A stretch of 64,000 bases of DNA from assembly GCA_963727775.1 (NCBI GenBank), contig CAVSHB010000003.1:288001-352000 (forward strand). The letters run 5' to 3'. A model generated the notes under the pieces. It was not told the origin of the DNA. It was given only the letters and a program-made list of their open reading frames with translations, and did no database searches. Positions 1 to 64,000 of the stretch are shown here, piece by piece. Position 1 is the first letter of the stretch. Each line of letters begins with the position of its first letter. The DNA comes from an uncultured Nitrospiraceae bacterium (GTDB lineage Bacteria > Nitrospirota > Thermodesulfovibrionia > Thermodesulfovibrionales > SM23-35). Both the position numbers and the translations under genes were made by a program.

Positions 1-53
1 TTTTCAAAAGTCTGTCCAGAGGAAACCCAACATTCATCATTTAGGCTAAAGCC

Positions 54-308
54 ATGATGAATGAAAAAACCATAAAAGAGAAGTGTTCCCCGTGTTTCAG
101 GAAAAAGGAGTGTTTACTTCTTCCCTCTCAACGAGGTGAATGTCTTGGGCCGTTTACCGATGTGAAAGATCAATTAAAGAAGTTTCAAGCGTACTGTGAA
201 GAAAATCTTTCAAAGCCCAAGGCAGATTTAGAAAAGGCGATACGGGAAGTTGTCTTGAAGGATTACTTAAGAAAGAAAAAGCTCTTCGATGACTCTGAGG
301 ATCGGTAA
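54..308 (+). CDS. Hypothetical protein of the integrative element (Cys-rich N-terminus)
   Basis: 84-aa ORF with CxxC...C...C; upstream of rep on the same strand. Confidence 0.55.
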   Translation: MMNEKTIKEKCSPCFRKKECLLLPSQRGECLGPFTDVKDQLKKFQAYCEENLSKPKADLEKAIREVVLKDYLRKKKLFDDSEDR

Positions 309-343
309 AGATGACGATTCGAAAAGCTTATAACTTCAATGGA

Positions 344-467
344 ATGAAAGGCGGGGCAAGGCCATCCAAGAAGCTATTGCTTTGGATGGCCGCCCCGCTT
401 TTCATCGGTGAGCTTTCAAGCTGCTTGCAGGGGTATTTGCTGGTTATGAGTAATCACCAGCAAATAC
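344..467. promoter_or_regulatory. Two strong hairpins upstream of rep; candidate rolling-circle origin (dso/oriT)
   Basis: ATGAAAGGCGGGGC..GGCCATCCAA / TTGGATGGCC-GCCCCGCTTTTCAT (344-405) and GTATTTGCTGG / CCAGCAAATAC (433-467). Confidence 0.5.
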
Positions 468-476
468 GTTACTAAC

Positions 477-1274
477 ATGATTGATTACTTAAGTCTAACT
501 CTTCATTTACCACCTGATAAGGATTACATGGAATGTCACGGGAAGATTACTGAGGATTCGTTCAGGTTACAGTTGTATAAATATATGTGCGAACTGGACA
601 GGGCAAGGATACTTTTTTGCCCGCATAAATTTGGAGACTCTACAAACGCAAAAATGCCCTTTACAAATATTGTCCTCAATCCAAAGAATTTTGACTGTTA
701 TGATGAAACGGAAAATTATATTTTTTCAATAATTAATAGTCCTGCTTTGAGTTTAGAGGATATAAATCCATCCAGAGTTGATGTTGCCGCCGATATTCCA
801 AATATTAATGTTAAGGCCATAATTGCAATGCTTCACGTCAAGGGTATCCGTAATTTTAGGATTATTGGTGACACGATTTATGCAGGACGTAATCCGAAAG
901 TAAGGGTTTATGACAAACTTGCTGAAATAAGATACCGGCTTAAAAAGAACCTGAAGGTTATAGAAGGAGAAAAGAGACTCCTTGAATCTTATAAGGACTT
1001 GACAAGATTCGAGGTTGCCGTAAGCAGACCGAAAATAAATCTGAAACAATTAAAAGAAAATCCCATAAGGTTAGCGTCCTATTTTGACAGACTCAACTTT
1101 ATTGAAATGGGTTGCAGTAATCCCTGCGGAGTTATGCAGATCATGTATAAGCAAGTGAATAGAAAGTTTAGAAAACAATTGGAAGCACTGCAGAATATGA
1201 AGCTGTTGGAAAAGATAAAAGAGATTTATATATCTGATGTCATTCAATGGTTCACTGAGAAAGAACCTTTTTAG
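477..1274 (+). CDS. Rep_trans-like rolling-circle replication initiator/relaxase
   Basis: Motifs SRVDVAAD, TIYAG, RVYDKLAE and RFEV follow the Rep_trans pattern (RxDxAxD, YxG, YDKxxE, RxE); next to xis and int. Confidence 0.65.
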   Translation: MIDYLSLTLHLPPDKDYMECHGKITEDSFRLQLYKYMCELDRARILFCPHKFGDSTNAKMPFTNIVLNPKNFDCYDETENYIFSIINSPALSLEDINPSRVDVAADIPNINVKAIIAMLHVKGIRNFRIIGDTIYAGRNPKVRVYDKLAEIRYRLKKNLKVIEGEKRLLESYKDLTRFEVAVSRPKINLKQLKENPIRLASYFDRLNFIEMGCSNPCGVMQIMYKQVNRKFRKQLEALQNMKLLEKIKEIYISDVIQWFTEKEPF

Positions 1275-1385
1275 GGTATAGGTAGATATGGATACATATG
1301 AGAAAATCGATTATAGCGCATTTCACGAAGCCGGTTTTTACGTTTTTTTGGTAAAAGCCGGAATATTCTTCTCAAGAGGTATTCT

Positions 1386-1610
1386 GTGAAGCTGATAGGT
1401 ATCAAGGAAGCATCAGAAATTCTCAGCGTAAAGCCTTCTACGCTTTATCAATGGGCAGAGTTAGGCCAAGTACCGTGTTACAAATTGAATGGCTGCCTTA
1501 GATTCGATGTAGAGAATATTATGACTTGGATTAAGTCCTGTAAAAAAGAAGTTGTCGCAAGTTATAATCCTTTTATCCAGACCAGAAGTCCCAGGAAAGG
1601 GGGCAAGTAA
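1386..1610 (+). CDS. Excisionase-like HTH_17 DNA-binding protein
   Basis: IKEASEILSVKPSTLYQW...VPCYKLNGCLRF pattern; directly before the integrase. Confidence 0.85.
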   Translation: MKLIGIKEASEILSVKPSTLYQWAELGQVPCYKLNGCLRFDVENIMTWIKSCKKEVVASYNPFIQTRSPRKGGK

Positions 1611-1612
1611 AT

Positions 1613-2665
1613 ATGGGACTCTACCGTAGAGGTAAAGTTTTCTGGTTTACCATAAAGCACGCTGGAAAGAGGATTCAGGAATCAACAGGAACTGAAAACA
1701 AGAAGTTGGCGGAAAAGATTTATGCGAAGGCTTTTAATGAGATCATCGAAGGTATATGGTTTGAGAAGCAAAAGGCGCATTCGATAACGTTCAGGGAAAT
1801 GACCGAAAAATATTTAAGCAAATATTTCAGAATTAGAGATGAACAAACGGTAAGAAAGTTGTTACCGGTATTCGGACATTTGCCGCTTGCTGAGATCACA
1901 ACTGAAATGGCGTCTGATTATAGGGATGAAAGATTGAAAAAGGTCAAACCAGCTACAGTTTATCAAGAGTTGAGTTTAATGAGACGCATGTTCAACGTTG
2001 CCCGTAAGGAATGGAAATGGCTCAGAGATAATCCTGTGGCTGATCTCTCTTTCTCTGTAGGCAATTCAAATGCAAGGTATAGATGGCTAACTCTTGAAGA
2101 AGAAAAACTACTATTGGAATGCGCAAGCCCTGAATGGCTTAAGAACCTTATTACCTTTGCGCTTCATACCGGCATGAGAAGAGGTGAGATACTTAATCTT
2201 TTGTGGAAGGATGTCGATTATACGGGGAGATTGATGAGGATTGAAAAATCCAAGAACAGCGAAAAAAGAAGTATCCCTATGTCAAAGACCGTTAATGAAC
2301 TGCTCAGAAGCCTGAAGATAAGAGACATAACAGGTCGGGTCTTTCCAGTTACTGTATCAGCTCTTAAAGACGGTTTTGAAAGGGCTGTGAAAAAAGCCTG
2401 TATAGATGATTTTCACTTTCATGATCTCAGACATACATCTGCGACAAGGTTAGTCCAGAATGGGATAGATATCTATGTGGTCAAAGAGCTTTTAGGACAT
2501 AAGACAATAACAATGACCATGAGATATGCGCATCATTACCCTGAGTCATTAAGGCACGGAGTAGAGGTCTTAGACCGGCTGTGCTACAATTGTGCTACAG
2601 TCGAGGCTTCGGACATTTGCCTTAATGTCGAAAAATCGTTTAAAATCAATTGTGGGAGTGCATAG
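1613..2665 (+). CDS. Tyrosine recombinase (phage-type integrase)
   Basis: TGMRRGE, K, FHDLRH, LGHK..MTMRY catalytic motifs; the C-terminus overlaps the tRNA-Sec 5' end. Confidence 0.95.
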   Translation: MGLYRRGKVFWFTIKHAGKRIQESTGTENKKLAEKIYAKAFNEIIEGIWFEKQKAHSITFREMTEKYLSKYFRIRDEQTVRKLLPVFGHLPLAEITTEMASDYRDERLKKVKPATVYQELSLMRRMFNVARKEWKWLRDNPVADLSFSVGNSNARYRWLTLEEEKLLLECASPEWLKNLITFALHTGMRRGEILNLLWKDVDYTGRLMRIEKSKNSEKRSIPMSKTVNELLRSLKIRDITGRVFPVTVSALKDGFERAVKKACIDDFHFHDLRHTSATRLVQNGIDIYVVKELLGHKTITMTMRYAHHYPESLRHGVEVLDRLCYNCATVEASDICLNVEKSFKINCGSA

Positions 2666-2751
2666 GGTTCTGGTGTCCCTCCCGGACTTCAAATCCGGTG
2701 TTGCCTGTTACAAACGGGCAGGGTGGGTTCGATTCCCACACGCTCCCGCCA
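2654..2751 (+). tRNA. selC: tRNA-Sec (anticodon UCA)
   Basis: CCGGA-CTTCAAA-TCCGG anticodon arm, long variable arm TGCCTGTT/AACGGGCA, T-arm GTGGG-TTCGATT-CCCAC, 3' GCCA. Confidence 0.93.
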
Positions 2752-2874
2752 AACTTTCCGTTAATATCAGTATATTAGCTTGATAAATCCTTCCCAAAAC
2801 TCTCAATGCTTGCTTTTCGATATATCCTTTCATATAATAAAATGTAAGGAGATTTAGTTTAGTAAGGAGATAAT

Positions 2875-3132
2875 ATGACCGCGCTTGCAAAGGTTACATC
2901 CAAGGGACAGATCACACTACCTAAAGAGGTTAGGGAGTTGCTCCATATCCAGACCGGCAGCATCGTGGTCTTTGAGAAGGAAGATGAAAAGCTCATTGTG
3001 AAGACTGCGAAGACGCTCCAGGATTTCAAGGGCATTCTGAAAGGCAGGCAGAAGAAGACCGAGTTTGAGGGGATGAGAAAAAAGGCAAAGGAATACGTCG
3101 GGAGAAAGGGAGCCGGTAGTGGACAAGACTAA
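2875..3132 (+). CDS. AbrB/MazE-family antitoxin
   Basis: KVTSKGQITLPKEVRELL motif; overlaps the PIN toxin gene. Confidence 0.9.
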   Translation: MTALAKVTSKGQITLPKEVRELLHIQTGSIVVFEKEDEKLIVKTAKTLQDFKGILKGRQKKTEFEGMRKKAKEYVGRKGAGSGQD

Positions 3133-3538
3133 GCGGATCGTCATCGATACGAACCTGCTCATCAGATACCTTATCAACGATGATAGTCGCAAAGCGCAGA
3201 TTGTCGACACACTTCTGAAAAAGGCCGGTAAAGGCGATATCCAAATCCTCATGCCGTCCATTGTAATTTCAGAACTCGTCTGGGTGCTTGAGAGTTTTTA
3301 TAGCATGGAAACCGCCGAGATCGCCGAAGTTGTAGACTCCATCTTAAATACGCCGGGTCTTACGGTCTCGGATGATTCGATAGTCCGTTCCGCCCTGAAG
3401 CGATACAGGAATAGGGGGGTTGATCTTGTTGATGCTTGGATCGCAGCCTTTGCTCAGGAAAAGGGAGCAAGCGAGATCCATACCTTTGACAAAAGGCATT
3501 TCAAAGGCATCGACGACGTCGCCGTGGTCCAGTTGTGA
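3119..3538 (+). CDS. vapC: PIN-domain VapC toxin
   Basis: IDTNLLIRYL, E, DLVDA, TFD acidic PIN motifs. Confidence 0.9.
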   Translation: MDKTKRIVIDTNLLIRYLINDDSRKAQIVDTLLKKAGKGDIQILMPSIVISELVWVLESFYSMETAEIAEVVDSILNTPGLTVSDDSIVRSALKRYRNRGVDLVDAWIAAFAQEKGASEIHTFDKRHFKGIDDVAVVQL

Positions 3539-3929
3539 GACAAGAGGACAGTCCGATTCCAGTGGAGATGACGAGAGAAAAGCCACCTTCGTAATGAACC
3601 CGTCACTCGTCACTGTCTTGATGCCGGATTGTCGGGAAGGCTGGGAGACGGAGAATTGAGAAGATGTGCGACAGCAGGAAAGTCAAGAAACAAGACCTTC
3701 CTTGATCCAGCGACATTTTCATCTTGGCACAAAAGCAGATGAAAAGCATTGAGATATTCTTGAATTTCCCAATTATGGATATGAATATGAATGTGCTTAA
3801 GAAAGACACTGGAAAAGTCGATCCTCAGCAGGCCTTACGTATGACCGCTTTTTGGGGTGATGACTCTTGGCGACAGGCTGCTTATAGCACAACGGATAAT
3901 TTATTCGGAATTGAGGAAAAGGCCAATAA

Positions 3930-5549
3930 CCCGAAAAATGCGTTTGCTATAGGCATACCTATAGAGTCAAGCCTATCAAGGCATTGGCTGATTTGTCGAT
4001 ATAAAAGCTAATACTGATGCTGTTTCTTGTTCCACCTCCTGAAAATTATGTTCTTTTTATCTAAATGCAGTGCAATTACCAAAACTGGGTGGAAAGTATT
4101 GTCCCACGCGGTTAAAGAGGTAGCGCAGTTTTGATCGTACTTTCTGCGTAAAGACAGAAATCCGCAATACAGGTTTCCTTCCATCCCATCCTAATTGGGC
4201 TGGAAGGACAAGATACTTGTACCGTAAGGTTTTCAAACGTTCTGTCTTTTCTTTTTGACCGAGTATCTGATGCCTGAACAGGACAAACAGATTGTAGATG
4301 AATACCCGAATAAGCATAGCCGCCTCCGTTGAGTAGAAATACTTCATCGAGAACCCGCCGAGTGCAAAATCCTCTTTCAGTTCCTTGATGGTATTCTCAT
4401 CGTTCGCCCTATGCCTGCATTGCTTCCATACCTCATATGTAGAATCATGTGAATTGGTTATCCATACGCTATAACGATAATGCCCTGTATCAAACTCATC
4501 TCCGAAAAGAGACAACTCTTTTCCCATCGCGTGCGGTCTCTTCTTGACATCCTGGCGCACTGCAATAAACCTCCTGTCGATTATCCACTCTACATGCTGG
4601 AAGAAGAACTCAGTGATCCATATCCCTTCTTCTACCTGTGCCCAGTTTTGTTGTGCGTAGATTATCCTCTGCAGCGGACGATATAGGCGAGCAGCTATGA
4701 TATATACTAATTCTCTCTTCTCAAGCAGTTCGATGAACTCCCTAAGATAAAATCCACTGTCTGCAATAATGCCCTTGATATCGATATGACCGTTGATCCT
4801 CTGCCATGTGGATTCAAAAAATCCAATAATGTTGTTCCATGACATCACGTTGCCGGGGCGGTTCCAAAGATTTATCACATACTTGTTTCTGTTAAGAAAT
4901 GCCAGAAGCGGGCTGTGGCTACCACGGCCCTTCTTCTTCGGGTTATATCCCCTCTTGACTCCCTCCTGTTTTCCGTATCGCTCAAGGACTGTAGAATCGA
5001 ACGTCAACCAGTCCTCTTTGAGCTCTTTCCAGGGGATCAATCTCTTCAAGTATCCCCATAATCCCTCCGACATCTCTTCCACTTCCTTCAGTTTTCTGAT
5101 CTTCCTGAAAAGCCTGCCCAATGTCGTCGAGGCGATAGGAAGCCTCTTCACTGCAAAAAGATCGGTGAAAATCTCCTGCCAACCAAGATAAAGTAGATGA
5201 GAAAACCTGCTGCCTCCCGCATAGATCAGAAGGATGTATGCCAATACCTTGCTGTATATCCCCATTCCATTGGGTGAACTCTCATGGATCGGAATCACCT
5301 CTTGCAAAATTCCTCTCAATTTGATCTTTTCAAAAAATGCAGCCAATAAACTGAATCCCCCATATGCCGTCATCTTCTTCTCCGTAAATCCAATCCTTAC
5401 TTTATTTATTTCGATCTTTGTGCTACATTTTGACTGCATATTTCTATTCTCCTTTCGTTTAGAGTTGATGGTCGGGTAAACCTATTGATTCTAATACGAA
5501 AGGAGAATTTCTTCGGGGATATTATTTTAGGTCAACTGCACTTTTTGGG
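3930..5549 (-). mobile_element. IS1380-family insertion sequence, copy A
   Basis: Imperfect terminal inverted repeats CCCGAAAAATGC / CCCAAAAAGTGC; target duplication ATAA at 3926-3929 and 5550-5553. Confidence 0.9.
4057..5439 (-). CDS. IS1380-family DDE transposase
   Basis: FDSTV..YGKQEG...YNP, ADSGF, R..DENTIKELK motifs. Confidence 0.92.
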   Translation of the reverse strand: MQSKCSTKIEINKVRIGFTEKKMTAYGGFSLLAAFFEKIKLRGILQEVIPIHESSPNGMGIYSKVLAYILLIYAGGSRFSHLLYLGWQEIFTDLFAVKRLPIASTTLGRLFRKIRKLKEVEEMSEGLWGYLKRLIPWKELKEDWLTFDSTVLERYGKQEGVKRGYNPKKKGRGSHSPLLAFLNRNKYVINLWNRPGNVMSWNNIIGFFESTWQRINGHIDIKGIIADSGFYLREFIELLEKRELVYIIAARLYRPLQRIIYAQQNWAQVEEGIWITEFFFQHVEWIIDRRFIAVRQDVKKRPHAMGKELSLFGDEFDTGHYRYSVWITNSHDSTYEVWKQCRHRANDENTIKELKEDFALGGFSMKYFYSTEAAMLIRVFIYNLFVLFRHQILGQKEKTERLKTLRYKYLVLPAQLGWDGRKPVLRISVFTQKVRSKLRYLFNRVGQYFPPSFGNCTAFR

Positions 5550-5745
5550 ATAATGAGGCTGTAGCAGAGGCCTTTAGACAACGTCCGAAAAAGGTCGCAG
5601 GGTTTGACTATGTGCCTAAGCCGATACCGATGAGAAATAACAAGGGTGCAACGGTTTACTACCTCTTCTTCGCTTCACAAAAGCCTGTCGCTGCAGGTAT
5701 TGTACGTGCTATATTCGATAAATACAGAAATAAGGGAAATATGTG

Positions 5746-6486
5746 ATGGGATAGAAATCAACAATAGAGTGGACGGGATCGACCTGGAATCCTGTGACCG
5801 GATGCGTAAAGATCAGTCATGGTTGTTTGAACTGCTATGCAGAGTGGATGGCAAAGCGTCTTCAGGCCATGGGGCAACCCAACTATGCCGCTGGATTCAA
5901 GCTTGCGTTACATGAGCATGTGCTCGATCTTCCGTTAAGATGGAAGAAGCCTCAAAACATTTTCGTCAATTCCATGAGCGATCTTTTTCTGAAGGGTATC
6001 CCCGAAAAATTCCTCATGAGAATATTCAATGTCATGCATCAGGCCCACTGGCATACGTTCCAGGTTCTTACCAAAAGGTCTGGCAGACTCTTAGAGCTTA
6101 GCTCTCAACTGCCATGGGCTGCTAATATCTGGATGGGTGTTACGGTCGAAAACAGAGATTATACTTACCGTATAGATCATCTGCGCGAAAGCGGTGCATA
6201 CCTAAAGTTTCTTTCCATAGAGCCTCTTCTCGGTCCTTTACCGAAGATGAATATGGAAGGCATAGACTGGTTAATCGTCGGCGGAGAATCAGGCCCTGGT
6301 GCTCGACCCATGGATCCGGAATGGGTTTTCGATATCCGCGCTCAGTGTAATAAAGCCGTTGTTCCGTTCTTCTTCAAACAGTGGGGAGGCACAAGGAAAA
6401 AGAAGGCTGGGAGGTTACTTGAAGGAAGGACGTGGGATGAAATGCCGGTAATATCAAGGCTGGATATGCGGGCAATAATTGGTTAG
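5746..6486 (+). pseudogene. Phage Gp37/Gp68 (DUF5131) family protein with an in-frame TAG at codon 3
   Basis: ATG GGA TAG AAA TCA ACA ATA GAG TGG = [43 protein letters not shown] and FFFKQWG motifs. Confidence 0.8.
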
Positions 6487-6669
6487 AGGGAAAAATTGAT
6501 TGACTAAGAAAAGGAAATACAGAGAACAGGCTGAGGGCAGGCTTTCGTTTGTACATTTAGGCTCTCTTTCATCCGCCGTCCGGGAACCCATTTCCGACAA
6601 TTCAACGTCTCCCCTTCCTATGGGTTCAAGTGGACCGATTAAATCGTCACCGTTTTGTTACAAATTAGT

Positions 6670-7260
6670 TCAGGGCGGCGTACCGGGTTGTTTTACGGCT
6701 GAGGGAAGCTCTCCAGAAATGATATCCCTCGGGTCGAGAAAAATTATATTTTCGAATTCATCGAGAGTCTGCCACGTTAGGCTTTCGATGCAAATCGTCT
6801 TCGGAATGAAGGCTAATGATAAATGGAGATGAGCTGGGACCTTCATGTTTTTCGTACCGGCAAGATTTGCAACCACTTTATCCTCGCTCAAGAATCTATC
6901 GATTAGGACATCTGTTGCCGGTTCTACATGACCGTAGATGGTAAATAACTGTAAGTCGTTGTCGAACATTTCATGCGCCGCAAAGATGGTGTACCCGAGA
7001 AAATCTTCTATGAGCCTGACTATCCTGCCTTCATAAATGATAGGGATTTTTGTGCCTTCACTAATCGTTTCAAATATGCCATCGTGATTTTCATATAACC
7101 TTAAATCTAATCCGTTGTGCCGATGACCACGGTGTCCTTTGTCTCCCCACCATTTTGATTCGGACAAAAATAACATGCCGGGCTCAAATACCCATCTTTT
7201 AACCCGGAGAGTATTCTCACGGACCAGATATTCCGTGAATCGTGATTTGTTAAGGGTCAT
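6670..7260 (-). CDS. M23 peptidase-like protein
   Basis: HNGLDL, TIYGH and HLHLS motifs. Confidence 0.7.
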   Translation of the reverse strand: MTLNKSRFTEYLVRENTLRVKRWVFEPGMLFLSESKWWGDKGHRGHRHNGLDLRLYENHDGIFETISEGTKIPIIYEGRIVRLIEDFLGYTIFAAHEMFDNDLQLFTIYGHVEPATDVLIDRFLSEDKVVANLAGTKNMKVPAHLHLSLAFIPKTICIESLTWQTLDEFENIIFLDPRDIISGELPSAVKQPGTPP

Positions 7261-7368
7261 GGCATTACTATTTCACTTCTGAGGTCAGCGCTTGAACCAT
7301 GAAATAAGGACGCTGTGATAAAGCAGTAATCTTTCAAGACCTTCTTTTTAAGCATTTATCATAATATC

Positions 7369-7719
7369 TCAATCCCTAAACTGTTCCTTCAGCCTCCTGA
7401 ATCTCGATTCGTAAATGAGCTCGTATAGGTCAATTTTATCCGGGAACAGTTCTGAAATTCTTTCCTTGAGTTTCTGCTTTTCTATTTCGATATCTATCAT
7501 CGGATAGTCACTGCCAACGATCAGGGAAGCGATCCGGTCGGCCATGGCCCTTATCTCCCTGACCTTCCTGTCTTCAGATCTCCGCGCAAAAATCGCCTTA
7601 TCCGTCATTTGCTCATGTTTAAACGTAACTGTATTTCCGCAGACACACATCAAGGACCTGCCAAATTCAAAAAGGGTAACATCATAATCTCTGCCGCAAT
7701 ATGAACACCGGACAGCCAT
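7369..7719 (-). CDS. Hypothetical protein with an N-terminal zinc ribbon
   Basis: CxxC...CxC; 116-aa ORF. Confidence 0.7.
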   Translation of the reverse strand: MAVRCSYCGRDYDVTLFEFGRSLMCVCGNTVTFKHEQMTDKAIFARRSEDRKVREIRAMADRIASLIVGSDYPMIDIEIEKQKLKERISELFPDKIDLYELIYESRFRRLKEQFRD

Positions 7720-7903
7720 ATACCTAATAAAGCTTTACCTTTGTAATTAAATTATACTGGAAACCTCCGGGGGATCAAGCGTGTCAGGACGAAGGGATTA
7801 AACCGACTAAAAAAATGTATTTGAGAGAAATATGCATAAAAATTGGTATTATATTGTGCATTGACCTTTTTATTTTAAAATCCATTTATGACAGGGTGTT
7901 AAC

Positions 7904-8800
7904 ATGAAGATACTGCTACCTACAGACGGCTCTGAATATTCTGAGACTGCGGCAAAATTTCTCAAAAAACTCAATTTGTCGAGTAACGACGAAATCATCA
8001 TCCTTCACGTTATAAGCGAAGACCCTTTTGAAGATGATAAGGATCATTATTACGCAAAGATTAAAGAGATCAAACAATCAATTGCACCTAAAATACTCGA
8101 CTTGACTATGAATATTCTGAAATCGCTCCCTACAAAAATGAATACAGCTTTGATGAATGGTTATCCGGACAAATGTATAGTCGAGGCGGCGGTTGCTTCT
8201 AATGCTGACATAATCGCCATGGGCCCCAAAAGACTAAAGGGCATTAAATCACGTATCGTCGGAAGTATAACAAAGTCTGTGTCTATCATGTCTCCGAAAC
8301 CGGTACTTGTTATCAAACCTCCTCAGGGAGAATCATCAAATAAAATTAAAATACTCTTTACAACTGACGGATCTGATCATGCAAAGAAAGCAGGAGAAAT
8401 CCTGTCTTTAATGCCGTTTCATGATGATACGGAAATAACAATTCTGCATGTGATCACTCCAGCTTTTTACGACGTTCCTGATAAATTTATGTCAAAAATA
8501 GACACGAGCTTCAGAGAAGATCTAAAAAGATACAGTTCTTTAGAATTACAGGAATCCCAAAGAATTATTGCACAAGCCTCTGAATATTTAAATAATAAAT
8601 TCTCAAATATCGACAAACTAACAAAAATTGGTGAACCTTCAGATGAGATCTTACAGACTGCAAATGAATTGAATGCAGACATGATTGTAGTCGGCAGCAA
8701 GGGCATGGGTGGTTTTAGGGGTATAGTAGGCAGCATATCCAGATACATCCTCAGCGTTGCTGAATGCTCTGTCCTTATCGGAAAGACGGAGCGGTTTTAA
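7904..8800 (+). CDS. Universal stress protein (tandem USP domains)
   Basis: Two KIL..TDGS ... GS...V(L)I repeats. Confidence 0.92.
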   Translation: MKILLPTDGSEYSETAAKFLKKLNLSSNDEIIILHVISEDPFEDDKDHYYAKIKEIKQSIAPKILDLTMNILKSLPTKMNTALMNGYPDKCIVEAAVASNADIIAMGPKRLKGIKSRIVGSITKSVSIMSPKPVLVIKPPQGESSNKIKILFTTDGSDHAKKAGEILSLMPFHDDTEITILHVITPAFYDVPDKFMSKIDTSFREDLKRYSSLELQESQRIIAQASEYLNNKFSNIDKLTKIGEPSDEILQTANELNADMIVVGSKGMGGFRGIVGSISRYILSVAECSVLIGKTERF

Positions 8801-9136
8801 TAACAAATCCTGAATTGTCATAAATTGCTGGAAATATTCGCATGGGCAAAGATAGGTCGCGCAGCGCATTGGCCGATTTGAAATAAAAAAGTGGCGGTTG
8901 CTTCCCCTCAAATCTCGGCAGATTGTGCATCTTGTGACATACAGCTTAAGACTCTTACGTCTAACACCTTACGTCCTGCGACTTTACAACCTTAATGCCG
9001 AATTGAGAGGAGCAAGACCACCACTTTTGGTAAGCCCACTCTTCTTGATTAATTTATACTCCAATTTAGAGTGGTTGTCAAGCTTTTTTTTAACAGCGTC
9101 ACAAAATCTGAAAAATCAATTTATGTTGTCAGCGCT

Positions 9137-9658
9137 CTACGAGACGATTTTTTCCATTTTAAAGTCATCCATGATAAAACCGTTGCCTATATCCTGAACA
9201 ACAGGGCCAATATTTTTGAATCCCATTTTCTCATACGCTTTTATTGATTTCATATTGTTTTTGTTTACGGTGAGAGAAATTTTCCGGAGATGAAGCGTAG
9301 AAGCAAGATTCTCAAGAAACCGTATCGCTTTTTTGCCGAACCCTTTACCGCGCCGGGAGGCTTCTACATAAATTTTACTCAGAAACAATTCCTCTCCTCT
9401 TGGTTGCACCGCCATATACCCGATGTATTTTCCCTTTGCTTCCACCAAAAAATACCGATACCCTTCAGTCTTTATTTGAGCGGCTATCGCTTCGTCCGAC
9501 TGAAACTCGCCGAGCATGTATTCAACCTGATCTCGGCCGATGATCGGGGTGTAGTGTTCAGTCCAGATTTCTCTGGCAAGCATTGCGACACTATTAATCT
9601 GTTGCTGACTTATCACTTCAATAAACATACTTCTATTTTTACTGAAATCCTTTTTCAC
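9137..9658 (-). CDS. GNAT N-acetyltransferase
   Basis: LSKIYV...RRGKGFGK and N..SIKAYEKMGF motifs. Confidence 0.9.
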   Translation of the reverse strand: MKKDFSKNRSMFIEVISQQQINSVAMLAREIWTEHYTPIIGRDQVEYMLGEFQSDEAIAAQIKTEGYRYFLVEAKGKYIGYMAVQPRGEELFLSKIYVEASRRGKGFGKKAIRFLENLASTLHLRKISLTVNKNNMKSIKAYEKMGFKNIGPVVQDIGNGFIMDDFKMEKIVS

Positions 9659-9680
9659 TGCAACCAGAACAGCGACTTTT

Positions 9681-10871
9681 TTATGTTTGTTCTGTGCTTC
9701 TCAACATTACTCCGGTCAGAAACAGAAAAGCCATTGACACAAGTACGAGAGAGGCCGCGATAAAAGAATATCCCATGCCGAACTGTGAAGCAACGATTCC
9801 GGCAACAATAGGACCTGTCGTATGCCCGACATCCATGATCGAGCCGAGAGTCCCCATTGCCGAACCCCTTGTGCTCTGCCTGCTCAAATCCGCGATCAAC
9901 GCGGAAGTGGCGGATGTAACTATCGAGAGGCAGAGACCGAAAGATACGCTTAGGAGGAGAAATGCCATAAATGTTTTGAAGAGAAAGAAACTGCCGATAC
10001 AGACGGAACCGATAATTGAGCCTGCAAATATCTGCGGTTTTCTCCCGTGCCTGTCCGAAAACTTTCCCATGACGGGCTTTGTGAGGGCGAGGGTAATTAT
10101 CTGCGATGAGAGAAATATACCGATTTCATAAGCTGACAAGCCGATCTTTATCGAATAGAGTGGAAGAAAGGTCTCAAAAATGCCGTACGCAAAAAGGACC
10201 GATGCTTCAACGATGCATGTTAGCAGGATGTTCTTATCAGAAAGAACAGCTTTCAATGATGCGATTGTTCTTTCGTCTTTCGGTTCGCTTCTCATTTCCT
10301 CAGCCGGATCCGGCAAGGTGATTACCAGCAGCAGAGTCAGAACACCTGCAGTCCCGCAGACGAGATAGACGACTTTAAAGCTGAGAAACGGATTGAATGC
10401 CATTGCTCCCAAGATGGCGCCGCCGATAATAGGCGCCATAAATCGTCCGGCAAGGGTCGATGTCGAAAACCACCCCATCTTCTCTCCCCTTTGCTCCCGG
10501 AAGATATCAGCCACCAAAGCCATAGCAACGGGTATGAAAATGGCTGTTGCAAAGCCATGGTAGAATCTTATCAGAGCGAGTTGCCACAACGCAGTCACAA
10601 AGAGATAGAGAAACGGGGCAGTGGAAAAGACAATGGCCGAGAATACCAAAATTCTCTTGCGTCCTAACCTATCGGATAATATTCCCGCCGGGATGCTGGC
10701 AATGATACCTGTAAAAGCAGATACTCCAGCTATTAATCCAACCAACGCGGGACTTGCTCCGAGATACGAAGTGAACAATGGTAGAACAGGACTTTTTGAG
10801 ATCGTTGAGCTGAATATGGCAAACAATCCTGAAGTACAGAGCAGGATAAACGGACTGATTTTCAATGGCAT
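9681..10871 (-). CDS. MFS transporter
   Basis: GILSDRLGRK and GKFSDRHGRK motif A; about 12 hydrophobic segments. Confidence 0.92.
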   Translation of the reverse strand: MPLKISPFILLCTSGLFAIFSSTISKSPVLPLFTSYLGASPALVGLIAGVSAFTGIIASIPAGILSDRLGRKRILVFSAIVFSTAPFLYLFVTALWQLALIRFYHGFATAIFIPVAMALVADIFREQRGEKMGWFSTSTLAGRFMAPIIGGAILGAMAFNPFLSFKVVYLVCGTAGVLTLLLVITLPDPAEEMRSEPKDERTIASLKAVLSDKNILLTCIVEASVLFAYGIFETFLPLYSIKIGLSAYEIGIFLSSQIITLALTKPVMGKFSDRHGRKPQIFAGSIIGSVCIGSFFLFKTFMAFLLLSVSFGLCLSIVTSATSALIADLSRQSTRGSAMGTLGSIMDVGHTTGPIVAGIVASQFGMGYSFIAASLVLVSMAFLFLTGVMLRSTEQT

Positions 10872-10997
10872 AGTATCAATATAGCAATATTGTGCTTATT
10901 TATCTAACGGATAGAACCCTTTCCCTTTTCATAAATTCTTATTTGTTGACATTAAGATTGTTTTTTTATATCCTAACTTTCGGGGTTAAAAACAATA

Positions 10998-11615
10998 ATG
11001 AAGATTTTCCCAAAAGAAACCGACTTCTTTTTGATTTTCGATAAAGCTGCTGCAAATGTCACACATGCGGCCACTCTCCTGGTGGGCATAATGGAGCACT
11101 TTTCCAATTTGGAAGCCTGGGCCAAAGAAGTACACGAACTGGAACAGGAAGGTGATGTATTTACCCATGATATCATAAGAAAATTGAACAAAACTTTCGT
11201 CACTCCTATAGACAGGGAAGATATTCATGCGCTCGCTTCTTCATTAGATGATATTCTGGATCTTATATGGGGCGCTGCCGACAGGCTCATTGTGTTCAAA
11301 TTGAAAGAATCTACAAAATGGGCGATCACAATGTCAAAAGACCTTCTGACCACTGTGGAATTGGTTGAGAAGGCAATAAAGAAAATGAGAGAAAAGAATT
11401 ATCCCCATATCCAGGAATATTGTATCGAGATCAATAAACTCGAAAACAGGATAGACAGGGGGTTCAGAGACGCATTGGGACATCTGTTTGAAGAAATGAA
11501 AGACCCTATCCTCATTATTAAATGGAAAGAAATTTACGAACACCTCGAAAATGCCTCTGACAAGTGTGAGGATGTTGCCAATATACTGGAAGCTATAGTC
11601 CTCAAAAATGCCTGA
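10998..11615 (+). CDS. DUF47 (PhoU-like) phosphate transport regulator
   Basis: FVTPIDREDI and E.ASDKCEDVAN motifs; coupled to the PiT gene. Confidence 0.92.
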   Translation: MKIFPKETDFFLIFDKAAANVTHAATLLVGIMEHFSNLEAWAKEVHELEQEGDVFTHDIIRKLNKTFVTPIDREDIHALASSLDDILDLIWGAADRLIVFKLKESTKWAITMSKDLLTTVELVEKAIKKMREKNYPHIQEYCIEINKLENRIDRGFRDALGHLFEEMKDPILIIKWKEIYEHLENASDKCEDVANILEAIVLKNA

Positions 11616-12603
11616 GACTTTTTTATTACTCCTCTGTGTCATAGTCCTCGCACTGATCTTTGATTTTATAAACGGTTTTCACGATACGGCAAACGCTATA
11701 GCCACTTCTGTATCAACAAGGGTTTTAACGCCTAAAGTGGCTGTATTCATGGCTGCAATATTAAATATGGTCGGCGCGTTGTCAGGCACCGCAGTAGCAA
11801 AAACAGTAGGGGCAGGACTTGTGCAGGCTGCGTCGGTAACGCAGGTGACTGTTATTTCCGCTCTGCTTGCCGCTATAGTCTGGGATTTGATTACATGGTA
11901 TTTCGGGCTTCCAACCTCATCAAGCCATGCCGTACTTTCAGGGATAGTAGGCGCCGCAATTGCCACGTCGGGATTTAGCGTTATTATTTCAAAAGGGGTT
12001 TATAAGGTTTTCCTCGGGCTGGTTCTTTCCCCTCTTATTGGATTTATCCTGAGTATTTTTTTAATGTCATTCCTAATGTGGTTATTCAGGCGATCTACGC
12101 CGACACTGGTCAGTAGTCTTTTTGGACGGCTTCAGATCGTATCAGCCGCTTACATGGCCTTTAGCCATGGCAGCAACGACGCACAGAAAACCATGGGTAT
12201 AATAACAATGGCCCTCATCAGTTATTATCATCTTCCTGATTTCCATGTCCCTCTGTGGGTCATCTTGCTTTGCGCTACGGCAATGGCATGCGGTACAGCT
12301 GTAGGGGGCTGGCGGATAATAAAGACCCTCGGCGTTAAGCTTGTTCAGCTGCGGCCCATCCACGGTTTTGCTGCCGAGACTGCGGCGGCTACTGTTATTG
12401 AGGTTGCCTCAAGAATCGGTCTTCCACTGTCGACTACCCATGTAATCTCATCCACAATAATGGGCGTAGGCGCGTCAAAAAGGTTTTCAGCAGTGAGATG
12501 GGGAATTGGAGGGAATATCGTCGTTGCATGGGTCCTTACGATTCCTGCATGTGTAATTCTCTCATGGGTTATCTGCAAGGCGCTGCATCTGTTTATTAGA
12601 TAG
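11608..12603 (+). CDS. pit: Inorganic phosphate transporter, PiT family
   Basis: GFHDTANAIAT, HGSNDAQKTMG and LPLSTTH motifs. Confidence 0.95.
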   Translation: MPETFLLLLCVIVLALIFDFINGFHDTANAIATSVSTRVLTPKVAVFMAAILNMVGALSGTAVAKTVGAGLVQAASVTQVTVISALLAAIVWDLITWYFGLPTSSSHAVLSGIVGAAIATSGFSVIISKGVYKVFLGLVLSPLIGFILSIFLMSFLMWLFRRSTPTLVSSLFGRLQIVSAAYMAFSHGSNDAQKTMGIITMALISYYHLPDFHVPLWVILLCATAMACGTAVGGWRIIKTLGVKLVQLRPIHGFAAETAAATVIEVASRIGLPLSTTHVISSTIMGVGASKRFSAVRWGIGGNIVVAWVLTIPACVILSWVICKALHLFIR

Positions 12604-13684
12604 GGTTTGACTGCAATAAATCTCTTAGAGTATTTTCGGTCACTCCTTTGTGTATCCTCACTTGCCCGATCTTTTCAGGAAAGATGAATTTCATCTCACC
12701 GGCAACCGCTTTTTTGTCGAGCCGCATGGAGAGGAGAATACTTTGCGCGTCCATATCCGCAGGTATTTCTGATGGGAGCCCGTATGAGTCGATTACAGCC
12801 TTAATCCTGGAAACCTGGTCCTTATCAATAAGGCCGAGCATCTGAGAGAGCCTGGCCTCAAGGAACATTCCTATTGCAACGGCCTCTCCGTGAAGAAATC
12901 TTTTATAGCCTGAAACCGTCTCAACTGCATGTCCAATTGTATGCCCGTAATTCAATATGGCCCTTAATCCCGACTCCCTTTCATCTTTAGAAACAACGTC
13001 CGCCTTTATCTCACATGACCGTTTGATTATATAGGTAATCGCCCAGCTATTGAGGTCCAGTATTTTATCTTTATCCGCTTCAATAAAATCAAACAATTCT
13101 CCATCATAAATAACTCCGTATTTAATCACTTCCGCAATCCCGGCCAACAGTTCCTTTTTCGGAAGGGTTTTCAAAGTCTCTACGTCGATCCAGACAAGTC
13201 GCGGCTGCCAGAAGGTGCCTATCATGTTCTTTCCCAGTTTATGGTTCACGCCGGTCTTGCCTCCGACAGAACTATCCACTTGGGCGAGCAATGTTGTGGG
13301 TATCTGAATACAGGAGATCCCTCTCATATATGTAGACGCGGCGAATCCTGTTATATCGCCTATAACACCTCCGCCCAGCGCGATCAGCGCTGACGACCTG
13401 TCAAGTTTAATCCTGAGAAGTTCGTCATATATATGCTGCACCCAGAGAAGGTCTTTGTATTCCTCGCCATCCGGGATGGTTATAGTGGATAATTCAAACC
13501 CTGCCTTTTTTACAGAATCCGATACACGATCGCCATACAGTGAAAAAACAGTCGGGTTACTGACGATCGCAATCCTGGGGCTCAGGTCAAACAGTTTGAG
13601 CTTCTCCCCTATCCCTTCAAGGATATTGTTTCCGATAGAAATATTGTAGCTTCTCTCAGCAAGATCGACCCTTATCTTTTCCAT
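12596..13684 (-). CDS. aroB: 3-dehydroquinate synthase
   Basis: GGGVIGD, PTTLLAQVDSSVGGKTG, LNYGHT, HGEAV motifs. Confidence 0.97.
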   Translation of the reverse strand: MEKIRVDLAERSYNISIGNNILEGIGEKLKLFDLSPRIAIVSNPTVFSLYGDRVSDSVKKAGFELSTITIPDGEEYKDLLWVQHIYDELLRIKLDRSSALIALGGGVIGDITGFAASTYMRGISCIQIPTTLLAQVDSSVGGKTGVNHKLGKNMIGTFWQPRLVWIDVETLKTLPKKELLAGIAEVIKYGVIYDGELFDFIEADKDKILDLNSWAITYIIKRSCEIKADVVSKDERESGLRAILNYGHTIGHAVETVSGYKRFLHGEAVAIGMFLEARLSQMLGLIDKDQVSRIKAVIDSYGLPSEIPADMDAQSILLSMRLDKKAVAGEMKFIFPEKIGQVRIHKGVTENTLRDLLQSNPI

Positions 13685-13731
13685 TTTTTCCTTAAATCTG
13701 TATTTTTAATATCTAAATCCTGAAGTCCAAT

Positions 13732-14241
13732 TTATCCCGACTTCCGAATTTTTTCTACTATTTCCTTCGCTATCCGGAGAGGGGTTTTGTCTTCCGTGTC
13801 AATCATTATATCCGCTTTTTCATAAAAAGGTTTTCTTAAATTCAAAAGTTCGTTTATCTTTGCCAACGGGTTTGCGACCTGAAGCAAAGGCCTATCGCTG
13901 TTATTGCCTGTCCTTTGGAGTATTGTTTCGGGTGTCGCCATAAGACATATAATTATGCCGGTTTTCTTCAGGAGACCGATATTTTCCTGTTTCATTACCG
14001 CGCCTCCGCCGGTAGAAATTATAATGTTCTCATTATTAGTCACCTTTTTTATCATTTCTGTTTCTATTTCCCTGAACTTTTTTTCGCCGGACTGCTTGAA
14101 TATCTCATTAATTGTCGTCTGCTCAGCTTTTTCTATCTCGGAGTCCAGATCTATCAGCCTCATGTCGAGGAGTCGGGCAAGCTCTTTGCCGACCGCGGTC
14201 TTGCCGGCCCCCATAAAGCCTGTAAGGACAATATTCTTCAT
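13732..14241 (-). CDS. aroK: Shikimate kinase
   Basis: GFMGAGKT P-loop, FREIE, STGGG, RPLL. Confidence 0.97.
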   Translation of the reverse strand: MKNIVLTGFMGAGKTAVGKELARLLDMRLIDLDSEIEKAEQTTINEIFKQSGEKKFREIETEMIKKVTNNENIIISTGGGAVMKQENIGLLKKTGIIICLMATPETILQRTGNNSDRPLLQVANPLAKINELLNLRKPFYEKADIMIDTEDKTPLRIAKEIVEKIRKSG

Positions 14242-14298
14242 AGCTGAAGATATTGTATTTTTTTACAGGGGCATAGGTCAATCTGTTATATTGTTATT

Positions 14299-15402
14299 AT
14301 GAAAAAGGTTTTGGTAGGCATGAGCGGAGGGGTGGACTCTTCTGTAACGGCATATCTTCTGAAGAAACAGGGATATGAAGTCGAAGGGCTTTCCTTTATA
14401 ATGTGGGAACCTCAAACAGGTCCATTCGCAGAAGCATGTTGTTCCCTCCGGGCGATAGAGGATGTAGCGGATACCGCCCGTCATATTGGGATACCCCACA
14501 GTGTAATCGATGTCCGGAAAGAGTTTATGGAAAAAGTCGTGAAACCTTTCGTAAACGCATATGTTTCGGGCATGACCCCCAATCCGTGTATCATGTGCAA
14601 TAAGTTTATCAAGTTTCCTTTTCTCCTGACAAAGGCCGAAAGCGAAGGCGCTCATTATATTGCGACAGGGCATTATGCAAAGATCGACACAAAGTTTTTT
14701 TTAAAGAAAGGTATCGATCCTAAAAAAGACCAGTCGTATGTCTTATATGTTTTGAAAGAGGATGCGCTGAAAAGACTTATATTGCCACTGGGAGATTACA
14801 GGAAGAACGACGTCAGAAAAATGGCAAGGGAACTCGGACTTCCGGCGGCGAACAGATCCGAAAGCCAGGAGATATGTTTTATCGAGGAAAGAAATTATTC
14901 CGGCTTCATCGAGAAATTTTCCGGTATTACCGCGAAACCGGGGCCGATTGTTGATTCAAGCGGAAAGGCGATAGGAAAGCATAAAGGGATTTACGGATAT
15001 ACCATCGGCCAGAGAAAGGGTATGGGCATATCATCTCCGGAACCCCTTTATGTTGCGGATATCGATATATTGAAGAATACAATATGTGCGGGAGATCGCA
15101 AGTCGGCAAGAAAAAGAGAATTATTGGTCGAGGACCTAAACTGGATTATGCCCCCTCCCTCTAAATCATTCAGTGCCTCTGTGAAGGTACGTTCCACAAT
15201 GAGGGACGAACCAGCAGCTATATCCTTGCAGATAAATCCCTTCTTACCCCATTCTGCTAAGGCAAAGGAGGTGGAATTACCAGACGAAAGTGTCCATGTG
15301 GTTTTTGATGAGCCTCAGTGGGCGCCTGCGCCCGGACAGAGCGCTGTGTTTTACGACCGGGACCTGGTTATCGGCGGAGGGACAATTAAAAAATCATTTT
15401 AA
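14299..15402 (+). CDS. mnmA: tRNA-specific 2-thiouridylase
   Basis: SGGVDSS, TPNPC, ATGHYA, KDQSY, SQEICF, TIGQRKG, PGQ motifs. Confidence 0.97.
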   Translation: MKKVLVGMSGGVDSSVTAYLLKKQGYEVEGLSFIMWEPQTGPFAEACCSLRAIEDVADTARHIGIPHSVIDVRKEFMEKVVKPFVNAYVSGMTPNPCIMCNKFIKFPFLLTKAESEGAHYIATGHYAKIDTKFFLKKGIDPKKDQSYVLYVLKEDALKRLILPLGDYRKNDVRKMARELGLPAANRSESQEICFIEERNYSGFIEKFSGITAKPGPIVDSSGKAIGKHKGIYGYTIGQRKGMGISSPEPLYVADIDILKNTICAGDRKSARKRELLVEDLNWIMPPPSKSFSASVKVRSTMRDEPAAISLQINPFLPHSAKAKEVELPDESVHVVFDEPQWAPAPGQSAVFYDRDLVIGGGTIKKSF

Positions 15403-16264
15403 GCGCATCACGCGCTATCTCTACCGTTGCCGGAGTCATGCCAAGGTAATCACCATCTATCTGGATGTGTGCTCTGCCGAGTATTTCCATATGCTCTGCT
15501 TTTATATAAACGACATCTTTATACTCCAGATGTCTTCCCATTGTTACGCCAAAGGCATATCGCAGGATATCGAGACTTTTCCTGCCCTTAAAAATACAGG
15601 CGTAAAGGTTCGGATCGGTGATTTTTGCATCCGGTGTGATAATGAAATTTCCTCCGTATTTTGCCGCATTCGCTATGATTGCAGAATATCCTGAATAGGG
15701 CTTGCCGTCAACATTGAAGGTCAACTCATCCGGCTTAAACCGGCAGAGAGTTTTTATTCCGCTGAAGATGTATGCTCCCTTGCCTGAAATTTTTTTGAGA
15801 CCTTCATTTATCCCAAAGACCGCCTCGCCGTCAAAACCAATCCCGGCCATAAGAACAAAATAACGGGGGTTATGATCATCTCTCAGGGTTATCTTTCCGA
15901 GAGAGACTGTTTTCGGAACGGACCTTACCGCGACGGTCATTGCTCCCCGTACATCATCAGGAATACCAAGTTCTTTGGCGAGCACATTTGTGGTGCCCAT
16001 GGGCAGTATTGCCACCGGGGTATCTGTGCCGGCGACACCGTTTATCACTTCATTTATTGTGCCGTCTCCGCCGGCAGCGACAATGAAATATGGAGAACCG
16101 CTTATCGCATTTTTGGCGAGGTTCTCTGCATCCCCCTTTTTCTCAGTGAAAAGCACTTCTACTTTGTATCCCTTTGATTGCAGGAAGTACGAAGCCACGG
16201 CCGTTCTTTTGTCGGACGCGTGCTTTGCGACGGGATTATTGATAAGGACGATTAGGGATTTCAT
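15386..16264 (-). CDS. Diacylglycerol/lipid kinase family protein
   Basis: NP.A, GGDGT, PMGTTN and QIDGD motifs. Confidence 0.93.
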   Translation of the reverse strand: MKSLIVLINNPVAKHASDKRTAVASYFLQSKGYKVEVLFTEKKGDAENLAKNAISGSPYFIVAAGGDGTINEVINGVAGTDTPVAILPMGTTNVLAKELGIPDDVRGAMTVAVRSVPKTVSLGKITLRDDHNPRYFVLMAGIGFDGEAVFGINEGLKKISGKGAYIFSGIKTLCRFKPDELTFNVDGKPYSGYSAIIANAAKYGGNFIITPDAKITDPNLYACIFKGRKSLDILRYAFGVTMGRHLEYKDVVYIKAEHMEILGRAHIQIDGDYLGMTPATVEIARDALKMIF

Positions 16265-16275
16265 CAGCTCCGATA

Positions 16276-17046
16276 TTAACCTTTGCTCAGTGTAATTTTT
16301 CCGATTATTGCAGGTACCTTTTCAAGATAATTTATCAGCTCTTGAACATCAGTACCTTCTTTAACAAAAAATGCCCTTCCACCACTTTTGCTTTTTTGGC
16401 GTTTGATATTCGGGATCCTCAGATATCCTAATTCTTTAGATGCCACATAGCCGGTTATGTAGTCCGGATCATCGGATATACATAATTCAGCCGATACTGC
16501 GGGATAAGCCGCGACTTTTGATGCAAGGATAATGGCCTCTTTAACGGTATCAGTATTGATCCCGGACCGTGAAAGTTTCGATGACAAAGACCTTAAGGCG
16601 GTTTTTTTGATACCGAGCCTTGACACTCTTACTCCTCTTTCCTTATCAGGCTCAAGACGTCTTCCTTTCTTCGCCGTGATAATAGCTGCGCCTCTCATGG
16701 CGCCTTTCTTAATCAGCTCAAAGGCAGTGCCGACGGCTTTTTTCGATATACCTAATGATTGAAGGAGTGTGTTTGCTATTTCCAACCCTTCAGACGGTGA
16801 CCGGCAATCGATTGTACTTACGGGCAGGGCGGAGATTTCCTCAGGACTTTGCTTTATATCTTCAATTGTGAGTATGATTATATCGGCTTTCCCTTTCGGG
16901 TGGCGCAATGCCCTTTCAATATAACTCTTGACCGTCCGCTGAATATCCGACGCTTCATAAAGCCCCTCGGCGCCGGAAATATGTATTTCTTTTTGACTTC
17001 TGACAGTCTTCGATGCCCTCATCCTTATGCTCCATAAATTCTTCAT
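16276..17046 (-). CDS. bioW: 6-carboxyhexanoate-CoA ligase (pimeloyl-CoA synthetase)
   Basis: SIRMRAS, HISGAE, ALRHPKG, MRGA, ELCISDDPDY motifs; start taken at the second Met. Confidence 0.92.
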   Translation of the reverse strand: MKNLWSIRMRASKTVRSQKEIHISGAEGLYEASDIQRTVKSYIERALRHPKGKADIIILTIEDIKQSPEEISALPVSTIDCRSPSEGLEIANTLLQSLGISKKAVGTAFELIKKGAMRGAAIITAKKGRRLEPDKERGVRVSRLGIKKTALRSLSSKLSRSGINTDTVKEAIILASKVAAYPAVSAELCISDDPDYITGYVASKELGYLRIPNIKRQKSKSGGRAFFVKEGTDVQELINYLEKVPAIIGKITLSKG

Positions 17047-17156
17047 ACAGGAGTGATTATACTCCAAAACTTCAATTAGAAGAATGTGGATATCGCGATA
17101 CAGATAGCCGTTGACGAGTGATAGATCTACAGAAAAGCTGCGAGAATAGAAAAAAA

Positions 17157-17423
17157 TTAATCAAACAACGATGACAATGTCTCTGTCTGTTCCTCAATGT
17201 GTTTTGCCAGCTCATCCTGTTCACTCCGGAGTTTGAAGAGTTCGTCTGCGACATCCAGCGCAACAAGAATAGTTGCCTTTACGGGGGTGATATTCGGAGA
17301 TGCATTGTAGACTTCTTTTAATTTTTTATCGACAAAAGCGGCAAGCTCCCTTATATACTCCTCGGGTTCCTCTCCCTTTATCGTATATTTCTGGCCAAGG
17401 ATGTAGACCTCGGTGATACCCAT
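17157..17423 (-). CDS. zapA: Cell division protein ZapA
   Basis: VYILGQKYTI...LAAFVDKKL...ILVALDVADEL. Confidence 0.9.
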   Translation of the reverse strand: MGITEVYILGQKYTIKGEEPEEYIRELAAFVDKKLKEVYNASPNITPVKATILVALDVADELFKLRSEQDELAKHIEEQTETLSSLFD

Positions 17424-17427
17424 ATCT

Positions 17428-17727
17428 TTAATCTAATTCGAGGGTTTCAAGCTCATTAAGGAGAGTTTCAAGCTGGCTTTTTATCACGTTTTTTTCCGTC
17501 CTGAGCTGTTCGACTTCCTGATTTTTTTCATCCAGTAATCTTTCAAGCTCCTTTATCTGTCTCTCAGTAACCGACTTTTCTTCCTTAAGGGTCTTGACCC
17601 TCTCAATTGCTATGGTGATTTTATCTTCAAGGCTCTTGAATTTTTCCAATGGTATAGCCTCCTTTTTTAAGTCTTTTGGTTGTTCCATAAGTTGGTCGTC
17701 GTCAAAGAGGGTCTTCTTCAAAACCAT
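17428..17727 (-). CDS. Coiled-coil protein, ZapB-like
   Basis: Coiled-coil LEDKI..AIE..KTLKEE; directly upstream of zapA. Confidence 0.7.
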   Translation of the reverse strand: MVLKKTLFDDDQLMEQPKDLKKEAIPLEKFKSLEDKITIAIERVKTLKEEKSVTERQIKELERLLDEKNQEVEQLRTEKNVIKSQLETLLNELETLELD

Positions 17728-17761
17728 CGTTCCTAAAATAACAGAATATTTATGTTAAAGT

Positions 17762-19696
17762 CTACAACTTTTCAATAGGTATTTCCGCACAGCTGTCCCC
17801 TGTTGAAGTAATCCGCTTGTATTCAAAAAAAGTCTTTAGAACTCTCTTCACATAGTTCCTCGTCTCGCTGTATGGGATGTCCTCAATAAATTCATCAGGA
17901 GATTTGTAATTTCTTTTTTTCAGCCACACTTTCACTATTTCCTCTCCTGCATTATAAGCAGCGACCGCAGAAGTGTAAGAACCGAATTCTTTGACCAAAC
18001 GGCTCAGATAATATGTCCCGACGTGAAGATTGTTTTTGGTATTAAGGATATCATGCGAATTGTCTATCCCCACCTTCAGCTTCGTGTCAAACCGGTAAGC
18101 AGTCTTGGGCATGAGCTGCATAAGCCCGAGTGCTCCTGCAGGAGACCTCGCATCAGAATCAAACCTGCTCTCTTCCCTTACAACCGAGAGCACAAGGAGC
18201 GGATCGATACCATATTTTTTTGCAAGACCTTCAACGGTATCCCTGTAGGCCAAAGGATACAGAAAAGAGTGAAGTTCTTCCTTATAAGGCACCTTCACTG
18301 CCAACTTGACCAGGTTTTTGTAATCTCCAAGTTCCTGTAATTTTGAGCAGATATATAAAATATCTTCTATCGAATCCGTATTTTTTGAAATAAAGATCAT
18401 CTCTGTTAAGGCCTCTTTGGATAACCCAATATCAAGGAGGGCTTCGACACGGTCAATTTTCTTACGGACCGCAGGAACAGCTTTAACAGGCGTTATGCTC
18501 TTGATGAATTTGAAGTCTTCACTGCCGTTGGACTGTTTGGCGAACCTTTTCACCCTCAGATACGATAGTGTGCTGTAAAAATTATGTTCTTTTTCCATGA
18601 TGGCGGTATAGATCTTTACCGGATCATCTCCTGCAGCTTCGAGACTCCGTGCCTTCCAGTAAAGATATTTCGGATCGTTATAAGAATTATGGAGCCTGGC
18701 AAAAACATTCGATGCCTTTTTGTATTCCCCTGTGAGGAAGTATGTCCAGCCGATGCCCCAGAGGGCTTCTTCGCCCTCGGCAGGATAGCGATCCATAATA
18801 TTCTGATACAGACTTACGGCTTCACCGGCATCTCCCTCCCTTCTTCTATCCGAAGCAACAGCGATAAGGAGAGAACCCATCCTTTTGTCCCTGCTTTTTA
18901 AGAGTTCATCAACGGCGGTTATGATCGGCCCCTTATCTCCCGCGCGATACAAAGACCGCAATTCCCAGTATCTCTCATCGGCCTTTCTATAGACTTCCGC
19001 GGCTTCATGGTATTTTTTTTGTCTGAACAGAGAAAGGCCGAGGGTCTGCAAGATTTGCTTTTTCAGGCTTCCGTCATCTTTTGCTCCGGCAGATTTCAGC
19101 GCGGATTCGGCGCTTTTGAAATCCGTTTCTTTAATCAGATTTGCGGCCCTTCTCACTAAATCTTCCGCACTTAAATCAGAGGATTTCAACTCACTCTGTG
19201 TCGCCGCTGAAAATGGTCCGGCCTCTATATAGATATCCTTAAAGATTGATTTTGCTTTATCCGGCTGATCATGGTTCTTGAGCCATCGGGCATATGAATA
19301 CCTTATCTCTGTGTCATCGGGATAATCTTTTATATAGGATCTGTATAACTTTTGAACGGATTGCTCCGAGACTTCTTCGGCTTCGTTAATCTCTCTGATC
19401 CGGGAATTCTTTAACAAAGGGGAACGGGGATATTTTTTGAGGAGTGACCGGACCGCATTGAGAGACTCTTCATGATTTCCATTGTCATGATAAGCATCGG
19501 AAACCCAGAATAAGGCATAATCGCCCAATAGAGGAAATTCTTTTGCCGCTGTACACAGGCTTGCTATGGCAGCTTCATATTTCTTGTGTTCGAGTTCATT
19601 TTTGCCTTTTTTGAGATAAGCCTTGCCGTCCATTTGACTGCTGTATACCGGCAAACATGAAGTTAAAAACAGTATGAGGACTAAAACGCTCTTCAT
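17762..19696 (-). CDS. slt: Soluble lytic transglycosylase with TPR repeats
   Basis: REESRF, SPAGALGLMQLMP, AAYNAG, ETRNYV motifs; N-terminal signal peptide. Confidence 0.92.
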   Translation of the reverse strand: MKSVLVLILFLTSCLPVYSSQMDGKAYLKKGKNELEHKKYEAAIASLCTAAKEFPLLGDYALFWVSDAYHDNGNHEESLNAVRSLLKKYPRSPLLKNSRIREINEAEEVSEQSVQKLYRSYIKDYPDDTEIRYSYARWLKNHDQPDKAKSIFKDIYIEAGPFSAATQSELKSSDLSAEDLVRRAANLIKETDFKSAESALKSAGAKDDGSLKKQILQTLGLSLFRQKKYHEAAEVYRKADERYWELRSLYRAGDKGPIITAVDELLKSRDKRMGSLLIAVASDRRREGDAGEAVSLYQNIMDRYPAEGEEALWGIGWTYFLTGEYKKASNVFARLHNSYNDPKYLYWKARSLEAAGDDPVKIYTAIMEKEHNFYSTLSYLRVKRFAKQSNGSEDFKFIKSITPVKAVPAVRKKIDRVEALLDIGLSKEALTEMIFISKNTDSIEDILYICSKLQELGDYKNLVKLAVKVPYKEELHSFLYPLAYRDTVEGLAKKYGIDPLLVLSVVREESRFDSDARSPAGALGLMQLMPKTAYRFDTKLKVGIDNSHDILNTKNNLHVGTYYLSRLVKEFGSYTSAVAAYNAGEEIVKVWLKKRNYKSPDEFIEDIPYSETRNYVKRVLKTFFEYKRITSTGDSCAEIPIEKL

Positions 19697-19820
19697 GAAA
19701 TTATCATAGCCAAAATGGTTTTTTTAGGCAATAGAACATGAGTAGAAGAACGTTGGGCCCATAACAATCCGCACAGCAAATTCGATAGAATATTTACCTG
19801 TTCTGTGATATATTTCTTTA

Positions 19821-21653
19821 ATGATTAATGATCTAAGGCTTCATGGGAGCATTGGTCCCGTAGAATACTTTGCCTTTGTCGGCGGGGCAAGTGTCTATAA
19901 TTCCTATTTCTATGATGAAGGTCCGACAGAGATCAGGTTCTTCTCACGGGGCAATGAATTCACAATTACCGAAGAGGGCATCCACTATAAAGGTAACGGC
20001 GGGAGCTTCTGTGAATATATGTTCGGAGTGGAAAAACCTTTCAAGGACCTCATGAAAAGGACCGTTGCCAACAGGCTTATCATGTTCGGAGCGTTTCTCG
20101 ATGAAAATGAAAAGATTGTATTCACGAATGACACTGAAGGGAAGGAGGCTTTTTACCGTCTTTTTCTTCAGGGCCATGCCGTAAAAAATTATTCCTTTTT
20201 TATTTCATCCGATTATTCGGGAGATTATAAGCAAAGACAGAAACAGATACTCGGAGAAGTCGGGAAGTTTCTCAAGAGAACAAATCTTATAGCCGAAAAC
20301 CATGATACGGAACTCCTCAACAGCTTTATTTCCGGGCTTAAAGAACGGGATTCGTTGGTATTCATCTTCAAGCTCATACACAGGGGGAACCAGGAATTTT
20401 ACAAGGCCTTCACAAATTATTACTTCAGAGAAAGATTGCTGTCGGAGGATGAAGAACTTTATATCGAGGACCTTGCATCGAAATGCGACATTGACCGCTA
20501 CCAACAGGAGAGGATGAAGATAGATATAATGTACAGGCATCCCGATAATAAGCATGTTGTTGATGAATACAGGGACATACTCCTCAGCGGAAGCATGAAG
20601 GACGCCCTTCAGCAAACAGAGTTTGCAAGACTCAGGAGATTGCGCACACTCGGGATAAGAAACAATATACCGAGCGTCCTTTTCGATACCCTTGACGACC
20701 TCCTGTTAAAGGGCAGAAAGATACAGGAAATAGAGGAGCCCGAGTATCTCAGGGAGACAAGGGCGATACTTCAGAATTTGTTCTTTAAGGACCCCTCCCT
20801 GAAACGGCACATAATTAATGAAGATATCGTGAGATTGATTAAGGCCAAACAGACGGCGGATTCAAAGGGGGACAAGGGGTTTGAACAGATTCTCCTTGAC
20901 ACAGTGAGGGCGTGCGACGAAATCGTGCGGGAGACGAATGACTTTGACCTTTTTGAAGAGTTCACTTCAATCGTTACATATTTTGACAGATATGACAATG
21001 TCTCGACCCTATTGAGCCAGATCGCTTTTATGGAAAAAGTGGAGTTTACGGAAGATTCTCTGCGAAGCCTGATGGGCAATAAAAAGGAGTTTGACGCACT
21101 GGATGCGAAACTCTTTGACGAGATATTCATAAAGGTACTGCTCAATAATAAATATATTACGAATTACGGCAGGAAAAAGATCAGCGCAATAGCAAAGGGC
21201 ATAAAGAAGGTTTCAGCAGGAGACGCTACCCTTCGTGATGTCGTAGCGGAAATAAATACGATTTCCGTTGAGGGAAGGCTATACAGTCTGGTGCATTCCG
21301 CCCTCAAAGAAAGGATGCGCAGCTTTTTCCCGGGTCTTGACACAAAAAAAGGACGGGACAAAATCCGCGAAGATATAGTAAGAGAAATTGCCGAGAAGGG
21401 TGTTCAGAGGGACGTGCCCAAAAAGCTGTTTGATAAGGTCTTCCTGGACCTTAGAAAAGAATCGTTTTATCTAAACCATCTCTTGCCGCTGGTAATACAA
21501 CAAAAAGATATTACTTTGAGGGAAGACTTTCTTAACAACAGCGGGCTCGACAGATTTTATATAGAGACACTCGAGAAGGAATATTTCGGAAAAAGGGAAC
21601 TTGACCCGACACTCCTCGATTCACTTGTTCTTGGAGGCGGCGAGCGGATTTGA
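19821..21653 (+). CDS. Conserved hypothetical protein (TIGR04442-like)
   Basis: 610 aa starting MINDLRLHG; family recalled from memory, not searched; 3' end overlaps tRNA-Cys antisense. Confidence 0.7.
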   Translation: MINDLRLHGSIGPVEYFAFVGGASVYNSYFYDEGPTEIRFFSRGNEFTITEEGIHYKGNGGSFCEYMFGVEKPFKDLMKRTVANRLIMFGAFLDENEKIVFTNDTEGKEAFYRLFLQGHAVKNYSFFISSDYSGDYKQRQKQILGEVGKFLKRTNLIAENHDTELLNSFISGLKERDSLVFIFKLIHRGNQEFYKAFTNYYFRERLLSEDEELYIEDLASKCDIDRYQQERMKIDIMYRHPDNKHVVDEYRDILLSGSMKDALQQTEFARLRRLRTLGIRNNIPSVLFDTLDDLLLKGRKIQEIEEPEYLRETRAILQNLFFKDPSLKRHIINEDIVRLIKAKQTADSKGDKGFEQILLDTVRACDEIVRETNDFDLFEEFTSIVTYFDRYDNVSTLLSQIAFMEKVEFTEDSLRSLMGNKKEFDALDAKLFDEIFIKVLLNNKYITNYGRKKISAIAKGIKKVSAGDATLRDVVAEINTISVEGRLYSLVHSALKERMRSFFPGLDTKKGRDKIREDIVREIAEKGVQRDVPKKLFDKVFLDLRKESFYLNHLLPLVIQQKDITLREDFLNNSGLDRFYIETLEKEYFGKRELDPTLLDSLVLGGGERI

Positions 21654-21707
21654 ACCGCTGCATAAAGGTTTTGCAGACCTCCCCCTTAGCCACTTGGGTA
21701 CGCCGCC
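21632..21707 (-). tRNA. tRNA-Cys (GCA)
   Basis: Reverse complement GGCGGCGTACCCAAGTGG...GGTCTGCAAAACC...GGTTCAAATCC..CTCCA. Confidence 0.95.
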
Positions 21708-21809
21708 TTTGAGACAGTCAACAGTAAATAGCAGGTAGAAAATATAAAAAACCGCATCAGTATTACCTGATTTCAGTCTATTATCTACTATCTACTTTTT
21801 TTAGAAAGA

Positions 21810-21885
21810 TGGAGCGGGAAACGGGATTCGAACCCGCGACCCCAACCTTGGCAAGGTTGTGCTCTACCAACTGAGCTATTCCCGC
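21810..21885 (-). tRNA. tRNA-Gly (GCC)
   Basis: Reverse complement GCGGGAATAGCTCAGTTGGTAGAGC...CTTGCCAAGG...GGTTCGAATCCC..CTCCA. Confidence 0.97.
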
Positions 21886-22036
21886 GTTAGATCAGTTAAG
21901 AGTCAAAAAAAGAAAAGCTAAAAGTTACTAAGGGACTTTCAGCTTATAACTTTTAATCTTAACTTATAATAAAATAATAAGCTATAATGAACGTTATCAA
22001 TAAAAATAGTAATAGAAAGGGTAATTTTTTGTCAAT

Positions 22037-23545
22037 ATGCCGTATCCTGACTTAGAAAGTTTCAAGTTTTTGTCATCAAAGGGAAATCTCATCCCTGTTT
22101 ACAGGGAAATCCTTGCCGATATGGAAACCCCTGTTTCTGCAATGCTAAAGCTTGGAGGGTCGCCTTCTTTTCTGCTTGAGAGTATGATCGGAGGGGAGAA
22201 ATGGGCAAGATACTCGTTCCTCGGTTCGAGGCCGTCAAGGGTCATAAAGGGATATGGCAACAAAATCGAGATAAAGGACAAAGCAGCCGGGTCTCAGATA
22301 ATTAAATCCGATAACCCATTTGAAATCATAAAGAAAGAGGTCACAACATATCATCCTGTTGATGTTCAGGGACTGCCGAGATTTTACGGCGGACTTGTCG
22401 GCTATATCGGCTATGACATGGTAAGGTTTTTTGAAAGCATTCCCGACAGCAGGAAACCGGGACTTCGACTCCCCGATGTCTTTCTCATGGTCACTGATAC
22501 AGTAGTGATATTCGACAACCTCAAAGGAAAGATAAAGGTCGTCTCGAATGCGCATATTAATAATAAATCTCCTGAAGACGCATATAGAGAGGCAGAGGAA
22601 AAAATAGAAAATATTATTGAAAAACTGAAGAAGTCAAAACCCGGCAGGAGAAAACCAGGCGCCCAAAGCCGGGAATCAAAATATGGAGAAAACACCTCTG
22701 AACTCCGCAGATATGAATCGTCTTTCGATACGAGGGGAGCATTTGAAGACGCGGTCCGCAGGAGTAAAGATTACGTCATGGCAGGAGATGTTGTTCAGGT
22801 TGTATTGTCCCAGAGGTTTGATCGTAAAATTGAGATTGACCCGTTCAATATTTACAGGGCATTGCGTGTTATCAACCCTTCGCCGTATATGTATTATATC
22901 GATACAGGGGATGCAAAGCTTGTGGGCTCGTCACCTGAAATATTGGTCAGGCTTGAAGGCAAAAAGATAATCCTGAGGCCTATTGCGGGCACACGAAGAA
23001 GGGGAGAGACGGAAGAAGAAGATAAAGCCCTTGAAGAAGAGCTGAAGAAAGACCCAAAGGAAATAGCGGAACATATTATGCTTGTCGACCTCGGAAGAAA
23101 CGATGTAGGAAGGGTCGCGGAGACAGGTTCCGTAAAGGTTACAGAACTTATGGATGTCGAAAAGTATAGTCATGTGATGCATTTAGTCTCGAATGTCGAA
23201 GGGACTTTGCAGACCGGTCTTGATGCATTTGATGTGTTGGGATCATGTTTTCCGGCCGGCACAGTCACCGGCGCCCCTAAGGTGAGGGCGATGGAGATAA
23301 TAGAGGAGCTTGAGCCGACACGGAGAGGACCGTATGCGGGCGCTGTAGGATATTTCAGTTATTCTGGGAACATGGATACCTGTATTACCATCAGGACGCT
23401 TATAATAAAGGCGGACAAAGCTTATGTCCAGGCAGGCGCCGGGATAGTGGCCGACTCGGTTCCCCAAAAAGAATATGAGGAAACAGTAAATAAGGCGATG
23501 GGCATGATGAAAGCAGTTGATATGGCGGAAAAGGAACTATCTTAA
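22037..23545 (+). CDS. trpE: Anthranilate synthase component I
   Basis: FLLES, NPSPYM, SSPE, PIAGT, EHIMLVDLGRND, GAPK motifs. Confidence 0.96.
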   Translation: MPYPDLESFKFLSSKGNLIPVYREILADMETPVSAMLKLGGSPSFLLESMIGGEKWARYSFLGSRPSRVIKGYGNKIEIKDKAAGSQIIKSDNPFEIIKKEVTTYHPVDVQGLPRFYGGLVGYIGYDMVRFFESIPDSRKPGLRLPDVFLMVTDTVVIFDNLKGKIKVVSNAHINNKSPEDAYREAEEKIENIIEKLKKSKPGRRKPGAQSRESKYGENTSELRRYESSFDTRGAFEDAVRRSKDYVMAGDVVQVVLSQRFDRKIEIDPFNIYRALRVINPSPYMYYIDTGDAKLVGSSPEILVRLEGKKIILRPIAGTRRRGETEEEDKALEEELKKDPKEIAEHIMLVDLGRNDVGRVAETGSVKVTELMDVEKYSHVMHLVSNVEGTLQTGLDAFDVLGSCFPAGTVTGAPKVRAMEIIEELEPTRRGPYAGAVGYFSYSGNMDTCITIRTLIIKADKAYVQAGAGIVADSVPQKEYEETVNKAMGMMKAVDMAEKELS

Positions 23546-23559
23546 GAGGTGAGTTGTAG

Positions 23560-24132
23560 ATGCTTTTAATGATCGACAATTACGATTCCTTTACCTATAA
23601 CCTCGTGCAATATCTCGGCGAGCTTGGCGAGGATATAAAGGTATTCAGGAATAATAAAATTACTGTCCGGGAAATAGAACAAATGGCCCCTGACAGGATA
23701 GTGATCTCTCCGGGCCCTTGCACACCTAAGGAGGCGGGCATTTCGATAGAAACGGTGCGGCATTTTTCCGGCAAGATACCGATTCTCGGGGTATGCCTTG
23801 GTCATCAATCCATAGGCGCGGCCTTTGACGGAGACATTATAAGGGCGCCGAAGCTTATGCATGGCAAGACCTCCTCGGTGCGCCATGACGGGAAAACCAT
23901 ATTTGAGGGGCTTCCCAATCCGTTCGAGGCGACCCGGTATCATTCCCTTTTGATAAAGAAGGAGACCCTTCCCGATTGCCTGGAAATCACTGCATGGACG
24001 GATAACGATGAGATAATGGGCGTAAGGCATAAAGAGTTTGTTATCGAGGGGGTACAATTCCATCCCGAATCAATACTTACTAAAGTCGGCAAAGACCTTC
24101 TGAAAAACTTCCTGAAATTAAGAGTTTCATAA
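23560..24132 (+). CDS. trpG: Anthranilate synthase component II (glutamine amidotransferase)
   Basis: [27 protein letters not shown]. Confidence 0.94.
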
Positions 24133-24142
24133 AAATATACCC

Positions 24143-25153
24143 ATGATAAAAGAAGCGATAAACATGCTTGTCGGAAAAATAAACCTTTCAGAGACTGAGA
24201 TGGCTGAGTGCATGAAAGAGATAATGGAAGGGAAGACAACAGATGCCCAGATCGGCGCATTTCTTGCGGCCCTGAGGATAAAGGGCGAGACCGTGGAGGA
24301 GATAACCGGGGCGGCCCGGATTATGAAAGAAAAGGCAACAACCATTAAGGCGCCTGAGGACGTCCTCGATACCTGCGGCACGGGCGGCGATATGGCGCAT
24401 ACGTTCAATATCTCCACAACAACGGCATTTGTGGTTGCAGGCGCCGGTGTTCCTGTTGCAAAACACGGGAACCGTTCTGTTTCGAGCCAGGCAGGCAGCG
24501 CGGATGTGCTTGAAGCCCTCGGGGTAAAAATAGATTTGCATCCCGAAAAGGTCGAAAAGTGTCTTTTTGAAACAGGCTTCGGCTTTCTATTTGCGCCCTT
24601 ATTCCACCCGGCCATGAAATACGCCGTCGGCCCGAGGCGCGAAATGGGGATAAGAACCATATTTAATATCCTCGGACCATTAACAAACCCTGCTGATGCA
24701 AAGAGACAGATACTCGGCGTATTTGCGAACAAACTTACAGAAGCTTTGGCAATGGTCCTCGGCAACCTTGGAGCTATTGACGCGGTGGTTGTTCACGGCG
24801 AGGACGGGCTCGATGAGATAAGCATCTCCGGCAGAACAAAAGTTTCGAGATTTAAAGATGGCAAGGTAGAAAATTTTTATATTAAGCCGGAAGATTTCGG
24901 CATCTGGGAAAGCAAAATCGAACATCTGCGGGGCGGCAATAAAGAAGACAATGCAGCTATCACCCTTTCGATACTGAAAGGCGAAGAAGGGCCGAGGCGG
25001 GAAATAGTCCTGATGAACTCGGCAGTTGCCCTTATGGCCGCAGGAAAGACAGAGGATTTCAAAACCGCGTTCAGCATGGCTGCAGATTCGATAGATTCGG
25101 GAAGGGCATCGAGGAAGCTTGAAGCGCTGAAGCGCGTCAGCAATTCTTTGTAA
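24143..25153 (+). CDS. trpD: Anthranilate phosphoribosyltransferase
   Basis: DTCGTGGD, NIST, KHGNRS, GLDE motifs. Confidence 0.97.
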   Translation: MIKEAINMLVGKINLSETEMAECMKEIMEGKTTDAQIGAFLAALRIKGETVEEITGAARIMKEKATTIKAPEDVLDTCGTGGDMAHTFNISTTTAFVVAGAGVPVAKHGNRSVSSQAGSADVLEALGVKIDLHPEKVEKCLFETGFGFLFAPLFHPAMKYAVGPRREMGIRTIFNILGPLTNPADAKRQILGVFANKLTEALAMVLGNLGAIDAVVVHGEDGLDEISISGRTKVSRFKDGKVENFYIKPEDFGIWESKIEHLRGGNKEDNAAITLSILKGEEGPRREIVLMNSAVALMAAGKTEDFKTAFSMAADSIDSGRASRKLEALKRVSNSL

Positions 25154-25168
25154 ATCAGAGGAGGATTT

Positions 25169-26086
25169 TTGGCGGTTAAGGTAGGAGTTATCGGCGTCGG
25201 ATATTTAGGACAACACCATGCACGGATTTATTCTGAACTTGATGAAGCAGAACTTGTCGGTGTTGTTGACATTGACAAAAAAAAGGCCGATACTTTTGCA
25301 TCAAAGTACGGGTGCGAGTCATTTGCGGACTATAGGGATATTCTCGGCAAAGTTGACGCGCTTAGTATTGTAACACCCACAACGTCACACTATTCTGTTG
25401 CCCTCGCTTGCCTGAAATCGGGAAAAGACATCTTGATAGAGAAGCCGATAACTGTGACCATCGAAGATGCCGATGAACTCATAGCAGCGTCAAAAAATAA
25501 GGATTGTATTATCCAGGTAGGGCATCTCGAACGATTTAACCCCGCTATGCTTGCCGTTTCTGAAATGGTAAAAGAACCTTTATTCATCGAGTCTGAAAGG
25601 CTTTCACCTTTTCTCGGAAGAGGCACCGATGTGGATGTTACGCTTGATCTTATGATCCATGACATAGACATCATATTAAGTCTTACCGGATTGCCGGTGA
25701 AGGAAATTCGTGCAGTCGGAGCAAAGGTCTTAACGGATAAAATTGATGTTGCCAAGGCATGGCTTGAATTCGAAAATGGCTGCTCCGCCCTTGCTACCGT
25801 GAGTCGCCTGTCACCCGAAAAACAGAGGAGGCTTAAGATTTTCCAAAAGGATTCCTATATCTCCGTAGATTATCAGAGTTGCGAGATAAGACGACACATC
25901 AGGGAAGGAGAACGCATATCGTATGATGTCATTAAACCGGAGAATAAAGAACCTCTGAAAGAAGAATTGAAAGATTTCATCAGGTGCATAAAAGGAAGGC
26001 GAAGACCGAAGGTCTCTGCGGACGAAGGCAGGAATGCGCTCAAGGTCGTACTGGAGATATCGAACAGTATAAAAAACGGGCGATAA
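25169..26086 (+). CDS. Gfo/Idh/MocA oxidoreductase, probable UDP-GlcNAc 3-dehydrogenase (GnnA-like)
   Basis: GVGYLG, EKP, GHLERFNP, DLMIHDID; upstream of a DegT aminotransferase and lpxB. Confidence 0.85.
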   Translation: MAVKVGVIGVGYLGQHHARIYSELDEAELVGVVDIDKKKADTFASKYGCESFADYRDILGKVDALSIVTPTTSHYSVALACLKSGKDILIEKPITVTIEDADELIAASKNKDCIIQVGHLERFNPAMLAVSEMVKEPLFIESERLSPFLGRGTDVDVTLDLMIHDIDIILSLTGLPVKEIRAVGAKVLTDKIDVAKAWLEFENGCSALATVSRLSPEKQRRLKIFQKDSYISVDYQSCEIRRHIREGERISYDVIKPENKEPLKEELKDFIRCIKGRRRPKVSADEGRNALKVVLEISNSIKNGR

Positions 26087-26119
26087 ACAACAGAAGATAG
26101 ATATTCTTAGGAGATAAAA

Positions 26120-27211
26120 ATGGTCCCTATGGTTGATTTGAAAAAACAATTTCAGGGAATTAAAGATGAAATATTCGGCGTTCTGGCAGAAATCCTTGAA
26201 AGCAGTCATTATATACTCGGCTCTAAGGTCTCGGAGTTTGAGGAGAAAGTAGCGGATTATCATTACGTAAATAATGCGATAGGCGTCGCATCAGGCACTG
26301 ATGCGCTTCATCTGTCGATTGACGCATTGGACATAGGAGAGGGCGACGAGGTCATCACCTCACCATTTACTTTTTTTGCCACGGTTGAGGCAATTCTGTA
26401 TACAGGCGCTGTGCCGGTATTTGTTGATGTTGAGCCGGACACATTGAATATAGACGTCAAACAGATAGAAGCACATATAACGAAAAAGACAAAGTCAATC
26501 TTGCCCGTACACCTCTTCGGCCATCCTGCGGATATGGAAAAGATTCTGGAGATAGCAAAGAAGTACAGGCTTAAAGTGATAGAGGATTGCGCGCAATCTT
26601 TTGGAGCAGAGCTTAACGGCAGAAAAGCCGGTAGTTTCGGTGATGCCGGGTGCTTCAGTTTCTATCCGAGCAAAAACCTTGGCGGCTACGGTGACGGCGG
26701 TATGATAACCCTTAACAACCCGAAAGTGGCCGAGAAGATCAGGGAGCTGAGAAACCATGGTTCGAGTGGCGCATACAGGCATAAACGGGTCGGCTTTAAC
26801 AGCCGGCTGGACGAGATACAGGCAGGCATCCTGCTTGTAAAGTTTAAGCACATAGACGAATATAACAGTCAAAGAAGACGGAATGCGGCGCGTTACAATG
26901 CACTTCTCTCAGACAAGATAATTTGCCCCACTGAAAAAAAAGGCGCATATCATGTCTATCACCAGTACACAATCATGAGCAGGAAAAGGAATAAGATACA
27001 GCAGAGTCTCAGGGAAAAGGGCATTTCGTCGGTTGTTTATTATCCGGTTCCTCTCCACCTGCAAGGGGCACTGAAATTCTTAGGCTATAAAAAAGGGGAT
27101 TTTCCGGTTGCCGAGAAGGCTGCCAGGGAAGTGCTTTCGCTGCCGATGTATCCTGAGCTTGAAGAGCCGACAATAATAAAGATAGCAAAGATTATTAAGG
27201 GTATTGTTTAA
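26120..27211 (+). CDS. DegT/DnrJ/EryC1/StrS aminotransferase (GnnB-like)
   Basis: SGTDAL, EDCAQ, SFYPSKNLG, NSRLDE motifs. Confidence 0.9.
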   Translation: MVPMVDLKKQFQGIKDEIFGVLAEILESSHYILGSKVSEFEEKVADYHYVNNAIGVASGTDALHLSIDALDIGEGDEVITSPFTFFATVEAILYTGAVPVFVDVEPDTLNIDVKQIEAHITKKTKSILPVHLFGHPADMEKILEIAKKYRLKVIEDCAQSFGAELNGRKAGSFGDAGCFSFYPSKNLGGYGDGGMITLNNPKVAEKIRELRNHGSSGAYRHKRVGFNSRLDEIQAGILLVKFKHIDEYNSQRRRNAARYNALLSDKIICPTEKKGAYHVYHQYTIMSRKRNKIQQSLREKGISSVVYYPVPLHLQGALKFLGYKKGDFPVAEKAAREVLSLPMYPELEEPTIIKIAKIIKGIV

Positions 27212-27494
27212 TTTGGAATTCAGAAAAGACAGGCATACACGCAGAAAAAACTTCACAATTCGCAATTCGGCATTTAATGAAATCTAATTGCTATTAGTGA
27301 AAAACACAGGTAGTTGATAATCGGATGTCTTACAACGGTAGCGAAGTAAAGTTTTTTCTGCGTATATGCCCGTCTCATGACCAAAAAAATGCATTGAACA
27401 ATGTCCGCATTATTTGGGATAAACCGGGAACGGAAATTCACAACATCTGTATTATCGGCATTATACTAATTGTGTTAATCCGATCCCAATTAAA

Positions 27495-28709
27495 ATGATG
27501 AAATCCAGCAAGATAGCTACTATTATGATAGTCTCGGGTGAAAGCTCAGGTGAATTGTATGGTTCGCTTCTTGCAAAAACGCTGAAAATCAAATGGCCTG
27601 ATGTACGCATCATGGGTGTCGGGGGTGACAGGATGCAAATGGCAGGTGTAGAGCTTGTCTCGCGCACATCGGATGCATTTGGCATTGTGGAGGCTGTTTC
27701 GGCGTACAAAAAGATAAAAACCGCATTTGATAAAACAGTTGGAGCTATCAAGAAGTTTATACCGGATGTCCTTGTCCTTATCGATTATCCCGATTTTAAT
27801 CTAAAGGTTGCAGAGGTGGCTAAATCCCTCGGCATAAAAATTTTATATTATGTAAGCCCGCAGGTATGGGCATGGCGCAAAGGCAGGGTTAAGAAGATAG
27901 CGGGTATTGTAGACAGGATGGCTGTTATTCTGCCTTTCGAAGCGGAAATATACAGAAAAGCGGGTGTTTCGTCTGAATTTGTAGGGCATCCTATACTCGA
28001 AGAGATCGAGTCCGTCTTACGCTCAGAAATCGGGAAATTACCCTTTTCCGATCCTGCCCTTACTATAACGCCTGAACTCCGATCTCACTTTAAATCCATT
28101 CTCGGCTTCAATGCAGAGAAACCTTTACTGTCCCTTCTCCCCGGAAGCAGGCCGAGTGAATTGAGCAGGTTATTGCCATTAATGACGACTGTTGTCAGGC
28201 TGTTCAAAAGCAGATTTACAGATTATCAATTTTGCGTCCCGTTGTCCCCGAATACCGACGAAAACAAGTACCGCTCCTCTCTTGAAGCCCTTAGAAAAGA
28301 CGGCGTTTCCATTAAAAAAGGGGAATCCGTAAGGGCATTGGCAGCATCTGATATGGCAGTGGTAGCTTCAGGCACGGCAACCCTCCAGACCGCTTTCCTC
28401 GAAGTTCCGATGGTGGTAGTCTATAAGCTTTCCCCTATAACCTATCTGCTCGGCAGAATGATCCTTGATGTAAAACATATATCATTGGTCAATATCCTTT
28501 CCGGCACAGAGGTCGTAAAAGAGCTGATCCAGGGAAAAGCTGATCCCGAACGGATAATTAAAGAACTGAATAGGATTATGGCTGATACGGAATACCGTGA
28601 AACAATGCTCGCTTATTACAGGTTGATCAAAGAACCTTTCCTGAATAAAAAAGCTTCGGACAGGGTTGCAGAAATAGTAATTGAAATGTCCGGAAATAAA
28701 GAAGAGTAA
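27495..28709 (+). CDS. lpxB: Lipid-A-disaccharide synthase
   Basis: GESSG, IDYPDFN, YVSPQVWAWR, LPGSR, SGTATL. Confidence 0.96.
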   Translation: MMKSSKIATIMIVSGESSGELYGSLLAKTLKIKWPDVRIMGVGGDRMQMAGVELVSRTSDAFGIVEAVSAYKKIKTAFDKTVGAIKKFIPDVLVLIDYPDFNLKVAEVAKSLGIKILYYVSPQVWAWRKGRVKKIAGIVDRMAVILPFEAEIYRKAGVSSEFVGHPILEEIESVLRSEIGKLPFSDPALTITPELRSHFKSILGFNAEKPLLSLLPGSRPSELSRLLPLMTTVVRLFKSRFTDYQFCVPLSPNTDENKYRSSLEALRKDGVSIKKGESVRALAASDMAVVASGTATLQTAFLEVPMVVVYKLSPITYLLGRMILDVKHISLVNILSGTEVVKELIQGKADPERIIKELNRIMADTEYRETMLAYYRLIKEPFLNKKASDRVAEIVIEMSGNKEE

Positions 28710-28717
28710 ATTATACA

Positions 28718-29980
28718 ATGTATTTTCTTTATAGCCTCATATATATAGTCGTGCTGCTTTTTATATTTCCGTTCGAGTATTTAAAAAGACCAAAAGAGAT
28801 CAGAAAAAGATGGCTGAGGGAAAAATTCGGGCTTCTCGATTCACTGATTACACCCCGATATTCATCTTCCGTCTGGGTCCATGCCGTGTCGGTCGGAGAA
28901 GTGACGGCAGCGCTGCCATTGTTAAAAAATCTGAAGGAGCGGTATCCGGCAAAAGCTATTGTCTTTTCAACGATCACCGACTCCGGACAAAAGGTGGCAA
29001 GTGACAGAGCGCCTGAAGGCACAAAGATCGTTTACCTTCCATTTGATATTGCACCAATCATTCAATCTGTCCTTAGGAAAACAAAGCCGGAAATTCTCAT
29101 TATAATCGAGACGGAATTATGGCCGAATTTGATAAAAGTATTCAGAGAAAACACGATACCTGTAATACTGCTGAACGGAAGGATATCTGAAAATTCATTT
29201 AACGGGTATAAGAGAATATCTTTTTTTATGAAAAGGGTTCTTTCCTATATAGACTTTTTCGGTATGCAGGGCGAAGAATATGCTGAAAGGATTAAAGAAC
29301 TTGGTGTCCGGGGAGATAGGACCATGAATTTGGGAAATTTTAAATTTGATACGAGACCTACCGCGCAGATACCGGGATGGACAGGACACATAAAAGGCCC
29401 TGTTATCACAGCAGGAAGCACACATGAAGGAGAGGAAGAATTAATGGCCTCAATATACACCGAACTGAAAAAAGATTTTCCTGATCTGAATCTCATAATC
29501 GCCCCCAGACATCCTGAGAGGTTTAAAGCGGTAGAAGATATGCTCTCGTCGAAAGGTCTGATTTTTATTAAACGTTCAGGCATCGGCGCAGAGTCTGCCG
29601 GGGTGAAAAGGGTAAACGGAGAAATAATTCTTCTCGATACCATCGGTGAGCTATCCGCTGTTTATGGCATATCCGATATTACAGTCATCGGCAAAAGCTT
29701 TATGGGCCGTGGAGGTCAGAATCCGTTGGAACCGGCGTATTGGGGAAAAACCATTGTGTGCGGCCCGCACATGGAGAACTTCCCGGTAATCAAGGACTTC
29801 TATAATGCAGGCGCGGCCTTTGAAGTAAATGAGGCAAAGCTTTATTCAAAACTGAGAGAACTTCTGGCTTCTCCTGAAAAAGCAAAAGAAGCGGGATCAA
29901 AGGCAAAGGAATTATACGGGAAAAATTCCGGCGCTGTCAAAAGGGCGATTGAGATCATCGGAAGATACATCTCTCAGTAG
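28718..29980 (+). CDS. waaA: Kdo transferase
   Basis: WVHAVSVGE, ETELWPN, GSTH, APRHPER, GGQNPLEP. Confidence 0.96.
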   Translation: MYFLYSLIYIVVLLFIFPFEYLKRPKEIRKRWLREKFGLLDSLITPRYSSSVWVHAVSVGEVTAALPLLKNLKERYPAKAIVFSTITDSGQKVASDRAPEGTKIVYLPFDIAPIIQSVLRKTKPEILIIIETELWPNLIKVFRENTIPVILLNGRISENSFNGYKRISFFMKRVLSYIDFFGMQGEEYAERIKELGVRGDRTMNLGNFKFDTRPTAQIPGWTGHIKGPVITAGSTHEGEEELMASIYTELKKDFPDLNLIIAPRHPERFKAVEDMLSSKGLIFIKRSGIGAESAGVKRVNGEIILLDTIGELSAVYGISDITVIGKSFMGRGGQNPLEPAYWGKTIVCGPHMENFPVIKDFYNAGAAFEVNEAKLYSKLRELLASPEKAKEAGSKAKELYGKNSGAVKRAIEIIGRYISQ

Positions 29981-30001
29981 CGAATTTTCTTAACCTGGAG
30001 A

Positions 30002-30928
30002 ATGCATTTGATGAAATACCTGATTATTCTTTCCTTACTCCTGCATGCCGTTTTTTTCCCGCATACCGCTCATGCCCGCTTAGAAGAAATTCGGACAAAT
30101 GATGCGGTAGTATCCTTTGACCATACTGCCGGGACCGCAGCCGCAATGCTTCTGGAGATATATCCGGGTATCAAATCTGACCTCGCTGCAACACTCGGGT
30201 GGAAAGTGGATTTCAGGCCTGAGATCCGTCTCATCAAAGACAGGGACACCATGAAAAGAACAGCCGGCAATGATCTGTCCGTTGCTCTTGCAATCCCTGA
30301 TCGCAATCTTATCCTTCTCGATACCTCACGGGTGTATGATAAGCCTTTTTCATTAAAGACAGCTCTCCGACATGAGGTATGTCATCTCCTTCTGCACCGC
30401 AATATCAGGAATGAGGACCTGCCAAGGTGGTTTGATGAAGGGGTCTGCCAGTGGGCGAGCGGAGGCATTGCCGAGATAATGACGGACAGCGGGGATGATC
30501 TGCTTTCAAAGGCCGTTATATCCGGCAAGCTCATAAGCATCGATGAACTCAGCAGATTTCCGTCTGATCAATGGCCTCTCCTCCTTGCATATGAAGAGAG
30601 TAAAAGCCTCGTGGAATATATCGTAGAAAAATACGGGAAATCAGGAATGCTGCGGCTGCTCAAATTCTTGAAAGAAGGGCATTCAATGGAAGAATCCTTT
30701 AGGGAAGTACTCTCTGTTTCTCCTTATGAGCTTGAAATAAATTGGCGGGCTTCTCTTAAAACAAAATATACAAGGTTTTCTTATTTGAGCCGGAACCTAT
30801 ATGAAATACTTTTTTCAGTCGCGGCGCTGCTCACTGTTTACGGCTTCTTCAGGATGCTGAAGAAAAAAAGGGAATATGTGGATAATGAAGAGGACGATGT
30901 GAGTAATGGCAAAACCGGCAGAGAGTAA
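30002..30928 (+). CDS. Peptidase MA-like metalloprotease, membrane-anchored
   Basis: HEVCH (HExxH) and PRWFDEG; signal peptide and C-terminal TM segment. Confidence 0.85.
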   Translation: MHLMKYLIILSLLLHAVFFPHTAHARLEEIRTNDAVVSFDHTAGTAAAMLLEIYPGIKSDLAATLGWKVDFRPEIRLIKDRDTMKRTAGNDLSVALAIPDRNLILLDTSRVYDKPFSLKTALRHEVCHLLLHRNIRNEDLPRWFDEGVCQWASGGIAEIMTDSGDDLLSKAVISGKLISIDELSRFPSDQWPLLLAYEESKSLVEYIVEKYGKSGMLRLLKFLKEGHSMEESFREVLSVSPYELEINWRASLKTKYTRFSYLSRNLYEILFSVAALLTVYGFFRMLKKKREYVDNEEDDVSNGKTGRE

Positions 30929-31014
30929 AATTTATTCCTGGAAAAAAGTATAATGAAAGGGCCAAGAAAGTAGTTTTATAGTTTAGATGTGTTTAAAAGC
31001 GACCTTATCGGATT

Positions 31015-31455
31015 ATGAAATATCTCACAAAAATAAAGGACTTTGTAGTCAGATTCAGCAAGAAGGGGCTGTCCCCGCATGAGATTGCCGCCGGCATAGC
31101 ACTCGGTAATTTCATCGGGTGTATTCCGGTAATGGGGACGCACACAATAATCGCTATTGGGTTTGCATATATCCTGAGGCTCAACACATTGGTTGTCCTG
31201 CTCGGCACACAGATATCAAATCCCTTATCCTACCCTTTTCAGCTTTTTGTCAGTGCTGAGGTCGGAAATCTTATACTGAAGGGTAGTTTTCTTGAGATCA
31301 AGGGTTCACGGGAGATAAGCTTTCTTATTAATCACTATTTAAGGCCAATTCTCGTGGGCAGTCTTGCGCTCGGGACTGTTATATCCGTACTTTCTTATAT
31401 TCTTGTAAAAGGTTTCCTCAACAGAAGGCAGCGCTTAAAACAGGAGGGTATCTGA
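31015..31455 (+). CDS. DUF2062 membrane protein
   Basis: SPHEIAAGIALG..IG..P and SNPL motifs. Confidence 0.85.
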   Translation: MKYLTKIKDFVVRFSKKGLSPHEIAAGIALGNFIGCIPVMGTHTIIAIGFAYILRLNTLVVLLGTQISNPLSYPFQLFVSAEVGNLILKGSFLEIKGSREISFLINHYLRPILVGSLALGTVISVLSYILVKGFLNRRQRLKQEGI

Positions 31456-31479
31456 GGGAAGATACTAACCAAGGATAAT

Positions 31480-32490
31480 ATGACACCTCCTGAATTTCTC
31501 TATTATCTCGGCTATTCAATCAAAAAGCGCTATGTAACGGGGAACCTGCAGAGACTCCCGAACAAAGTTGTAAGCATAGGGAATATAACATGCGGCGGCA
31601 CCGGCAAGACGCCTGCGGCAATAGCCCTGGCAAATGAAGCGAAGAAAAGGGGCTTTCGCCCGTGTGTTTTAACAAGGGGATACAGGGGAAAAGCCAAGAG
31701 CCCCTGTTTCGTAAGCATGGGAGAAGGCCCGTTGCTGGATGAATATCAGGCAGGAGATGAGGCCTTGCTTTTAGCGGAAAAATTAAAGGGAATTCCCGTG
31801 GTAAAGGGAAAAAACCGTTATGAAGCGGGCATGTTCGCGCTCCGCTCCCTGCTCCCGGACCTCCGTCCCGACCTTTTTATACTCGATGACGGCTTCCAGC
31901 ATTGGAGTCTTCACAGAGACAAGGACATTCTGCTTATAGATAGTCTAAGCCCGTTTGGAAACAGGAGGCTATTGCCTCTGGGCCCATTGAGAGAGCCCCT
32001 CGGCGCCTTAGACAGAGCGGACATTATCGTAATAACAAAAACTGACAAAGCAGTCATGCGGATGAATAAGGGTAACGGTTTGATTGAAGAAATAAAAAAG
32101 TATAATGCACGGGCCCCGATATTTTTTACTGCTCACAAACCTTCAGCATTCATAACGATGAAAGGCGATATATTCCCCATAGAATGGGCGCGCAATAAGA
32201 ATTTCTTTGGGTTCTGCGGCATAGGGAATCCCCAATCGTTCAGGGATACCCTCTCATCTGCGGGAGTGAAGATAACCGGACTAAGGCATTTTAGAGACCA
32301 TTATCGATATAGTGCCGGTGATATTAAGGCGATAACAGGCAAGGCAAAAACCAAAGGGGCAGAGTGGATTGTTACAACAGAAAAAGATATAATGAGACTC
32401 AAAGGACTGGCAATGCCGCAGAATATTGTCGCACTGGCAATTGAATTTACAGCCGATGAAGAATTTTATAATGAAGCCTTTAACTCTTGA
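31480..32490 (+). CDS. lpxK: Tetraacyldisaccharide 4'-kinase
   Basis: GNITCGGTGKTP, RGY, GDE, DDGFQH, GPLRE, TEKD. Confidence 0.96.
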   Translation: MTPPEFLYYLGYSIKKRYVTGNLQRLPNKVVSIGNITCGGTGKTPAAIALANEAKKRGFRPCVLTRGYRGKAKSPCFVSMGEGPLLDEYQAGDEALLLAEKLKGIPVVKGKNRYEAGMFALRSLLPDLRPDLFILDDGFQHWSLHRDKDILLIDSLSPFGNRRLLPLGPLREPLGALDRADIIVITKTDKAVMRMNKGNGLIEEIKKYNARAPIFFTAHKPSAFITMKGDIFPIEWARNKNFFGFCGIGNPQSFRDTLSSAGVKITGLRHFRDHYRYSAGDIKAITGKAKTKGAEWIVTTEKDIMRLKGLAMPQNIVALAIEFTADEEFYNEAFNS

Positions 32491-32520
32491 ACCGGGAAAT
32501 TTTCCTAATGTGGAGGTTTT

Positions 32521-32916
32521 ATGGTCAGGTATATAAATGTCAGGAGCAGATCACGGATCGAATTCATCGATATTACCGAGATAGTGCAGGATGTTGTAAA
32601 AGAGGCAGCAATCGAGAAAGGGGTTTGCTATTTATATGTTCCTCATACAACCGCCGGGATTACAATTAACGAAGGCGCAGACCCGAGCGTGCAGCGCGAC
32701 ATACAGAATACACTGAGCAGGATCATACCACATGAGTTGAACTATGCCCATAGAGAAGGCAATGCCGATGCCCATATAAAATCAACCCTCGTCGGTACGT
32801 CCGTCAACGTGATTATCGACGAAGGCAAATTACTCCTGGGTACCTGGCAATCGATATTTTTCTGCGATTTTGACGGGCCAAGACACAGGAGAATAGCAAT
32901 CAAATTCATACAGTGA
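32521..32916 (+). CDS. yjbQ: YjbQ/UPF0047 family protein
   Basis: HTTAGITINE, H.EGNADAH, LGTWQ, DFDGPR. Confidence 0.93.
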   Translation: MVRYINVRSRSRIEFIDITEIVQDVVKEAAIEKGVCYLYVPHTTAGITINEGADPSVQRDIQNTLSRIIPHELNYAHREGNADAHIKSTLVGTSVNVIIDEGKLLLGTWQSIFFCDFDGPRHRRIAIKFIQ

Positions 32917-33743
32917 TGCCGGAAACCGGCGGTGAAACTGAATCTCTCCGTAACGAGATACAAAGACTCAGGAAATCGCTCTCGGAGCTTACTCCTCCCT
33001 TAGAAGTACTTTTAAGGCGCAGGGGTTTCAGAATTTACAAAAAAGAACCTTCAGACGATCTTCTCCTGCCGGAAGAAAAATTTATCGGCGGCTTTTATGA
33101 AATGATGAAAAAATATTCTTTCCGCCTGTTTCTGCGCGATGTTATCAAACATCAGAAATTCTTCAGGCTTGAGGATGTCGCCAGGTATGCGACGGCAGAC
33201 GTTACGCATGACTACCTTGAATATATTAAAGACATCGGCCTTATTGAAAAAAAATCTGACGGCTTCAGACTTGCGATCAGCCCTATAAAGAGCTTCGGTG
33301 AAACACTCGAATGGTTTGTAACCGAGCTGTTCAGAATTGAATTTGCGGCAGAGGCGATATGGGGTATACGGTTCAAAAGGCCGCGGGTCGGGGGTGACTA
33401 CGACCTCATCGCCAAGACAGACGGTTCGATACTATACATGGAGATTAAATCTTCCCCTCCGAAACAGATATACCAAAACGAGATCTCGGCTTTTTTCGAC
33501 AGGGTATCAGACCTGCATCCTGAAATAAGTGTTTTTTTAATGGACACAGAACTAAGGATGAAGGACAAGATAGTGCCGATGTTTGAGGAAGAGCTCGGGA
33601 AAAGATACGATGATCACCCCAAAGCGGTCCGAATGGAGAAAGAACTTTTTCAAATATGGAACAAAATGTTTATTATAAATGCAAAGGACAGCATCACTGC
33701 AAATATCGAGAAGGTATTAGTTCGGTTTTTCAGGAACCAATAA
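32913..33743 (+). CDS. Hypothetical protein with a PD-(D/E)xK nuclease-like motif
   Basis: GETLEW...GDYDLIA......YMEIKSS. Confidence 0.7.
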   Translation: MMPETGGETESLRNEIQRLRKSLSELTPPLEVLLRRRGFRIYKKEPSDDLLLPEEKFIGGFYEMMKKYSFRLFLRDVIKHQKFFRLEDVARYATADVTHDYLEYIKDIGLIEKKSDGFRLAISPIKSFGETLEWFVTELFRIEFAAEAIWGIRFKRPRVGGDYDLIAKTDGSILYMEIKSSPPKQIYQNEISAFFDRVSDLHPEISVFLMDTELRMKDKIVPMFEEELGKRYDDHPKAVRMEKELFQIWNKMFIINAKDSITANIEKVLVRFFRNQ

Positions 33744-34086
33744 ATTGTATATTCCGGCCACCTATTCCGGTGCAAACTGTTCACCTCTATCAGGGGAAGC
33801 CTTGGCTTCGCCCCAAAATGTGCACTGAGGTTTTCTTCTCGAAGTCCGCAACATTGAAACCTGAGACTGCTGCTCTGGCTTAGGAGCCCATCAATCAGCG
33901 AGTATCTTTAATGTTAGTCGCTAAATCGAAATGGTCTTTTTATTTTCTTTTATTATCAATAGGTTATAATTTTATGCTTGCATTTTCCCGCAGAATCGAG
34001 TTTCATTTATAAAGGAAGGCCGCAAAAAGAAAGGCTGAAGAATTTCTTCTCCAGCCTAAAAAATGTGTGTGTGCATGTTAAAAAAA

Positions 34087-34146
34087 CTATTTCTTTTTTG
34101 CGGTCTTCTTTGCTGCCTTTTTTGCTGGAGCTTTCTTTGCTGGCAT
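34087..34146 (-). CDS. 19-aa Lys/Ala-rich basic micropeptide MPAKKAPAKKAAKKTAKKK
   Basis: Strong SD AAGGAGGTGA shortly before the ATG; PAKK/AAKK repeats; TAG stop; absent from the ORF track. Confidence 0.75.
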   Translation of the reverse strand: MPAKKAPAKKAAKKTAKKK

Positions 34147-34425
34147 TATTTAATCACCTCCTTCCTTTACCTTTAAAGCGACGATAATAATTCTCCGCTT
34201 ATATTATTCATATATCATCTATTTCATTTTGTCAATGGGAAAATCACTTTTTAGAACAATTGATGCATTTTTGTGAACGATAAATTGTTTTATGTGAAGT
34301 AATCAAAAAGAGGTGTTTCTTGCTCAACTATTCAGAAGTCGCAGCTTGAGTGGAGGTGGAAAAGTCCGCAATGGTGTCGGGATTTTGATTCCTGCCTTAT
34401 ATTCAAAAACTAACCTACTGGAAAA

Positions 34426-34455
34426 AAGTGCCTCCACATAGTAAGCAGAGGCACT
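34426..34455 (-). terminator. Hairpin terminator downstream of the cupin gene
   Basis: AGTGCCTC / GAGGCACT stem followed by a U-tract on the minus strand. Confidence 0.65.
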
Positions 34456-34485
34456 CCCGATTTCGATAAGCTATTTTGCTTAGCT

Positions 34486-34806
34486 TTATACAGGAGGAGC
34501 AATTGTAACTATTACCCTCATATCATTTATTGCAAGAATGCCATGTGGCTCACGTATATCTGAAATCAAAACATCACCGGTATTAGCAGGCAGTGTTAAT
34601 CCATCCTTGCCTAAGAATTCTCCCTCTCCTTCAAGAACAGCAATGCTTAACTGTCCCTCTACATCGTGAGAATGAATTCCTAATTCCTGACCACTTTTGA
34701 AATTAAAGTTTATTACCCTGAAATATGGGGAATCATGAATTAGAAACTTTTGCATGCCTTTATCACTAAATCCACTTTCTTTGAATACTTCAATCCGTTT
34801 CATCAT
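34486..34806 (-). CDS. Cupin domain protein
   Basis: GQELGIHSH..EG...VLEGEG...EPHG. Confidence 0.85.
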   Translation of the reverse strand: MMKRIEVFKESGFSDKGMQKFLIHDSPYFRVINFNFKSGQELGIHSHDVEGQLSIAVLEGEGEFLGKDGLTLPANTGDVLISDIREPHGILAINDMRVIVTIAPPV

Positions 34807-34901
34807 GGTCGTTTCTCCTTTTAGCATATGAGATTTTATTGTTTGATTTTTTTAAATGGTACACCATCAATTATAATTTGTTTTGGGTTATTATTTAATA
34901 T

Positions 34902-35183
34902 ATGGACAAAGAACTAATACAAATATTGCCATTAGCATTCCTTATTGGATTAATCCCTGCCTTTATAGCCCGAAACAAAGGGAAAAACTTTTTCTTATGG
35001 TGGTTTTATGGTGCTATGTTTTTTATCGTGGCGTTGCCTCATTCATTATGGATTAAACCTGGCAATCAAGAGGTAGGACAAGAGCAGATGTCAGCGGGAA
35101 TGAAGAAATGTTTTTATTGTGCTGAACTTATAAAACGGGAAGCTAAAGTTTGTCAGTATTGTGGGAAATTGCTTCATGATTAA
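34902..35183 (+). CDS. Small membrane protein with a C-terminal zinc ribbon
   Basis: IA..KG..F..WW and KKCFYCAELIKREAKVCQYCG. Confidence 0.8.
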   Translation: MDKELIQILPLAFLIGLIPAFIARNKGKNFFLWWFYGAMFFIVALPHSLWIKPGNQEVGQEQMSAGMKKCFYCAELIKREAKVCQYCGKLLHD

Positions 35184-35494
35184 AAAAGGAGTTTGGCTGA
35201 GCATACCCAATGAATTTTCTATCATCCTTGAATACCTTCCCAGCGGAGAACCTCGGAACTTTTAAACAGCTTTATCCTGAAATACTCAGAGATCGCTTTC
35301 TCCCTTGTTGAAGCCAACACTGTGGCTTTTTTGTGCAGACGCAAGGTTTCCCCCGGAATCAAACGTTCTTCTGGCCGATGTCGAGTGAGGTGTACCTCTC
35401 CAAACATGCATGCCCAATTGCTTATTTGAATAATCAAAAGCACATTTGAAAACAATAATAAATGAAGCTTATGCTCGCAAGTCTTTATTCACCT

Positions 35495-36922
35495 TTATGA
35501 TAAATTCATTGATACATAAAAAGTCTGTATTCCCCTCTTCATCAAAAAAATTATGGGTTTGCCTTTTTCTGTTTTTAACATAATGGATTCATAGTCGTTC
35601 TTATTTCTTACGGGTTTGCGGTTTACCTCTTTAATAATATCTCCTGCGTGTATACCGGCCTCAGCTGCTGGGCTGTCAGGTGAAATCTCGATCACAACAA
35701 TGCCGGCATTATCTTTAAGCCTGAACGCATTCTTCCACTGCGGTTTTATGTCGTCAACCGTCATTCCGAGGTTTTTCTCAGGTATATTCATTTGAGATGC
35801 CACACGTTCCTCTGACATCTCTGCCACAGTAATATTCAAGACTATCTCCTTTCCATCCCTTATCACTTTAACAGGTACTTTTTCCCCTATAGGTGTTTCA
35901 GCAACCCTGCGTGGAAGATCTGGCATGTTCTGAATATCTTTTCCATCGAATGAAATAATAATATCCCCCCTTTTGATTCCTCCAGCATCAGCAGGTCCGC
36001 CCGGGACAACATCACCAATAAGGGCGCCTTTTCTATCTTTCAACCCGAAAGCCTGCGCTATCTCAGGGGTTACAGATTGTATGGATATACCTATCCAGCC
36101 GCGGGTTACCTTGCCTTTGTCTTTTAGCTGTGAGACTACAGATTTTGCCATATTGCTCGGAATGGCGAACCCGATTCCCTGGCCTCCCGCGATTATGCTG
36201 CTATTGATCCCGATTACCTCGCCTTTCAGGTTGACCAAGGGCCCGCCACTATTCCCCGGGTTGATGGGTGCATCCGTCTGGAGGAAGTTGTCATAAGCCC
36301 CTGATCCAAGAGCTCTGCCACTTGCACTTATGATGCCCTGGGTTACCGTATGTTCCAGACCAAAGGGGTTCCCGACGGCAAGCACCCAGTCTCCAACCCT
36401 GATATTGTCCGAATTACCCAGCAAAAGGATTGGAAGGTCTTTAAACAAAGAAGAAATTTTTATTAAGGCAATGTCAGTCTTCGGGTCTCTTCCTACAACC
36501 TTTGCTTTGAATTCCCTTCCGTCTATTAATTTTACTTTTATCTCTTCTGCACCTTCTACAACATGATTATTGGTGATAATGTAGCCATCCTTATCAATGA
36601 TGAAGCCGGAACCCAGACTCTGCTGTTTTAAAGCCCTATCCGGAATATTACCAAAAAACTGTTTGAAAAAGTCCCCGAAAGGACCTTCTTCACCAGGCCC
36701 GAAAAAGTGTCTGAACGGGCTTCCGGGTATCCGTAACGTTGTTGTGGTACTGATATTCACAACAGCAGGCTTTACCTTTTCTGCAAGATCGGCAAAAGAT
36801 TGTGGAAACCCGATAACCTCTGAACCATCCTTTTTCTTACATCCTGCAAAGACACAAAATATACCAGCAATAAGTGATATAAGAATAATGAGTGTCAGTC
36901 TATTCAAAATGTCCTTTTTCAT
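35495..36922 (-). CDS. DegQ/DegP (HtrA) serine protease with two PDZ domains
   Basis: GSGFII, TNNHVV, DIAL, INPGNSGGPL. Confidence 0.95.
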   Translation of the reverse strand: MKKDILNRLTLIILISLIAGIFCVFAGCKKKDGSEVIGFPQSFADLAEKVKPAVVNISTTTTLRIPGSPFRHFFGPGEEGPFGDFFKQFFGNIPDRALKQQSLGSGFIIDKDGYIITNNHVVEGAEEIKVKLIDGREFKAKVVGRDPKTDIALIKISSLFKDLPILLLGNSDNIRVGDWVLAVGNPFGLEHTVTQGIISASGRALGSGAYDNFLQTDAPINPGNSGGPLVNLKGEVIGINSSIIAGGQGIGFAIPSNMAKSVVSQLKDKGKVTRGWIGISIQSVTPEIAQAFGLKDRKGALIGDVVPGGPADAGGIKRGDIIISFDGKDIQNMPDLPRRVAETPIGEKVPVKVIRDGKEIVLNITVAEMSEERVASQMNIPEKNLGMTVDDIKPQWKNAFRLKDNAGIVVIEISPDSPAAEAGIHAGDIIKEVNRKPVRNKNDYESIMLKTEKGKPIIFLMKRGIQTFYVSMNLS

Positions 36923-37330
36923 AGTTTCCTCCTCTGATGGCTTCTTCAAGTTTTTTTGTCCGTGCCTGATTGAACAAGCATTGAACTCTACTTTTCACAA
37001 TAATTATATCAAATAATAAAGTCGTAGGAAGAAGGATATTGACCTGTGAGGTATAACATGGCAATCTTCACTTTGGATCAAGACACAAGTTGACAATCTT
37101 TAATGGTAGTAATCGCATAAAAAAGGACAAAGTGAAGTTAGAACTGATATAGGTTAAGGAGCATGGAAAGTGTTTCAGAGATAGTAAAAAAGAATGATTA
37201 AGAAATTGATTCCCTGCAAAAGTATATCAGGCAGGAAGTGAAACAAACTCGATTTCTCGGAGACAAGTATGTTGAATGATATAATCAATATGTCTGTGGA
37301 TTTAAATAGTTACATAGAAGGATATAAATC

Positions 37331-39970
37331 ATGAACAACCCCTGGCACTCTTTAAAACTTGATGAAGTATTTAGAGTCCTGAACACATCTCCGGAGGGTC
37401 TTTTACAGTCTGCGGCTTCTGAGCGACTTAAGCGCTATGGGCCCAATAAAATAGCAGAGCCTGAAAAGGTCTCTGCCCTTAAAATACTCATTGATGAACT
37501 TACAGGATTTTTTAATATCATCCTTTTCTTTTCAGCCTTTGTTGCCCTATCAGTGGGTTTTCTTCCAGGACATATTCCGAAATATCATGAAGTAATTTTT
37601 ATATTTGCGATTATAATCCTCAACACGATCATTAGTTCTCTTGAAGAATATAAAGCCGCCCAGAGTATTCAATCCCTCCATAAGGTAATGAAAATAAAAG
37701 CAAGAGTTTTGAGGGATGGACAGGAAGCAGAGATTGATTCCAGCGAGATAATCCCTGGAGATATCCTTATTCTTTCTGAAGGAGATAAGGTGCCTGCTGA
37801 TGGAAGAATCACGGAGGGATTTGGATTAAAGGTGGATGAATCAGTATTAACTGGTGAGAGCGTCAGCGCAGACAAGAGTAATATGGAAGTGTCTCAAGAA
37901 GCTATACTCGCTGAAAGAACAGATATGGTCTATTCCGGAACATATGTGACACGAGGAAATGCAAAGGTTGCGGTATCAGCAACAGGGATGTCAACAGAGA
38001 TAGGAAAAATCGCGACTGACCTCTATGAGATAACAGAGCAACCAACATCTTTTCAACTGGAGGTTGCAAAGCTTGGCAAGCAGATTACCATTAGTATTGC
38101 TGCAATTGTAGCAGTCATAGCCGTAACCTATTATTTTTTTGAACACCTGAGTTTCTATGATGTGCTCATCAATTCTATCAGTCTTGGGGTAGCTGCTGTA
38201 CCTGCAAGCCTCCCTGTGGTTATGACATTTGCATTGGCTATGGGCACAAGGAAGATGCTTGAGAAGAATGCACTTGTAAGACATCTGAGTGTTGTAGAAA
38301 GCCTCGGTTCTGTAGATGTAATATGCACTGACAAGACAGGGACCCTGACAGAAAACAGGATGACGGTACAGAAGATATATGTTTTTGACAGGATATCAAA
38401 GACGGAGGATGAGGGTACAGGTTTCGGCACGCAGGCCGTATCATTATTATTAAAGGCATCTGTTCTTTGTAACGAGGCGAAGATTAACACAGACGAAAAA
38501 GATCGTGAAACCTATCTCGGTGATCCAACAGAACTAAGCCTTCTGCTTTTAGCAAGTGAGAAAGGCCTTAATCCCCGGGCCGAGAGAAAGAAATATCCAA
38601 AGATAGGTGAAATACCCTTTTCTTCCGAGACAAAGAGGATGACTACTATCCACAAGATAGATGAAAAGACTGTAGCATATTCCAAAGGTGCAGTGAGTGC
38701 TATTTTGAGTGGCTGTGATCAAATCCTGAAAGGCGATCATACAATGCCATTAACTTCAGGTGATAGGGACAAGATCATGGCGGCAGCAGATTCTATGGCA
38801 GGAGAGGCATTAAGGGTCCTGGCATTCTCCTACAAAGAAGTGTCATCTGTAGAGGCACCGGAGCAAGATGCTGAAAAAGGGATGGTATTCCTGGGACTTG
38901 AAGGTATGATGGACCCTCCAAGAAAAAAGGTTAGGCAGTCCATACAGATAGCCCGTGAAGCGGGAATAAAGATTGTCATGATTACCGGTGATAATAAAAA
39001 GACCGCACAAGCTATAGCCGGAGAGGTTGGGATCGGCAGTAATGCAGTGGAAGGTGAGGATATTGATAAACATGCTGTCGAAGAATTATCAAGAGATGTT
39101 GAGGCAATAGACATCGTAGCACGGGCAACCCCTCAGACAAAATACAAAATAACGCAGGCCTTACAGAAAAACGGCCATTATGTTGCAATGACAGGAGACG
39201 GTGTTAACGATGCTTCGGCCATTAAGCAGTCTGATGTTGGGATAGCTATGGGATTGAGGGGAACAGACGTGGCAAAAGAATCCTCAGACATGATTCTGCT
39301 GGATGATAATTTCAAGACAATAGTAGATGCTGTTGAAGAAGGAAGAAGGATATTCGATAACATCAAGAAATTTGTGAATTATCTTCTCAGTGCCAACCTG
39401 TCAGAGGTTTTTGTTATATTGATTCTGTCATTCTTTGGCTATATACCGCTGACAGGTATTATGGTCCTATGGGTCAATATGGTAACAGATATCATGCCTG
39501 CAAGTGCCCTTGCTGTAGATCCAGCTAACCCGGGCATTATCAGGAGACAACCCAGAAAGGCAGGAGAGCCGGTACTCAATAGGGGTGTAAAGACGCTAAT
39601 CGCATTCAGTGGAATAAAAAAGGTTATTGTACTTCTTATCATTTTTTATATCGGGTTTCATATGGGAGGGATTAAATTGGCACAGACAATGGTCTTTACC
39701 AGTGTAATATTATTTTCATTTGTCCGGATAATGATTGTTCGGCAGATGGATAAACTGTCTATATGGTCAAATAAATGGCTTCTCCTCGCAATGGCAGCAG
39801 GTATCAGTTTGCAACTTATAGTCCTCTATACACCTTTCTTAAGAAACTTCTTCAATGTAATTCCCCTGGGTTACATCCACTGGGTAATTCTTTTGCCTAT
39901 AGTAGTTTCCTCAGCCTTTTTAGGAGTATTCGGTGCAAGGATCATCATGAGATTTGTTCCGGCAATCTAA
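37331..39970 (+). CDS. Cation-transporting P-type ATPase (type II-like)
   Basis: TGES, DKTGT, KGA, DPPR, TGD, GDGVND; TM4 reads AVPASLP instead of PEGL. Confidence 0.95.
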   Translation: MNNPWHSLKLDEVFRVLNTSPEGLLQSAASERLKRYGPNKIAEPEKVSALKILIDELTGFFNIILFFSAFVALSVGFLPGHIPKYHEVIFIFAIIILNTIISSLEEYKAAQSIQSLHKVMKIKARVLRDGQEAEIDSSEIIPGDILILSEGDKVPADGRITEGFGLKVDESVLTGESVSADKSNMEVSQEAILAERTDMVYSGTYVTRGNAKVAVSATGMSTEIGKIATDLYEITEQPTSFQLEVAKLGKQITISIAAIVAVIAVTYYFFEHLSFYDVLINSISLGVAAVPASLPVVMTFALAMGTRKMLEKNALVRHLSVVESLGSVDVICTDKTGTLTENRMTVQKIYVFDRISKTEDEGTGFGTQAVSLLLKASVLCNEAKINTDEKDRETYLGDPTELSLLLLASEKGLNPRAERKKYPKIGEIPFSSETKRMTTIHKIDEKTVAYSKGAVSAILSGCDQILKGDHTMPLTSGDRDKIMAAADSMAGEALRVLAFSYKEVSSVEAPEQDAEKGMVFLGLEGMMDPPRKKVRQSIQIAREAGIKIVMITGDNKKTAQAIAGEVGIGSNAVEGEDIDKHAVEELSRDVEAIDIVARATPQTKYKITQALQKNGHYVAMTGDGVNDASAIKQSDVGIAMGLRGTDVAKESSDMILLDDNFKTIVDAVEEGRRIFDNIKKFVNYLLSANLSEVFVILILSFFGYIPLTGIMVLWVNMVTDIMPASALAVDPANPGIIRRQPRKAGEPVLNRGVKTLIAFSGIKKVIVLLIIFYIGFHMGGIKLAQTMVFTSVILFSFVRIMIVRQMDKLSIWSNKWLLLAMAAGISLQLIVLYTPFLRNFFNVIPLGYIHWVILLPIVVSSAFLGVFGARIIMRFVPAI

Positions 39971-40490
39971 AAAATAAAAATTAATCTGATTGCTTTAACT
40001 ATAATGCTTAACTTACGTATGTTTATTTATGTCATCAAGCAGCATCTTATAATCCTGCGGTGTCAAATGCCAGGCTCCTGGCCTGAAGGGATTATCAAGG
40101 TCATCAATAACAATGTAGATCGTATATGCTAATACCCCGATGCTTAATGTGAAAATATAATCGATCCAGGGATTATTTACGCCGATGAAAAGGGAAAGAA
40201 GAATCAATAACACATCGGCGAAGATGAGAGTATTTTTTAAGATGTGAGGAATGTGAATTGCACTTTGGTAAAGTCTTCTATTGCGATTTTTTACGATATC
40301 ATAAAAAAGAGGTGCAAACTTCATTCTTCCTTTTTCTTCTGTCAGCCGTGCTATTTTATTTCGGAGAGTGTCTAAAATAATTTCCTCTGGCTCACTTCTT
40401 TTCCCTTGTTCCATTATAGGCCATCCTACTTGAATAGTGGAAAGATAGTCCTTTATACATTTAAGAATATTCCCCTGGATATCATTTAAT

Positions 40491-42124
40491 CCTAAAAAAA
40501 GCGGTACGGGATACACATAAGGGGCGAAGCATGCAATAATAAACGGAAAAAGAGTGGCAGGAGGGTTCACCTAATGGGTGAGGCAAAACGGCGTGCGATA
40601 GCAAGGAGCAACTCAGTAGGAATTGATACATATGCGGGGAAGATACACGTAGAATGGGACCCTGATGCAGCTGTTACCCCATTGGGGCAGTTGCCATTTT
40701 TCATAGAATTTCTGAAAGTCAGCGGGTTGTTTGATTCCTTTGTAAAAGAGTGTCCCCTCTCCTATAGCAGCCCGAATGCGCCGAAGAAGAGAAACGTGTT
40801 AGGCACTCTCATGCTTTCGATACTTGCGGGACATAAGCGATATGCACATATCGCAGCGATACGAAGTGATGGAGTGAATCCCGAGTTATTGGGGATGGAT
40901 AAGATAATCAGTGAAGATGCGGCGCGTCGGGCCTTATTGCAGATAGAAGAAGGGACTGGGATACAATGGCTTGAATCAGAGCTTGCACGCTGCACGATGC
41001 CTGTATTATCGGCAGTATCAGGCCCCTCCTGGATACTTGATACGGACACGACGGTAAAGTGTCTGTATGGCAAACAAGAGGGGGCAGTTGTGGGATATAA
41101 TCCTAAGAAACCTGGGCGGCCCTCACACAGTTACCACAGTTATTTTATGGCAAACACACGATTAGCGTTAAAGGTAGAAGTGAAGGCGGGCAATGAGACC
41201 GCATCGAGTCACAGCACGGCTGGATTATGGGAATTGGTAGAGAGTATTCCCCGGGATAATCGGCCGGCCTTCATCCGTGGAGATATAGCGTTTGGAGTAG
41301 AGGGAGTGTTATCAGAGGCAGAAAAACGTAGTATACATTATGTCACAAAGCTGAGGATTACGAAGAATGTAAAAAGATTGATCGAGAGAATGTTTGAGAT
41401 GGAAGAATGGGTAAAAGCCGGTGCCGGATACTATGGAATGGAGTCAGAGCTGAAGTTATTTGGGTGGAGCCGTAGTCGCCGGGTGATCGTGCTGCGCCGA
41501 CCTATACCTGGGGATATTCTTTTGCAGAAAAAAGGGAAAGATCAAATGGAGATGAGTTTCATCGAGACACAAGGGGGAGTGGCTAAGTATGAGTACACGG
41601 TGCTGGTGACTTCTCTTTCTGATGAGGTATCAAGTATTGCACAGCATTACCGGGATCGTGCAGACAGTGAAAATATCTTTGACGAGTTAAAGAATCAGTG
41701 GGGCTGGGGCGGATATACGACAAAGGATTTGAAGCGATGCCGCATGATTAGTCGCATGGTAGCTCTTGTATATAACTGGTGGTCGCTGTTTGTGCGCCTG
41801 GCCAATCCAAATAAACATCATGAGGCAATAACGAGCAGACCGTTGCTGTTACACGCAGTTGCGAAACAGACAAAACATGGGGGACAGACTTTTCTGACTA
41901 TTACCAGTCCTCATGCAAAGGCTGAAAAGGTGCGGGGAGCATTGTTACGACTATCACTGTTCCTCGGGGATATTAGGACCACTGCGGAGCAGTTGAATAT
42001 CGCTGAGCGGATGAGGATTGTAGCAATGCATGCTTTTAGAAAAATCATCGGCCCTTTGAACATAAATTCAGGGAAATTGCTCCCTCAAACTGGTGTGGCA
42101 TGATCTCTAACTGCTTTTTTTAGG
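40491..42124 (+). mobile_element. IS1380-family insertion sequence (different subgroup)
   Basis: Inverted repeats CCTAAAAAAAGCGGT / ACTGCTTTTTTTAGG; flanks TTAAT / TTGAT. Confidence 0.88.
40574..42103 (+). CDS. IS1380-family DDE transposase
   Basis: LDTDTT..LYGKQEG...YNP, RGDIAF, YRDRADSENIFDELK. Confidence 0.9.
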   Translation: MGEAKRRAIARSNSVGIDTYAGKIHVEWDPDAAVTPLGQLPFFIEFLKVSGLFDSFVKECPLSYSSPNAPKKRNVLGTLMLSILAGHKRYAHIAAIRSDGVNPELLGMDKIISEDAARRALLQIEEGTGIQWLESELARCTMPVLSAVSGPSWILDTDTTVKCLYGKQEGAVVGYNPKKPGRPSHSYHSYFMANTRLALKVEVKAGNETASSHSTAGLWELVESIPRDNRPAFIRGDIAFGVEGVLSEAEKRSIHYVTKLRITKNVKRLIERMFEMEEWVKAGAGYYGMESELKLFGWSRSRRVIVLRRPIPGDILLQKKGKDQMEMSFIETQGGVAKYEYTVLVTSLSDEVSSIAQHYRDRADSENIFDELKNQWGWGGYTTKDLKRCRMISRMVALVYNWWSLFVRLANPNKHHEAITSRPLLLHAVAKQTKHGGQTFLTITSPHAKAEKVRGALLRLSLFLGDIRTTAEQLNIAERMRIVAMHAFRKIIGPLNINSGKLLPQTGVA

Positions 42125-42408
42125 TTGATAGATGCCGGGAAAAAAGCCATAACTCGCGGATGGCATCTGCTTCTCCCTTGATAGATTCAACGAGATGATT
42201 CCAGTTTTCCCACTCTTTCTGAATGGTAAAGGCAGCAAGGATGCTGAAGATAAGACATATGGCTGAGTAGAGCTAGGGTATCCCGCCTAAATCCCGTAAA
42301 TCCAATAATAGAATTCTTCCGTGATCAATTGTTCGCATCAACCAGAATACTAAAGAAAAAATAATAAAAAAGAGAATTATTTTTGGAATAAATTTCATTT
42401 AGGAGGTC

Positions 42409-42840
42409 TTAAGGCTTTGAACTGAAGCCTCTCCTCATCATGCGTCCTTTCCAAAGAGGCATGCAGGAAGAATCCCTGAGAGGCGTGATCTTCCCAGTCG
42501 AAAGATTTTTGAGACGGCTCGCGACGATATATAGATTTCCATCACGAGCGATATATTTCGATCCGGTAACTTCATAGGATATTCCGGATCTGAACTCAAT
42601 GCCTTCCCTGGCGATGTACCACGGCGGTGCGGTGACGACTCTATAATCCTTAACTCCGGATTTAAGAATTATAATCACCGGACCTCTCATCTCCCGCATA
42701 ACTTCTCGCACTGTCCCTTTTATAGTTACCTCGGTATTTTCATCGTACCCTTCTCCGCCTTCGCTTTCCGCATAAGCAGCAGAAAAGAGAAAAAATATTA
42801 AAAAATAAGCCAGCAAACCACTTTTTGTGTAACTGTTCAT
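42409..42840 (-). CDS. Exported protein, probable OB fold
   Basis: Signal peptide; YD..TEVTIKGTV...APPWY...VTGS...LRD...PLW. Confidence 0.7.
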   Translation of the reverse strand: MNSYTKSGLLAYFLIFFLFSAAYAESEGGEGYDENTEVTIKGTVREVMREMRGPVIIILKSGVKDYRVVTAPPWYIAREGIEFRSGISYEVTGSKYIARDGNLYIVASRLKNLSTGKITPLRDSSCMPLWKGRMMRRGFSSKP

Positions 42841-42945
42841 GCTTTCCCTAATAATACCTGATTTTGATCTTGCGTTTTGTTCTTTAACGCGAAGATGGCG
42901 AGGACACAGATTGCGTGTACTCTCTGTGTCCTCCCTTTGTTCCTG

Positions 42946-43344
42946 CTAAATCCTGCCCATTCCGCCCATGTGTCCTGAGCCATATCCGCAAGTACCGCAT
43001 CCACCGCTAAAACCGCTTGTCGCCGCCCTTTTCTGTATTTCGGTCCTTACGTCAACCATCTCCTTCCGTTTGGCCGAAATTGCGTTCCAATCAGTCGGCG
43101 TCTGCGTTCGCAGAGTCATCAGTTCCGTCCTGAGTTGAAGCATCTTCTGCTTCAGCGGCAGGATGTCTGTTTGAAACTTGGCGAACTTCTGGGACTGCTC
43201 AGGCGTTACGGTCGCTGCCGCCCCTGGGCATGTCCCGTAACCTGCGCCCATTCCCCGGCCATAGCCAGGGCCGAAAGCAAAGGCTGCGGTGACGACTATT
43301 GCGACTATTGCGACTACTAACCCTGCAATAAGACCTCTTTTCAT
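42946..43344 (-). CDS. ZraP/Spy/CpxP-like periplasmic protein
   Basis: Signal peptide, Gly-rich GPGYGRGMG, TPEQ helical core, Gly/Cys/Met-rich tail. Confidence 0.82.
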   Translation of the reverse strand: MKRGLIAGLVVAIVAIVVTAAFAFGPGYGRGMGAGYGTCPGAAATVTPEQSQKFAKFQTDILPLKQKMLQLRTELMTLRTQTPTDWNAISAKRKEMVDVRTEIQKRAATSGFSGGCGTCGYGSGHMGGMGRI

Positions 43345-43389
43345 GCTGATCACCCCTTTCTGTGGTCAATTTCATCCTGACCATAGTAA

Positions 43390-43406
43390 AGCAATCATCA
43401 TGCCGG
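43390..43406 (-). promoter_or_regulatory. Sigma54 -24/-12 promoter
   Basis: Minus strand CCGGCATGATGATTGCT = GG-N10-GC upstream of the ZraP-like gene. Confidence 0.8.
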
Positions 43407-43457
43407 AATAAAACGTACTGATTTATTGAGTTTTTTTCAACAAAGCATCTGTTTGTC

Positions 43458-43492
43458 TGCAAATATTGCGCTAAATTAGTGCAATATTTGCG
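43458..43492. promoter_or_regulatory. Tandem palindromic enhancer sites (UAS) for the NtrC-family regulator
   Basis: TGCAAATATTGCG-CTAAATTAG-TGCAATATTTGCG about 55 bp upstream of the sigma54 promoter. Confidence 0.7.
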
Positions 43493-43500
43493 TCACGACA

Positions 43501-44832
43501 TCATGTGATGTCATATTCCTTAATCTTGTACTGAAGAGACCTTAGGGATATGCCGAGCATCTCAGCCGCCCTCCTCCTATTCCCACCCGTACGGGAAAGT
43601 GTATTACTTATCGCTTCCTTTTCGATGGCCTTCAAATCTCCGCTGATTATTCGCTCGTGAGCCGGCTCGGAAATATAACCCATGCCGGAGATATGCAACT
43701 CCGGGCCTTTACTCACAATGATCGCACGCTCGATAACATTTTCCAGTTCGCGTATATTGCCTGGCCATGCATATTCCATCATCTCCTTCATGGCCGCGTC
43801 AGGAATGGTTTTCGGCTCCCTTCCAATCTTTCTTGAGATGATGTCGAGAAGATAATGCGTAATCTTTTCAAAATACTCCCTGCGTTCTCTCAGTGGTGGA
43901 ACTGAGATGGGGAAGACATTCAGACGATAAAAGAGGTCTTCCCTGAACTTTCCTTCTCTTACCATCAGCTTTAGATCCCTATTCGTAGCCGCGATAATCC
44001 GTGTATTTGTTTTGATCGTAATGAGTCCTCCGAGTCGTTCAAAGGTTCTTTCTTGGATGATCTTCAGGAGCTTGGCCTGCAGAGTCAGGCTTATCTCCGA
44101 TAATTCATCCAGCAGTATAGTGCCGTCATTGGCGAGCTCAAATTTGCCCTTTTTCTGAGCCAGTGCGCCTGTGAATGCGCCCTTCTCGTGACCGAAGAGC
44201 TCCGACTCGAGCAGATTTTCAGGAATGGCGGCGCAGTTGATATTCACAAAGGGCCCCTTCCTTCCGCTCAGGCGATGCAGAATCTTTGCCACCAGCGTCT
44301 TGCCTGTTCCAGTCTCGCCGTAAAGCATAACCGTAGTATCCGTCGGAGCAACATCCTTTACCTCCCTTAACACGCTGTCCATTCCGGCAAACACGATCTC
44401 GATGGAAGGAATGTCTTCAAGAAGGGCTGATTTCAAGAGAGCATTCTCGCTGAGGAGAACCTGATGCTCAAAGACTTTGGCTACCGCAATCCTAAGCTGG
44501 TCCGGATCTTTGAGGGGCTTGGTAATGTAATCCACAGCGCCTCTTTTCATGGCTATGACCGCTGTCTCGACAGTAGCAAAGGCAGTAACCATGATGAAAT
44601 CGACTTTGCTGCCTTTCTTAACCTCTTCCATAAACCGGATGCCGTCCATCTTCGGCATTTTCAAATCAGAAATGATCAGATTGGGGTCGAAGGAATCCAG
44701 GACTTTCAGTGCGTCTTCGGGATCAGAGCGTCCCTTGACTGTATACCCCTCACCTTCAAGAATTTTTGTCATCAGAAGAAGAAAGGATTTTTCATCATCT
44801 ACGATAAGTATCCTGAAATTCTCCTTATTCAT
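43501..44832 (-). CDS. Sigma54-dependent NtrC/ZraR-family response regulator
   Basis: REC domain, GETGTGK, ESELFGHEKGAFTGA, WPGNIREL, Fis-type HTH. Confidence 0.96.
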   Translation of the reverse strand: MNKENFRILIVDDEKSFLLLMTKILEGEGYTVKGRSDPEDALKVLDSFDPNLIISDLKMPKMDGIRFMEEVKKGSKVDFIMVTAFATVETAVIAMKRGAVDYITKPLKDPDQLRIAVAKVFEHQVLLSENALLKSALLEDIPSIEIVFAGMDSVLREVKDVAPTDTTVMLYGETGTGKTLVAKILHRLSGRKGPFVNINCAAIPENLLESELFGHEKGAFTGALAQKKGKFELANDGTILLDELSEISLTLQAKLLKIIQERTFERLGGLITIKTNTRIIAATNRDLKLMVREGKFREDLFYRLNVFPISVPPLRERREYFEKITHYLLDIISRKIGREPKTIPDAAMKEMMEYAWPGNIRELENVIERAIIVSKGPELHISGMGYISEPAHERIISGDLKAIEKEAISNTLSRTGGNRRRAAEMLGISLRSLQYKIKEYDIT

Positions 44833-46111
44833 ATCGCCCCTTATTCAGTGCCGCGGGAAGCTCTATCCTGAAGACCGTCCCATTGGCTGGTTTGCTATCG
44901 AGTTCTATCCGCCCTCCCAGAACCTTTGTAAGCTTGTCGACGATTGCAAGCCCCAGGCCGGTCCCTTTCGCTTTAGTAGTAAAAAATGAGGCGAAAGCCA
45001 TGGACTTCGTCTTTTCGTCCATGCCGCAACCGTTATCGCTGATTATTATAATGATTTTCACTCCCGCCTGCAGTGCCCTTAGTTCGATAATGCCCCCCTC
45101 ATTAATAGCATCAGCAGCGTTCTGGAGTATGTTGGAAAGTATCTGATTTAGCTTTTCCCTATCCGATACAATCATAATGTCCCCGGGGACTGCGGTATTG
45201 ACCGTTATCGCAGTCTGCTTCACCCGGTCCGATTCTTGTAATACTTTCACCGATTCATTAGCCAACTCACGCAGACTGAATTCTTCTATCCTGGCTTCTG
45301 AAGGTTTTGCATACAAAAGTAGATCCTCCGTCAGACGTTCGAGTCTTCTTGCTTCATCGACAATAATACCGAGTTCTTCTTTGCCTTCCGCACTTTTTTC
45401 CGTAAGATACTGGGCGAACCCCTTGATACTTCCTATAGGATTTCTGATTTCATGAGCAAGAACCGCAGCCATTTCTCCGATAACGGCAAGTCTCTCTTTG
45501 TCCGCCATCAAGACAGTGAGTTCGTCGGACCGTCTAACTGCCTTGATAAAGAAAAAACCCATGACCCACAGGACGACTATCGTTATAAGGATACTTATGG
45601 CCTGGAGCCTGGCCTGCCGCGTAATGTTCTGTGCGGGATAGGGATGAAGGGCAAGTCTCAGGACCTTGACGGAATCCGGCGTATGTATCGGATAATTGAG
45701 CATGAAGATCTCCTCGCCGGTCCCAAGAATCATGTGGCCAAATACCGGCTTTCCGTCGCCGGCTGATCTCTTGATATCCGGCGAATCAATGCGTTGCCCG
45801 ACCAGATTTTCATTCGAGTGAAGAAGGGTCAACCCGCTCTTGTCATAGAGCGCAATAAAGGCAATCCCTTCCCACGACGAATCTGTGACAATCTCCTTGA
45901 AAATGCCTTCCTTTACTTGTGCCGCCTGCACGGAAGGTTCGAGGCTCGCCGCTATGCCCAGTGCCTGAAGCTTAAGGGATTCTTCCGCTGCCCTAACGGA
46001 ATTCCGGTAGATGATGAGAGTGCTAAACAGCGTTGCAAGGGATGCGACTGCTATAATAATGATGAAATAAACATGGGTCTTTTTAGGTTTCTTTTCGCCT
46101 GCATCGGGCAT
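44825..46111 (-). CDS. Sensor histidine kinase (ZraS-like)
   Basis: Two TM segments, AHEIRNP, N box, DNGCG, GTGLGL. Confidence 0.93.
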   Translation of the reverse strand: MPDAGEKKPKKTHVYFIIIIAVASLATLFSTLIIYRNSVRAAEESLKLQALGIAASLEPSVQAAQVKEGIFKEIVTDSSWEGIAFIALYDKSGLTLLHSNENLVGQRIDSPDIKRSAGDGKPVFGHMILGTGEEIFMLNYPIHTPDSVKVLRLALHPYPAQNITRQARLQAISILITIVVLWVMGFFFIKAVRRSDELTVLMADKERLAVIGEMAAVLAHEIRNPIGSIKGFAQYLTEKSAEGKEELGIIVDEARRLERLTEDLLLYAKPSEARIEEFSLRELANESVKVLQESDRVKQTAITVNTAVPGDIMIVSDREKLNQILSNILQNAADAINEGGIIELRALQAGVKIIIIISDNGCGMDEKTKSMAFASFFTTKAKGTGLGLAIVDKLTKVLGGRIELDSKPANGTVFRIELPAALNKGRYE

Positions 46112-46368
46112 ATATTTGAATTATACACCAAAAAGTTTGATCTGACTCATGCCGCCTTTTGCTCTCCGAATAGAGACAAGAATTCTGACAACTGACGATG
46201 AATTGAACGTCAAATGTGGCTATGGCTGTGACTTTGGGGCTCAAACTTAGAAGTGGCTGACATTTTCAGCTTTGTCAAATCATCAGGCTATGAATCATGC
46301 AGTAGCACTTCAATAATTCGCACATAAGGAAACAATTTCACTTAGTGTTTTAGCCGCCATCTTACATC

Positions 46369-46412
46369 TTCACAATTTTTTAACATTATCTTCATCGATT
46401 CTTCATAATTTT
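46369..46412 (+). promoter_or_regulatory. 11-bp-period TTCA direct repeats (Pho box/OmpR-type)
   Basis: TTCA at 46369, 46391 and 46402; TCTTCATCgaTTCTTCATAATTTT nearly identical to 48954-48977. Confidence 0.55.
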
Positions 46413-46836
46413 CTCTTATCCTAAATCCATTAGTAAATCCTTTTGACTGGCAGCCAGTCCTCCCCCCTATAGACTGGCTGCCCTCCCTCCCTTAGTATTT
46501 CTCAACTGATATGCTTGGAAACGCCTTGTAATGTACCGATAGAGGGCACGCTTTCACATAGAAGTCTAAAACTCAGACCTCTGCTGATTACTGGAAAAAA
46601 CTCACAACTCAATACTCCAATAATCGGGGGAAGCGCTGTCTCAAAATGAGTTATTAATATTTATCCACGTATCCATTTTTTCATTTGATAATGAACCTCC
46701 CCGCCGCAGAGACGGCGGGGTATCTCGGAAAACTCTCACCAGCGATGGCATCTTTAAATTTTGAACAGTTTTAGCTGACCTGTGCGCCGCTCTATTTCAG
46801 ACTTATCCAAAGTCTGATTCCTTATGTATCGCTTAA

Positions 46837-48457
46837 CCCAAAAAGTGCAGTTGACCTAAAATAATATCCCCGAAGAAATTCTCCTTTCGTATTAGAATCA
46901 ATAGGTTTGAGCGACCATCAACTCTAAACGAAAGGAGAATAGAAATATGCAGTCAAAATGTAGCACAAACATCGAAATAAATAAAGTAAGGATTGGATTT
47001 ACGGAGAAGAAGATGACGGCATATGGGGGATTCAGTTTATTGGCGGCATTTTTTGAAAAGATCAAATTGAGAGGAATTTTGCAAGAGGTGATCCCGGTCC
47101 ACGAGAGTTCTCCCAATGGAATGGGGATATACAGCAAGGTATTGGCGTACATCCTTCTGATCTATGCGGGAGGCAGCAGGTTTTCTCATTTACTTTATCT
47201 TGGTTGGCAGGAGATTTTCACAGATCTTTTTGCAGTGAAGAGGCTTCCTTTGGCCTCTACGACATTGGGCAGGCTTTTCAGGAAAATCAGGAAGCTGAAG
47301 GAAGTGGAAACGATGTCGGAAGGGCTATGGGGATATTTGAAGAGATTGATTCCATGGGAGGAGATCAAAGAGGACTGGCTGACGTTTGATTCTACAGTGC
47401 TTGAGCGATATGGCAAACAGGAGGGGGCAAAGAGGGGATATAACCCGAAGAAGAAAGGGCGTGGGAGCCATAGCCCGCTTCTGGCATTTCTTAACAGAAG
47501 CAAGTATGTGATACATCTGTGGAACCGTCCCGGCAATGTGATGTCATGGAATAATATCATTGGATTTTTCGAGTCCACATGGCACAGGATTAGCGGGCAT
47601 ATCGATATTAAGGGCGTTATTGCGGACAGCGGATTTTATCTCAGAGAATTTATCGAACTTTTGGAGCGGAGAAAATTAATCTATATCATAGCCGCTCGCC
47701 TATACCGTCCTTTGCAGAGGATGGTTTATGCACAACAAAACTGGAAGCGGATAGAAGAGGGGATATGGATCACGGAGTTCTTTTTCCAGCATGTCGATTG
47801 GATAACCGACAGGAGATTCATTGCAGTCCGGCAGGATATAAAGAAGAGGCCGCATGCGATGGGGAAGGAGTTATCTCTTTTTAGAGATGAGTTTGATACA
47901 GGGAATTATCGTTACAGCGTATGGATAACCAATTCACATGATCCCGCATATGATGTATGGAAGCAGTGCAGGCCGAGGGCAAACGATGAGAATACCATCA
48001 AGGAACTGAAAGAGGATTTTGCGCTTGGAGGGTTCTCGATGAAGTATTTCTATTCAACAGAGGCGGCAATGCTTATTCGGGTATTCATCTACAATCTGTT
48101 TGTCCTGTTTCGACATCAGATACTGGGCCAGAAAGAAAAGATAGAACGCTTGAAGACCTTGCGGTATAAGTATTTTGTACTACCCGCCCAATTGGGAGGA
48201 AACGGCAGAACGCTGGTATTGAGGATCTCCGTCTTTACACAGAAAGTACGATCAAAACTTTTATACCTCTTTAGCCGCATAGGACAATACTTTCCGCCAG
48301 GTCTGGATACCTGCACTGCAGTTGCAAGATGACAATAAACTTCAAAAGGAGGCGGATCAAGAAACAGTGTAAAGATTAGCTTTGCTAATGCTAATTCCGG
48401 GATTGCCTTGATAGGCTTGGATCTATAGGCATGTCTTTTCCAATTGCACTTTTCGGG
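46837..48457 (+). mobile_element. IS1380-family insertion sequence, copy B
   Basis: Inverted repeats CCCAAAAAGTGCA / TGCACTTTTCGGG; target duplication TTAA at 46833-46836 and 48458-48461. Confidence 0.92.
46947..48332 (+). CDS. IS1380-family DDE transposase
   Basis: Close homolog of 4057-5439. Confidence 0.93.
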   Translation: MQSKCSTNIEINKVRIGFTEKKMTAYGGFSLLAAFFEKIKLRGILQEVIPVHESSPNGMGIYSKVLAYILLIYAGGSRFSHLLYLGWQEIFTDLFAVKRLPLASTTLGRLFRKIRKLKEVETMSEGLWGYLKRLIPWEEIKEDWLTFDSTVLERYGKQEGAKRGYNPKKKGRGSHSPLLAFLNRSKYVIHLWNRPGNVMSWNNIIGFFESTWHRISGHIDIKGVIADSGFYLREFIELLERRKLIYIIAARLYRPLQRMVYAQQNWKRIEEGIWITEFFFQHVDWITDRRFIAVRQDIKKRPHAMGKELSLFRDEFDTGNYRYSVWITNSHDPAYDVWKQCRPRANDENTIKELKEDFALGGFSMKYFYSTEAAMLIRVFIYNLFVLFRHQILGQKEKIERLKTLRYKYFVLPAQLGGNGRTLVLRISVFTQKVRSKLLYLFSRIGQYFPPGLDTCTAVAR

Positions 48458-48944
48458 TTAATCACTTCTTCATTTGTTGCATCCCCGACCGTTCCTATGT
48501 CCTTGCCGTCACTCCAGAATTCTCCACCCCACAATTCTACTTTCTTCATCTTCGGAAATTCTTCGAATACTCGTTTCGCCGTTATCGACTTAATTACGTT
48601 CAGCACCTGACTCGGGCTATATTGCGGTTGAGCACCGCAGAAGATATGTATATGATCCTCATCAAATCCAATTTCATCGATTACAATATTGTACCGTTCA
48701 GTAATTCCCCTCATTGTCTCTCTGATACATTTCTCAACTTCCTCATTCAACAAAACCTTACGGTACTTTACAGCAGTCACCAAATGGTATCGAATCTTAT
48801 AGACCGCATGAGGCCTCTTTCCCAGTTCCATTGTAACAGCATTATAATCCCCCAAACCCCCTTTTCAAAAGGGGGTTCACGGTTTCCCCGCCGCAGAGAC
48901 AGCGGGGTATATAATTTAATCAATATAAAAACTATGTTCAGATT

Positions 48945-48977
48945 TTCATATTTTCTTCATCACTTCTTCATAATTTT
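48945..48977 (+). promoter_or_regulatory. 11-bp-period TTCAT direct repeats (Pho box/OmpR-type) upstream of the AAA ATPase
   Basis: TTCAT at 48945, 48956 and 48967. Confidence 0.6.
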
Positions 48978-49024
48978 GAGACTAAAATTAGAACGAAAAA
49001 AAGAAAAACGAAAAGAGGTAAGAC

Positions 49025-50107
49025 ATGAACAAAGCTGTACTGGAGACACCGTCGCCGGAAGAATGTGCGAGTACCGTCTTTGAAATTAGCGGCACAAAAT
49101 TTGATCCGGATATTGCTGCTGATCTTTGGTCAAAAATATTGCAGCATAAATGGCTCATGTCTGAAAAACTCGGCCGTGATGTGGGAGTGCGGATTGCTTG
49201 TATCGACTTTCTCGAAAACATGGAGCAGGCCCTTAAGGAATATATGGACTATAAGAGAAAAGATATCTTAACTGAGTTGGGAGCTCAGATCGTTAGCAGA
49301 GAAATATGGGACACTATATCCCATTCCCAGCCTCCGAAGCAATTGGTTCAACGGAGAATTATTCTACCTTTAAAAGAAGAGGGCCTTTCTAAAAAGCATG
49401 GTGTAATTCCTCCAAAGACCATCATTTTCTTTGGGCCTCCAGGCACTGGAAAAACCCATTTTGTAAAGGCCATAGCAGGTATTTTGTCATGGTGGTATAT
49501 CGAAATTTTGCCCAGCATGCTCATGGCGGATGGTGTCGAAAAGATTGGAGTTAATTTACACAAAATAATGGAGAAGGCCCGAAATCTGGAAGAAGTAGTT
49601 ATTTTTATTGACGAGTTTGAAGAGATTGCGGCCAGCCGGGATATAGCAACACGTGTTGACAAGTCAATTACAAATGAATTTCTTAAACAGGTCCCTCTAC
49701 TCAAAAATCAGGGAAACAAAGTCTTACTCGTGTGTGCCACCAACTATATCCGACAATTGGATGCCGCGCTGCTTCGACCGGGAAGGTTTGATTGCATTAT
49801 ACCTGTTGGTGGTCTGGACGAAGCTGGAAGAAGAACGATCTTGGAACATTACATGTCCAAGCTCAATACGGAAGAGATCGATCTGAATCTAATTATCAAT
49901 ATGACATCAAGGTTTACTCCTGCAGATATAGAGTATCTTTTTCAGCAGGTGGCTCAATTTGCTTTTGAGCAGGAATATACAAACGGACGAGATTATCAGG
50001 TAACCACAGATACCTTTATCCAAATTTTACCCAAAATACGACCCTCTCTGACAGACGAAATTATTGAAGAGTTTCAAAAGGACAGTATTACATATTCCCG
50101 AACCTAA
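49025..50107 (+). CDS. AAA+ ATPase with a DUF4032-like N-terminal domain
   Basis: HKWLMSEKLGRDVG N-terminus; GPPGTGKT, FIDEFE, ATN..LDAALLRPGRFD. Confidence 0.88.
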   Translation: MNKAVLETPSPEECASTVFEISGTKFDPDIAADLWSKILQHKWLMSEKLGRDVGVRIACIDFLENMEQALKEYMDYKRKDILTELGAQIVSREIWDTISHSQPPKQLVQRRIILPLKEEGLSKKHGVIPPKTIIFFGPPGTGKTHFVKAIAGILSWWYIEILPSMLMADGVEKIGVNLHKIMEKARNLEEVVIFIDEFEEIAASRDIATRVDKSITNEFLKQVPLLKNQGNKVLLVCATNYIRQLDAALLRPGRFDCIIPVGGLDEAGRRTILEHYMSKLNTEEIDLNLIINMTSRFTPADIEYLFQQVAQFAFEQEYTNGRDYQVTTDTFIQILPKIRPSLTDEIIEEFQKDSITYSRT

Positions 50108-50240
50108 ACGAATGAAGAAGATACGGGAGATTATGATTATTCTTTAAATCACTTTGGAAGAAATACTCGGAGGCGATAAAGCATAACCGTGACCTTAAGA
50201 ATGATAAGACTTTAACGCAATATGGTATAAGTAAAGGTAT

Positions 50241-51281
50241 ATGAGTATAAAACTTCTAGCATTTTCAAAAAAGACATCTGCAATATTTGCTTTTATATCA
50301 CTATTCCTCATTGGATATCTCAATTATATAACGGGACATGAGTTCTATCTGTCTGCATTTTATTTAATGCCTGTCACACTTGTTGCGTTGAAATTCAGCA
50401 GGCCCATAGGAATTTCTGCCGCTGTAATAAGCGCTATTGTGGAAACGACGGTCAATATTTTAGGGGGAGGTTTTTATTATTCTCATCCACTGATTCATTT
50501 TTGGAACATGGCGATTCTCATGGCAATATATATTGTTGTTGCCACTCTGATATCCCTATTAAGAGACGCACATGACAAGGAGAGTGTGAGAGCGGTAGAG
50601 TTAGCACGTTCAAATGCAGATCTTAAGGCGTTTGCCCATATTGTTTCACATGACCTAAAAGAACCTTTAAGAGTCATTACAGGGTTTTTGGCGTTGCTGG
50701 AGAAGCGTTATAAAGACAAACTCGATAATAAAGGGATGGAGTATATCCAGTTTACCGTCGATGGTGCCAAAAGAATGGATGAGCTTATTAAAGACATTTT
50801 GGAATATTCACAAGTCGGGGCTAAAGACAAAGAATTCAAACCTGTAGATTGTTTAGCCGTTTTGAATAAGGCAATTTTCAATTTGCAGGTTGCTATCCAG
50901 GAAAGCGAGGCCGTAGTGACACATGACAGTTTACCTACAGTAATGGTTGATTCCACACTATTGACCAGTCTTTTCCAGAATCTCTTAGGTAACGCCATAA
51001 AGTTCCATGGCGATGAAGCTCCCAACGTTCATATTTCGGCTGAAAGAAAAGAGGACGAATGGGTTTTTTCGGTCCGTGATAATGGTATCGGAATAGACCC
51101 GCAATTTCAAGAACAGATTTTTGCCGCTTTCCGGCGTTTGCACACAAGAGATGAGTATCCTGGCACCGGCATAGGCCTTGCCACCTGCAAAAAAATTGTA
51201 GAGTATCACGGTGGAAGAATTTGGGTGAAGTCAGAGACCGGAAAGGGCGCAACATTTTACTTCACAATTCCCACCCTATAA
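50241..51281 (+). CDS. Membrane sensor histidine kinase
   Basis: TM N-terminus; SHDLKEPL, NAIKF, DNGIG, GTGIGL. Confidence 0.93.
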   Translation: MSIKLLAFSKKTSAIFAFISLFLIGYLNYITGHEFYLSAFYLMPVTLVALKFSRPIGISAAVISAIVETTVNILGGGFYYSHPLIHFWNMAILMAIYIVVATLISLLRDAHDKESVRAVELARSNADLKAFAHIVSHDLKEPLRVITGFLALLEKRYKDKLDNKGMEYIQFTVDGAKRMDELIKDILEYSQVGAKDKEFKPVDCLAVLNKAIFNLQVAIQESEAVVTHDSLPTVMVDSTLLTSLFQNLLGNAIKFHGDEAPNVHISAERKEDEWVFSVRDNGIGIDPQFQEQIFAAFRRLHTRDEYPGTGIGLATCKKIVEYHGGRIWVKSETGKGATFYFTIPTL

Positions 51282-51427
51282 ATCCCATTAGTAATAATTT
51301 TCGGAAAAGGACAGGCATGATATACTCGTTTGCGGTTGTGTAATGCGCACTGAATACTGATCAGTCAAGATGCAGACTTGATGAAGTAGTAATGAAAATA
51401 TTTGGACTCTCATGATCGTTTATTTGT

Positions 51428-51457
51428 GGCTGTTATGTGGAGCTTCACATAACAGCC
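51428..51457. repeat. Palindrome built from RIT terminal motifs
   Basis: GGCTGTTATGTG-GAGCTT-CACATAACAGCC. Confidence 0.75.
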
Positions 51458-51591
51458 ATTGAACTAAGCCGCTGACGCGGCAGGATGAACAGTCAAAGCT
51501 ATAAGGCCCTCCGCCATAAGTAATCTCACAATTTATTCCTCCAGCAGGTATTCATACAATATTCCTATAACCCAAAACGAGGAGGTATTGT

Positions 51592-52455
51592 ATGAAACCG
51601 TTACGTCACAAGATGCTCAACGACATGAAACTAAGGAGGTTTGCACCGAGTACGCAGGAAGCGTACGTGTCGGCTGTAGCAGGCCTGGCCAAGTACTATA
51701 AGCAGTCACCGGACCTGCTTGACAAGGAAAAGATACAGGCATATCTTCTGCATCTCCTGGATAAACGGAAACTTTCATGGGGCACCTGCAATGTCGTCGT
51801 ATCGGGGCTAAGGTTTTTCTACACGCAAACGCTGGGAATAGACTCGATGCATCTGGGGATCCCGCCTATGAAAACGCAGACAAAGCTTCCCGAGGTTCTT
51901 AGTGTCGAGGAGCTTACAAGATTGTTCCAATGCACTCGAAACCTTAAACACAGGGCGATATTGATGACCACATATGCGGCCGGGCTACGCGTAAGTGAAG
52001 TAGTAAATCTGAAGCTTAAAGACATAGACAGTGGCAGGATGATGATCAGGGTATGTCAGAGCAAGGGGAACAAAGACCGCTATACGATTCTGTCACCCCG
52101 TTTATTGACGGAACTGCGAGCTTACTGGAGAAAGTACAAACCCCTTTTCTGGCTTTTCCCCGGGGCATTCTCTGATAGGCCGATGAACAGAGCTACGCCA
52201 GAGAGAATATACTACAGTGCAAAAGAGAGGGCAGGGATAACTAAGGGGGGTTGTATTCATAGCCTGCGCCATTGCTTTGCATCGCATCTTCTTGAAGCTG
52301 GAGTGGATTTGAGAACCATCCAGTTGTTGATGGGTCATTCCTCGATAACGACCACGACGCGCTATATGCGGATAACCAGCAAGAAGCTGTCCGCCACAAA
52401 GAGCCCGCTGGACCTTATAGAGATACCTGACACAAGGAGATTGACTGAAGTGTAA
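51592..52455 (+). CDS. Tyrosine recombinase with an N-terminal SAM-like domain
   Basis: AGLRVSE, KGNKDR, HSLRHCFASH, MGH...TTRY. Confidence 0.94.
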   Translation: MKPLRHKMLNDMKLRRFAPSTQEAYVSAVAGLAKYYKQSPDLLDKEKIQAYLLHLLDKRKLSWGTCNVVVSGLRFFYTQTLGIDSMHLGIPPMKTQTKLPEVLSVEELTRLFQCTRNLKHRAILMTTYAAGLRVSEVVNLKLKDIDSGRMMIRVCQSKGNKDRYTILSPRLLTELRAYWRKYKPLFWLFPGAFSDRPMNRATPERIYYSAKERAGITKGGCIHSLRHCFASHLLEAGVDLRTIQLLMGHSSITTTTRYMRITSKKLSATKSPLDLIEIPDTRRLTEV

Positions 52456-52460
52456 TCTCC

Positions 52461-53690
52461 ATGTCGTCGTCCACGGAAGCCCTGCTGTCGGAGGTAGTAA
52501 AGAAGTGGGAAGTAGCCGATATCTTCCGGGAATTCGGAAAGGTCTATAGGCGTGAGAACTCAGTGCCTTATGCTCAGCGTAAAGTTATGCGGGCAATTGC
52601 CGTATGCCGGACCTCATATCTCGGTGGTCATGTGGAGAAGTGCAACAAATGCGGATTCGAGCAACACGCATACAACTCCTGCCGCAACCGTCATTGCCCA
52701 AAGTGTCAGTGTCTGACAAAAGCACGATGGCTTGAAGACCGCAAGGCTGAGCTTCTGCCGGTGCCGTACTTCCACAATGTCTTTACCCTGCCACATGAAT
52801 TGAATCCTATTGCCCTCAGTAACAGGAAAGCGATCTTCTCTATCCTGTTCAAGGCAGTCTCCGAAACCCTTCTTCAATTCGGCATCAACAATCTTGGTGG
52901 CACGCTTGGCTTTACAGCCATACTGCACACATGGGACCAGAGACTTCTGGGCCATATTCATCTGCATTGTGTAATAGCGGGAGGCGCCCTGTCGCTGGAC
53001 AAAACAAGGTGGATACCCTCGGCAGAAAACTATCTCTTCAATGTAGAAGCTCTCTCTCTGGTATTCAGGGGAAAGTTCATTGAAAACCTGCAGAAGACCT
53101 ACGCAAAGGGTGAGCTGGATTTCCCGGGAACCATTGCAAAGTATGCAACTCCTGAGGGGTTTTCGGGGTTGATAAAAGACCTCAGGGCAAAGAACTGGGT
53201 CGTATTTTCCAAAAAGCCCTTTGCGGGGCCTCAACAGGTTCTCGAGTATATTGGCAGATATACACACAGGGTGGCCATATCGAATAACCGCATAGTGGGT
53301 GTTCAGAACGGTATGGTCACCTTTACCTACAGAGACAGAAAAGATAACAATACCCTTAAATTGACGACAGTAGACTCAGGAGAATTCATCAGACGGTTTC
53401 TTCTTCATGTGCTTCCTCCCGGGTTCATGAAGATACGGCATTTCGGTTTTCTGGCCAACAAGCAAAAGAAAGAGACTATACAGCTCTGCAGAGAACTGAT
53501 AGGCGACAACACTCAACGTCCCGAACGAGAAAAGAAAACCGCAACTGAACTGATGATCGAGCTTACGGGCATAGATATTACCAGATGCCCCTGCTGCAGG
53601 GAAGGCACCATGATCACCGTGATGGAAATGCCATATCCTTCAAGAAGATCATATCGTTATTCCCATAGCGGTTACAAGGACTCATCGTGA
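52461..53690 (+). CDS. IS91-family rolling-circle transposase
   Basis: SCRNRHCPKC zinc domain, HIHLH (HUH), YIGRY (Y2). Confidence 0.95.
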   Translation: MSSSTEALLSEVVKKWEVADIFREFGKVYRRENSVPYAQRKVMRAIAVCRTSYLGGHVEKCNKCGFEQHAYNSCRNRHCPKCQCLTKARWLEDRKAELLPVPYFHNVFTLPHELNPIALSNRKAIFSILFKAVSETLLQFGINNLGGTLGFTAILHTWDQRLLGHIHLHCVIAGGALSLDKTRWIPSAENYLFNVEALSLVFRGKFIENLQKTYAKGELDFPGTIAKYATPEGFSGLIKDLRAKNWVVFSKKPFAGPQQVLEYIGRYTHRVAISNNRIVGVQNGMVTFTYRDRKDNNTLKLTTVDSGEFIRRFLLHVLPPGFMKIRHFGFLANKQKKETIQLCRELIGDNTQRPEREKKTATELMIELTGIDITRCPCCREGTMITVMEMPYPSRRSYRYSHSGYKDSS

Positions 53691-54087
53691 TTATGGATAT
53701 TGTCTCTCGGAAACGGAAGAACCGAAAAGGCTTTGGAACAAGTCACCGAAAAGTTCTGTCTCCTCAGCCTACTTTTCAGCAAACAGTCTCTATTCCCGGT
53801 GGCGTCAAAGCTGATATCCAGTCTATAAGTTCGAGAACCTCAGCGAAAATATTCCTTATAGCCACCAAATACTGCTTCATAGAATAATTCTCATCCTTTA
53901 CAATCCCCATACTCTTTGTTCACACTCCCCCGGGCGGCTCAGCTCAATTTGTTTTATCCGCAATGCCTTTCGGCACTACGGATAAAACACTATTCATTAT
54001 GTGGAGTTCCCCGTTATGTGAAGTAAACCTTGCAAGTATATGAATCACAATAATTATCGCTCAATCTACTTCACATAACGGGTAGGC

Positions 54088-55101
54088 TTACAGTGATTCA
54101 AGCCAGCCTATGATATCATTGTTGTGTTTGATAAGATGCTGCAGGTTCTCGACCTTGCATGCTGGCGCACAAGTCGAAAGGGCCTTACGTTTCATCTCAA
54201 GATCGATTTCCACATATGCATGGGTAGTATCGAGATTGACATGGCCGAGCCAGTTTTTGATTACAGTGAGATCAACCCCCGACTGGAGCAAATGCATAGC
54301 CGTTGTGTGGCGGAACGTATGGGGGCCAACTTTCTTTTTAGCGAGACTGGGACATTGCTCTGTGGCGGCAGAAATTCGCGCCCGGATTATATAGCGCACT
54401 CCGAACCGCGTCAACGGGTATCCTCTGGAGTTTATGAAGACGTTATTCAGAGCAACTGTAAAATGTCCCCGCTCTGCAATATATGATTTTAACAGCGTTG
54501 CTGTTTCAGGCCACAGAGGAACTTGTCTGGTTTTACGACCCTTGCCGGTAATAATCGCGAGCGGCGGCGGTTCGAAATGAACATGCTCCATGCAAAGATC
54601 GCAAGCCTCCTGGACGCGGGCTCCCGTATTATAGAGGAAGTTTAACAGAGCATAGTCTCGCCTGCCGGATGCTTTTTTGCGGTCAATGCAGTCTATGACA
54701 GCCTTTACTTCATTAATCTCAAGATACTCCATCATTGGATGAGAAGATTGTTTAAGTGGGATCGAGATAACTCTTTGATATTGGCTGGCATGCAGAGTGT
54801 CTTGCGTTATAAGATATTCGAAAAAGGTGCGCAAAGCGCTGAGCCGAAGATTTCTGGTTGCTACAGTGCACCGGCGTGTTTTCTCTATATGGATCAAGAA
54901 CGCAAGAACGTTTTCGGCACTCAGATCATCAAGCGATAGTTTTGAGGTGCGGCTTTGGATATGCTTTGATAAAAAGGCCAGAAAAAGTTTGATCGCATCC
55001 CTATAGGCCAAGACGGTATTACTGCTGAGTCCGCGATGGGCTTTGAGATAATCCTGGAAGAACTTTTGGACGTAATGCATCAATATTTCAGATTTGTTCA
55101 T
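54088..55101 (-). CDS. RIT tyrosine recombinase C
   Basis: TGARVQE, GKGRK, HTFRH, LGH...TTHAY. Confidence 0.93.
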   Translation of the reverse strand: MNKSEILMHYVQKFFQDYLKAHRGLSSNTVLAYRDAIKLFLAFLSKHIQSRTSKLSLDDLSAENVLAFLIHIEKTRRCTVATRNLRLSALRTFFEYLITQDTLHASQYQRVISIPLKQSSHPMMEYLEINEVKAVIDCIDRKKASGRRDYALLNFLYNTGARVQEACDLCMEHVHFEPPPLAIITGKGRKTRQVPLWPETATLLKSYIAERGHFTVALNNVFINSRGYPLTRFGVRYIIRARISAATEQCPSLAKKKVGPHTFRHTTAMHLLQSGVDLTVIKNWLGHVNLDTTHAYVEIDLEMKRKALSTCAPACKVENLQHLIKHNNDIIGWLESL

Positions 55102-56075
55102 TGCCGACCTCCTCTCAGAAGATTGTCTGATTTATAGACATGTTCGTAAAACTTCTTCCCGGCGGTTGCTAAAAGATCGGCCGCTGGATGCAAATAAACC
55201 TGGGTGTCCCTGATATGGACATGCCCAAGGTATGTTGCAAGTAAAGGCAGAGAGGCGTTAGGATCCTTTCCTTGCTGGTAAACTTCATTCAGATATCTGG
55301 TAGCGAATGCATGCCTGAAATCGTGCAGGCGAGGGGTATTGCCTTGAGCAGTTATGATGCCTGATTGTCGTATCAGAACTATGAACGTGGACTCGACGCC
55401 ACTGTAGGAGCATCTCTTTGAATGTATATTTATAAAGAAGGGAGCACCGGGTCTTTGGTCATAGCCGTGTTCTGCACGAAGTTGTCTGTATGTTTCAAGA
55501 GCAGCGGCAGAAGATAGTGTCAACGGGACAAGTCGTGACTTGAAGAATTTGCTTTCCCGGATATGCAAAACAGCGTTGTCCGTATCAACGTCTTCTAAAT
55601 TCAGCTTCAGAGCTTCTCTAATCCGCAGGCCGGATACCCACAAAAGCGAAATCAATGTGCTATAGGTGTGGGGGCGCAATGAACCACGAGGATTAAGCAT
55701 TCTTGCCAACCTGATCAATTTCATTGCCTCTTCAGTCGTATAGATATGGGGCAGTCTGATAGTTGGCCCTCGTTTAATCAATCTTGATTCTGGAACGTAA
55801 TTATCCGGGTTGAGCTGAAATAGGAACCGGCAGAACTGGCGCAAATGTATAAACCGAAGATATAAGGTAGATGCATGCAGGTGTTTGGCCGCTTGAAGGT
55901 AGCTGACTATCATTGGCTTCGTCACAGTTTTCGCATCTGGAAAGTATCGGGCTAAATAGAAATTGAATTTATTCAGGGTGTACTCGGCGTCTTTAAGAAT
56001 ACGGCCAAGTGACCGGCGCAGCTGCAGATATTGGTTAATAAAAATACTGAATGGTCCGTTTGATAGTTTTTTCAT
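55098..56075 (-). CDS. RIT tyrosine recombinase B
   Basis: SGLRIRE, SKFFKSR, HDFRH, LATYLGH..T..Y; ATGA overlap with recombinase A. Confidence 0.93.
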   Translation of the reverse strand: MKKLSNGPFSIFINQYLQLRRSLGRILKDAEYTLNKFNFYLARYFPDAKTVTKPMIVSYLQAAKHLHASTLYLRFIHLRQFCRFLFQLNPDNYVPESRLIKRGPTIRLPHIYTTEEAMKLIRLARMLNPRGSLRPHTYSTLISLLWVSGLRIREALKLNLEDVDTDNAVLHIRESKFFKSRLVPLTLSSAAALETYRQLRAEHGYDQRPGAPFFINIHSKRCSYSGVESTFIVLIRQSGIITAQGNTPRLHDFRHAFATRYLNEVYQQGKDPNASLPLLATYLGHVHIRDTQVYLHPAADLLATAGKKFYEHVYKSDNLLRGGRQ

Positions 56076-57010
56076 GACAAAACCTCCAGCCATTCACACG
56101 CCACAAGACGAAGGTGTTTGAGATCGACTTTTGTATAGATGAAGGTGGTGTTTATAGATTTATGCCCCAACAAATCAGCTATCGTCTTGATAGGGGTTTC
56201 ATGTTCCATCAGTCGTGTCGCAAAGGCATGCCGTATGGCATGTGCACTCGCAGCGATACCTGCACTACGGAAAAATCTCTGCATTAAGACCGAAAGAGCA
56301 ACGGCCCTCAGAGGCATAAGGTTATCAATAGTAAGAAACACTTCTGGATAGGTAGCCTTACCACGTGTTTCCCGTATATAGGCAAGCAGCGCATCTGCAA
56401 CCTTTGGGTAAAGAGGGAAAGTTAAAGGGTTACCGCCCTTGCTCGGCTGAATATGGATTAAGCCTTTACGCCAGTTTATGTCCTGCAACAGGAGTTTTAC
56501 TACCTGACCTATTCGCACCCCATATGTCGCCAATAGTTGTAATACTGCATAAGTCCTTCTGCCACGATGAGTTTCACGATCGGTACCAGCAAGAAGTTTT
56601 TCGACAGACTCCCATGGGATACTGCGAGGAACTCTCCCTAATTTGGGGGTTACAATAACTGGGACAGCGTCTGTAAGGTTTTGATGGACATATCCTTTGA
56701 AATGGCAAAACTTTAAGAAGCTTCGAATTGATGTAACAACATGTTTTTGACTTGGACGGTTCATGTGTTTAGCCGTCTTGATAACGTAATCGTGAATCTC
56801 CTTTCCTGATATCTTCCCGATATCTTCCGAATCATTTTGTAGTCTCAGTGATCTCAGAAAAGGCCCAACATCATTCCTTCGAAAACGGATGGTCTTTTCT
56901 GAAATGCCCCGATGCTTGAACAAAAAATCCAGATACTCACTGAGCAGCTTCGATTGGTACGCCCCAACGCAGATACATTCCTTTTGCTCTTGAGACACAA
57001 CCATATGCAC
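56072..57010 (-). CDS. RIT tyrosine recombinase A
   Basis: YGVRIGQ, HAIRH, LGH...TFIY..VD...LR.VA..W. Confidence 0.92.
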   Translation of the reverse strand: MHMVVSQEQKECICVGAYQSKLLSEYLDFLFKHRGISEKTIRFRRNDVGPFLRSLRLQNDSEDIGKISGKEIHDYVIKTAKHMNRPSQKHVVTSIRSFLKFCHFKGYVHQNLTDAVPVIVTPKLGRVPRSIPWESVEKLLAGTDRETHRGRRTYAVLQLLATYGVRIGQVVKLLLQDINWRKGLIHIQPSKGGNPLTFPLYPKVADALLAYIRETRGKATYPEVFLTIDNLMPLRAVALSVLMQRFFRSAGIAASAHAIRHAFATRLMEHETPIKTIADLLGHKSINTTFIYTKVDLKHLRLVACEWLEVLS

Positions 57011-57389
57011 CTCCTCGTTAATGTAGATATTTCAGTGAGGAGTATATCTATTATCAACTTATTATTATGTGGAGTAAATTTTTTCAGAATACTTATTTGA
57101 TAAGGAGTTAAGGCTGCTACTTCACATAACGGGGAACTCCACATAATGGCTGAAAGAGAGATTTTGAAATCGGACCCGATTGTGTTTCTTTCTGGATGTA
57201 CTGCGCCGCAATGATTTTTTCTCGGGTGTGAGGATTTCTTTTGAAAAGTGTGAGGGCCCTGATTCGACCGTGGTGTCAGGTAGTAGGTGTTACCAACAAA
57301 GGGATGGTGCATGGTACGGAGAAAAACATAGAGCCTCGCCTTGTTAAAGGCTTCGGTCTGTTCCTTTGGCCGAACCTGGCAACCTCTCG

Positions 57390-57423
57390 CCGGAATAGGT
57401 GGCCGGATTCGTCGGAATCTCCA
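57390..57423 (-). mobile_element. Orphan IS21-like terminal inverted repeat
   Basis: Reverse complement TGGAGATTCCGACGAATCCGGCCACCTATTCCGG: 5'-TG and internal TTCCG repeats; shares 18 nt with 33753-33770. Confidence 0.55.
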
Positions 57424-57591
57424 TAAGTTCGCTGTTAACCCGATTCATAAAATTTTCGTCTGCCGACAAATACAGTATTTGCGCTCATTCTCGGCCCGGT
57501 ACAAATCGGGCTTCCGAGGTAAATTCTTTCTTCGAAAGAATATAGCCGCTTAAATACTGCATCTGTCGGCAATCTTAATGAATAATGTAGG

Positions 57592-58374
57592 TTAATAATT
57601 AGTTTGGAGCGGCGACAAAACGGTTTGTTCTACTGTTTTACATATTTGAGAGGCTGTCTTTTCCCGGTACTCTTCGATAGTTACAGGATCATGTAAAAAC
57701 ACCCTGACGTGAATCTTTTTTTGAGAGCTGACCCTAATCGCATTTTCTTTAAAAGATTGAGGCTTGTTCCACGCAATTTCCCTTTCTTCTTTATAATGGA
57801 GGGTCACCGGCAATAAAGAAATATTCGGGTTGAGTTCGACTACCTTAAAAATACCTCTATTAAAAGATATCTTTTCCTGAATGCCGCTGGTCGTTCCCTG
57901 CGGGAAAACAGCAAGTATCCGTCCTGAACAACCGCCGGCAATAGCATTAATCACTCTGAGTCTTTCCCTTGAAGAACTGCGTTCAAAAAAAATAACGCCT
58001 GCCAGTCCTGCGATCTGTCCGATTATCGGATAATACCTTACTTCCGCTTTGCTTACGAACACAGAGCCGAATAAAGCCGATAGAACAAAAATATCGAGAA
58101 AGCTAACGTGGTTTGAAACTATTATAAGGTCCTTTCTTTGCCGGGGAATTCGTGAATCAGCTCCGTATTCAATCTTGACCCGAAAAACTGAGAGGCAGAT
58201 TTTTGAATAAAACTGCACAAGCTTCGGACCGACACCATATCGCCACCTGTAGAAGATGAACAATATCAGAAAATAAAATGGCGCTAGGATAAGGGTAATA
58301 ATCAGACACAAAGCCGTCTTCCAATAAAACATCCACAGACTGTTTTGTATATTTTCCTGCTCCGGCTCCGTCAC
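57592..58374 (-). CDS. Lysophospholipid acyltransferase (PlsC family)
   Basis: NHVSFLD, FFER, FPQGTT motifs. Confidence 0.9.
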   Translation of the reverse strand: MTEPEQENIQNSLWMFYWKTALCLIITLILAPFYFLILFIFYRWRYGVGPKLVQFYSKICLSVFRVKIEYGADSRIPRQRKDLIIVSNHVSFLDIFVLSALFGSVFVSKAEVRYYPIIGQIAGLAGVIFFERSSSRERLRVINAIAGGCSGRILAVFPQGTTSGIQEKISFNRGIFKVVELNPNISLLPVTLHYKEEREIAWNKPQSFKENAIRVSSQKKIHVRVFLHDPVTIEEYREKTASQICKTVEQTVLSPLQTNY

Positions 58375-58586
58375 GTTGACTATTTACCTTCCCATAATCA
58401 TCCCTCTCGGGCGATATTGATAGCTGCGAGTATGCAGTATTTTAATCCATTGAACGACCGATAATAAATCGCCTGCAAATATATCGCACGTCAGACTTAC
58501 GGTGTAAATAAGGAAGAAGGGGTATCCCGTACTTTGAGGATAAAGAATAATCAGGTATACTTTTATAAACTAACCATTTATAACTT

Positions 58587-59039
58587 ATGAGAGAATGTCA
58601 TTTTTCATCAAAGTTAAGCAGCAAATATTATAAAGCTCTTGAGAAATTGCTATTTTTTAACAAGAAACAAGCATTTCTTATTAGAGATATTGAAAAAAGT
58701 ATTGAAGAATATGGCGTCCCCAGGATAGTTGCTGATGGAGAAACTTTCCGTATTAAGACTGGTTCAATTAATGATGTCCAAAATTTATTTGCTTTTGATA
58801 GTGAAACTGAAGATGCTGACCTCATTGGATTTATACTATACTATCGTCCTACTTTAAATAAGATAATTATTCTACACATTGCAGTTGATGAAAACTATGC
58901 TTTTGATGGAAAATTCTCAGATCAGACATTAACAATACAGTTGATCAACAAGGTCAAGGAAATTGCTCTTAAAATCAGAGGTATTGAATTATTAAGCATT
59001 GCTTATGGAAAAGACTTTACTATTCCTATAAGAGAATAA
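58587..59039 (+). CDS. Hypothetical protein, possibly GNAT-like fold
   Basis: AT-rich 150-aa ORF; ILHIAVD segment. Confidence 0.6.
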   Translation: MRECHFSSKLSSKYYKALEKLLFFNKKQAFLIRDIEKSIEEYGVPRIVADGETFRIKTGSINDVQNLFAFDSETEDADLIGFILYYRPTLNKIIILHIAVDENYAFDGKFSDQTLTIQLINKVKEIALKIRGIELLSIAYGKDFTIPIRE

Positions 59040-59386
59040 AATAAATATTCCATATGTCTGTATTTATCAGATCTCATGTTTTCGTTTGAAATATTGCATT
59101 GAATGTTTCAATTTCAAATCACAACTTCTTCAGAAGAGGAAGGAAGTCGCCCGGCATTAATCGCTGAATATTTCCTCCTGAATTAAACGGGGCATATTTG
59201 AGGGCTGCACCTTATAAATTCGTCTTTATGTGAGTTTCAGATGTATAACTAAGTTTGCAATCCAGTCTCCCATCTTTGTCTCAGTTAGAACATATAAAAG
59301 CGAAACTATAATTATTGTTAAAATAGTCGATAGTAAAAGTAGAAATAATAATATGTTTGATCATATTTCCCATCTTTTTTGTAAGT

Positions 59387-59626
59387 TCAAGCCTCTTTTT
59401 TACAGTTTAGATTTAAGTTCTTTTTTTCAAAATAGTCTCTAATTTCCTCTTCAGTAAACTGGAAATGCTTTAATACTAAGTAGCTGTCCATCCCTTCCTT
59501 TTTTGAAGCCTCAAAAACAATCTCTATCATTTTTTCCACTGGTATATGGGTAGGACAATCTCGGTCAAGTTCAATAGAGATTTCTTTATTAAATTTATCT
59601 TTAAATGATTCCTTCAGATTTTTCAA
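59387..59626 (-). CDS. Hypothetical protein
   Basis: 79-aa ORF with an upstream GAGGTGG; no recognised motif. Confidence 0.45.
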   Translation of the reverse strand: MKNLKESFKDKFNKEISIELDRDCPTHIPVEKMIEIVFEASKKEGMDSYLVLKHFQFTEEEIRDYFEKKNLNLNCKKEA

Positions 59627-60079
59627 GCAGCCACCTCTCTTACCAATTAAACACTACCTCCTCATTCTTGTTGTTCCGATAAAAAGTGATATTCTTCTAT
59701 TATCTTTTTAATCAATAAATGTCTCTCGCTTAAAGGGACCGCCAAATAGAAACGCGAATCCATCAAAATTGTTATCACTTCTTTTGTCTTATTTTTGTAA
59801 GTTAGCTTTTCCATATTTGTTCTTAGCAATATCCGAAGAACTCATATACTTATTATTGTCCTTTATGCATAAAAAAGATGTCGGTATCTGTCTGATTTTA
59901 TTATCGGTATTTATGTCATTCTTCTGTAAGTGCATGTCCTACATACGGTGCGCATAAAAGGGAATCCTGATAAGTATTTAGGTGGGTTGTTTCCTGGGCT
60001 GAATGTGGCGTACTTCCTCTTCTAAGGAAGTTATTGAGAGGGGTAGGTAAAAAAGAGAGAACCTATTCTAATTAAATAG

Positions 60080-60108
60080 AAGTGCCTCCACTTATTAGAA
60101 GAGGCACC
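60080..60108 (-). terminator. Hairpin downstream of the HU gene
   Basis: GTGCCTC / GAGGCAC stem. Confidence 0.55.
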
Positions 60109-60126
60109 TTATTAAATTACAATAAA

Positions 60127-60399
60127 TTATTTTACTGCGTCCTTTAAAGCCTTCCCCGCTGTAAATTTAGGTGCTTTCCGAGCAGCAATCTTAATTATTG
60201 CACCTGTTTGAGGATTACGCCCCTTCCGTGCCTTCCTCTTTGAAACCGAGAAAGTCCCGAAGCCCACAAGGGCTACCTTGTTCCCTTTCTTCAGCGTCTT
60301 GGCAACTGCATCAATAAATGATTTAAGAGCCTTTTCCGCTACTGCCTTTGACGCCCCTGAGTCGTTAGCCATTTTTTCTACAAGTTCTGCTTTTGTCAT
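60127..60399 (-). CDS. hup: DNA-binding protein HU
   Basis: MTKAEL...GFGTF...RKGRNPQTG...PKF.AGKALK. Confidence 0.97.
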
Positions 60400-60633
60400 A
60401 GAGACCCTCCGTTAATATTTATTGTTAGAAAGTATACCATGCCTGCGTTGAAAAATAGCTATCAGAAACCGGTACAGCCTGCGGGCAATATTCCTTGCCG
60501 GTGCGGCAAATTGACTGAGGGCTCTGATCTGCCCTCATTAAAAACCACAAGAAATTAACAAGTTGCAAAAATGGTATCTATTTTGCGAGGATGGGGTAAA
60601 ATAGAAAAAATCCAATATTAAAAGGAGGTATTT

Positions 60634-61731
60634 ATGATGAGTACATTTCAGAGTAATTGGTACAGGAACTTATGTGCTCTTACATTAGCTTTAACAATGG
60701 TTTTGTTATCGGGCTTATCGGTTTATGCCGCCGGCAACTCCTACCACCAAGATAATCTGGTATCTGATAAAACTGGAGTGGCAGATCATATCGATTTAAG
60801 TCTCGTCAACGCCTGGGGAATTGCCTTTCATCCTAACGGGGTTGCGTGGGTTGCCGACAATGGCACGGGCAAGGCAACAGCCTATGATGGCTTGGGAAAC
60901 AAGGTGACCGAAATAACTGTCCCGCCGCCGGCCGGGAGTCCTCAGGGAACAACGTCAGCACCCACCGGCATAGTCTTCAGTTTTTCAGACTTCGCGGTAA
61001 CCAAGAATAATATTTCCGGTTTGAGCACCTTCATTATTGCGACGGAGGACGGAACTATATCGGGGTGGAATCAAGCCGTCGATGCTGCTAACGCTATACT
61101 CGCGGTAGACAATTCTTCGACAGGCGCGGTTTATAAGGGGATTGCCATAGCTGCCAACGGAACAGACCGCTTTCTCTATGCTACCGATTTCCACAACAAC
61201 AAGATTGATGTTTTTGATAAAGACTTTAAATCAGCTACACTGCCATGTTCATTCAGCGATCCGAAAATACCGGCCGGCTTTGCGCCCTTCGGTATCCACA
61301 ATGTCAGAGGCAACCTGTATGTTACTTATGCTAAACAAAATGCAGTAAAACATGATGACGTTGCGGGCAGAGGCCTAGGGTTCGTCGATGTTTATAATGC
61401 AAACGGCTGCCTCATCCAGCGCGTTATTAGGCGTGGGCAGCTCAATGCACCATGGGGGGTTGCAGTGGCTCCCGCAGATTTCGGCAAATTCAGCAATACG
61501 TTGCTGATCGGTAACTTTGGGGATGGCGGTATCAATGCATTTGACATCGGATCGGGTAATTTCCGGGGTACGCTGAGGAGGCCGAGCAACGGGCAACCTC
61601 TTGTGATAGACGGACTATGGGGAATAGCCTTCGGCAACGGTGTCAACAATCAACCGATTAACTCACTGTTTTTTACGGCTGGCCCCAATGGCGAAAGCGA
61701 TGGGCTCTTTGGAACGGTAGAGGCTGAATAA
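60634..61731 (+). CDS. TIGR03118-family secreted protein
   Basis: NLVSD, LVNAWG, PTGIV, YKG.A, PFGI, LNAPWG, GNFGDG, GLWG, FTAGP. Confidence 0.88.
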   Translation: MMSTFQSNWYRNLCALTLALTMVLLSGLSVYAAGNSYHQDNLVSDKTGVADHIDLSLVNAWGIAFHPNGVAWVADNGTGKATAYDGLGNKVTEITVPPPAGSPQGTTSAPTGIVFSFSDFAVTKNNISGLSTFIIATEDGTISGWNQAVDAANAILAVDNSSTGAVYKGIAIAANGTDRFLYATDFHNNKIDVFDKDFKSATLPCSFSDPKIPAGFAPFGIHNVRGNLYVTYAKQNAVKHDDVAGRGLGFVDVYNANGCLIQRVIRRGQLNAPWGVAVAPADFGKFSNTLLIGNFGDGGINAFDIGSGNFRGTLRRPSNGQPLVIDGLWGIAFGNGVNNQPINSLFFTAGPNGESDGLFGTVEAE

Positions 61732-61737
61732 TAGGCC

Positions 61738-61777
61738 AAAAGGGCAGTGTCGAAAAACCACTGCCCTTTTCTTTTTT
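61738..61777. terminator. Rho-independent terminator between convergent genes
   Basis: AAAAGGGCAGTG / CACTGCCCTTTT followed by a T-tract. Confidence 0.85.
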
Positions 61778-61826
61778 CCACCGTTCTGTCGAGCACTTGT
61801 GCAACAAATAATCTGAATTAGAGGCT

Positions 61827-62987
61827 TTACGGAAAAGTTGTTTTGACTCTCCTCCCTCTCATTTTTTTCTTTAATTTTGCAATTGCCAATTCAACCGCGA
61901 CTTTCCGTGGATTACAATTGCATTTCAGACTATCTTTCAAAATCATTCTCACATTGTGCGTAATTTTTCTTCTCACGAGATCAAACATCATTTGAGGGTT
62001 GTAACCTATGTATTCCGCGTAAGAAGAGAGTACGCCGCCGGCATTTACCACGATATCAGGCACAACGAGGATTCCTCTCCTAAAAAGTTCTTCTTCTATT
62101 TCTTCCCGCATCGGTATATTCGCTCCTTCAACAATGATCCCGGCCTTTATTGAGTTTTTATTCCCATCATTTATAACGTCCGTTACTGAAGCGGGTATCA
62201 GGATATCAACGGGCAAACCAAAAATGTCATCATGCTTCAATTTTTCCCCACCGGAATAGGAAGTTACAAACTTGCCTTCTTCCCTTAATACGGTCAGCTT
62301 TCCCTCGTCTAATCCTTTTTCGTGATAAACTGTGCCTTTGATATCGGACACGGCAACGATGTGAGCGCCGAGTTGTCTCAGATATTTAAAAACAAAGCTT
62401 CCCACGTTGCCGAATCCTTCTATCGCCACTTTTGCTTTTTTGATATCCACTCCCGATATCTCGGCTGCAGCTTTTACCGCATGGGCAACACCGAGACCCG
62501 TGCTTCCGAACTCATGAGGTATGCCGCACTTCTTCTCTGAACGCCTGAAGCTTTTCATACACAGATCAGCCGGCTTACCCGTCGCGCTCTGCCAATTTCC
62601 CGCAGCTTCTGCAAACCATTTCATCTCTTTCTCTCCGGTGTTGACATCAGGGCCTGCAACATATTTTAGAGGAGTAAACATCTTGATCGCCCTCGCAAAA
62701 CTCTGGATCAATTCCTTCTTATCTTTTCCGCTCCCGGGATCGTACCTTATGCCTGATTTTGCCCCGCCAAAGGGAATGTCCACCAGGACATTCTTCCACG
62801 TCATTGCCCTTGCAAGGCGGAAAACTTCCTCTTCCGTAATATCCGGTGTCATTCTGATTCCACCTTTGCCGGGGCCTGATACAGTATTATCGATAATCAG
62901 AATTCCCTCCATCCCGACTATAGAATCATAGACCCTCAGCACATATTCCGGGCCCCAATTATCGGCCATCAAGAAATTATGAATCAT
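61827..62987 (-). CDS. Glu/Leu/Phe/Val dehydrogenase (glutamate dehydrogenase-like)
   Basis: KGGIR, MTWK, PFGGAKSG, GPDVNT, GFGNVG, EGAN, NAGGV. Confidence 0.93.
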   Translation of the reverse strand: MIHNFLMADNWGPEYVLRVYDSIVGMEGILIIDNTVSGPGKGGIRMTPDITEEEVFRLARAMTWKNVLVDIPFGGAKSGIRYDPGSGKDKKELIQSFARAIKMFTPLKYVAGPDVNTGEKEMKWFAEAAGNWQSATGKPADLCMKSFRRSEKKCGIPHEFGSTGLGVAHAVKAAAEISGVDIKKAKVAIEGFGNVGSFVFKYLRQLGAHIVAVSDIKGTVYHEKGLDEGKLTVLREEGKFVTSYSGGEKLKHDDIFGLPVDILIPASVTDVINDGNKNSIKAGIIVEGANIPMREEIEEELFRRGILVVPDIVVNAGGVLSSYAEYIGYNPQMMFDLVRRKITHNVRMILKDSLKCNCNPRKVAVELAIAKLKKKMRGRRVKTTFP

Positions 62988-63703
62988 GAGATGCCCCTTT
63001 GTTTTATTAACTGCATCTTTGCATCGAGTATCATTGCACCCCGAGGATAGAGCGCCACCGGATTCAGATCTATCTCGGCTATCAGGCCGCTGGCCATCAA
63101 TTCTGAAACCAGAACGATAATTCGCAATAGGACATCAAGATCCAGCGCCGGCCTGCCCCTGTAACCCTCAAAAAGCTTAAACGCCTTGAAACGTCTTACG
63201 AAACTCAGGGCTTCTTCCTTCGTTAAAGGGGCGAGCGCAAAAAGAACGTCCCTAAAGAATTCGACGAAAAGGCCGCCCAGCCCCAGCATCACAACAGGTC
63301 CGAATTGCTCATCAAGCATACCCCCAACGATCAGTTCAAGTCCCGAAGGGGCCATCTCCTCTATGTAAACTCCCTCTGCGTTCTCAAACCGGAGCAGTTC
63401 AATAATTGCATCCTTGAGTTCATGCTTGCTACGGAGGCCGACCTTCACTCCTCCTATGTCACTTTTTGATACTATTTTTGCTGAGGATACCTTAGCGACA
63501 AGCGGGTAAATAATATCCGGCAGATCAGGCATTCCTGCCGCCTGGTCCCTCGGCACAATTATTCCTTTGGGAATAGGAAGGCCAAGTTCTTTCAGCAAAG
63601 CTTTCACCTTGTATTCGACGAGGAATTCTTCCCCCTTATTCTTTCCAAGGAATTCTTTAAGTGCTTCAAAGGCGGCACCTTTCTCTATCACGCCGGGCAT
63701 CAT
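62984..63703 (-). CDS. ADP-forming acyl-CoA synthetase beta subunit (ATP-grasp)
   Basis: YPLVAK, KSDIGGV, ELIVG..DEQFGPVVMLGLGG, EIDLNP. Confidence 0.9.
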   Translation of the reverse strand: MMPGVIEKGAAFEALKEFLGKNKGEEFLVEYKVKALLKELGLPIPKGIIVPRDQAAGMPDLPDIIYPLVAKVSSAKIVSKSDIGGVKVGLRSKHELKDAIIELLRFENAEGVYIEEMAPSGLELIVGGMLDEQFGPVVMLGLGGLFVEFFRDVLFALAPLTKEEALSFVRRFKAFKLFEGYRGRPALDLDVLLRIIVLVSELMASGLIAEIDLNPVALYPRGAMILDAKMQLIKQRGIS

Positions 63704-63753
63704 AACCCCACCCTTCCTCCCCTTATCTTAAGGGGAGGGGAGGAGGGGTTATG
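63701..63753. repeat. REP-like palindrome
   Basis: CATAACCCC...CTCCCCTT-ATCTT-AAGGGGAG...GGGGTTATG. Confidence 0.7.
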
Positions 63754-63823
63754 TCTTCCGTCACGCGCACCAGAATTAAACCCTGTCGATTTACATGATT
63801 TGTCAACATGTTTGCCTCCTTCC

Positions 63824-64000
63824 TCACACGACATTTGGATTGAGCAACCTTCTTAATCCCCTCGCCGCACACTCCGGCGAAGAGAAAGCAGGTATTTTTG
63901 CCTTCTCAACAATGCCGATCAGTTTCCCTGATTCGCTGCTGCACGACGTATGAAATACCATCGGCTTGTCGGTCTTCTCTTTGAAACTCCTCAGGAGTTT
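63824..64000 (-). CDS. C-terminal end of a probable ADP-forming acyl-CoA synthetase alpha subunit (partial)
   Basis: ...KEKTDKPMVF...KAKIPAFSSPECAARGL..*; open to the window edge. Confidence 0.7.
   Translation of the reverse strand, partial: KLLRSFKEKTDKPMVFHTSCSSESGKLIGIVEKAKIPAFSSPECAARGLRRLLNPNVV

Follow-up and report, generated by a model that had tools for sequence, protein, structure and literature searches.

A 7-kb tyrosine-integrase element at the tRNA-Sec gene of a Nitrospirota bacterium, with an exact copy of the tRNA 5′ half and a promoter-like leader

Insertion into tRNA genes from the 5′ side forms a rare but already published class, reportedly first described as 5′-fragment tRNA-gene islands by Zhao and Williams in 2002. 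According to a review of thaumarchaeal elements, which refers to Zhao and Williams 2002, recombination at the 5′ end is considerably rarer, and the Islander survey (Hudson, Lau and Williams, PMC4383910) gives a 5′ fragment for 159 of 3919 islands and, in a table, names an anticodon-centred exchange subsite. The nearest mechanistic neighbours of the locus described here are pTN3 and tRNA-dependent lysogeny. The integrase of the Thermococcus plasmid pTN3 (Cossu et al. 2017, PMC5495485) shares 41 bp with the 5′ part of tRNA-Leu, anticodon included, and has been linked to inversions ending at tRNA genes. In tRNA-dependent lysogeny (Guerrero-Bustamante and Hatfull 2024, PMC10865867), integration involves a core of about 10 bp, and instead of a rebuilt tRNA there is a complete phage-borne one that complements it.

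The window, a stretch of 64,000 nucleotides (G000:C3:288001-352000), belongs to a genome assembly of 3.43 Mb in 4 contigs (G000). Our analysis indicated that it very probably contains the right junction of a 7-kb tyrosine-integrase element carrying an exact copy of the tRNA-Sec 5′ half together with a promoter-like leader, that recombination likely occurs in the anticodon loop, and that the result is a normal tRNA, likely transcribed from element DNA. The features are as follows, with plain coordinates referring to the window.

C3:283645-283727, same strand, 6,967 bp upstream and outside the window: left junction, the second 83-bp copy, its tRNA part at C3:283687-283727
C3:283728-290694, + strand: integrative element of 6,967 bp (blastn repeat, gene content), whose right-hand 2.7 kb is window 1..2694
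4.27 kb beyond the window's left edge: left part of the element, with four orphan ORFs, an IS1380-type transposase and the left arm
C3:283859-283876: left-arm TGCTACA repeat pair matching the right-hand one, about 130 bp inside the left 83-bp copy
54..308, + strand: 84-aa ORF of no known family, also in a tRNA-Leu(TAA) sister element (tblastx, 42%) and in L149 (blastn)
477..1274, + strand: 265-aa ORF, possible rolling-circle replication initiator (a lead only, from ESM Atlas features)
1386..1610, + strand: 74-aa helix-turn-helix protein, likely an excisionase or directionality factor (PF12728 HTH_17, E 3e-10; phrog_66 excisionase, E 4e-8)
1613..2665, + strand: tyrosine integrase, 350 aa (PF00589, E 2e-35; N-terminal SAM-like domain; phrog_1)
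2580..2599, + strand: direct repeat pair TGTGCTACA-N2-TGTGCTACA, starting at 2580 and 2591, likely arm-type integrase sites
2612..2694, + strand: exact 83-bp repeat block, a 42-bp leader plus tRNA nt 1-41 (blastn, 100%, E 2.5e-41)
2617..2646, + strand: predicted sigma70-like promoter TTGCCT-18-TAAAAT (consensus match), within the integrase tail, 7 bp before tRNA +1
2654-2751, + strand: tRNA-Sec(TCA) (ARAGORN; Rfam RF01852, 71 bits against a gathering threshold of 47)
2687..2693, + strand: anticodon loop, tRNA nt 34-40, putative strand-exchange region
C3:123344-123301, opposite strand, 167 kb away: third 5′ stub, tRNA nt 1-43 plus one matching leader base

The two 83-bp copies define the element. 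The E value of 2.5e-41 was computed in the 3.4-Mb genome, by blastn of the region against its own genome, and such an exact upstream repeat is therefore more than chance. This left copy is the displaced 5′ fragment which, according to the earlier note, should be sought at the far end of the element; the note's descriptive points, namely the tRNA-Sec gene at 2654-2751, the integrase stop at tRNA nt 10-12 and the arm-like repeats, were all correct, and its proposal of integration on the 5′ side was borne out, since the element lies upstream of the tRNA and supplies, within the 83-bp repeat, both the 5′ half and the upstream region. The G+C content of the element is 40% (39% without the insertion sequence) versus 45% for the genome. 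The catalytic motifs of the integrase are intact (R189, K212/K214, H270-x-x-R273, H296 and Y305), and its C terminus, ...KINCGSA*, places G-S-A-stop on tRNA nt 1-12, with the stop codon at nt 10-12. The 265-aa ORF gave no Pfam or PHROG match; its ESM Atlas feature similarity reached 0.95-0.98 to clusters in which 14-21% of the members carry PF02486 Rep_trans, with a low recognition score. A search of viral contigs for the integrase returned 2 distant matches only.

The repeat pairs at both element ends likely serve as arm-type integrase sites, and the TGTGCTACA pair also occurs at both ends of sister elements at tRNA-Leu(TAA) and tRNA-Glu. Just 5′ of the left arm repeats, an AT-rich 15-bp word (C3:283832-283846) resembles half a dif site; the same conserved word is found in the left arms of sister elements (C3:123007, L037 and L038).

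The tRNA gene itself has the features of a bacterial tRNA-Sec, with an RF01852 score above gathering, a TCA anticodon and SelA, SelB and SelD genes in the genome, and blastn of the genome revealed a single full copy in the G000 assembly. As the genome encodes selA, selB and two selD genes, each selD with one in-frame TGA, this tRNA-Sec is likely in use. Elsewhere in the genome, two 95-nt tRNA-Cys(GCA) genes with a Sec-like T arm adjoin a second selB-like gene (G000:C1:1561763-1566859). Downstream of tRNA-Sec, window 2752-6486 holds an AbrB/MazE-PIN toxin-antitoxin pair, an IS1380-type transposase and a DUF5131 gene, as well as what is presumably an IHF-like site 3′ of the tRNA. This content suggests the remains of a conventional 3′ island; a genome search recovered no 3′ tRNA-Sec fragment in G000 for an island downstream of the tRNA.

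We compared this arrangement with the described systems. As in the Islander 5′-fragment islands (PMC4383910), a tyrosine integrase gene lies inside the interval (PF00589, E 2e-35, motifs intact), the full tRNA stands at one end and a 5′ fragment lies upstream at the other, in the same orientation and 6,967 bp away (the allowed range being 2-200 kb), and exchange is assigned to the known anticodon-loop subsite, of which the fragment ends bound the 3′ side only. The third stub does not pass the Islander orientation filter. The differences from these islands are the tRNA-Sec target, an integrase clade that is wholly of the 5′ type, a −35 box that doubles as the integrase stop in the Leu members, and the presence of three 5′ halves in one genome, one of them inverted. 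The class is thus a known one, and the stop codon within the −35 box is the added detail.

The resemblance to pTN3 (PMC5495485) lies in the overlap of the integrase gene with tRNA sequence and in a rebuilt tRNA that is cut off from its original promoter. The pTN3 integrase, however, is archaeal, belongs to a different integrase family and is split by integration, whereas the window integrase stops at tRNA nt 12, before the exchange region (nt 34-41), so that no split of the SSV1/pTN3 type arises and the protein is the same in the integrated and excised states. The earlier note had the integrase C terminus spanning the attachment region; the tail does cover the arm repeats and the predicted promoter, but it ends at nt 12, 22 bases before the loop. 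With tRNA-dependent lysogeny (PMC10865867), the element shares the reliance of the integrated host on element DNA for a single-copy tRNA; unlike there, tRNA-Sec is rebuilt at the junction, with 83 bp of identity, one full tRNA-Sec at the junction and none inside the element. Conventional 3′-half elements at selC, as in the E. coli selC islands and among the conventional relatives of the window integrase, use the same target gene, and conventional-type 3′ fragments of tRNA-Sec are present in the relatives G023, G037 and G195. Our literature search, with most subscription papers, all supplements and the Islander/TIGER databases outside its scope, found no publication on a 5′-type integrase clade or on a replacement promoter at selC.

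The point of exchange was approached through the displaced fragments. Such a 5′ fragment was found at 7 of 39 co-oriented integrase-tRNA loci; upstream DNA reached 6 kb or more at 12 of the 39, among them all seven. In each of these seven fragments the identity ends 4-6 nt after the first anticodon base. The Sec fragments end at nt 41 in G025 and G038, and at nt 43 in G272, G322 and the third G000 copy. From this recurring end point we infer that exchange takes place at the anticodon loop (nt 34-40); because the two halves at the window locus are identical, the 5′ bound of the exchange is unreadable there and the fragment ends give its 3′ bound only. A crossover near the D-loop, as had been suggested, is rejected, since the halves stay identical as far as nt 41, one base beyond the anticodon loop. 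No empty site in a close strain was available for comparison, as the 60 relatives include no congener of G000, and three DNA sequencing runs, which gave scattered contigs only, contained neither an excision joint nor a piece spanning the element.

The closest named relatives of the window integrase are from Thermodesulfovibrionales and other Nitrospirota. Loci from four sources (33 genome, 80 metagenome, 2 viral and 30 relative) yielded 134 distinct C-termini that were kept, 83 of which have a tRNA within 260 bp. Among alignments of at least 200 aa with a tRNA within that distance, all 21 integrases at least 59% identical to that of the window are co-oriented with the tRNA (19 Leu and 2 Sec), versus 9 of the 47 below 59%; the rows in these counts are kin, some of them near-copies, and not independent. 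A tree of 57 of the 134 integrases (partial sequences, duplicates and those without a tRNA within 260 bp were left out) contained a 20-row group entirely of the 5′ type with an SH-aLRT of 99 in a quick search without bootstrap, and the two full-length Sec rows (SH-aLRT 100) nest among the Leu rows of that group. In the wider family, the starred branches of this quick tree force at least five orientation changes, which makes these integrases a natural series for studying change of target and orientation. On sequence evidence, the window integrase belongs to a defined Nitrospirota clade that replaces 5′ halves, mostly of tRNA-Leu, together with a predicted promoter. This clade has passed from tRNA-Leu to tRNA-Sec, a change of target that would have been easy, the two kinds of target having near-identical anticodon arms.

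A complete 6.6-kb sister element of the co-oriented, 5′-replacing type sits at tRNA-Leu(TAA) (G000:C1:1145684-1152390, L004), with a 64% identical integrase, a 60-bp repeat from −19 to +40 and a homologous left arm. The layout of the window recurs at tRNA-Sec in L149, L178, L207 and G298, and in the G017 and G038 remnants. Other 5′ tRNA fragments in G000 derive from tRNA-Leu(TAG) and tRNA-Arg(CCT), and 3′ fragments from the Glu, Leu(CAA), Lys, Thr, Arg and Asn tRNAs. Insertion into tRNA-Sec on its 5′ side is also seen for integrases of other subfamilies, which have repeats of the TCACG or GTCACA type (L232, L233 (G322), L234 (G272) and L181), and selC is therefore a repeated target of 5′-type elements in the phylum.

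Next to the tRNA, the leader carries promoter-like boxes. All 29 co-oriented rows at or above 59% identity (short C-terminal matches included) have boxes scoring at least 9/12 at 4-13 bp before the tRNA, as against none of the 44 convergent rows and 4.5% of shuffles; conventional elements, which restore the 3′ half and keep the host promoter, thus have no promoter-like box at the matching place. A regional promoter scan gave 5 such sites versus 4.1 expected, which is near chance, so that the promoter remains a prediction from position and conservation.

The −35 box is tied to the integrase reading frame. The TGA of the −35 box (TTGAC) serves as the integrase stop in 20 of the 25 Leu rows but in none of the four Sec rows, where the box reads TTGCCT, the in-frame codon is TGC (window 2618-2620) and the frame runs on. 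TTGCCT thus turns the TGA stop into TGC, and the integrase frame overlaps the tRNA with its next stop at nt 10-12. In the window, L178, L207 and the G017 remnant the stop falls at tRNA nt 12; L149 has it at nt 105. The frames of L149 and of the G038 remnant cross the whole tRNA, and their tails would change on excision. If the 12 codons preceding the tRNA take 12 substitutions, the tail stays open by chance with P = 0.40, and the overlap is therefore not evidence of selection. Selection for an open integrase tail was unsupported on this count, with G298, which targets tRNA-Sec with a TTGACC box and an integrase stop within that box, as a counter-example. The overlap is likely a by-product.

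Taken as a mechanism, these data would give the following course of events. The circular form would carry, in order, int, the arm repeats, the promoter, the tRNA 5′ half and the loop. Integration would set the element's promoter and 5′ half before the host's 3′ half, and would strand the resident promoter at the left end, where it precedes only a non-functional 41-nt stub; because the displaced half is identical to the resident one, the rebuilt tRNA is normal. The lineage would have arisen among elements doing likewise at tRNA-Leu genes, whose anticodon arms are nearly identical to that of tRNA-Sec and whose integrase stop is the TGA in the −35 box, so that a TTGCC-type box would give a cysteine codon and let the frame read to tRNA nt 10-12. 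Excision between the 83-bp copies would leave the same tRNA, the same 42 bp and both boxes, the change being limited to DNA upstream of the −35 box and to any read-through from int. Since the tRNA and its −35 and −10 boxes would stay the same, selenocysteine decoding should not depend on integration state, contrary to what had been proposed for a locus whose two states yield the same tRNA and the same 42-bp leader; no on/off dependence on this element is expected. The selC gene of G000 likely runs on a predicted promoter of the element type, and selenoprotein synthesis in these bacteria can thus run from (predicted) promoters of mobile origin.

The history of the site was examined through the leaders and the third stub. 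The left copy already has an element-type leader, and the third stub has a host-like promoter and a type of arm repeat different from that of the window element; the tRNA-Sec site was therefore likely hit more than once. The third stub comes after uvrD-like and membrane-protein genes and is followed by GTCACA repeats and then a 6-kb tRNA-Glu-type element, and its leader resembles those of G022, G023 and G036. Promoter relics of the clade persist before selC once an element decays, as in G017, G025 and G038, where the leader before selC or its stub is accompanied by degenerate arm repeats or by what is left of an integrase. An alternative history, which we consider unlikely though it keeps appreciable weight, is a single insertion into the native site: the selC promoter and 5′ half in the left copy would be native to the host, the element would simply have the 42-bp leader in common with them, and the third stub would be unrelated debris. 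It agrees with the lack of arm repeats or an integrase remnant upstream of the left copy and with the TTGCC-type −35 boxes at selC in eight relatives without arm repeats (G022, G023, G027, G036, G005, G011, G015 and G041), but the left leader aligns better with the Sec-element leaders of other hosts (L149, L178, L207 and G017) than with the leader of the third stub, and the left flank is accessory DNA with transposases, as against the uvrD-like and membrane-protein genes ahead of the third stub. As such boxes also occur in arm-repeat-free relatives, the promoter module may first have moved from host to element or the reverse. A single insertion alters the history only and not the mechanism.

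The relatives share no fixed selC neighbourhood, so synteny neither places the native site nor shows the third stub to be it. The neighbourhood varies widely (L036-L055 and L119-L137), and in about ten family members selC follows a block that maps to G000:C3:70-77 kb, where G000 itself has no selC trace. The inverted, distant position of the third stub may stem from an inversion driven by an integrase, as with pTN3, from a series of steps or from misassembly; a one-step inversion between inverted repeats was rejected, as no fitting repeat pair was found. From the tRNA-Sec 5′ stub on, element ends are stacked along G000:C3:123344-116850 (L002:13344-6850, minus strand), in the order of the stub, GTCACA repeats, a 16-bp tRNA-Glu core, the 6-kb element (which has a dedicated integrase and a 3′ fragment of tRNA-Glu), and another left arm. 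This Glu core recurs, preceded by a similar lead-in of 15 bp, after the tRNA-Arg(CCT) 5′ stub at C2:11520, as though a secondary site for one element family were borne by a different one.

We also considered whether the integrase-tRNA overlap could be a selected switch that reports integration state. The integrated int message would end in a full tRNA-Sec, RNase P cutting at tRNA +1 would strip the integrase of its last three codons and its stop, and tmRNA would tag the protein; the excised circle, carrying half a tRNA, would keep the stop and a stable integrase. One base of the −35 box (TGA stop to TGC) would then have created retroregulation through host tRNA processing and ribosome rescue. 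Such a switch would resemble lambda sib retroregulation and the degradation tags of integration-dependent immunity. Several observations fit: the integrase stop lies at or beyond tRNA nt 12 in all five members of the TTGCCT group and in the G038 remnant, no terminator-like site was seen on the + strand between int and the tRNA, acceptor pairs 1-6 form at a probability of at least 0.99 in the predicted fold of the integrated state, and the genome encodes both RNase P RNA and tmRNA. We nevertheless regard the switch as improbable, since an open tail is expected by chance (P = 0.40 given 12 substitutions), G298, G322 and L181 target tRNA-Sec with a stop upstream of the tRNA, the stop is likewise upstream in 25 of 25 Leu rows, and a translating ribosome may block folding of the acceptor stem. 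If real, the switch would give an element a novel means of sensing its own integration. Our search, with most subscription papers and all supplements outside its scope, found no publication on RNase P or nonstop control of an integrase. The switch would supplement the anticodon-loop mechanism described above, not take its place.

It is very improbable that either the repeat or the third stub arose by misassembly of this genome, with its many repeats and mixture of strains. Contig ends do overlap at 89-99% identity within a similar island (the C3 end versus the C2 start), the genome holds at least 18 IS1380-type copies, and no reads bridge the element in the available runs; against this, over about 220 bp the junction sequence after the stub agrees with independent genomes (G025 at 78% and G038 at 71%), and the int-to-leader stretch is reproduced without a single difference in one low-depth contig of run X1.

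The pairing of the tRNA was compared across relatives. Of 60 relatives searched for tRNA-Sec, 56 had a match, and 37 genes were compared. The earlier note had pointed to pairing defects, and these are real: the Rfam model and the comparison with relatives showed that the window tRNA-Sec has a C8·A mismatch in its acceptor stem and a D-stem with unpaired positions. They are not peculiar to the locus, however, but are the normal form of tRNA-Sec in the 37 relatives. The D-stem mismatch occurs in 37 of 37, and position 8 is T in 21, C in 13 and G in 3. The first 27 nt agree with those of the window in nine relatives, none of which has upstream arm repeats, and in three of the 37 (G003, G022 and G036) the whole gene is the same, with no integrase match or arm repeats upstream of tRNA-Sec in the fetched flanks. 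Given the D-stem mismatch in all relatives and the identical gene in element-free ones, the imperfect stems are this lineage's normal tRNA-Sec. The perfect D-stem partner that had been predicted for a displaced fragment was present in 0 of the 37 relatives and the predicted acceptor start in 1, and the displaced fragment is identical to the full gene letter for letter. Hence practically nothing is left of the model in which exchange at the D-loop gave a foreign, defective 5′ strand and a mispaired, chimeric tRNA-Sec with integration-dependent activity: the mismatches exist and the element does supply the 5′ half, but displaced and resident halves are the same to nt 41, six in-clade fragment pairs have zero mismatches within the tRNA part, and the 100% identical tRNA of three element-free relatives is contrary to a chimera, which is ruled out by the identical displaced half and the shared D-stem mismatch.

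Some further loci were noted. At tRNA-Arg(CCT), a 5′-type island of about 52 kb (G000:C2:11755-11709 and C3:537999-590001) crosses the overlapping C3 and C2 ends; its 5′ fragment is on a different contig and is joined only via these overlapping ends, and a 3′-type island occupies the opposite side. At G000:C4:293578-294664, an integrase with 25% identity to that of the window points into a reversed tRNA-Leu(TAG) 5′ fragment with an element-type promoter, the full tRNA-Leu(TAG) being on C1 and the reversed fragment on C4. Finally, a 2.5-kb contig filed under a Candidatus Aenigmatarchaeota MAG (L059) carries a window-type integrase and a bacterial-type tRNA-Leu near-identical to Nitrospirota loci, and is likely misbinned.
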